The notes under the pieces: model-generated
Seen by the model: only the letters and a program-made list of their open reading frames with translations
Database searches by the model: none
Told to the model about the DNA's origin: nothing
In this document: piece by piece, positions 1-64,000 of the stretch
Numbering within the stretch: position 1 is the stretch's first letter
How the letters are laid out: every line of letters starts with the position of its first letter
Made by a program: the position numbers and the translations under genes
From: Trichosphaerium sp. ATCC 40318
Taxonomy: Eukaryota > Protista > Tubulinea
Direction of reading: 5' to 3'
DNA length: 64,000 nucleotides
Assembly: GCA_038496445.1 (NCBI GenBank)
Contig: JALMLS010000423.1
Location: 62,001-126,000, forward strand

Positions 1-13900: not shown

Positions 13901-14239
13901 GTTACCGAAGAACCTGAAGATACTAAAACTGTTGCCAAAACCACAACTCAAACACAAGTTGGCGCTTCAGCTGTACAGAATATCAAAAATTCTGATGTTG
14001 GTACGTTTTTTGAAGGACATCACAAAAAGATATTTAGTTTTCTAACTCTCTTTTAAACAGATTCTAACAATGGTGGACCAAAGAAGAATAACAGCCTTTA
14101 TATCATTATTGGTGGTGCTGTAGGCGGTCTTATTGTTCTAGTAGCTCTTGTAGTCATCGTTGTTGTTCTAGTGATGAAGAAGAAGAAGCCAAGCAAAGCT
14201 CCTCAAGAAGAACAAGGATACCAACAAATGGAAGACTAA
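10942..14239 (+). CDS. Type I membrane MACPF/perforin-like protein: signal peptide - MACPF - Pro/Thr stalk - small globular domain - acidic tandem repeat - TM - short tail
   Basis: Signal peptide MHRAVLLALVAVFVACTFG. IPGADQMQRGFDIL. MACPF signature YGTHFITGGTFGG. Exons join in frame through to TM LYIIIGGAVGGLIVLVALVVIVVVLVM-KKKK and tail ...EEQGYQQMED, stop at 14237-14239. Confidence 0.85.
13382..13693 (+). repeat. Coding tandem repeat, 8 x 39 bp (DMDDMPLDDYEPE)
   Basis: Unit GACATGGATGACATGCCTCTTGACGATTACGAACCRGAA read directly; variation is mostly synonymous. Confidence 0.95.
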
Positions 14240-14578
14240 ACAAAAGAAATATTTTCCTGCCTACCTCTTTACTTCACTTTTTTGGAAATAACAATAAAAT
14301 ATTTTGTATTCGGTATAAAACATTCTGTTGCGTGCCGCGTGTTCAAATAAGTTGTTGGTTCTGTATCTATTGTTGAAACAAGCAATCGCTTGTTGAAAAC
14401 GTAGAACCAACGACGCTTGGTTGTTTATATACGTGCGTACATGTTGTAGTTGCAGTATCGCGATTTATAAACTTTAGCGTCGTTTGTTGTGTTTGTGACT
14501 TAAACGTTCGACGTCAGCCCTTATATTCATTAAAGTCGCTGTCTTTAGCCTTTTTCATTAGTTGAAAAGCCTGTAGTG

Positions 14579-16194
14579 ATGGCAACGCAAAGTTATGATT
14601 TGTTATTGAACGAATTGCCGTTGGATGTACTTTTCTGCATCATGGACTATGTACAACGTACGAATAGGCGCGTTTTACGATATTAACGTCGTTTTTTAGT
14701 GTTCGATTACCTGAAACTAGCTCTTGTATGCAGAGACTTCCAGACCATGGTAGAGACCGTTGTAGCATTGTTTTCGGGCTAATAGCTTTGTAGGTTAATT
14801 ATGTATGCACACGATGCGCACATTTAAGTATAGGAAGCGCTAGGCGTAAAATACAGCAGCTGTGGCCTGTACGTTTACCTATTTTTGAACTTACTCTCCA
14901 ATTGATATAAAATATATCTGAACGGTTTTTCTATACGACAGTAACCTGTCAACACTTATCAGATCACTAGTTTATCGTCAACAAATTCGAGCGCGTTCAA
15001 ACGCTCAATTTATTTAAATCTTGGCGTTTTACAAGCACTCAGCTGGGTTTGCTATGTAGAGGATCAAATTTTGCGAACCTCAAAGAGTTAAACTTGATTG
15101 GTACATAAACAGCGCTCACCTAATACCCGTTTATAGTATTTAGGATGCACTAAGTTACAAATGGATCATTTTGCGGATTTAAAGACAGCAACTTTCACTA
15201 AAACTCTTACACACTTGGCCTTTCAGGTAAGCTTATTATAGCAATAACAACCAAACAAATTCTCAAGAGTACAAGTGCAATCAGAGCGTTAGCGTTCACT
15301 GAATACTCAGTATCAGCTTTCTTACTTGAGTTTGTTTTTTTTTTGTTTTTGTTCCATCTCTTCACGTGTCTTACCTTTTGTTTTAGTGTAAGGAGCCAAC
15401 AGCTATTGATGTACCACAGGTAGAATTTTTGAAATCATTCGAAAATCTAAAGCACCTACACTTACTCACGGAGGTATGTTAGTCATGAGAGATTATTTTT
15501 TTTGTTTTTGGTCCATCCACGTTTCAAATTGTAGAATGCTTTTTTATTGTATTAACTTGGTGAATAGAATGATGTATCCGTGGGCAACGGATTTTCTAGT
15601 TGTCTCCCGCCTGGTTTAGTAAGTTTAACTCTAGAGTCGTTTAACAGTGTAAATGTGAGGTAAGAAGAGCTGTTCTATTATTTGACATATTTTCAATTGT
15701 TTATGAAAAATCGTTCTGTGCAGTGTTTGCATATTTCTTGACTTACTGTTGGTTCTTTAGCCTTATATTGATACATTGCAAGTTCTTGAAGAGTCTGTCT
15801 CTTACGACTAGTAGTATAACTGAGCTTTATAGCGGAGAGGACAGCCTTGAATTAACTCATTTGGATTTGTCATGGACTGGATGTAGCGCTGAGATGTTAA
15901 CTCAGCTTGGCAACAAGTACGTACTATGTCGTTCTAAGTGCTGGTTTGTACTAATCATATATATTAGATGCCCGTACTTAGAGCTCTTGAACATCAGTAA
16001 TAATACAATATCCAAGGTATGCTTCCTTGTTCTTTTTTTTTTTGAGAAGAAATTGACTTATCAATTAGACGGACTTTGTTGCTCTTGCTACAAAACTTCC
16101 TGGATTGAATACAGTTGTTCTACCCCAATATACTCGAGACAGTATTTTAAAAGATCATCCGGAGTTACTAAAAGTACTTGGTGACCCACAATGA
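14579..16194 (+). CDS. Intron-rich F-box/LRR protein (FBXL-like)
   Basis: N-terminal F-box LLNELPLDVLFCIMDY..LKLALVCRDF. LRRs NLKELNLIGC, NLKHLHL, LTHLDLSWTGC, CPYLELLNISNN. Stop TGA at 16192-16194. Confidence 0.8.
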
Positions 16195-16425
16195 GCATAC
16201 AGTTTCAGAAAGAACGTGAATACAACAGACAGCATACATGTACTTTTTTTTTTGTAGGAAATAAAATTCTTTTACTATAAGCAGCCACACTACTGCAGTT
16301 TACAAGATTATAATCACATCGTATTAGTGATAGTTGTAGTGTTTTTTGGGGTTTTTTTGTTTGTGTTTATGATGAGTAGTATTCAGTCTACAAAAAAAAA
16401 TGACGTGTAAGAATATTTTAAGAAT

Positions 16426-19400
16426 TCAAGACGTTTCGTTTAGGAGTACACTTGATTCCTCATCCTCGCTACTCTCTTCGTCTTGACTTTCCTCATCGTC
16501 ATCATCACTATCATCATCGACATCACTATCAGTATCATCGCTACTCGATTCACTTCCAGTGATCTCCCGCATTGGAATGATATGTTCTTTAGAGTCAGTT
16601 TCCACAGAATCAGTTTCATCATCTGTTGTAGAACGACCTTTACCATTTGAGGCAGGAGATTTTACGTCAACTTAAAACACAAGTAAGTACTAAGCATTAA
16701 GGCCTTGGATCAAAAGGCAAAGGCAGTGATAACAAGAAACAAAGTAAAGAGAAGAAGAATTTGTGGGTTGGTTTTTCCTTTTTTTTTCCCCCTTTTGGAC
16801 AGAGTTCCTCCGGAGATAATTATGTTTGGTTATTGCGTACGTAGAATGCTGGATTCTAACTTGAATGCTGATAGATCTGTGCTGTATGGAATATCATTAG
16901 TTCCTTGATCCTCTGTATTCAAATGAGATGCTGGCGGTTGTAAGAATGGAGCTCTGTATTTATTTGTTAAGTCTGTTTTATCTTTTTTATTCGGTTGTTC
17001 AACCTACAAGTGCAACAAAACGTAAGCTATTAACAACAAAATGAAGAAGAAATAACGAGGGTAGTAATAGCCTCGTTGTGAAGAAAAGTTGAAAAGAGAA
17101 ATCTAGAAGTGACAATCGATAGTTTTTTTTTTTTGAGTACTGATCTTCACCCAATGGAATTTGGGTTGATTTTAATTTGTTACGTACCAATGCACCATAA
17201 GTATGTAATGCTTTGTTTGAAGTCATCATGTAAACAAAGAAGCAAACGGAAAGGATCAACATTATAACAATAATGATACCATATTGGAACTAAGGATGTT
17301 AGAGATTTGTAGTGAATTTTTTGTTCACTTTTAATTACCTCGTATGTTGCAAACACTCCAATAGATACAAGTTGGTATAATATGAGACCAATGTTAACAC
17401 TGACGAAAATAGTTGTAAAATAATTACCACCTCCTAAGAAAGAAGCAAAGTAAGAACAAAGAACACTCCGAAAAAAAAAGAAGAAAAAAGTTGTGGCAAA
17501 CACAATGTCTTAGATGAGTTCTTAAGTACCTTCAAATGGTGTCTTATCAGCCCATATAATATTATACTTATAAGATAGGATAGCGAGACCAAAGTAAATT
17601 ATTGCAAAAGGCAAAATAAGTGGTGCTAGAGTAGAATAGATTTGGACAATCATCAACACCAATAAAATACCAGCATAACTAAACAAAAGAATTAGTTTTG
17701 GTGCTCATCCTTCACTTAAAAAATCACGTGATGGAGTAAAAATATACTTCAAAGATTGTGATATATTAATACGTACTTAGTAGCATAAGAAAATGCACCT
17801 GACATCCACACAGCGCGCTTAGCACGCTTTGATTTTGCCAAAAATCTATCAAAAATTAAGCCGATTATGAGCGGCACTGGACGCCACAAGCTCATCATTG
17901 ATCCAGCCAAACCAACAGTCATAATATAGTTTACAAAGAAAGATGCTTGCTGAGGAAGAGATGAAGCAAGTAGAGAAACAATAGACTGAGGACTATCAAT
18001 AATTGAGTCCAATGCTTTGAATACTGATCCAGCAATCGTTGAAATGAGTAGAACGTTGAATACAAGGAAACAAAAGTATTTAACTGATGTAGACCTAAGA
18101 GAAATATTAACTTAAAGAGCTGTAGTACATCACGAAAGGTAAAGCAGACAGAAAGCTACAAAAAAAAAAGGTTTCTGTTGAGTTTTTTTTTAGTTCAAAG
18201 ATTTTACCTGTCTTGTTCGCTCTGTGCTGCTGGTAATTGTAATCCTGACAAGAAACGAAGTAGAGGCACAAGGATAATCATGAATACAATCAAGACAATA
18301 ACAGGTGCATAACCTACACAAAGACAAGAGTTAGTCACTACCGAGTACAAATAACAGTTTAACTGAGACAAATGCGTGTTTAAAACTTTACCTTGTATCA
18401 ACCCTCTCACTGCAGGATCAAGATCGGTATCTAGAAAGTCGCTAGGGTAAAGAAGTTAACACCAGAGGTTAATGTAAGTGTGGATAAACAAAAATACTTA
18501 CAGCCCTGGAACCATTGCTAAAGTCTCAAGGTTTGCAAAACCTTGTACGAAAATAATAGGAACAGAATAAAAGAAGACAATCAAGAAAGAAATAATGAAT
18601 ACTATTAATCCTCTAAAGAATCTACTTATTGTAGTTCCTGTAAGATTATCCCAAATAATATCTCTAAAAAACGAAATGAGCTGAGGTACGCTCAAACCAA
18701 ACGTTCAAAACAAGTTTTTTTTTTGGGTGCTTTTTTTGTTTGCGTACCTTGGTTCAGGGGCGTGCTCTACTAGCCATTGTTCGTTTACTGTGGATTGTGA
18801 TAGTTTGGTAGCTTCAGATATACTCTATATTTTTAAGATACGAAATGAGAAAGGAGTCAAGTTATAGATTGTTGTTTCGGACTTCCAATAAAATTTATAA
18901 ATTGGATTTTTGCAGAAGCAGTTTCTGGAGTATTGTGGCGTAATAGTACCTTGCATGTGACAAAAGCTGTTGGTGTTGGTTTAATATACGAATCTACTGA
19001 AGAGAAAAGATCAGAAAGGTCAGAATCCTTATCCTTCATGTCATTTGCGTATGTATCTATAGAAAAAAAAGTAAGCACAAATATCGACCTTTCACCCATT
19101 TCTGGAAAAACAAACTAGCCCCACAACGAGGTTGAAATTGAAGAGCTGTTATTAGGTATATAGATGCAGATTTCTAGGAGATGTATACCTCGCAGTTTTT
19201 GTGTAAACTAAAAAAACGCTTTCAAAAAAAAAAAAGAAGAAAGTACCAATAGAATCGACCTCTTCGCCACCACAAAAAGATGTCTTATGAGTAGGACGTT
19301 CTCCATCTTTGAAGTAAACAGCAAGTGACTAAAATAGTTCTTAACACTTGAAAAAAAACAGCCAACAAGTATTGAACGTACGCTCTCCAAATTGTTTAGA

Positions 19401-22362
19401 AGTGCAAGTCTTTGGTTATGTCTCTTCTCTAGTTTTGGTGCTTCTTGTGCTCGATGAACTTCAATAATCTTATTGTTAAATGAAGGGTTAAGATAAGCCA
19501 TAATGACTTCATCATAGAATTCACTTGAATTGCCTACAAGCAAGCAATCAGATTACAACTAAAAAAACCCCGAAGAAAAACACGTGTGTTAAGTTTTTTT
19601 CTCAGTTTTATACACAAGCACTCAAGATTGGTATCTTACCTCCTGTGTCAACTCCAATGATTGTACCTTTTCCACTGTAATCAGGGATATCTGTAATCAT
19701 GGATGTATAATTCTCAGGCAACTTAGGATTTGAAAGATGTTCTCTTCGTCTGAGCAAGAACTATAAAAAAAACGTATCAATACAGACTGTTATAAATGAC
19801 CACGAGAAGAGTGATGTCTTACCTCGTCATAAAATCTCTTCAGAATAAATATTGTGGCAGCTGTATTAAATATAACACCAACCATCTGTAACATTAATGT
19901 GAGAGGGAGTTATTTAGACTTCAAATCGTACGTGAAACCAGAGAAATTGAGATCCTCTTTCAATATTCGCCATAGACAAGATTTCCAAGCCTAACACTTA
20001 TCAGCAAACTATCGATAAAGTGATCATATTATCACGTACCTTTTACGAATAACGAGTTATCTTCTGGCAGATCTTTGTTCTTTCCAGCAAAAACTAATCG
20101 AATAAGAAAATTGTTACTCAACGAGAACTATTTTAAGCAAAGCGTGATTCTGTTATTTTTGCGTTTGCATTGACGTACTGTTGACGAACAGAATAGCACA
20201 GACACCGTATACAGCGTATATACAGACCATAAAGAAGGAGTATTTAAGGAACTTAACAAATACCCAAGCATCTAATCCGTGTGTCTCAAAAAGCAAGTCT
20301 TCATTGTAGAAAACAGTCTGGTAGAGAAGAGAAAAAATACCACGTGGTGGCGGAGCAGGTTGCCTGTTATCCCTAAAAATACAAGTTAATACAGAGCATT
20401 AAGGTATATAAAATGGTTTAAAGTACCTCCAAACTTCAGGTTCGTCAAAGGGTTGGCAATTTGATTCGTAGAATTTTCTTGTAAATTTAAAACATCTGGT
20501 AATAACAAACCCAATGAAAAATATGATTGCCAAAACAACATTGATTGCAAATGTTGTAAGGAATGCAGCCAAATTAGTAGTAGCTAATAAATATTAATAC
20601 GAAGAAAAAATACGCCAGGTAATGACTAGTATAGCTTGCTTACCTTCAACGAGCTCTGCTTCAGAGTCAAATACTTGAACTCGTCCATTTACAGAATCAA
20701 CGATAATTGTAAAATTCGAGAATGGGTCATCTGTAAGTCCCAACGGTCCTTTAAATGACTATACAACTAATGTTAGATTTCACGGATATTAGATGAACTA
20801 AAATAAACCAACCTCGTCACCAGTTCCTTCATCTCCGTACTTTGCAAAAAAGTTACCTGAAAAACAGTTAAAAAATAACAAGAACCAATTGTTGTTTGAG
20901 TTGATAATAGACTTCTATTCAAAATTCACGTGTACGTACCAAATTTATCGTAAACCTTAACTTCATTCTCTCCAACATCTGTAACCCAAAAGAAGCTCAC
21001 ACGATCTGATGCAGTGACGTAGGTAGGATCAGTAAAGTCAGTTATTATTGTTCCAACAGAAGCGGTATTCGCATTAGCATTCCATAACTGTACTCGCTTA
21101 TTTCCACGATCAACTACAATGAGCTGCCTACGAATAAAAAAGTAAGCAAAAATCAACAATAGGTTACAAGAGGAAAAATTATCCAAAAAAACTTACTCTT
21201 CAGCGTCCATGTAAGCAATGCCAGTTGGATTCCTCATTTTATCTTAACAAACCAAGTTAATATCAACGCTTTACGAATGTATAGAAGATAAAGGAAAGAA
21301 AGAATTGGTTTTTTCGTTGTTTTTGTATGCCATACAACCCTCCAATCCGAAAAGAAAGAGAGTTGTTTAACAAAATAAAAGTTCTTCTTTTTTCTTCAAG
21401 TTAACGCGGATTACAGACGTACCTGACGCAGTACCATACGATCCAAAGGAGTATAGAACAGAAAGAGAGGATGCATTAAAGACTTGAACGCGATGATTTC
21501 CACTGTCCGCAATAAACAGTAGATCGCTCTCTAAGCTTACACAAATACCCTAATAAGACGTTTAACGTAACAGAGTGTGTTATGCTTGGAGATCATTAAA
21601 AGTTGATTAATTCTGTGTACCTTTGGAGATATAAACTGTCCAGCGCCTACACCAAGAGATCCGACTTCTTGCGTTAAATTACCTTTTGTAGATTAGGTTT
21701 TGTAACGAGTTGAGAAAAAAAAGTATCTTTTTTGTTGTGTTCTCGTTTTCACAATTCTTACCAGAACCATTGGCTATCTGTATTCTATGGTTAAGAGTAT
21801 CCGATACATAGATTGTAAACGTGTCATCATCATAAGAAGCGGCAATCCCTTGAGGAAACGCTAAAGAACCCACTGCGTCTCCACTTGAACCAAACTCGCG
21901 TATAAAAGAACCTTAGGCGGTATATTAGTCATTTTAAACAACTCCGAGAAAAATTTTTGAACAAAAAAAGCGTCCTGTACGCGACACTCCGAGTTTATGT
22001 CGATTAAAGGCGGCTAGACGTACCAAATACATCAAGTACTTGCACACGATTGTTTAAAGTATCGGCTACAGCGATACTAAGATAAAAAAGATCGAATTAG
22101 CGGGTAACGAAGTTGTGTTAAAATAAGTTATCTTACTGGTTTGAAGTAACGTTTTCTGTACTGTTAAAGACGGTAAAGAACGTAACGTCATGTGGTAAAC
22201 TAAATTGGCCACTACCTGCTCCGTTACCTCCAAAATTACGCTCATGATCATATTTCTGGGCGCCTAAGCGTGTTTTAGAGGTTGCATTTTGATAAGGAAA
22301 GTGAACGTGCCAGTGAGGGTTACAAAGGCCCCAATGATGGCTAACACAATAAGTAATCTCAT
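16426..22362 (-). CDS. Signal peptide + NHL-repeat beta-propeller fused in frame to a CSC1/OSCA/TMEM63 calcium-permeable mechanosensitive channel
   Basis: MRLLIVLAIIGAFVTLTG, then NHL blades (GSGQFSLPHDV..VADTLNNRVQV; GSLAFPQGIAA..VSDTLNHRIQI; GQFISPKGIC..IADSGNHRVQV; MRNPTGIA..VVDRGNKRVQL; FKGPLGL..DSVNGRVQVFD). A phase-1 intron near 20585-20644 joins ..ELVE to ATTNLAAFLTTFAINVVLAIIFF (TM0). OSCA motifs HGLDAWVFVKFLK, LSMANI, YTSMITDIP, TAFVT, APEPRDIIWDNL, LPQQASFFVNYIM, YSTLAPLILPFAIIYFG. Stop TGA at 16426-16428. Confidence 0.85.
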
Positions 22363-23239
22363 GTGTATGCCAACGAGTTACTTGTTGTTACAGTCTTAAA
22401 ATTAATGAGAAAATAGGAACGCGGGGATTAAAAAAACCGGACTTAACTTAGAATAAGTATGATCCAATATTACGCGATGTCCAGATTAGTATATATGCCA
22501 CAATTTTCCATCTTGATAGAGAATGAAACCAGATACGTTTGAAATAACTAAGCGGAATAGCGCTTTCGTGGTACTATTTACTTTTTCAGGTTTTATCGGA
22601 AATTGTACAGTTTTAGACTCACATTATTTAATAAGGACTAAAGTTGTCAACATTTATGTCGTCAACTTTTAAAAGAGATAAAAGTACAAGTATAGTAGTA
22701 TATACAATATCGTACCGGAGAGACTACTTGTGGCGATTTCGGGAGTTTAAACTAATTGGGAAAACCATGATCACGTCAAAAAAAACTACTTTGTATTCCA
22801 CTTTCCAAGGTAGTATTCTACTATTTAGAACCAAGGCGTAATTACTTCTTTTTCTAGGAGAGATAAAATAAGTGTCGAGATTACAAACCATAGCTACCTC
22901 TTACGCTTTTGATAGCCTTTTCTATGTCGACCTTTGAGCAAGCAATATTTTACAAGTATATATTCTCATGAATACTTTGCTAATTACTTCGCACAACCTT
23001 TAAAAATTACAGTTCTTACCATGGTTATAATGACGGTGAACTATCATCTTTGCTGTCCTCGACCATAGATTATATTCTCCGTGTTCTTTATCGTTGACAT
23101 ATTCAGGCTTGATTTAAATTGTCTAACAATTATTTTAATATGCGGCATTTGTCATTTATGTCGTCAACTATAAATCAACATGCAATAACCAATACTCCAT
23201 TGGATTTATGCTACAGTTTTAAATAACGTTACCTATTTT

Positions 23240-23655
23240 AATTGAAGGAGTTGACCAGTAGAACATATTGAGTGACTTCAGGTACAAAAACAGGATTCAA
23301 ATACTGTGGATTTCTTAAAGTACTTTTGCGGTACAAACTGGTTAACCGTTTAGTTCATGATGCAATAGCATTCAGTAAAAATGCTGCTGTGAAAATTGAT
23401 CAAAGCGAATGTTGTACAGACGAAGCGGGCAATGATACAATGAAAAATATGGCTGTCAGTGACATCAGTAAAATAGAGGAGCTTTGCTCAGAGTTAGAAG
23501 GTGTTTTCGGAGATGTAGGATTTAGGTTACCAAAATCATTGGAGGTACATGGTCAAGTTATTGGTGAATCTGTATGTTTCTCTGGGACGATAAAAACATT
23601 GTACACGAGAAAGCTGGGAAAGAATTTCAGGCTTACACAAAAGAAAACTAGCTAG
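23240..23655 (+). pseudogene. Possible decayed intronless F-box-type gene fragment
   Basis: Broken PVEHIE* followed by FLKVLLRYKLVNRLVHDAI resembles the second half of an F-box. No clean start. Lies convergent to MORN copy 1. Confidence 0.3.
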
Positions 23656-23976
23656 TTAATATACACAAGCGCCTGTGACAAACACATGCCGTCAAGTTGT
23701 AGTTTAGAAGGATTGTAGTTAACATTCAATGTTATTATTTATGTTGCCATAACGTACAAATGGCTGTTTCTTTCTCTATGACCAAAGAATAAAACATTGA
23801 AATTGGTTGATGAGGCAGTTTGTTCCTAGAACAATATGTATCAAGCAGAGCAGCCAAAATTTTCGTAAGCACTCTCTGTAATACTGCCACTTTTGCAGTT
23901 TATTTTGAAGAGGTGTAATGATTGTTAAGCGAAGGTACGGCCTGAGAAAAGGAATGGAGTTTATTTGCTTTTTGGA

Positions 23977-25322
23977 TCAGAAATGGAATGATTTAGCTTC
24001 AAAAGAATCGAAACAACTCTTACTATCACCACCTGTTGGTGATGCAGTAAACTTAAAATCAAAACTAGCATTGAATTTGAACAAAACAATCTCATCATTC
24101 TTAAACTCACGTTTACGAATAACATCCCCTTCCATGTTGTACTGTGTTTCAAAGCCTTCTCTTTTACCATCTTTGAATTCAACACTTAATTTCAATTTGC
24201 CATTAGTGTGGAATTCCTTTGCTTCTCCTTCTAACAGTCCATTGACGTACTGCCGTTCTTCAAGAATTGATCCATTTTGGTGAAAACTCCTGTAGTCTCC
24301 ATTACGTACTCCCTTGATATAATTTTCTTCAATTGACAGCTCTCCTGACTCATGATAATGTTTAGAAGTACCAGAAAGTACACCATCTTAAAATACTCTT
24401 CTGAGAACCATTGGTTCATCGGTCTCCTTCCAAACTTTCGGTCGATTAAACTGAGGTCTTCCTTCCGTCGACCGTTTTTGTACCACTGTTTACGACATTT
24501 TATGGCTCCACTAATATCATATGTACTATGTATCTTTAGCATTCCACATGGATACCATTCCTTGAGCTCTGTAGGTTGTTTATGATAAACCAGTGTTCCA
24601 TCTGCTACATAAGATTTACACTCTTGAACAACATCATGTTTGTATGTCGCTTCTGTCTGGAGGTTTCCGATACTCTCATGCCATGCTTTATACATGCCTT
24701 CTTTTAGACCATTGACGTATGTCACTTCTAGTGAAGGAGATCTATTTTTGAAGTAACAAACAGTTTTTCCGTGTTTTAACCCATTTTTGTAGTAAGAACC
24801 TCACGTGGTTTGTTATCTTCAATCTTGCCAAACCACTCAACAACCTTACCATCTAACTTGCCTTCTTTGTAATGACTTGTACGCGAGCTTAAAATAGTAC
24901 TACTGTCCCAACGCGTACTGGGACGTATCTCAGTTCGTTCTCCATGTTTAAGGCCATTCTTGTAGTGAGCTTTTAACATCAATAAGTTTTCAGAATCAGA
25001 ATCCCAAACAATGTATTGTCTCAGCTCTCCTTCCAAAATGCCATTCGAATAAAAGGCTGTTGTACGAGTAGAGCTAACAGTTAAGAAAGGTTTGAAACTA
25101 AACGTGAATAAGCCATGTTTTTCCAAGTTGTTATTAAATCGAGAAGTCACTGCCGTTTGAAAGCATAACAACGGCCATTTCTGTTCAACGTCTTCGTCTA
25201 AGTTGTAGATAGCGTGGTGTAACTCGATTGGTAGATCAAGTAAAGCCAACGAACTACAAAACAACTTAAAACACGTTTTTACGCATGAAATCAAACCTTT
25301 TTGACTCTTTCACAGCCGACAT
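23977..25322 (-). pseudogene. F-box-like + MORN2 (YwqK-like) repeat gene, copy 1, with two 1-nt frameshifts
   Basis: ATG 25322 (MSAVKESK), 43-nt intron, LLDLPIELHHAI, MORN2 units (YKNGLKHG, YVNGLKEG, FKDGKREG). Single-base deletions near 24798 (REV/SYY) and 24388 (YFK/DG) relative to the paralogues. Confidence 0.8.
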
Positions 25323-25656
25323 GTCCTTCTTGGAAATAGTAACTTGATTGTCACGATGTGTCTACAGCGGTGTTTTCCAAAACCAGGTGTTTACCAACTA
25401 TCAACTGTTGCGTAGGGGGCAGTTTATAAACAAAAAATAGATAGCTTAACCACTTTAAGACATGTACAAAATGTGATTGTTTTCTTCGAAATATTTGCGC
25501 TAACTTGACGTATGTGAACGCACTAGTTTATGCATGGTTCGCAAACAAGATATGGAAGTAGTCGGAGGTGAAATACCAAAGTCTTGTTGCTACATCACTT
25601 TTTCTTTGAGCTTAAAAATAGTGTTACATTTGTTTTATTATTTTCTTGTTTCTGTT

Positions 25657-26764
25657 TTAATTGTCAGCTGCATGTGGTGATTTAGCAGCTTTTGTCCAAT
25701 TCTTGTACACTCCACATAATCCACTAACCAATCCAGCGATGAGCAAGTTTCGACGTGGATACACACCGCTCATAAAAACTAAACAAAAGTCAATTAGTTT
25801 TCTCGTTCAAAAAAAAACAAACTTGTTTGTTTAGTAATTCTTGTGTTACCTGATGATGCTGCAACTAAGTCACATAGTGATTTTATAGTCATAACATATA
25901 TCAAACGTCTATCCATTTTTAATCGATCAAGTTGCTTAACATCGAGACTTCTCGTTGCTTGAATCAACAATGAATTTTTTTTTAGTTTCCCGTAGGCACT
26001 CATAAGATAAAACAATAAGCCTGCTGTCCAAAAATAACTGCTGAATAGTCTAGCATGTTTACTTTGCCATTGTAATATACTATACACCCAACACAAAGAG
26101 TCGTAGTAGTCAGCCATAAAACTGCAAAAATAAATCTAACTCGAATGTAAAAATCAAAGAAAACGTCAATAACACGTGACATCATCGGTTATGTATAACC
26201 AATGATAAAACATGTTGTGTTTGTTATGCGTACTGCTAAATCAAGCGTTTTCTGCCAAGATAAACGTCCTGACTTCGAAAACAAAGCAATTAACCTTTCG
26301 GCATGTTCCGAAGATAATGCAAGCCTAGAAACTATGTAAACAATTACGCTATGCGTAGTATTGTGCCTGAATATCATCCTCGCGCTTGAAAATTGTTTTG
26401 CAGCCTTAAGCGAGTGTCAAACTGTTAATTCGCCCGTTTTATAACGTACACTCCTCATTGCGATAAAGATAATGTGGTTTCGTGACTTTGGGAACATCCA
26501 GCTAACGTGTACAGTAAGTGGCGCTTTCTTTCTCATATAATGTACCTCGCTTCATGTATTATGAGGTTAAAGGCTCCTTGTATTACCTTTTTACAGTTGT
26601 CACTTTTTCTGATCAAAACTACTGTACACGAGTACCTTGTAAAGTTTATCGCGTCCTGAACGCGTTGTCATCATTCTATTAAATCGTGTGAGGTACTGGA
26701 AGAAACGACCTTGGAACTCGACTACAACGCGTCGTGCTATCGCACTACACTTATTAACGTCCAT
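25657..26764 (-). CDS. PEX11: Peroxisomal biogenesis factor 11 family protein
   Basis: MMTTRSGRDKLYKV..IQG; AKQFSSARMIFR; ADYYDSLCW; FWTAGL; IKSLCDL; IAGLVSGLCGVYKNW. Multi-exon. Confidence 0.8.
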
Positions 26765-28055
26765 CTGGTAAACGCAAAAAACCCAAGGCTGTACAAAAAA
26801 AGTTGACACAGAACATTAAGGCGTGCAGCGTTAAGTCAAATCGAGTGACATTTGTCAAGCCATAGAAGAAAAAGGAAGCAAACTACCGACATGTTGTATT
26901 CAATACCTGGTACACTTGCTGCTAATCGAGCAAAAAAACAAGAATTGTAAACAAGACACTAGGACTTTTTGATTTATGCAAACAGTTCATGTCACGTGCG
27001 TGTAACGCTACTTATACTGAGTCTTTGATGAAGTGAAAGGAAAAACAGTTGTCTACTCTCTTGTCAGTGCACTTACATCCTCTTTAGTTTGTCAGTACTC
27101 TTGATTTGCTTGTTGCACGAACAGACGCCAAGGGCGTGTACAACTGGCGTTGTCATTGCGATCGACATAACCCATGCTTTCTAAAACAGGCATTACGTAC
27201 GTCTCAGAACGACAAGCGCAGTACAAAGGTATTTATAGCATGGTGGAATGAGGATCATTTTTGCGACGTTACCCGTTTCTCTTTCACTTCTAATTGTAGG
27301 CTGCAGCAAGCGCAAATACTTCAAACTATAATGTAAGTACTTAGTGCATCATTATAACCTTATTTAAAACGACACGTCGCAAATTACTTTGCAGGATCAT
27401 AATCACCGTTAAGCATTAGCGTTCTATGCAGTTAGTTCAATGTGTCACTCCGCGTTGAGCTCCTGTTTGCAGTTTGGACCTTATACCCTCATCTTGGATC
27501 GATCTTAGGAAGGCGTGATTATATCTCTCTTGGCAGATATTCAAAAACTCTGAATTGAAACGAAGAAAAGAAACTTTCGATGGCTTCACGATGACCGATA
27601 TTGTGTTTGAGATGTGTTATCCATTTTTTGATTCAACCTTTGCCTTCCGGGCGCAATTCATGTGCGCAATCACGTGTGAAGGGCATAGGAGATATTTAAT
27701 GGCGTAAACAAATTATATTATAACACAACCCTTCAAGTAAGGTTCTATACTATACGTGACGCTAAATCTAAGCGAAAGAAAATAGTATAGGTGAAAGCTA
27801 AAGAATAACAAAAAATAAAACAACAATTACACTCATTCTCACAAAAAAACTATTCAACCACGTTTAAATCTCCCTCTGTGGTATCAACTAAGGGCCAAAT
27901 GTGGGCGCCTTTAACAGAGGTATACACCATAGCATACCATAGCGCTGTAGAGGTTAAATGTGAGATAAAATCTGGTCTCCAAAACGTGTGCATCGGGTTT
28001 ACTTAAGTCAATTTAAGTTGTGAGTTATTCTCAAAAGTGAGATTTAGCTACAACC

Positions 28056-31000
28056 ATGAAAGCGTCGGCGCTCATCGTTTTATTTTTGTTTGCGCTATCT
28101 ACAAGTGCCGAACTGATCGATGCCTTTAATGCAGATGAAGAAGTCAACGCCAATGCTCTGACAATCAGAGTAACCGCGATTTCTGTACAAGACCCACCTG
28201 CTGATTTTATTGGAGGTACTAAAACGAAAACAAAAAGAAAGAAACAATCACTCCACAACCCAAAAAACTTAAAACTTTAAACTTTTCACCCTTACCCACA
28301 CTTTACTACCCTTCAGAAAAAAAACAAGTTATCATGTGACAAAGTTGACGACTTATTAAAATTATTTTTGGTTCTTCTCTTACTACTGATTTATCTTACC
28401 CTCTTTTTTCACTTCGGTTTTGGGGTTTTTACCCTTTTTTCCTTCCTCTTTTTTTTGTTGTAAAAGATACAAGATTAACGAGATTAGGTGTACGTGAATT
28501 AACAGCGCGCGTTAGAACGATGGACGGTGCTGATCAAAATCCAACCGAGTTGGTAGAATGCGCAGTATCTGGTGGCAGGTTTTTTGCTAGTTCTGATCCT
28601 ACGGCTGCAAACACACCTACTCAAAGTGGATGTTTAATCGGATACAGCGGTCTTCCGTTTAATGATTTTTTCAGAAATCCTTTCCCTACTGCAATTAATT
28701 TCGTAGGAGACTCTGGCTGTGGTACGTCATCAAATCGTGTTTATAAGCGTGTTTAAGCGCTCATTAGCGTAGTTGCGCTCCCTTTTGTTTATTTTTTTTG
28801 AAAAAGCGACTTTTCTTTTTCTGATCTCGTTTTATTGATGTTCTGTTATCTAGACGCATGGCTCCTTAATATTTTCTCTGCTACTCCAGCAGGTATTAAT
28901 GTCGACGTTGTTTACAACGCAGGATTGTTCCGAGATGAAATCGATCTCCCTAGAATCGATCCTGACCCTATGTTGGGTGCTAACTCCGCTTTTGACGTTG
29001 TCATTCCTTTCGGTGGTATTGGTCCAGGAGCTGTTACTAATTTGGGTATTGAATTGAACACTTTTGGCGGACAAAACATGGTCCTCAACCACTTCTGCTG
29101 TTCCTCAATTGTATTGTGCGAACATGAAATTGAGTTCCCTGATGATCCTGTTGTTGGTACGTAGTATTACGGTAATTCCTCCTTTTTCTTCTCTTTCAGA
29201 AAAAGCCGTAAAATTAATCCTTTTTTTTTCAAAAAGGCAACAGCGGTACTGCTTCTATTACTTGTACCAACACTGGAACTGTATCTCAAACATTTTCATG
29301 GGAGATCTTCTTGGATCAAACAATATTTGGCTTGGTTTCCGGAAATTGTTCTGATGCTAACGTACGTTTCTTTCTTTCTCAATAATTTTTTTTTGTAAAA
29401 TTGCTTTGTTGAACTCTAACAGTTTACTTTTTTTTACAGTTCGATGTAACATCCACCGCCAATTCATACAGATCATCTGTTGGTGCTTTGGACCCAGATG
29501 CAGCTGTTACTTGTAATTTGGATCTTGAATTAATCGGTACACAAATAACTTAGTTTTTTTTTTCCAAGTACTTTTTTTTAACGCAACCGGTAGGCACTGG
29601 TTTTGTGCCTGAGCAACAATTTACCATCACCAACGCTGGAAGTGGCTTCACTTACCCTTCCACTGACGAAGAAGACACGTGCGTGCTATTAAAAAAAACC
29701 CACAGAAGAAAAAATCTCGTGGAGATTTCGTGATTTTTTTTTTGCGTTTTTGTTTATTGTCAAAACACTGTTTTACTTTCAAAAAATAAAGATGTAATGC
29801 CTTTATAGGAGAAACACAATAGAACGTTGCAACAATCCAGAAGCTTCTGATGAATTTACTGTAGAAGCTGCCCCTACTACACTCCCTCCAACGACAGCAG
29901 CACCTACGACTGAGCCTCCTACTCTACCACCAAGTACTGCCCCTCCAACCACTGGTGCTCCAACTACAGAGGCTCCAACTGACCCTCCAACGACACAAGC
30001 TCCAGTAGACATTCCAACTAGTGCCCCTCCTACTACTGGTGCTCCAACAACAGATGCTCCTACTCTAGCACCTACAGTAACTCCAACTGCATCCCCAACT
30101 GTACCTCCTGATAATCTTTGTACTGCACAAAAAGCCAACTTCTTTGATCCTTGCGCTGTATGTGCTTGTGACAGATGTAACTTCCAAAGAAGTGGATGTA
30201 CCATCATTAATGGTGACTCAAGTACGATCCAATTCTTTTGTTTTTTAAAGGTTTTAACGCATGTATTCTAACTATTTAACACTCAGTGATTGACCCTACG
30301 ATTGGTAACAATTGTTTGACAATCACAAGCGGTTTCACTTATCAAGGTGATCTCCTTGGAACTCCAGGAGATGATTGTATTTTCATTGAGGGACAAGTTA
30401 CCTTAAATGGTCAAATCAGCTTGCTTGAGGGTAATGATTGTTTAATGATTGGTCCATTGAGTGTGGTTACTGGTGAAGTTGACTTTGGTACGCCTTAAAC
30501 TATACAGCTGAATACCTCTAATACTTGAAAGGTAACGGCAGAGATTGCATGGCAGCCGAAGGCGCTGAATTCCGTGAGGGTGTTTTTGGTGGTCTTGACG
30601 GAGATAAGGTACCTACTATTTGTTACTTTGATAAGTTCTCTTATTGACATTTTTTTTTAAAATAGCTCACTGCTATTGATTCTTTCGGTACTCTTATCGA
30701 CGGTGAATCCGGAGGTGATTGCGTTGAAGTACTCGGAACAGGAACAGCTAAGAAACGTGGCGAAAAGAGACAAATTGGCGCATTTTCCGAGTTCAGCGAA
30801 GGAGTTAGTGGCGGTCCTGGTATTGATTGCCTCCGTGTTGAGAACTCCGTTGTTGGATCAGCTGTTAGTCCAGCTGGTGCCATTTCAGGTAAGAGAAAGA
30901 ACGTAAAAATAATTTGTTTTACTTTTTCTTTTTGTCACGTGCTTTTTTCCCTTTCTCTTTTACTTTCTTGACTTCACGACCTTTACTAACTCTTGTTGTT

Positions 31001-31301
31001 TTTAAGGTGGTACTGAAAACGATTGTATTGTCGCATTCAACTCTAGATTTAACAGTGTAAACGGTGATGAAGGAGCTGATCTTATCCAAGTAGCAAACTT
31101 TGAACCATTTGGTGATGCTACAGCGGCTGCTGTTTTTGGTGGTTTGGGACCTGATTGTATGGTTGTTTCAGGACACATTAGCAGTTCTGGTTTTGTTGGT
31201 TTGATCGATGCTGGTGATGTTAATGAAATCAATACCTGTGACACCGATAATACCATTAACCCTGCTGGTTGCACAAGCAACTTCCCAGGTGCTTGCCCTA
31301 G
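28056..31301 (+). CDS. Secreted multi-domain Cys-rich protein with a Thr/Pro stalk and C-terminal RTX/hemolysin-type Gly-Asp repeats
   Basis: Signal peptide MKASALIVLFLFALSTSA. PTT-rich exon near 29860-30110. Repeats GTPGDDCI, LEGNDCL, GNGRDCM, GESGGDCV, GGPGIDCL, GGTENDCI, GDEGADLI, GGLGPDCM. Stop TAG at 31299-31301. Confidence 0.75.
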
Positions 31302-31615
31302 ATAAAGTGTGATTATCTTTAAAAAACTCTATAACCTTAATTTACTACTATCATCACACTTTTTACTTTGATAACGAATGCTTCTTTGTAATAAGGACTG
31401 CCCATAAATAAAGTAGCTACAATCTTTTTCAGTACTAGTTCGTTTGTTTATTGTTTACGTCGGTTTGACTATCACGGCGCAAGTAAGGTTACGCCAGACC
31501 ACCGTAAAGGCTTCGAGAGGCACGCACAATCCTAATAGGAAAAACGTTAAGCCAGATTTGGCTTTCTCGTTTCAGTAAATACTTTGAACTGTATTGTTTG
31601 AACTTGTAAAGTACA

Positions 31616-34272
<2,657 letters not shown>

Positions 34273-34872
34273 AAACTCAAGAAATAAAAAGGAAATCGAT
34301 TAATTGATAATAAATAACGTTATAAGGTTCAAGAGCCTCATGTAGGAAGATAAGGGTTTGGCTACGTTAAAACTAAAAGTGCCCTTTGAACGTTAAGGTT
34401 TGATTCTATCATTTGTTTTCGTAGCATTGCATAGTACCTTCATTGTTAAGAGTACGGTACTACAAACCTCCAAATCCTCATGCTCAGCTAACAAGTTTGC
34501 CGGTATGTTGTAAGCTGTGTTTGTAAAACAGCCCCGAGTTAGAAACAACATGTATGTTTTCTTTTCTGCTCTCAAAGTGCATTTGTATGAAAGTACGAAC
34601 ACCTTGTCTATAGTATTGTCTAATAAAGTCAACGCAGAAATTCCACGCATTTTGTTATAGCCTAGATAGCCAGCACTTTAAGGAGAATTCAAAGTGAAAA
34701 CGAGCAGGAACCAGAACTACTCCAACAGGAACAAATTATTCGTAGTTCCTTCAAAGAACCTCAGTTGAGTTCCTTACCCAGGAAGTAAGTTCCTATTTTC
34801 AGTTAATACAACATACGCTAGTTTCAACATAAATCTACAAGCATAACACCTCATCTATAGTATCTAATCCCA

Positions 34873-36423
34873 ATGGCAGAAAACGCAAACATACAAGAAC
34901 AACAGATAAATCTACTTCGCGCATTTTATGAGAGGCAAGGGCAAAGATTGAACGAAACTGTTACTATTGCGATTGCTGGTGCTGTAGGCTCCGGTAAATC
35001 AACTTTAAACAACTCAATACGTGGTGTACAGTACGACTACCGCAATCCTGACAATGGAGCCAGCCCAGTTAATTCAGAGGAAGAAACTAAAGAAGTGATA
35101 AAGTATTATCATCCTGTACATACAAACATTTGTCTGGTTGATTTACCTGGATATGATGGTACTTTTATAAGGCGAGAAAACTATGCAGAGCGAGTTGGTA
35201 TGGCTGATTTTGATCTCATTATATTGGTTACGGATGGTATATTCACACAAGGCGATGAGTTCATTCTCGATGAAGCTCAGAGGTTGAATAAACAAGTTCT
35301 TTTTGTTAGAAATAAGATAGATGCTGCTATTCAGCAAGATAGGGTATGTCGTTATGTTACTTAATACTACCAACCTGTTAAACTAACTTCATAATGTAGC
35401 GTGATAGACCAGGCAGAACTCCTGAAGAGCTCAGAGAAAGCTATCTTCAATCATTCTTGAGACGGTTTCCAAACTGTGTATGTCCTATTTTGAGTAACAT
35501 ACTATCTTACTTCGTACTCTATAGCCATATGCAGTTCCTGAGAGGTTCCTTGTACTCTCAGCTTGGCTTGAAAATAGCACAAAATACGATTTTCCAAGGT
35601 TGGAACTAGCTCTCATTAATTACGCACCAGCTGTACGAACAAAAACTAGTAACACAGTTTTAATAGAAAGATGTTTAGGCAAAGCGAGAAGCGATTTTAA
35701 ACGCAATACAAGGTTGCTCTCCGGAAGCTATTAACTTAAAAGCTAAACTATGTTATGACAGGCTACCAATATACGTGCTAATGTCTGGTTTGACTAGCGC
35801 AGGTTCTTCTGCTATACCTTTGACATCCTTTTTGACTATACCAGCTGGTGCAGCTGCAGAGTATTATGTTGAATCCGCAATGATTAAAGAATGCAATTCA
35901 ATCTTCGGTCTTACAGAAGATAATATGGTATTTTTAGACTTTATCAAATGGGCAAAGAGGTCTTCTAGCAATATATCAAGTCAGGTGCACATCATTCCAC
36001 TTTTTTTTCCGTTTTCTTCTTTTTTCTTCACATCTCCATCCACGTGTTACTCCATTGTGTTGTTAACTTTTTCTGTAGTTACTTAAAACTTTTATTGAAC
36101 AGTCAGCACAACAGACAGGTATCAAGACAGTACAATATGTAGCACAAGAATTAGTTACAAAGGGATCACGGCGATATAAGTTATTCGGACCACGAAAGCA
36201 TATTACTAAAATTGTCTATAAGGCTGTTGAACAACAAGCGGCTGACACTGCATTCCAGAGTATGTCTAAAATGGTGCTATCATTTCTACCCATCATTGGA
36301 CCTGTATTATCTGGATCAATGAGCGCCTCAATCACATACTTTGCGGGAAGCACATACATCGCGCAATGTATTGAGCTTTGTAAAGAGATGAGAAGATTGA
36401 GAATGCAACGAGAACATATGTAG
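34873..36423 (+). CDS. Immunity-related (IRG/IIGP-like) GTPase with hydrophobic C-terminal helices
   Basis: G1 IAIAGAVGSGKSTLNNSIRG, Y.HP...NICLVDLPG (G3), FDLIILV, FVRNKID (G4), FLVLSAW..YDFPRLELAL. C-terminal FLPIIGPVLSGSMSASITY. Stop TAG at 36421-36423. Confidence 0.8.
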
Positions 36424-36787
36424 AAAAGTTGCTAAATAAACTTTGTTTTGTATTGTTATTTTCAGGTTCTGTGCCTTTAGTAGCAGGTTGCAACAGAAGA
36501 TGGCTTATCACTGGACAACAAATCTGTTAATAACGGACGACTATTTAAGCGAGTGTTCGTTGCTGTTTACAAAGCAGAATAGGAACGCATTGAGCGCTAC
36601 AAAAGATACTGATTTATTTTTGTGTGCCTCAGCTAAGTTGACCAGCTCATTCAGAATTATCTAACGCGTCAATACAGAACACGTGATTTGACGTGACATT
36701 AAGTTGTTTTGGGTATTCGTAAGCCCAAGTTATAGATGCGTACACTGCTAAGCGATACATGTCAAAGCTGGTCAGTGACAAACCAAA

Positions 36788-37546
36788 ATGTGTAGAATAC
36801 TAGCGCTTGCCGTTCTCTTTGTTGTGATAAGTTCAGCTTATGCTTTAAAGGAACTACCAAGGATACCTAAACCTATTAAAGCGGACCAAAACTATTGTCA
36901 AAGCTGTGAGTCGATAGTTACATACGTAAAGAAGTATGGTACGTAGTCGCAAACGAGAATAAGACCTTGAGAATTCGTATTCTTGTGTATTCTTCTTAAA
37001 CCTTTTCTTTTTAGGATGTAGCGCTGCTTGTGGCCTTCTTCCGCCTCCCGCTTCGGCAATATGCGCTTCTTTACTGAGTTTGGGTCTATGTGACGATATT
37101 TTACATCTCATCGCTGGTACGTACTTCTACCACGTGATATTCATCATCTAACTTAATATTTTAAAGCTGGGTTAACCCCAGAGCATGTTTGTGATGAAAT
37201 AGGTAACCAAGACGAAAAAATTCACAACGCATACGGTTTGTGTACCTGACACGCTTTAATCTAGGATTATGTGGAAATAGCACATCTGTGTGTAAGTGTG
37301 GTGTTTGTACATCTTACGTCTTTGATAAACGATGCTTGTCTTTGCCAAATCATTGTCCTTCTAGTTCTGAAGATGTACCAGTCTTCAACTTTCCAAAGAC
37401 AAAGCAAACAGCAGGTATTGTGATGTTTTAACAAATGAACGCACACATATTAATGTTTTGTTAAAGAAAAACCAGGTTTGGGTGGTATTTGCATTGATGG
37501 AGAATGTGATCAAGGATCACTAGGATGTTGTCTCACATGCTTTTAG
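36788..37546 (+). CDS. Secreted saposin-like (amoebapore/SAPLIP-type) protein with a Cys-rich C-terminal extension, 5 exons
   Basis: Spliced: MCRILALAVLFVVISSAYA-LKELPRIPKPIKADQNYCQSCESIVTYVKKYGCSAACGLLPPPASAICASLLSLGLCDDILHLIAAGLTPEHVCDEIGLC-GNSTSVCKCGVC..RCLSLPNHC..GICIDGECDQGSLGCCLTCF. Saposin pattern CxxC...C..LP....C...P..VC..IGLC. Confidence 0.8.
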
Positions 37547-38010
37547 AATAAACAATATTTTACCAATCGTGTTTACGTTTTTATTACAACTTATCGGGAA
37601 TGGGTAAATCTTCCAGGAAGTCTCAATTTCAGAAATCTAGAGGAAATCTGGAAGCATAATGCAAGTGTTTTTTCTCACCACATCAAGTATTATTATACCA
37701 CGTGATATTCCCCTTGGGTACGGGGTGCTGTGGTCCACGTCCGGCGACTGAGGACTCAAGCATTACCAAATCATGGACTTTGATGGAGAAACCAATGCGT
37801 AGAGTTCTACCAATTTTCTTCGAATTCGACAAAGAACCGCAGCGTTACCTGTTTGTTGAATACCCAACACAGGTTCCTTATCCTTTGTATTTTTCCTTTT
37901 AATTATTTTTTGGTTAAACGTGCAACACATGTCATGTCAAAACATAATTATAAACTAAGCCACAACCCTTTTGTTTGAGAAAAGGAATGTTGTTTATTTG
38001 CTTTTTTGGC

Positions 38011-39085
38011 TCAGAAATGGTATGATGTATCTTCAAAAGAGTCAAAACTACTCTTACTATCTGCATCACCATTTTTTGTTGTTGGTGACAATGCAATAGG
38101 CTTGAAATCAAAACTATGACATGGAACTGTGCCATTCTTGAACACATGTTTCAATGAGTGCTCCTTGTTCAGCTTCGAAGTACCAGAAAGTACACCATCC
38201 TCGAAATACTCTTCTGAATGAAGTTGTCCTGAACCTAACCATTTTCTTGAGTAACCGTTCTTTTTGCCGCGTTTGTAGTGACACTCTTCCATTTGTTGAC
38301 CGTTTCTAAACCACCTCTTATGACATTCAATGTCATTAATATCATATGTATTATGTCTTGCAAGTGTTCCATTTGAATACCATACCTTACAGTCTTGAAT
38401 AATATCACATTTGTATGTCAATTCAGTCACCAATACGCCTTTTAACCATTCTGTTTGCAATCCTTCTTTTAGACCATTGACGTAAATGGTTTCTGATGAA
38501 AGAGATCCATCATCGCAGTAGCGAACAGTTTTTCCGTGTATTAACCCATTTTTGTAGTAAGACACCTTACGTAGTTTGTTATCTTCAATATGACCATACC
38601 ACTCTACAACCTTGCCATCTAACTTTCCTTCCTTATATTGGCTAGTTTGTGAGGAGAAAACACTATTAGAAAGACCCCTGAAGTGTATCTCAAGCTGTTC
38701 TCCATGTTTAAGGCCATTCTTGTAGTGAGCTTTTAACACCAATAAGTTTTCAGCATCAGAATTCCAAACAATGTATTGTCTCAGCTCTCCTTCCAAAATG
38801 CCATTCGAATAAAACGCTGTTGTACGAATACAGCGAACAGTGCCGGAATAACCGAAATCTGAAAACGTGAATAAGCCATGTTTTTCCAAGTTGCTATTAA
38901 ATCGAGAAGTCACTGCCGTTTGAAAGCATAACAACGGCCATTTCTGTTCAACGTCTTTGTCTAGGTTGTAGATAGCGTAGTGTAACTCGATTGGTAGATC
39001 AAGTAAAGCCAACGAACTACAAAACAACTTAAAACACGTTTTTACGCATGAAATCAAACCTTTTTGACTCTTTCCCAGCCGACAT
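38011..39085 (-). CDS. F-box-like + MORN2 repeat protein, copy 2 (intact), single 5' intron at 39017-39059
   Basis: ATG 39085 MSAGKESK, intron GTTTGA...TGTAG restores the frame to SSLALLDLPIELHYAI. The reading frame is open to TGA at 38011. Confidence 0.85.
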
Positions 39086-39987
39086 GTCCTTCTTGGAAAT
39101 AGTAACTTGATTATCACGATGTGTCTACAGCGGTGTTTTCCAAAACCAGGTGTTTACCAACTATCAACTGTTGCGTAGAGGGCAGTTTTTATAAACAAAA
39201 ATAGATAGCTTAACCACTTTAAGACATGTACAAAATGTGATTATTTTCTTCGAAATAGTACTTCTCGAACATTGTAAAATAGCTTAACCGTTTTTAAGCT
39301 ATGAGCAAACTGACGTACGATTTGACGTGAAATAATGCCTTTACAACTCTGCAAGCTTGCTGATAGTGTACCCTTATGGAGTACTTTACATAAGCATAGG
39401 AACAGAAGGTCACGTGCATGCTACTAATAGGAGTGGCATTAAAATGTAGGCTTAACGTTGTTACGGTGTCGACTCTCTTAAACGTTTCCGCTAGTGTACT
39501 GCCTTTGCGTGCGTAGGAGACAAGTACGACTACTTGTACTCGTTTTAGGAGCGTTGTTTCCAATGTAAAACATGTGAGGTACACTCAATCCAAGCCACAA
39601 CTTCTACAAAGAGCCTTTGGTCGTTCTAGTGTTTGTCATAACGACATTTGCTGGTGTTCTTGAAGAGTACTCACAATAAATACCAACTGTGTGAGAATGA
39701 AATTTATTATTACAGTTAGTTGCACGCTTGAAAGTTTTGATTGCAGCATTTCAAAGTATGGAAAAATTTCCACTTTTCACATGCAAATCACGTGATTGTC
39801 AAGACTGCGCAAATGTAGTAAATTCACAGCCGGGTATTTGTTGCACTATTACAAATACAGTATTTGAACCCAAAGCATTATCATATACCTAAACAGATAC
39901 TAACCAGGTGGTGTATAAGTGGGTTTTATTTAATCTTAATTCAACAACGCTGTTGTTTAATTGGTTACAAGTTAACCGTGTAACACC

Positions 39988-40932
39988 TCATTTTGTGTAC
40001 CTAACAAGATGAAAACTATCTAGTGATTTAATAGCATCTGTAACTTGTTTGCAATGGTGCACAGTAATGGTATGAACTCCAGATAACGCTTTGATACCAT
40101 CATCTGTAACATTAGGACAAACCCATAAGTAAATGGTATGAACTCCAGATAGTGCTTCAATACCAACATCTGTAACACCTTGACAATTAAAAAATCTTAT
40201 TGTATTAACACTGGCTAATGTCTTGATGCCATCATCAGTGACATGTTCACAACTGAGCATGTCAATTTGATGAACACCAGATAAAGTTTTGATACCATCA
40301 TCTGTTACATTACGGTTATGCAGTGAAATTGTGTGAACACTAGCGAGCGCTTTGATACCATCATCTGTAACGTTATCACAATCTGTTATTGAAATGGTAT
40401 GAACACCAGATAACGCTTTAATACAATCATCTGTAACACCTGGACAATTGTTTAAGTCGATTGTATGAACGCCAACTAACGCTTTGATACCATCATCCGT
40501 AATGTTATTACAATCCTTTATTGTAATTTCATGAACACCAGCAAGCGCCTTGATGCCATCATCTGTAATTTGTTGACACTCGCTTATATAGATTGTGTGG
40601 ACACCAGCCAAAGCTTTAACACCCTTGTCTGTCACTGTTGCCTTCCATAATGTGATCTTGTGTATTCCAGCAAGTTGTACGAGGTGATCATCAGTAACAT
40701 TCTCACAACTACGAAAGTCAATGCTGTTAACAATGTTGAGCGTTGTAAAATCGACATCAAGCGAGTCATTACTCTTTAGTGTAAGATCTTTTACTCCTTG
40801 TAGGTACTTGAAGTGTTTTTGCTTGATAGAGAATAGAAGAATAACGTTATTCGTCTTTATGAGGTGTGGTTGCTTTTTGAAAAGCTCTTTAAGCTTTTTA
40901 GCCGTTTTAACGATTGATTTCCCTTTGTACAT
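39988..40932 (-). CDS. Intronless LRR protein (VTDDGIKALxGVHTI repeats), paralogue of 41998-42762 lacking the F-box
   Basis: About 10 repeats of 24-25 aa. The cap KTAKKLKELFKKQPHLI..FRSCENVTDDHLVQLAGIHKI is nearly identical to the neighbouring gene. First ATG gives MYKGK. Confidence 0.75.
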   Translation of the reverse strand: MYKGKSIVKTAKKLKELFKKQPHLIKTNNVILLFSIKQKHFKYLQGVKDLTLKSNDSLDVDFTTLNIVNSIDFRSCENVTDDHLVQLAGIHKITLWKATVTDKGVKALAGVHTIYISECQQITDDGIKALAGVHEITIKDCNNITDDGIKALVGVHTIDLNNCPGVTDDCIKALSGVHTISITDCDNVTDDGIKALASVHTISLHNRNVTDDGIKTLSGVHQIDMLSCEHVTDDGIKTLASVNTIRFFNCQGVTDVGIEALSGVHTIYLWVCPNVTDDGIKALSGVHTITVHHCKQVTDAIKSLDSFHLVRYTK

Positions 40933-41997
40933 GTTTGACTTGATGCTGTATTGCGTTATTTGTAATGTGCAACGTAGCAAGGTTACGTTATGTGGTCTTT
41001 ATAAGTATTTCCACTAAAATATTTGGGCGAAATACAGCGGATCTCTGAAGCAACCAAATCTTGAACAAACTGCACTTAAACAAACCGAAAACTGACATTA
41101 CGTATGTACAGTGCCAAAACAGGTCTAGGCATTACCTTATACGCCTACATACTAATAAATTACGCTATTATTGTTACAACTAACGCTACGTATCTCTCCA
41201 CGCGTTTTCATCTTTCACGTGCCCTTCAACGTTTCTGATGGCGACTTACACTCATTTAAACTCGTATAAGAACCTTTGCACGTTTTGTATGTCTAAACCG
41301 CTTTCTTTTCGTTGTATTCTTAGGTAGCTGGTGTTTAAAGCACCCAAAGTCATTTGCGACACTCAGTTGCGCTACCATCGCCCTAGCAGCAATCTTGACC
41401 ATTATATTACGGTTGCCCGCTGTTCGATTTTTACAGAACTCCTAAACCTGCTCGCAATGAGATTCGTAATGCTGCTCCTACCACCTCCCTACGCCTCTGC
41501 TTTCCATCTAATGATATGGAAACCATTTGTTTGATGTCGCTTCTTTGTTTCAGCGGCATACTAAAACCACTGCAATCACGTGATATTTGCATAGATAAAA
41601 GCTGGAACAGGTTTTGATTAATTTGTTAAATGCAAACCCACTCTACGTTCCATATTCCAACTACATTGCTTGCTATGACTGATCTAGAATCTTACGATAG
41701 CACTTTAGAGAAACCATAGATTTCGGATTGATTGATAAAAGAAAAGGAACGTGTTTCTGAAAAGTGCACATATGACAAATACCTCAAATGCACATCAATT
41801 GGTAGAGTATTAACTGAATACTTGCATGAATAAAAGGCGGCTCTGAAAGGGTACTGCATACCAAAGAGAGTAAGTACACTTCTCTTACATAGTATCGTTT
41901 CTTTATTTGTACACCTTCAAAAAAGCCTAATCAAAAACTAGCTGTTGGTATCATAGCTCAACAACTAGAATCATAACGCTAAATTTGCCTTGCTGGT

Positions 41998-42762
41998 TTA
42001 AATCATCAATATGTGCAATGTATGAACACCAGACAGTGCCCTTATACCATCATCTGTAACACGTCCACAAAAGCTCATCGAAATAGTATGAACTCCAGAT
42101 AGCGCTTTGATGCCATCATCTGTTACACTACAGCCACATAATGTAATAGAATGAACGCCAGCTAGCGCTTTAATACCCTCATCTGTCACTTGTTTGCAAT
42201 TGCTTAGCTTAATTTTATGTACACTAGCCAGCGCTTTAATACCATCATCTGTAACTTGTTGACAATTTCGTAAGTCAATTGTGTGGACACCAGACAACGC
42301 TTTAATACCCTTATCTGTCACAGATGCATTCCATAATATGATCTTGTGTATTCCGGCAAGTTGTACGAGGTGATCATCAGTAACATTCTCACAACTACGA
42401 AAGTCAATGCTGTTAACAATGTTGAGGTTTGTAAAATCAACATTGAGCATGTCATTTTTTCTTATTTTTAGATCATAAACTCCTTGCAGATACTTGAAAT
42501 GCTTTTGTTTGATAGAGAATCGAAGAATAATCTTATTCGTGTGTATGAGGTGTGGTTGTTTTTTGAAAAGCTCTTTGAGCTTTTTAGCCGTTTTAAGGAC
42601 AATTGTCCTTCTGCTCACGTATCCCATGTGCTGTGTTGCGATATTTGATATCAATTTCGATGTGTGAACAACTGAGTGCATAGTTAGGAGCGAAACATAC
42701 CGCAGAATATGAACAACGACTTCAATAGGTATTTCATCAAAGAATGCGCTGTTTTCGTTCAT
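41998..42762 (-). CDS. Intronless F-box/LRR protein
   Basis: FDEIPIEVVVHILRYV..VVHTSKLISNI F-box, then the shared cap and about 6 LRRs. Confidence 0.82.
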   Translation of the reverse strand: MNENSAFFDEIPIEVVVHILRYVSLLTMHSVVHTSKLISNIATQHMGYVSRRTIVLKTAKKLKELFKKQPHLIHTNKIILRFSIKQKHFKYLQGVYDLKIRKNDMLNVDFTNLNIVNSIDFRSCENVTDDHLVQLAGIHKIILWNASVTDKGIKALSGVHTIDLRNCQQVTDDGIKALASVHKIKLSNCKQVTDEGIKALAGVHSITLCGCSVTDDGIKALSGVHTISMSFCGRVTDDGIRALSGVHTLHILMI

Positions 42763-42949
42763 TCTTTGTTTACTACACCATAGAATATAGTTTGGTAAAG
42801 ATCAATCGTTCAATAGCTCGTGTACACAGTAAGTGCGAATAATATTAACAACTAAGCAATAAACAGCAAAGGCTAAGGCATTCATTGAATAAAACAGATC
42901 TCACAAAAACAAAATTGCCTCGTTTCACCCACCAAATAAAGGACATCAA

Positions 42950-43330
42950 CTTTGTTTATTGCTCAATGTTCCAAGTACATTCTGCAGCAATAGCTCCATC
43001 TGTAGCGCAAGTACACCTGGTGAGGGTAGCTGAACGCCTGATAGTGCCACAATTCCTTTATCTGTGATACTATGACAGTGGATTAAACACCTGAAATTGC
43101 ATGTACACCTCATCCGTAATACGAACAATGAAAGATCTATAGTGTGAACATTTAAAAGTGCTTGATATGCTCATCTGTAACAGTACAATCAAGAGTACGC
43201 CAGAAAGTAATTTGATAGCCTGTCCATAAAAGTCGATTGTACGAACATCTTGAATACATGTCCGTCAATAACATACACCAGCGATAGACGTGGGAGTTTC
43301 CAGCCATTAAGCCACAAGCTTTATGTATAA
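42950..43330 (-). pseudogene. Decayed LRR gene of the same family
   Basis: Frameshifted pieces DVRTIDF, IKLLSGV, CTVTDEHIKH, NVHTIDLS, ITDE, HCHSITDKGIVALSGV. Confidence 0.7.
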
Positions 43331-43420
43331 GGAATAGTCGATAGAAATTTAAAGCTTGGCTCAGTAACAACAAGTAACCTGAGGAACCAGCGCTGCCACA
43401 ATACATTTTTAACAGTCTGA

Positions 43421-46400
43421 ATGATACTAAAAGTACATACAGTAGTCCTTTACTTAATACTGGCTTGCGCTAGCGCCCAAATGGCAAACGTTACAATTTA
43501 TAACGGCCAAACAGGTTATTTCTCTTCAAGTGTTATTTCCTCGCTTGCACTAATGCTAGTCATTTCGTAGGCACCCTAGAACGCGATTTTCAGAGTTGGT
43601 CAGGGTCTTCTGTCAATCTAAAAGACACAACGGTTCGTTTTTTTATAAACACACTTGAGCACGTGTTTTTTTGGATTTTGACGTGCTTGGTTTTTAGTTT
43701 GTTAAACAAGGTGGCAAGTATTCGTTGAGTTTTGACCCTCTTGTTACAACACTGACGCTTCATGGTAACTTTGTCGCAGAAATGAAGTATCTCACTGATC
43801 TTACTTTCTGGTACGAAGCACAAAGACCACTCCGTTATATTTATTAACTGTTGTTACTTTGTTGACTCTCCTGTAGGATAAGCGGTGGAAGTCCAGGTGG
43901 ACAAGACCTTAATTTGGAGCTCAACGGAGGCAAAGGTTTGTCTAGTTTCAAAATTACTTTTAACATGATTTTATATCTAGTTGGTAAAGTATTGACCCTG
44001 TCTAACGTTATTGGTAATAAGCTACCTGGAAATACATGGTTGAAAGGTACTTGTAATCGCTCAGTTTTTTGTTTAGAAGAAAAGAAATGTGCTGTTTTAA
44101 GGGCCCTTAAACACAAAGTGTTCAGGACATAAAAGTTAACAATTTGCAGTTTCATTTCCTTTCGCAAAATTTGGAGTTGAAGATGAAAACGCTGTTCTAT
44201 TCTCTCTTTCATTCATGCCCTCTTCTGTACGTATCAAAGTGTTAGTTGTAAATTATAAAAAGTCTATTCGCTTACGAGTGCATAAGGGGAGTGGTAATTC
44301 AAAAGTTTTTTTCAGCGATATTGGTTTCAGCGTAAATCTGCCAAAAGCGCAACCTGTATTTGTTTCAATTGACAGTTCAGTTTCAAAGCCACTATCACCT
44401 TATATCTTTGGCGTAAACCTGGCAACAGAAGCGCAACTAAATAGCGGAGGCTATACCGTGAATAGATGGGGAGGTGAAGTAAACAGTAGGTACGCTAAAG
44501 AGTGAACAACTTTACCAGCAAAATATAATTGTTCCCTTTGTTAAAGGTATGCATGGAAAATTGATGCTGCTAATATGTGTCACGATCGATTCTTTGAGAA
44601 TACACCTCATCGTACCGCTATGCAAAGTGTAGAAGCTTGGCCTACCAATACAACAGCAGATGAGTTTGTTGATAATTCGACAAGGTAAAACTAAAAAACA
44701 CAGGATTCCTTGCTTTTCTTTAATTCTTTTTTATTGTTTGTACTGATAGTGTCAATAGAATGAATAGTGAGGTTATGTTGTTGACACCAACTATTGGTTG
44801 GCGTGCAATAGATCGACAAATAAGGTACCTAAAGACCATAATCTACGCTGTTTTCAATCTCTTCCAAACTCTTAACTTTTTCGAAAACGGCAAAGTATTA
44901 GTGATTGTTCCACTTTGCATAAGAAAATTTGAGTACATAAAAAACTACGTCTTAGCAAGTTTACGGTTGCCTAGGGTTCTTTTTTTTCTGTGTTTCACTT
45001 TTGTATCGCTAACATTCTTTTATTAGATGTGGCTTCTCCGTTAAAAAATATGGACCTCAACAAAAAGTTGATCCAGAACATCCCGATTGTGGTATTGGTA
45101 TTAAACCTGATGGATCATTCGTTACTGGTAATGATCCACATGATACAAGTGTTGAAACCCCTCCTACATATAATATTGAATGGATAAACCATCTTGACAA
45201 ACTTCATGGAAAAGGTGCTGTGAGATGGTTCGCTCTTGATAATGAACCATGTACGTGTTCTTTCTTATTTTATTCTTACACAATGCCTTCAAAAACGTTC
45301 AATTCCTGGCTGTTCCAATTATTATTATTCTTCCCGTCACTGTTGAGTAAACTATGCAAAAACAAACTCGTTCAAAGTATCCTTTGGATTTATCGTTTCT
45401 CATTTTTTTCGACTAGGCATTTGGAGTGGAACTCATAGAGATGTACATCCTGAACCTCTAACATACGATGAGTAAGATAACATCATATCCTTATATTTAT
45501 CTAATCAAAAATCTAGGCTATGGAATAAGACAGTATCATACGGTGGCCTTCTTAAACAAAACTTTCCGAACTCTACAATCTTTGGACCTGTCACAACGTA
45601 CTGCTTTCTTAATTATCTCTCGTACCAATAGTCAATTAATCTTTGTCTAGGGGTTGGTGCAACTATATGTTCTCTCCAACAGACGGTTGTAAGATAGGCA
45701 AAGACCGTCTAGCTCATGGTAACATGTCTCTAACAGAGTGGTAATAATTTTTTGAATTCTACCAGATGAAATTGTTGCTTCTACGCAAAATGATTTGTCT
45801 ACAAGCAAAACCTGATTTTATTTTACTACGCGAGTAGATGGTTTTACATGCTTCTAAGAAAATTGGAGTTGCTGTGCATTTCTATTCTTTGGTAACAGAA
45901 GTTCGTTTTAGGTACATTTATAAGATTGCTGAACATAAAAAATCAACAGGAATGCAGATTGTTGATGTAATAGATATACATACATACCCTTATGTAATCC
46001 CATTTCAGAACGATGATTTGGATCCCGTCACAACATTCCTCAGATTCAGGTACCTGAACAACGTCTAACAACAAATAAGAAAATCAAGAATCACGTGTTC
46101 TTCATCTGTACACGTGTAATCGCTTAAATCTCTTAGCATCTTTAGAATTCTACCAACAACTCATCTTTTTCATTTTTTTTTTTTCATTCATGAAAACACG
46201 CTTGTTCTTGGGTTCTTAATTAAATAATTGCTATTTAGGGGTACCAGACCACTATGGGATCCTAACTTTACAACAGTGACATGGTTTGTTGAAAAGATAT
46301 ATATCCTTGAAAGGATCAATGGATGGATAAAAAAGCATCTACCTAATCTAAGAACATCCATTTCTGAGTTTAGTTACGGTGGAGATGATCTTATAACGGG

Positions 46401-47128
46401 TGCTTTAACAAATGTTGATGCACTTGGTGTATTTGCTGAAATGGGTTTGTATGCATCAACACGTTGGATTGTACCGAAAGTAGGAACTCTGACAGAGCAA
46501 GCATACTTGATTTATTTGAACTACGATAACAAAGGTAACCACGTGTTTAATTTGAGACTTTTCAAACGCTAGATCAAAGTGTATCACTTTGGTTCCTTTG
46601 GTTGAGCATCTTTTTTATTACTTAAACAAGTAATGAAGAAATACATTGAAGTTAAGGATTATCCATGTTCAACGTTAACGTTAACTTCAATTGTTTAAAC
46701 TAGTTTGCTTTTTTGTTTTTGTTTTTTGCTCTCTTACTTGTTGACTTTGCTTACCTGATTTCTACATTAGGGTCTAGTGTCAGTGGTTATAGTATAAAAG
46801 CCAAATCATCACATATTGATGTTGCAAGTGCATACGCTTTTGTTGATAAGAAAAAATCAAAGATGTTTGTTGTAATGGTTAACAAAAAGAAAGATCCTGT
46901 TCCAATAACCATCGATACTTCAGATGTTACAAGCAACGGACAGGTTAGATTGAAAAATTTTGTGACATCAGCGACGAACTTGTTGAGTTGACTTTGGTTT
47001 AGGTTACTTTATTCCGATTCTCTGAGACAATCCGTCTATCAAATGTTGGTTCGTCAAGTGTTCAAGATGGGTCTTTGAAAGTAACATGTCCTGGATGGTC
47101 AGCTACACTTGCTGTAATAGACTTTTGA
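43421..47128 (+). CDS. Secreted glycoside hydrolase family 44 (endoglucanase/xyloglucanase) with an N-terminal CBM-like domain, intron-rich
   Basis: Signal peptide MILKVHTVVLYLILACASA. PLSPYIFGVN, NRWGG..SRYAW, WFALDNEPGIWSGTHRDVHPEP (acid/base Glu), DVIDIHTYP, TRPLWDP, ISEFSYG (nucleophile Glu), DALGVFAEMGLYASTRW. Stop TGA at 47126-47128. Confidence 0.88.
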
Positions 47129-47502
47129 GATGTTTGAATGCTCAGAAGTCCTTATTGAAATAAATGACTTCCTCTCACTTGGAGGGTGTACTTGATCGGA
47201 ATTGACCTGGCAGTAAATTATTGTAAAATTGCCGGTAAGAAATAAAAGAATTTAGCACTTGTTTTCGTTGTACCATTAATTGGGATTCCCAAATATGGTT
47301 TTTCCCTTACAAGTACTTCATACATTAAAACTCTAATACAGTGATAAGCAATCAGTTCCCCCTTCAGCCTATTCAACACACAAAGATATTATTCATTAAT
47401 TGTCGACGCAGAAAATTCAAAGGATTCTGTATGACTTAAGAAAACGGTTAAGCTTTTTGACAACTTTTATTCGAGAAAACTATTCCATGTAAAGACGCCG
47501 CT

Positions 47503-48724
47503 ATGTCTTCGAAAGAGTCAAAAAGGTTTGATTTCATGCGTAAAAACGTGTTTTAAGTTGTTTTGTAGTTCGTTGGCTTTACTTGATCTACCAATTGAGT
47601 TACACCACGCTATCTGTAACACAGATGAAGAGGCGAATGAGAAATGGCCGTTATTATGCTTTCAAATGGCAGTGACTTCTCGATTTAATAACAACTTGGA
47701 AAAACATGGCTTATTCACGTTTAAACATTTCGGTTATTTCGGCACTATTCGCTGTATTCGTACAACAGCGTTTTATTCGAATGGTATTTTGGAAGGAGAG
47801 CTGAGAAAATACGTTGTTTGGAATTCTGATGCTGAAAACTCATTGATGTTAAAAGCTCACTACAAGAATGGCCTTAAACATGGAGAACGACTTGAGATAC
47901 ACTTCAGGGGTCGTGTTATTAGAGTTACAAGCTCGTGCACAAGCCATTTTAAAGAAGGAAAGTTAATGGCAAGGTTGTAGAGTGGTTTGGCAAGATTGAA
48001 GATAACAAACCACGTGAGGTGTCTTACTACAAAAATGGGTTAAAACACGGAAAACGTGTTTGCTACTACGATGATGGATCTCCTTCATCAGAAACCATTT
48101 ACGTCAATGGTCTAAAAGAACGCATGTATAAAGCATGGCATGAGAGTACCGGAAACCTCCAGACAGAAGCGACATACAAACATGATGTTGTTCAAGAGAG
48201 AAAGAAATGGTATTCAAATGGAACACTTGCGACGCATAATACATATGATATTAATGGAGTCATTGAATGTCATAAGAGGTGGTTTAGAAACGGTCAACAA
48301 AAGGAAGAGTGCCACTACAAACTCGGCAAAAAGAACGGTTACTCAAGAAAATGGTTTGGTTCAGGACAACTTCATTCAGAAGAGTATTTTAAGGATGGTG
48401 TACTTTCTGGTACTTCTAAGTATTATCATGAGTCAGGAGAGCTGAAAATTGAAGAAAATTATATCAAGGGAGTACGTAATGGAGATTTCAGGAGCTAGCA
48501 CCAAAATGGATCAATTCTTGAAGAACAGCAGTGCGACAATGGACTGTTAGTGTAACGATAAGCTAGATGAAGTCTCGAGGATTGGATTCATTGAATACAT
48601 AGAGTATTCACGTGCTTAGAGAGACTCTGAATCATGTAGTTTTGATTTCAGGCTACCTGTGTCACCAACAACAAAAACTGATGCAGATAGTAAGAGTTGT
48701 TGAAGTAAATCATTCCATTTCTAA
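47503..48724 (+). pseudogene. F-box-like + MORN2 repeat gene, copy 3; frameshift near 47965, premature TAG at 48496-48498, deleted 3' part
   Basis: ATG 47503 MSSKESK, 43-nt intron 47526-47568. AAGTTAATGGC versus AAGTTAGATGGC in copy 2. The family tail SFDF..SPTTK.DADSKS and AATAAA are retained near 48640-48740. Confidence 0.82.
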
Positions 48725-48914
48725 TCCAAAAAGAAAATAAACTGTTTCAACTTTTGTATTACATTCTCAGTCATCGTGCCTTATCTCAGGAAACAAAAGT
48801 ACATATAGTTTTGATGATTCCCAATTTATTTAGAGTATCACTACTCTCCTTGGGATACCATAAACCTTTTACAAGTTACACGTGTTTAGCTGAACAAACT
48901 GTCGGTAACAGCAT

Positions 48915-48995
48915 GTGTTGAGTTTGTAAAATCAACATTGAGCATCATTCTTTTTATTTTTAGAGTACACTCCTTGTGGGTACTTGAAATGCATA
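48915..48995 (-). pseudogene. Short relic of the LRR-family cap
   Basis: TGTTGAG..TTTGTAAAATCAACATTGAGCAT...ACTCCTTG..TACTTGAAATGC matches about 42420-42502 (HFKYLQGV..MLNVDFTNLN) with deletions. Confidence 0.65.
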
Positions 48996-49152
48996 ATACT
49001 ACCTATTTTAGTAATATAATGCAACTGGGGACTTGGGTTGAAATATATATCTTCACAAGAAACAAAAGACGTGCATACAACAAATGTTTCACATAAAAAT
49101 AATTCTATTCTTTTTTTTTTACACTACTGAAACAATTCTTTCTCGTTCGCTG

Positions 49153-52015
49153 TTATTCTGGCATAAATTGTGCAGCCATCTTCATCATCTTATTAGCCAT
49201 ACGCTGTCTAGCCTCCTCAGCCTCCAACCGAGCTTGTTTTTCTTCAGCCAAGGCAACTTCAAGTTCAGCAACACGTCTTCGTAAAGCAAGTAATTCTTCG
49301 GATTCTTTATCATCCTAGTTTAACGTTTCAATAAAAAATTGCTTATCCACAACACGTGAGCTATAAATAGAAACGTACGCGGAAAATTGACATTGTTGGT
49401 GTTGATTGTGATAGAGGAATAGGTCTTGCAGAGTTATCATTAACTGCATCCAACACTGTTGTACGCAATTTAGTGAGTTCTTCTGGATGTATTGAAAAAC
49501 CACTATATTTCCTAGGTCGTCCTTTGTCGCTAGTACCCTAAAAAGTAATATTAGTTATATACCATGTATGTGCATGAGTAGGTGTACTCACATTTCCATT
49601 TTGCTTATCTCCGCCTCTTGCAGGACTTGTAAATGACCTCTTCACTAGTTGATTAAGTTAGGTAAAAAGTAGTGTTAAGTTTTTCTGTGATAAACAAAGA
49701 CGTACTATGCTTTGGAGGAGCCTTTGGTGGTTGTGATACTTTTGGAATGTTTCTATTAGATAAAAATGACCTTGGCTGTGTAGGTTTCGGAGGAGAAGCA
49801 GCTATTGTAGGTCTTCGTACACCAATCGCTTTTCTTCAAAGTTAACAATTAAGCCTTATTTTTCAAAAAAAAATTTCTTTAGAACTTAAAAAATATGCGT
49901 ACACATTTTAGATGGCCTACGATGTCCTCCAGAAGAAGAAGAAGATCTATTACGTCTTCCACGAACAGAAAGTGATCCTTTAACAAAACCAGGTGCTTTA
50001 TCTCTTGACTCAGTTTTCCATGAAGGAGTAGGTTCATTTGGAACAGCAGGTCTCATAGCATTACTCAATGTGTTCGAGCGTCTACAAACATAATTAAAAA
50101 CGTGCGTATGCTAACCAAGTACTAAGTATCCGTTGGTTTACCTTATACTACTCAGCAAAGTTGGTGGTGTGAGACTCCCTGCAGCTCCAGGCTAGGACAT
50201 TCTTTGTTATTTTCAAGGATATTTTGAGTTGAAACAACATTAAAGAGAAGTGATAACGTACTGTTGGTATTTTCTCTAATTTTGGTGTTTGCAACACGCG
50301 CTGCTTTGGTGACTTTTTCGAAGATTTATTTCCGCTAGTTTGTGCTCTTAAAGTCTTTAATTTCTCCTCAACATATTCAGGTGAAGATGTATCCGGCTCT
50401 GCTGATTTTGCTCTTTCCAGAATTCTAACATATTTTGGTGCATTTCCCTAACATATAATGTTAATATGAGCAACTATTTTACTAGAAAACAGCTCATGTT
50501 TTAGTCAAACATGTTAGTGAAATAATAAATTTGCATGTAAGAGAATGGTAAAATAGTAAACCAAAAAACATTGTTTTCGTGGGTTTTTTTTGTTCATTCG
50601 CTCGTACGAGAAGCATTCTAACAACTGAACTACTTGTCTTTGCTCCGGTTATAAAAGCTTGAGAACTCTCGTCTTTATTTGATAAGAGGGCTGGACCGAA
50701 TACCATCGCTAAGTTATCAACAGTCATTTTGTTCTAAGTCACATAAATAAATCACGTGTTATGTAAAAAACAAAAGACTTGTTTTGGCTGTAGTCTTTTA
50801 TGGTTAAGTTTCCATGGTTGCTGGCGCATTGTTAATCTACGTACGACCTCTGATTCCTTTGAGACATTTGATAAAAAGTTGATAAGATGAGATAATGCTA
50901 ATTGATTATATTTAGGTAGTGCTTGGAGTCTCTTTCCAAGTTCTTCAGTGCTCAGCGCTAAAATAAAATAAGCACTTTCGACTTTCTTTTTTGCATTACT
51001 TACACCCAGTTTTATCTCTTAAACACTGTTCGTATAAATCATATGTCATAAGTGGTTCTGGTAACTCTCTCAACCATAATTTTAAAATACCTCCCACACC
51101 ATGCGCATCAGATCTAGACATTTCTGGGTTTTCTCCTATATTTGTTTTGTTTAGGTTAAAAGACATGTTTTTTATTATCTTACCTGAATTAAAGCTCTCT
51201 TTGAGCTGGCGTATAGTACTAGCTGCGCCTGGAACTCGGAATAATCCTTCAGTATCAAGCTCTAAGAGTGTTACACGAATGGTAGAAGAATTTTTTGTTC
51301 TGAACTGTACTTTCTGACAGTATTTTTGTTGTTAGACTAAGTATCTTCGGAACATCTTCACCGTGATCTCTCTTTTTTCAAATTAATTAATTAAAATAAT
51401 CATACTAACCGTTGTGAGTGTAAAAGACTTACCGTTGACAACAAGGTTTTTAATTTGACGCCAAAAGTAATCTTAGAGAAATCGACTGTCTTTTAACAAT
51501 ATTAGATGCGTGTTGATGCAAAATGACGACGAAGAATATAAAAAAACATACTGCTGCCTGTAAACGTGTTGCCCAATCGTGTCTCTCTTGATCACTTTCT
51601 GCAATTAAAATATATATACTTCTCTTTGTACCCAAACTGTTCGCTGATGGATGCAACTCAAATGAATGATCTCTTCCGTTTGTATTTGTGTATACAATAG
51701 AGTATGTGTCCAATGCAATGCACCCTTTAGGTGATGTAGACTACAGTGGTTTATAAATAAGAGCGAGCAATAACGATGTCATTTACCTTTGAATTAAGGT
51801 AGTACCACAAGAAGTGATCTTTCAGAACAAAATATCGTCGGTACTCTGGCGTTAATTCTCCGTTTTTAATGGAACGTTTCTGTAAGTATCCTTTCTTTTT
51901 TGTGTCTGTAAGAGATTCAAGAGGCACCTATAAAATCAAATTAACGTTCAGCCACACTGCCTTAGACAACGCACTTGACGTAAGAATTTGATAGGGTATA
52001 AACAAAAATAACCAT
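49153..52015 (-). CDS. PH + RhoGAP protein with a Pro/Ser-rich region and C-terminal coiled coil; start approximate
   Basis: PH: KKGYLQKR..RRYFVLKDHFLWYY..PKGCIAL..YILIAESDQERHDW. GAP: TEGLFRVPG (Arg finger), LKLWLRELPEPL, NKMTVDNLAMVFGPALL. Ends ..AAQFMPE, stop at 49153-49155. Confidence 0.88.
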
Positions 52016-53486
52016 TTTCAGGGAACTCTTGCTCATGCAAAGACAGATTGGAGTTAAGAAATTGTTTCTCTAGTAGCGGTTAATTATATCAAAACGGTTG
52101 GTAGCATTATTGCCATTTTAAGTATTTTCGCACGTGATTTTTGGAACTACCACACGCAACATAAAAAACACAAAAATTTGCGCTACTAAAAAAACCGTTG
52201 GAAGTAAAAAGAACTGATCACGTGCGCCAAAAAAATAAAAACAAAAAAAGAGAAGTAGAAAACAATACCATCCACTTTATCACGCGTCAGTAGCACTGCA
52301 CGGTAGCTGTAACCGTGTTTCTCTTGCGGTATTTCTTTTTTAGCCAATAAGCGCTTAACAAACTCGTGTATAGGGTCATGATAGTTAACACTAATGATTC
52401 TATGTTAGGAACAAAAAAAAAAGAAATAAATACGTTAACCAAAAAAGCATAATGCGGTTCCGGGTTAGCACTAACATAAAAAGAGCGTAGCGCTCTACAA
52501 GCGGAAACTACCAATTCCTTTTGATAGTGGATACGTACCTTACTGTAGTACAACTTGATTTAGCTTGGTTGATAGCAATAGGGAAGCTCGTAGCGACGAC
52601 AATATTGAGCGTTTCTGGTTTATATTTTAAAATAATACAATCCTGTATTGTAGAGTTTGTAAGTTGTTGCTCAGCGATCGTTCGGGTGTTTATGGGTTGA
52701 AAAACCCATAAAAAATAATAATAAAATGGTTTTGGTTTAAAACTGGTTTTGCGCTACACAGGCTGAAAATCGTACCCCGTCTATCAGTTCAAGCGATGAC
52801 AATGGTTGTTCCTGTTCCATATAAACACCTCCTTTTGAAATGGGCGAAGATGCCCTTTTTGGCCATGGTATGAACACTGTATAAATGTTGGGGCTATCTA
52901 TGTCGGCTGTAGCCAAAATCTCTTCAGTAATACGGCTACAAACATGTAAAAACTACTAAACGCCATATAATTAAGACCAATACGCTACTCACGTTGCGCT
53001 GAAGTGTTTTGGGAACGACCATGTTTTGTACCCTTCACTGTTGAAGAAGCGCACTTTGAGCGACAACATCTGGTATCAGAGATGCTATGATGGCTGCAAG
53101 GGCAAGTCTAAACAAAGAAGCGGTGCACATTTTTGTTTTGGTATAGTTGCCAAGAGCAGGCAAGTCTCACTGTCGTGCTCTACGGCCCGTATAGCACAAC
53201 GCAGATCAATAAAACTCTTACAACCTTCAAAAGTATCCTCGCTAGTATCAACTAACTACAAACGCACGAGAAACAGCGTTTGACAACTGTGTAAAACAAA
53301 CTGTCGAAAGTACTGGCATTTTTGGGTTTTCAGTACAACAACGTATAGTTGGTCGTACAATGGTACCACGCTTGTTGTCCGAAGATTGTTTCTAATTTCG
53401 GTAGCGCATTACTTAAAGCGTAATTTGACCAACAACAAACAAACTTCCAGGTGTAACACATACCCCCACCAAGTGTACTGACAACC

Positions 53487-64000: not shown

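Follow-up and report, generated by a model that had tools for sequence, protein, structure and literature searches.

OSCA/TMEM63 channels are, to our knowledge, held to be gated by bilayer force alone, and we know of no member that carries a structured outer domain. Canonical members begin 3–25 residues before their first transmembrane helix, TM0, in line with the very short N-terminus that the initial annotation of our locus had given as the rule. A short N-terminus typifies the family but does not define it. OSCA1.2 has an extracellular N-terminus, a peripheral TM0 that does not line the pore and no structured extracellular domain (PMC6235563). TMC, TMEM16 and OSCA proteins share a fold (PMC11534332). 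TMC-1/2 with their tip-link partners and NompC with its ankyrin spring offer an analogy, and an analogy only, for gating that is coupled to structure beyond the bilayer: their tether is a separate subunit or a set of intracellular repeats, whereas the protein described here has a predicted rigid extracellular propeller within the channel polypeptide.

The TRIM-NHL proteins (Thin/TRIM32, TRIM71/LIN-41, Brat and TRIM2/3) are the best matches of the NHL exons of this locus (E-values from 1e-27 to 1e-17) and have the same six repeats. Their propellers are cytosolic, C-terminal and RNA- or protein-binding, and are part of E3 ligases. In contrast, the propeller studied here is N-terminal, lies behind a predicted signal peptide, contains N-x-S/T sequons and continues into a channel. 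As the nearest solved NHL relatives are cytosolic, they give no hint on its ligand. The nearest analogue as an outer input is PknD of M. tuberculosis (PDB ID 1rwi), which exon 4 matched in the PDB with an E-value of 2.6e-4, a membrane protein with an outer six-bladed NHL-type propeller beside a transmembrane helix. We take the PknD propeller to be extracellular, and we know of no ligand for it. PknD is a bacterial, single-pass protein with a kinase output, whereas the propeller here is linked to an ion channel.

We built the gene by hand within a 64-kb window, the whole stretch of DNA that was analyzed. It occupies positions 22362..16426 of the minus strand, has 29–30 exons and encodes a product of ∼1132 residues (Table 1). 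A single open frame of ∼1132 codons runs from an ATG at 22362 to a TGA at 16426, and every intron except one has GT..AG borders. The 5′ UTR contains no ATG and has an in-frame TAA 18 nt upstream of the start codon. A tblastn search with the model located no second copy of the gene within the window. The protein has the same full core as OSCA1.2, OSCA3.1/ERD4 and TMEM63A-C, consisting of RSN1_TM, the cytosolic IL2 domain and RSN1_7TM. It differs from canonical OSCAs by ∼320 extra N-terminal residues, a predicted signal peptide followed by an NHL propeller of six predicted blades, and by a long acidic C-terminal tail. With ∼320 residues ahead of TM0, it departs from the family pattern of a very short N-terminus lacking a structured ectodomain.

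Table 1. Features of the NHL-OSCA gene (positions in the window; contigs and depth from runs X1, X2 and X4)
Feature	Position	Strand	Details and basis
5′ UTR	22363..22413	(-)	∼51 nt; length estimated as X1 contig (3491 nt) minus exon sum
Exon 1, predicted signal peptide	22311..22362	(-)	End placed from X1 and X4 depth
Intron 1	22264..22310	(-)	47 nt, probable GC..AG; placed from depth arithmetic and X2 piece end
Exons 2–10, NHL blades	20644..22263	(-)	Pfam, PDB matches, blade alignment, spliced contigs
Junction intron	20584..20643	(-)	60 nt, GT..AG, phase 1; between last NHL exon and TM0 exon
Exons 11–15, TM0 + TM1 + TM2 (RSN1_TM)	19823..20583	(-)	Pfam, BLASTP
Exons 16–20, cytosolic TM2-TM3 domain (PHM7_cyt / IL2)	18748..19760	(-)	phmmer
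Exons 21–27, TM3-TM10 with pore helices (RSN1_7TM)	17188..18663	(-)	Pfam, PDB, conserved columns
Exons 28–29, cytosolic C-terminal tail	16426..17003	(-)	Model; unspliced-form stop at 16426
Optional 3′ intron	16388..16451	(-)	GT..AG; X1 and X2 have loose ends at 16450 that correspond to sequence from 16387 down

Homology searches, run on single exons or with proteins of the library, matched every part of the OSCA core (TM0-TM2, the IL2 domain and RSN1_7TM), which bears out the assignment of the channel half in the initial annotation. Exon 12 matches Pfam RSN1_TM with 43.3 bits (cut-off 27) and exon 11 with 20.6 bits over profile positions 1–35, position 1 of the profile falling on residue 6 of exon 11. 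Hydropathy peaks are found at residues 331–349, 419–437 and 473–491. Canonical OSCAs, for example from Physarum transcripts, begin at model residue ∼323: in the BLASTP alignments, residue 3 of the library protein P0008 pairs with model residue 323, and residue 4 of P0151 with model residue 325. The model shares 33% sequence identity over ∼670 residues with the amoebozoan-type proteins P0008 and P0009 and with P0151 from Physarum. The exon-wise Pfam match to PHM7_cyt is faint (14 bits); with phmmer, residues 492–690 hit the corresponding region of 74 OSCA proteins, the best at E 1.9e-24. RSN1_7TM is recognized in exon 24 (99.2 bits, E 3.5e-28, cut-off 28.7), exon 25 (44.6 bits) and exon 21 (21.5 bits), and an atlas search with exon 24 again returned this domain. 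The closest solved structures are those of OSCA3.1/ERD4 (E 3.5e-16, exon 24), and 39 of the 48 columns conserved in at least 80% of the family are kept.

The Pfam NHL profile matches exons 4, 6 and 8 with 21.7, 32 and 18 bits, respectively (best E 1.1e-07), and single NHL exons align with several blades of the solved Thin/TRIM32 (E 1e-27) and TRIM71 (2e-26) propellers. Alignment of the blades places six NHL repeats in register at residues ∼28–321, so that the "about six" blades noted initially can be counted as six. These matches suggest a closed six-bladed propeller as the predicted fold. By simple rules, residues 1–19 resemble a signal peptide (hydropathy 2.13, an arginine at position 2 and a hydrophobic core), with likely cleavage after ..LTGA at residue 19, T-G-A preceding Gln-20. 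This assignment depends on intron 1, for which GC..AG borders at 22310..22264, with exon 2 starting at 22263, are most likely. The depth bin 22210–22400 contains 144 covered bases in both X1 and X4, which fits 52+54+38 and not 39+46+38, and an X2 piece ends at 22261, within two ambiguous letters of the acceptor at 22263. A GT..AG intron (GT at 22323, AG at 22256) was rejected, as it predicts 123 covered bases compared with the 144 seen in the two runs; the GC..AG choice also yields the better signal peptide.

Six N-x-S/T sequons are located in the first ∼320 residues and three in the other ∼810, making them ∼5 times denser in the propeller. TM0 starts within ∼5–8 residues of the last propeller strand and is followed by positively charged residues. 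Given the N-out orientation of OSCA1.2 (PMC6235563), the predicted signal peptide, the positive charges after TM0 and the sequon density in the propeller, we infer by analogy that the propeller faces outside.

Exon 10 ends with ...GTT GAA G at 20644, the junction intron reads gtaagc...ttattag, and exon 11 starts with CT ACT ACT at 20583 and contains neither a stop nor a methionine codon. The phase-1 intron between NHL and TM0 hence keeps the frame with no stop and no separate ATG, exactly as first described from the sequence. Run X1 contains one intron-free contig of 3491 nt (depth 854) that lies on exons only and crosses the junction, and X4 contains one of 3279 nt, likewise on exons only, that crosses it as modelled; the two splice 20643..20584 exactly. 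The run type "RNA" is a guess, and we took the contigs as cDNA since all introns are absent from them. In the contig record, the piece from exon 12 and that from exon 8 are 314 nt apart, the sum of exons 9, 10 and 11 minus the intron, and depth bins with 158 and 115 covered bases correspond to exon 11 (157) and exon 10 (115). Twenty-nine contig joints have CT..AC ends, equivalent to GT..AG on the minus strand, and the introns among exons 2–10 are skipped in X1, X4 and X6. With the junction spliced in the X1 and X4 contigs, the fusion represents one mRNA and not two genes.

A contig that spans two genes is in itself no proof of a single transcript, and merged models do exist in sequence libraries, P0026 (see below) probably being one. 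We nevertheless consider it very improbable that neighboring genes were joined here by the model together with a chimeric transcriptome assembly. There is no intergenic space: what lies between the two parts is a canonical 60-nt intron, which two assemblies differing in length and depth splice precisely, with the frame kept. TM0 lacks a separate start codon, and the topology is coherent, a signal peptide being what a large N-out domain needs.

Comparison of the runs with the window revealed 23 distinct exonic differences, of which 22 are synonymous; the propeller has six, and every one of them is synonymous (6/6). The indels, among them all five of X2, are intronic. In this frame, purifying selection acts on the propeller as well as on the channel half. 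Taken together, the spliced mRNA contig, the single-frame selection acting on both parts and the lack of an independent start for the channel place the predicted signal peptide, the propeller and the channel on one polypeptide, and confirm the fusion proposed in the initial annotation.

The same polypeptide could in principle be a precursor that leaves an ordinary OSCA, the propeller being cut off after insertion of TM0 or produced separately from transcripts that keep the junction intron. Retention would end the frame after five codons and yield the predicted signal peptide and propeller only, the gene is alternatively spliced at its 3′ end, and the contigs are compatible with an additional channel-only or propeller-only isoform. 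However, depth over the junction intron is zero and no contig retains it in X1 or X4, and the few residues between blade 6 and TM0 include no dibasic motif and no other evident cleavage site. We thus regard a precursor as improbable, if less so than an assembly artefact.

The combination of an NHL propeller with an OSCA core appears to be unprecedented, in keeping with the initial annotation, which knew it from no characterised protein: exon-wise searching detected no NHL repeats in the 150 closest representatives of the family or in 31 further homologues, and a literature search did not return the combination. One predicted protein, P0026, has a β-propeller-type region ahead of RSN1_TM, PHM7_cyt and RSN1_7TM. 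We rejected it as a precedent since it has no TM0, its RSN1_TM match begins only at profile position 42, and its WD40 region is of the cytosolic WDR55 type; judged from these features, P0026 probably consists of two merged gene models. Other long OSCAs (P0040, P0104, P0136, P0139, P0148, P0140, P0064 and P0043) owe their length to insertions in loops or tails and not to N-terminal domains. Metagenome contigs were scanned with exon 12 and with aligned sequences from the region of exon 24, and neither scan returned a relative. The closest fragment, P0001, is a 1078-nt metatranscriptome piece that does not include the N-terminus.

What could such a propeller do? We lean toward a single protein in which the outward propeller serves as a binding platform that biases or places the OSCA channel. 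The signal peptide would carry the propeller across the membrane, consistent with the N-out topology of OSCAs, and TM0 would act as a stop-transfer helix, leaving the positive residues that follow it in the cytosol. The propeller, presumably glycosylated, would then be placed outside the cell or in the lumen, right over the peripheral TM0. The core would most likely form one cation pore per subunit, with membrane tension or osmotic stress as the opening stimulus, as in other OSCAs. The propeller may attach the channel to the outside, candidate partners being glycans of the cell coat or substrate, a prey surface or a secreted protein, and could, via TM0, bias the gating or keep the channel at sites of contact.

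An equally plain possibility, which we rate lower, is that the architecture is real and gating does not involve the propeller, which would instead aid folding, dimer assembly or sorting, protect the pore mouth or anchor the channel in the cell coat; the channel would be gated by bilayer tension only, as in other OSCAs. OSCA/TMEM63 channels are gated by lipid force and need no ectodomain, and the helix that carries the propeller here, TM0, is peripheral and not pore-lining in OSCA1.2 (PMC6235563). The acidic Ser/Asp/Glu tail resembles a sorting signal, suggestive of regulated trafficking. On the other hand, the near-zero linker to TM0 would hold the propeller rigidly at the outer face of the channel, which a sorting tag would not need, and the constraint on the propeller is as strong as that on the channel, judging from its synonymous differences. 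Were the propeller a sorting or assembly device only, the domain architecture would still be new, and of modest interest.

The binding-platform reading, which we prefer, has a stronger variant that we think unlikely, in which the rigid propeller binds an outside partner and pulls through TM0 on the pore, so that gating would depend on a tether or ligand and not on bilayer tension only. If true, it would make the protein the first of the OSCA/TMEM63 channels to carry an extracellular receptor of its own, and such channels with different propellers could provide an amoeba with contact-specific calcium signals. A propeller of ∼300 residues fixed on TM0 is a natural test of outside control of the OSCA fold and of the role of TM0 in gating. 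Amoebae have to distinguish between substrate, prey and osmotic change, and the protein would also widen their repertoire by a novel type of surface receptor.

At its 3′ end the gene has two forms. The gene, its junction and a stop at 16426 stand as initially modelled, the stop as one of two forms: the X4 contig is continuous over 16410–16670 and keeps the 3′ intron, whereas X1 and X2 splice 16451..16388, so that 16426 is not the sole end. The protein accordingly terminates in ...EDEESN when the intron is spliced and in ...EDEESSVLLNETS when it is not, and the end of the tail is an Asp/Glu/Ser-rich run.

The gene comprises 29 coding exons in our hand-built model (30 if an optional 3' intron is counted), which are joined through introns of 46–190 nt (GT..AG borders in all except one) into a single open frame of ~1132 codons. 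The initial annotation had placed the boundary between an NHL propeller and TM0, the first helix of an OSCA/TMEM63 channel, at a phase-1 intron, and we find this junction to be exact. Exon 11 contains neither a stop codon nor a Met, so that the channel part lacks a separate start near TM0.

Features of the NHL-OSCA gene and the evidence on which each is placed
Feature	Position in window	Strand	Evidence
Single intron-rich eukaryotic gene	22362..16426	minus	exons joined by hand, refined with transcript evidence
Exon 1	22362..22311	minus	depth arithmetic
Intron 1, 47 nt, GC..AG	22264–22310	minus	inferred by depth arithmetic in two runs (X1, X4)
Exon 2 start	22263	minus	depth arithmetic
Exon 10 end, ...GTT GAA G	20644	minus	sequence
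Junction intron, 60 nt, GT..AG, phase 1	20643..20584	minus	sequence
Exon 11 start, CT ACT ACT	20583	minus	sequence
Optional 3' intron, overlaps stop codon	16451..16388	minus	spliced in X1 and X2, kept in X4

Propeller and channel are encoded by one transcript. Sequencing run X1 yields one contig of 3491 nt (depth 854) and run X4 one contig of 3279 nt, both composed of exons only. CT..AC ends, corresponding to GT..AG on the minus strand, are seen at 29 joints. The exon 12 and exon 8 pieces lie 314 letters apart in both contigs, exactly the sum of exons 9, 10, and 11, and the X1 depth bins 20410–20609 and 20610–20809 contain 158 and 115 covered bases, compared with 157 for exon 11 and 115 for exon 10, with nothing from the intron. 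Contig spacing and depth bins establish the joint across the junction intron, which is itself deduced rather than directly displayed. The RNA label on the runs is a guess, and we assign the contigs to cDNA because every intron is absent. The same eight differences from the window occur in both X1 and X4, which therefore represent a single strain and no more than two data sets. As both intron-free contigs cross the junction, the single fused gene proposed initially stands; the architecture is confirmed as real and expressed, and it is unlikely that the fusion is an artefact. Also unlikely is a precursor that is cut, or a transcript that is spliced, to give a secreted propeller: no form retaining the junction intron occurs among the contigs. 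Hypothetical retention of this intron would stop the frame after 5 codons, leaving a secreted propeller without the channel.

Both ends of the gene were refined. At the 5' end, X1 and X4 cover 144 bases in bin 22210–22400, and we rejected a GT..AG alternative for intron 1, which predicts 123. A piece from X2 (organism B) ends at 22261, within two ambiguous letters of the exon 2 acceptor. Intron 1 apparently uses a GC donor, in contrast to the GT of the remaining 28. Given this GC..AG intron, the predicted N-terminus carries Arg-2, followed by a hydrophobic core and the residues ..T-G-A ahead of Gln-20, and by simple rules would read as a textbook signal peptide. The 5' UTR taken from the contig is ~51 nt long and free of ATG, with an in-frame TAA 18 nt upstream of the start codon. 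At the 3' end, the terminus first proposed holds for the X4 form, which ends in ...SSVLLNETS; splicing in X1 and X2 shortens the last residues to ...EDEESN. The final ~60 residues of the cytosolic tail (16426–16640, minus strand) are 48% Asp/Glu and 30% Ser/Thr, a composition reminiscent of acidic-cluster, casein-kinase-type sorting signals; endosomal or TGN trafficking of the channel may therefore be regulated.

Domain assignments were made exon by exon on the spliced model. Pfam NHL matches fall in exons 4, 6, and 8, and single NHL exons each match 3–4 blades in the NHL propeller structures of Thin/TRIM32 and TRIM71 (E values of 1e-27 and 2e-26). When the N-terminal part is divided at each repeat start, six units of 42–57 residues result, and these align in register. 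RSN1_TM is found in exon 11 (from profile position 1) and exon 12 (43 bits), and RSN1_7TM in exons 21, 24 (99 bits, E 3.5e-28), and 25. The cytosolic domain, which is finely split over exons, reaches 14 bits in the exon-wise Pfam search; taken as one block, residues 492–690 match the corresponding region in 74 OSCA proteins. The channel part shares 33% identity with ordinary OSCAs over ~670 residues, and residue 323–325 of the model aligns to residue 3–4 of two library OSCAs, P0008 and P0151 (Physarum polycephalum). Physarum transcripts are among the nearest channel sequences, and the closest solved structure to exon 24 is OSCA3.1/ERD4 (E 3.5e-16). The protein keeps 39 of 48 conserved columns (residue shared by ≥80% of 65 family representatives; one of these columns is an alignment artefact at a start Met), and the channel core looks intact.

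Both halves are under constraint. Compared with the window, the runs carry 23 distinct exonic differences, 22 of them synonymous in the modelled frame (the sole replacement is S851N); all six differences in the propeller exons are synonymous, and all five X2 indels lie in introns. This synonymous bias and the confinement of indels to introns show that propeller and channel are coding and constrained in one frame. Among runs X2 and X6 over 16410–22400, organism B (X2) carries the same gene at 95–99% identity, with changes almost all synonymous and indels confined to introns. Some X2 contigs retain introns (e.g. 22022–22261 and 21196–21383), and this run must therefore contain DNA or RNA that has not been spliced.

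With 300 residues placed before an N-out helix, a signal peptide is required, and the model has a putative one. R/K-rich residues follow TM0, six of nine N-x-S/T sequons fall within the first ~320 residues, and the last propeller strand is only ~5–8 residues away from TM0. OSCA1.2 has an extracellular N-terminus, with TM0 as an additional helix at the periphery and no structured extracellular domain (PMC6235563), whereas here an NHL propeller of ~300 residues precedes TM0. From the N-out orientation of OSCA1.2, the putative signal peptide, the basic residues after TM0, the sequons and the short linker, we infer that the propeller sits directly on the outer or luminal face, beside the channel.

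We searched for precedents using single exons, residues 1–322 or library relatives as queries. Exon 24, used as the query in an exhaustive HMMER search of 1.84 billion representatives, gave 1197 matches, the best with 51% identity, and proteins of this organism are therefore absent from the searched library. An NHL-like region was found in none of the best 150 of these 1197 matches (phmmer, residues 1–322), and the extra length of long OSCA matches corresponds to loop or tail insertions. PF01436 is present in none of the 31 OSCAs in the matches listed from P0009, the closest full-length relative. Our literature searches returned no paper combining RSN1_7TM with 'NHL repeat' and nothing relevant on an OSCA with a propeller or extracellular domain, and metagenome scans found no relatives in metagenome contigs. 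P0026 (970 aa) was rejected as a precedent: it combines a WDR55-like cytosolic WD40 with an OSCA core that lacks TM0, its RSN1_TM match beginning at profile position 42. Two gene models have probably been merged here, a caution for domain-pair censuses. Within this exon-wise searching, the NHL-OSCA architecture appears to be without precedent, and distant lineages may share the fusion.

The core is predicted to act like other OSCAs, each subunit containing a cation pore that opens under tension or osmotic stress, and in the simplest reading the propeller would be a putative binding platform on the outside. It may link gating or channel placement to an external partner, as a tether or through ligand modulation; the strong constraint and a rigid attachment that lacks a linker speak for this reading. 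Alternatively, the propeller could serve assembly, sorting or protection, a reading favored by the peripheral placement of TM0 and by the lipid gating known for OSCA channels. The propeller-bearing variant appears new within a known channel family, and its function is directly testable.

Elsewhere in the window, two ORFs upstream of the gene (23961–25294, minus strand, and 38011–39117) read like MORN-type repeats, the latter with a faint MORN_2 match. Two long ORFs (39988–42762 and 62209–63927, minus strand) are rich in LRR_6, and the second has an F-box in front of these repeats (PF12937, PF00646), consistent with expansion of an F-box/LRR family in this genome.

Follow-up and report, generated by a model that had tools for sequence, protein, structure and literature searches.

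Alternating blocks of similarity among three MORN_2-repeat paralogs of Trichosphaerium sp. as a probable footprint of old interlocus exchange

Interlocus gene conversion, which both homogenises paralogs and makes new combinations of their variants, is a well-described process (PMC3966223, PMC3728101). The locus examined here resembles the paralogs of Caenorhabditis (PMC3966223) and the GOT1 paralogs of the copepod Tigriopus (PMC3728101), in that short, non-reciprocal tracts pass between dispersed or clustered copies and homogenised stretches alternate with islands of divergence; as in both, exchange would yield new combinations of variants and would need stretches of high identity. Unlike those cases, the present one concerns a protist MORN_2 repeat protein with two disabled copies among three, and the polarity of exchange cannot be read. 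With the conversion of trypanosome VSG, lamprey VLR and chicken immunoglobulin pseudogene repertoires it shares only a formal logic, namely that segments of silent or broken copies could be copied into another repeat-built binding protein.

The source organism, Trichosphaerium sp., is a marine amoeba with a genomic GC content of 37.7% and a mean intron length of 75 bp, in which F-box and MORN are the commonest domains of virus-like genes (PMC10521059). The window (the whole stretch of DNA analysed, 64 kb in length) is eukaryotic nuclear DNA of about 36-38% GC and agrees with that description in its GC content, its short introns and its F-box/LRR and MORN genes; unlike the F-box expansion of the organism, the gene family treated here has an N-terminal domain with no recognisable F-box. 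The window also carries a tRNA-Ile gene (anticodon AAT) and exon pieces matching PRMT, mitochondrial-type SSB, CH, SH3, GH44/GH30 and IIGP-GTPase families. F-box/LRR_6 genes and an IIGP-type GTPase neighbour the MORN_2 copies, and the IIGP-like gene has an intron of about 55 nt (GT...TGTAG, 35346-35400), comparable to the short intron of the family. No sequence in the window looked human, and neither toxin nor effector genes were among those concerned.

Searches of the window by blastn and tblastn revealed three members of this family within 25 kb, termed copies 3, A and B (the last two being copies 1 and 2 of an earlier, sequence-only reading of the same DNA); their coordinates, component features and blocks of similarity are collected in Table 1. 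The proteins encoded share an architecture in which an N-terminal domain of about 50 residues is followed by a series of MORN_2 repeats, predicted to form beta-hairpins, and then by a short C-terminal tail. Along these genes, the pattern of similarity alternates from block to block in a manner that is probably the trace left by earlier interlocus (ectopic) gene conversion or recombination, of an old, sporadic and symmetrical kind.

Table 1. Positions of the three paralogs, of their component features and of the blocks of similarity within the window. Block coordinates are those of copy 3, and block identities are taken from the three-way DNA alignment.
Feature	Position	Strand	Basis or observation
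Copy 3	47503-48724	+	blastn match 47511-48550/48743
Copy B	39085-38011	-	blastn 39074-38173 and 38116-37992, 88% identity
Copy A	25322-23977	-	blastn 25311-24231 and 24067-23958, 80% identity
Upstream flank common to A and B	39086-39257 (B), 25323-25493 (A)	-	alignment and blastn
Copy 3, putative exon 1 (ATG plus 20 nt)	47503-47525	+	ATG position, frame
Copy 3, putative GT..AG intron (43 nt)	47526-47568	+	invariant alignment columns
Copy 3, first piece of exon 2 (N-terminal domain and first MORN-like repeats)	47569-47965	+	translation
Copy 3, break 1 (frameshift)	47965/47966	+	alignment; one base missing relative to A and B, column 570
Copy 3, second piece of exon 2, shifted frame (MORN_2 repeats)	47966-48495	+	Pfam
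Copy 3, break 2 (in-frame TAG)	48496-48498	+	alignment, translation; sense codon in copy A
Copy 3, A-homologous stretch past the stop, reaching another stop	48499-48551	+	identity of 48422-48551 to A, translation
Copy 3, break 3 (85 nt aligning with neither A nor B)	48552-48636	+	alignment, 40-42% identity
Copy 3, remnant of C-terminal tail (stop TAA at 48722-48724)	48637-48724	+	79-85% identity to the tails of B and A
Copy B, putative exon 1	39085-39060	-	
Copy B, putative intron	39059-39017	-	
Copy B, exon 2 including stop	39016-38011	-	
Block unique to copy 3 (columns 214-240)	47616-47642	+	A-B 92.6%, copy 3 56-59% to either
B-like block	47723-47762	+	87.5% to B, 65% to A
B-like block	47889-47914	+	88.5% to B, 61.5% to A
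Block with all three copies mutually different	47915-47956	+	60-69% pairwise
Weakly A-like stretch	47987-48055	+	informative sites; 8 scattered sites with B alone differing
B-like block	48056-48099	+	91% to B, 68% to A
A-like block	48120-48201	+	95% to A, 59% to B; 6-nt gap in B
B-like block	48202-48421	+	93.5% to B, 72.5% to A; five in-frame gaps in A
A-like block	48422-48551	+	91.5% to A; large in-frame deletion in B

Homology common to all three copies extends from the ATG to about 25-40 nt past the stop, and every copy has retained an ATG, a putative intron, a stop and a short 3' flank of its own. The duplicated unit is the gene alone. Copies A and B have in addition an upstream flank in common. 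They are 99% identical in the 99 upstream columns that were compared, and a blastn match reaching about 170 nt out shows 85.9% identity over its full 912 nt. Neither alignment nor blastn found a counterpart of this flank upstream of copy 3. Comparison of the window with itself revealed no common element outside the gene units except this A-B flank, and showed that flanks and orientations differ among the three copies.

The ATG has a matching position in each of the three copies, and its frame is not that of the main ORF. Removal of a putative GT..AG intron of 43 nt, identical in the three (alignment columns 124-166 are invariant), would bring exon 1 (23-26 nt) into frame with exon 2. Splicing as predicted would place a short leader ahead of the motif LLDLPIEL, and the length of this leader agrees with the N-termini of two relatives, P0147 and P0134. 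For the searches described below, exon 2 and each piece of the broken copies served as separate queries, exon 1 being too short for a search. The three copies do not differ at all over a 5' stretch of 86 nt, which takes in exon 1, the intron and the first codons; the predicted RNA folding of this stretch gave no signal (z=0.1), and a scan of it for bacterial promoters and terminators, irrelevant for a eukaryote, returned background.

Only copy B is intact, with an exon 2 of 334 codons read from 39015, and it is without some three to four C-terminal repeats as the result of an in-frame deletion. In the conserved blocks the lineage of copy B has accumulated eight non-synonymous changes and one synonymous change, which gives no sign of purifying selection. 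Copy A, the longest, retains the full set of C-terminal repeats and is broken by two 1-nt deletions (columns 626 and 1052, adjoining window positions 24798/24797 and 24388/24387). Copy 3 carries four lesions, the three breaks of Table 1 and a shortened tail: the 85-nt stretch at its third break occupies the place of about 160 nt of further MORN repeats in A, and the tail remnant beyond it resumes the original frame of exon 2, shortened by internal deletions. As assembled, copy 3 is thus a pseudogene. Indel blocks found up to alignment column 1080 number 11, of which eight have lengths divisible by three and three shift the frame by a single base; the predominance of in-frame events indicates that the family, its divergent patches included, was coding for most of its history and that the breaks came late.

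Against this background, the three-way DNA alignment shows the mosaic directly (Table 1). At 157 of the 197 variable sites copy 3 agrees with A or B, and these informative sites (95 B-like, 62 A-like) are strongly clustered, forming 30 runs where 76.1 +/- 6.0 are expected under a permutation null that assumes exchangeable sites (p<5e-5). The sequence-only reading had held that the similarity of copy 3 alternates between the other two; block identities and the run count bear this out, and every peptide it listed sits where it was placed and matches the copy named. Its description of copy 3 as a patchwork of A and B applies to the A-like and B-like blocks, but fails for the patch that is copy 3's own and for the block in which all three copies differ. 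Tracts of all pairings are present (3-B, 3-A and A-B). Sites at which copy 3 alone differs (A=B) number 33, with ten of them falling within 24 columns (47616-47639; binomial p=1e-8). The A-like block at 48120-48201 stops at the site of a 54-nt in-frame insertion peculiar to A, and the deletion in A at column 626, absent from copy 3, falls inside the weakly A-like stretch. The odd patches of copy B are common to neither other copy. Within each patch the close pair differs by about 5-6.5% in the only two large patches and by 9-12.5% in the shorter ones, near-identity being seen only in the 5' block of 86 nt and in the upstream flank common to A and B. A search of the whole window by blastn and tblastn, including the other repeats of these genes and the F-box/LRR genes, produced no better match for the divergent patches; no donor was found within the window for the unique patch of copy 3, for the all-different block or for the odd patches of B.

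A maximum-descent test (of the 3SEQ type) with copy 3 as the child sequence was significant (p=0.006); with B or A as the child it was also significant (p=5e-5 and 1e-4, respectively), so that all three choices of child pass. Variable blocks, set without regard to site type, also differ from one another in the proportions of the site types that they contain (chi2=105.8, 12 df, p=4e-17; p=5e-5 by permutation, again with sites taken as exchangeable). These tests compare three sequences with no outgroup, a number to which PHI and four-gamete tests are inapplicable.

Synonymous divergence (dS) separates the blocks further. In the patches where A is odd, dS is 0.42 for the pair 3-A, 0.49 for A-B and 0.08 for 3-B; in the patch where B is odd, it is 0.64 for 3-B and 0 for 3-A; in the conserved blocks all three pairs lie at 0.055-0.10. 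Overall, values of 0.42-0.65 in odd-copy patches stand against 0-0.10 elsewhere. Because dS thus jumps five- to ten-fold between adjacent blocks of a 1-kb gene, the blocks differ in age. Synonymous and non-synonymous sites rise together in the patches (dN/dS about 0.8-0.9), which is what stretches differing in age would show. The jump in dS, taken with the change of odd copy from block to block, argues for recombination or gene conversion and not for selection on point mutations, and in this respect the proposal of segmental exchange between dispersed paralogs, made in the sequence-only reading, is upheld.

The simplest history, in which the order of events is inferred, would begin with old paralogs, still represented by the segments that escaped homogenisation (dS about 0.4-0.65), which were then partly homogenised in pairs, at a depth corresponding to dS of about 0.05-0.1. 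Tracts of about 25-220 nt would have been copied between the dispersed paralogs, presumably by homologous-recombination repair with a paralog as the template, and the exchanges would have been resolved within stretches identical in all copies, the YxNGxxxG repeat cores. For some patches, import from unseen members of the family elsewhere in the genome is equally allowed. The residual difference of 5-12% in the close pairs indicates that the exchanges are old and not ongoing. Such a mosaic is the product of an ordinary process, the same phenomenon being known for other paralogs (PMC3966223, PMC3728101).

The major switches fall in or adjoining stretches identical in all three copies, at the YxNGxxxG cores, as had been noted earlier under the description of conserved repeat joints. 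That placement is correct. It is also largely unavoidable: no breakpoint can be set except in a gap between informative sites, and of the 883 ungapped columns of the mosaic stretch 686 are invariant. Switches at conserved joints are expected for any homologous exchange.

A stricter proposal is that copy 3 is specifically the recipient, built from tracts of copy A (a pseudogene) and copy B; the sequence-only reading had cast copy 3 as the product and the other two as donors. The strongly clustered agreement of copy 3 with A or B at most variable sites speaks for it, as does the A-like block at 48120-48201, which has no synonymous difference from A. Yet B or A as child tests equally or more significant, blocks exist in which A and B agree and copy 3 is odd, the clustered unique sites imply at least one patch with no donor in A or B, and copy 3 lacks the deletion that A has at column 626, within an A-like stretch. 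With all three pairings present, no copy is "the" mosaic, and the direction of exchange is unreadable from three sequences; we regard a recipient role peculiar to copy 3 as unlikely.

The label MORN2 given to the family earlier is sound: the copy 3 ORF at 48019-48498 matches MORN_2 (PF07661) with 53.8 bits, where the family's cut-off is 29.6 (E=7e-15), and the relatives P0147, P0134 and P0001 match with 40-44 bits. Copy B (24.9 bits) and a piece of copy A (16.9 bits) score below the cut-off, both being homologous by alignment. AlphaFold models, which are of low confidence, show consecutive strand pairs, at a mean pLDDT of 32 from a single sequence and 52 from a five-sequence alignment; in the N-terminal domain the five-sequence model has one helix, at residues 20-36, with residues 1-19 below pLDDT 50.

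The N-terminal domain has the signature LLDLPxEL...WPLL...TSRFN..LEKHG (LLDLPIEL in copy 3), with L, L, P, E, D, WP, L, A, TSR, N, LEK and G invariant in the five-sequence alignment. The leading L-P-x-E motif of F-box helix 1 is present, in the invariant L, L, P and E, and LLDLPxE(L/I) followed by a hydrophobic position also starts the bona fide F-box of a neighbouring gene (62209-63927), although the DNA of the LLDLP motif differs between that gene and the MORN_2 family. An assignment of these proteins to SCF complexes as F-box proteins, advanced earlier from the sequence, finds no support beyond this motif. With the first 70 residues of exon 2 from the three copies, Pfam returned no family at E<=10, and it found no F-box in P0147 or P0134; with the same tool, the LRR gene at 62209-63927 matched F-box and F-box-like, and the LRR gene at 41998-42762 matched no F-box model. 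A profile of the N-terminal domain retrieved no F-box protein among PDB sequences. Compared by hhalign with the N-termini of these two LRR genes, of which only 62209-63927 matches F-box models, the N-terminal alignment gave only 13 columns, those of the LLDLPxE motif, at 9% probability. Unlike the F-box receptors (PF00646, PF12937), then, the domain loses its likeness after 13 residues and matches no F-box profile or structure. It is a conserved, lineage-restricted domain with an F-box-like first motif and no recognisable F-box.

The phylogenetic range of the family appears narrow. Exhaustive HMMER searching retrieved 6,969 proteins, all matching through MORN_2 repeats, among 1.84 billion representatives; among the matches read, the N-terminal domain was found only in the MMETSP transcripts P0147 and P0134, which are 35-36% identical overall, with one 19-residue stretch of the domain nearly identical in P0147. 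A search with the family alignment recovered only the same two transcripts. In a word-indexed search of 5.8 billion proteins, copy B found a best identity of 31%, and the N-terminal region alone found nothing. Exact-protein look-ups for the family gave no match. Nor were relatives found in IMG/VR, searched by DNA pattern and protein (which likewise yielded no viral contig), in JGI metagenomes, searched by protein and DNA pattern, or in GTDB genomes, searched by DNA pattern. The MORN family with a short C-terminal tail is a small, lineage-restricted, eukaryotic one.

It could be imagined that the (F-box-like)-MORN_2 family is an innate recognition repertoire of a poorly sampled marine protist, clustered with F-box/LRR and IIGP-type GTPase genes, in which selected segmental conversion, broken copies included, renews the surfaces between the repeat cores, and of which the three copies present an old snapshot; we consider this quite improbable.

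A still stronger claim, that of a dedicated system for receptor diversification in which dispersed copies, pseudogenes among them, serve as cassettes for recurrent copying into one SCF substrate receptor that is expressed, is very improbable. Conserved repeat cores separated by variable segments would suit modular exchange, and the neighbourhood does hold fast-evolving, immune-like families (F-box/LRR_6, IIGP-type GTPase). However, every copy is a complete gene unit with ATG, intron, stop and 3' flank, only three copies occur in the 64 kb, no flanking repeat or signal in common lies outside the genes in the window self-comparison, and F-box membership is unsupported by Pfam, PDB profile or hhalign. 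The analogy with VSG or VLR cassettes drawn in the sequence-only reading breaks down at these points: unlike VSG, VLR and immunoglobulin systems, the locus has no single expressed acceptor, no promoter-less incomplete cassettes and no flanking recombination repeats, and its tracts contain no near-identical patches, being diverged by about 5-12% and so old. Nor do the copies themselves support the making of new functional receptors, as envisaged there: the mosaic copy 3 is dead, its frame being shifted and then cut short by a stop and its C-terminus scrambled, and the only intact copy, B, has odd patches matching neither of the others.

An artefact of assembly or polishing, by which reads of one paralog mis-mapped to another would leave a chimeric consensus, is equally improbable: patch sizes of 25-220 nt fall within the short-read range, and errors in the consensus could account for the single-base frameshifts of copies 3 and A, but a chimera would equal its donor whereas the close pair differs by 5-12% in every patch, the patches have their own in-frame indels, and the three copies differ in flanks and orientation. 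Scarcely credible is independent divergence of three duplicates with no exchange at all, with diversifying selection concentrated in the variable repeat segments: variable segments between conserved cores, as expected of a binding surface, and a high dN/dS in the patches speak for it, but dS is five- to ten-fold higher in the same patches and the odd copy changes by block (chi2 p=4e-17), so that no single tree with rate variation fits.

Old interlocus exchange among dispersed paralogs is thus the reading we favour. If only the supported part of it is true, the locus would provide one more clean example of interlocus conversion in a repeat-protein family. For annotators, it means that no one tree will hold for the MORN_2 copies, and that two of the three (copies 3 and A) would be entered as pseudogenes; it also draws attention to an N-terminal domain, lineage-restricted and without a characterised relative, that is combined with MORN_2 repeats. 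For the biology of the family, the evidence points to old, sporadic exchange among decaying copies and not to programmed diversification of receptors.

The three members of the MORN_2-repeat family lie among genes of other kinds (listed in the table below, with coordinates within the window). Directly upstream of copy 3, the broken forward-strand member, are the exon-like ORFs with weak glycosidase matches, which probably form a single multi-exon glycosidase gene; the IIGP-type GTPase gene is interrupted at roughly 35346-35400 by a short GT..AG intron. Of the LRR_6 gene family, two members are 79% identical to one another over 40330-40962 and 42019-42647, and the third, an ORF of 572 codons that also matches F-box models, comprises many near-identical LRR units (85-88% self-matches) and contains the F-box start motif in duplicate. 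Downstream of copy 3, at a distance of about 200 nt, a 77-nt fragment (48916-48992) is 85.5% identical to 42420-42502, part of an F-box/LRR gene; it is a stray remnant from a different gene family of this neighbourhood. Repeat-derived ORFs overlap the acidic-repeat ORF on its opposite strand, and a proline/threonine-rich ORF (12434-12940) lies just upstream of it. The extreme Glu/Arg/Lys ORF had no match in Pfam, and searches of the window with Rfam and ARAGORN returned nothing besides the tRNA.

Features of the window other than the MORN copies
Feature	Position	Strand	Evidence
IIGP (PF05049, interferon-inducible-GTPase) type GTPase gene	34873-35364 and downstream exons	+	E=9e-19
Exon-like ORFs, weakly matching glycoside hydrolase family 44 and GH30 beta-sandwich domain	45838-46991	+	E ~5e-3
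LRR_6 gene	39988-40980	-	
LRR_6 gene	41998-42762	-	
LRR_6 gene	62209-63927	-	
Tandem acidic-repeat ORF, units like MDDMPLDDYEPED	13376-14056	+	DNA self-matches 81-88%
Glu/Arg/Lys-extreme ORF, 604 codons, coiled-coil-like, EEEARLREEE runs	55633-57447	+	
tRNA-Ile, anticodon AAT, eukaryotic type	58465-58539	+	Rfam/ARAGORN

At their 5' ends copy 3, copy B (the only intact member) and copy A (the longest, broken) share 86 invariant nucleotides, at 47510-47595, 39075-38990 and 25312-25227, respectively. Most of exon 1 lies within this stretch, together with the entire putative intron of 43 nt and the codons that open exon 2; directly downstream of the stretch, the coding sequences of the three copies differ by 2-6%. 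Such identity could reflect recent homogenisation or, alternatively, constraint on the 5' end; RNA folding of the 86 nt gave no signal (z=0.1).

Copies A and B additionally have a common upstream flank (25323-25493 and 39086-39257, respectively), 99% identical across the 99 upstream columns that were compared. The initial 200 coding bases of these two copies are 98-99% identical, whereas patches inside the genes are only 50-70% identical. Near-identity of flank and gene start, set against such divergent internal patches, suggests that copies A and B have undergone a recent exchange or duplication in which the promoter was included.
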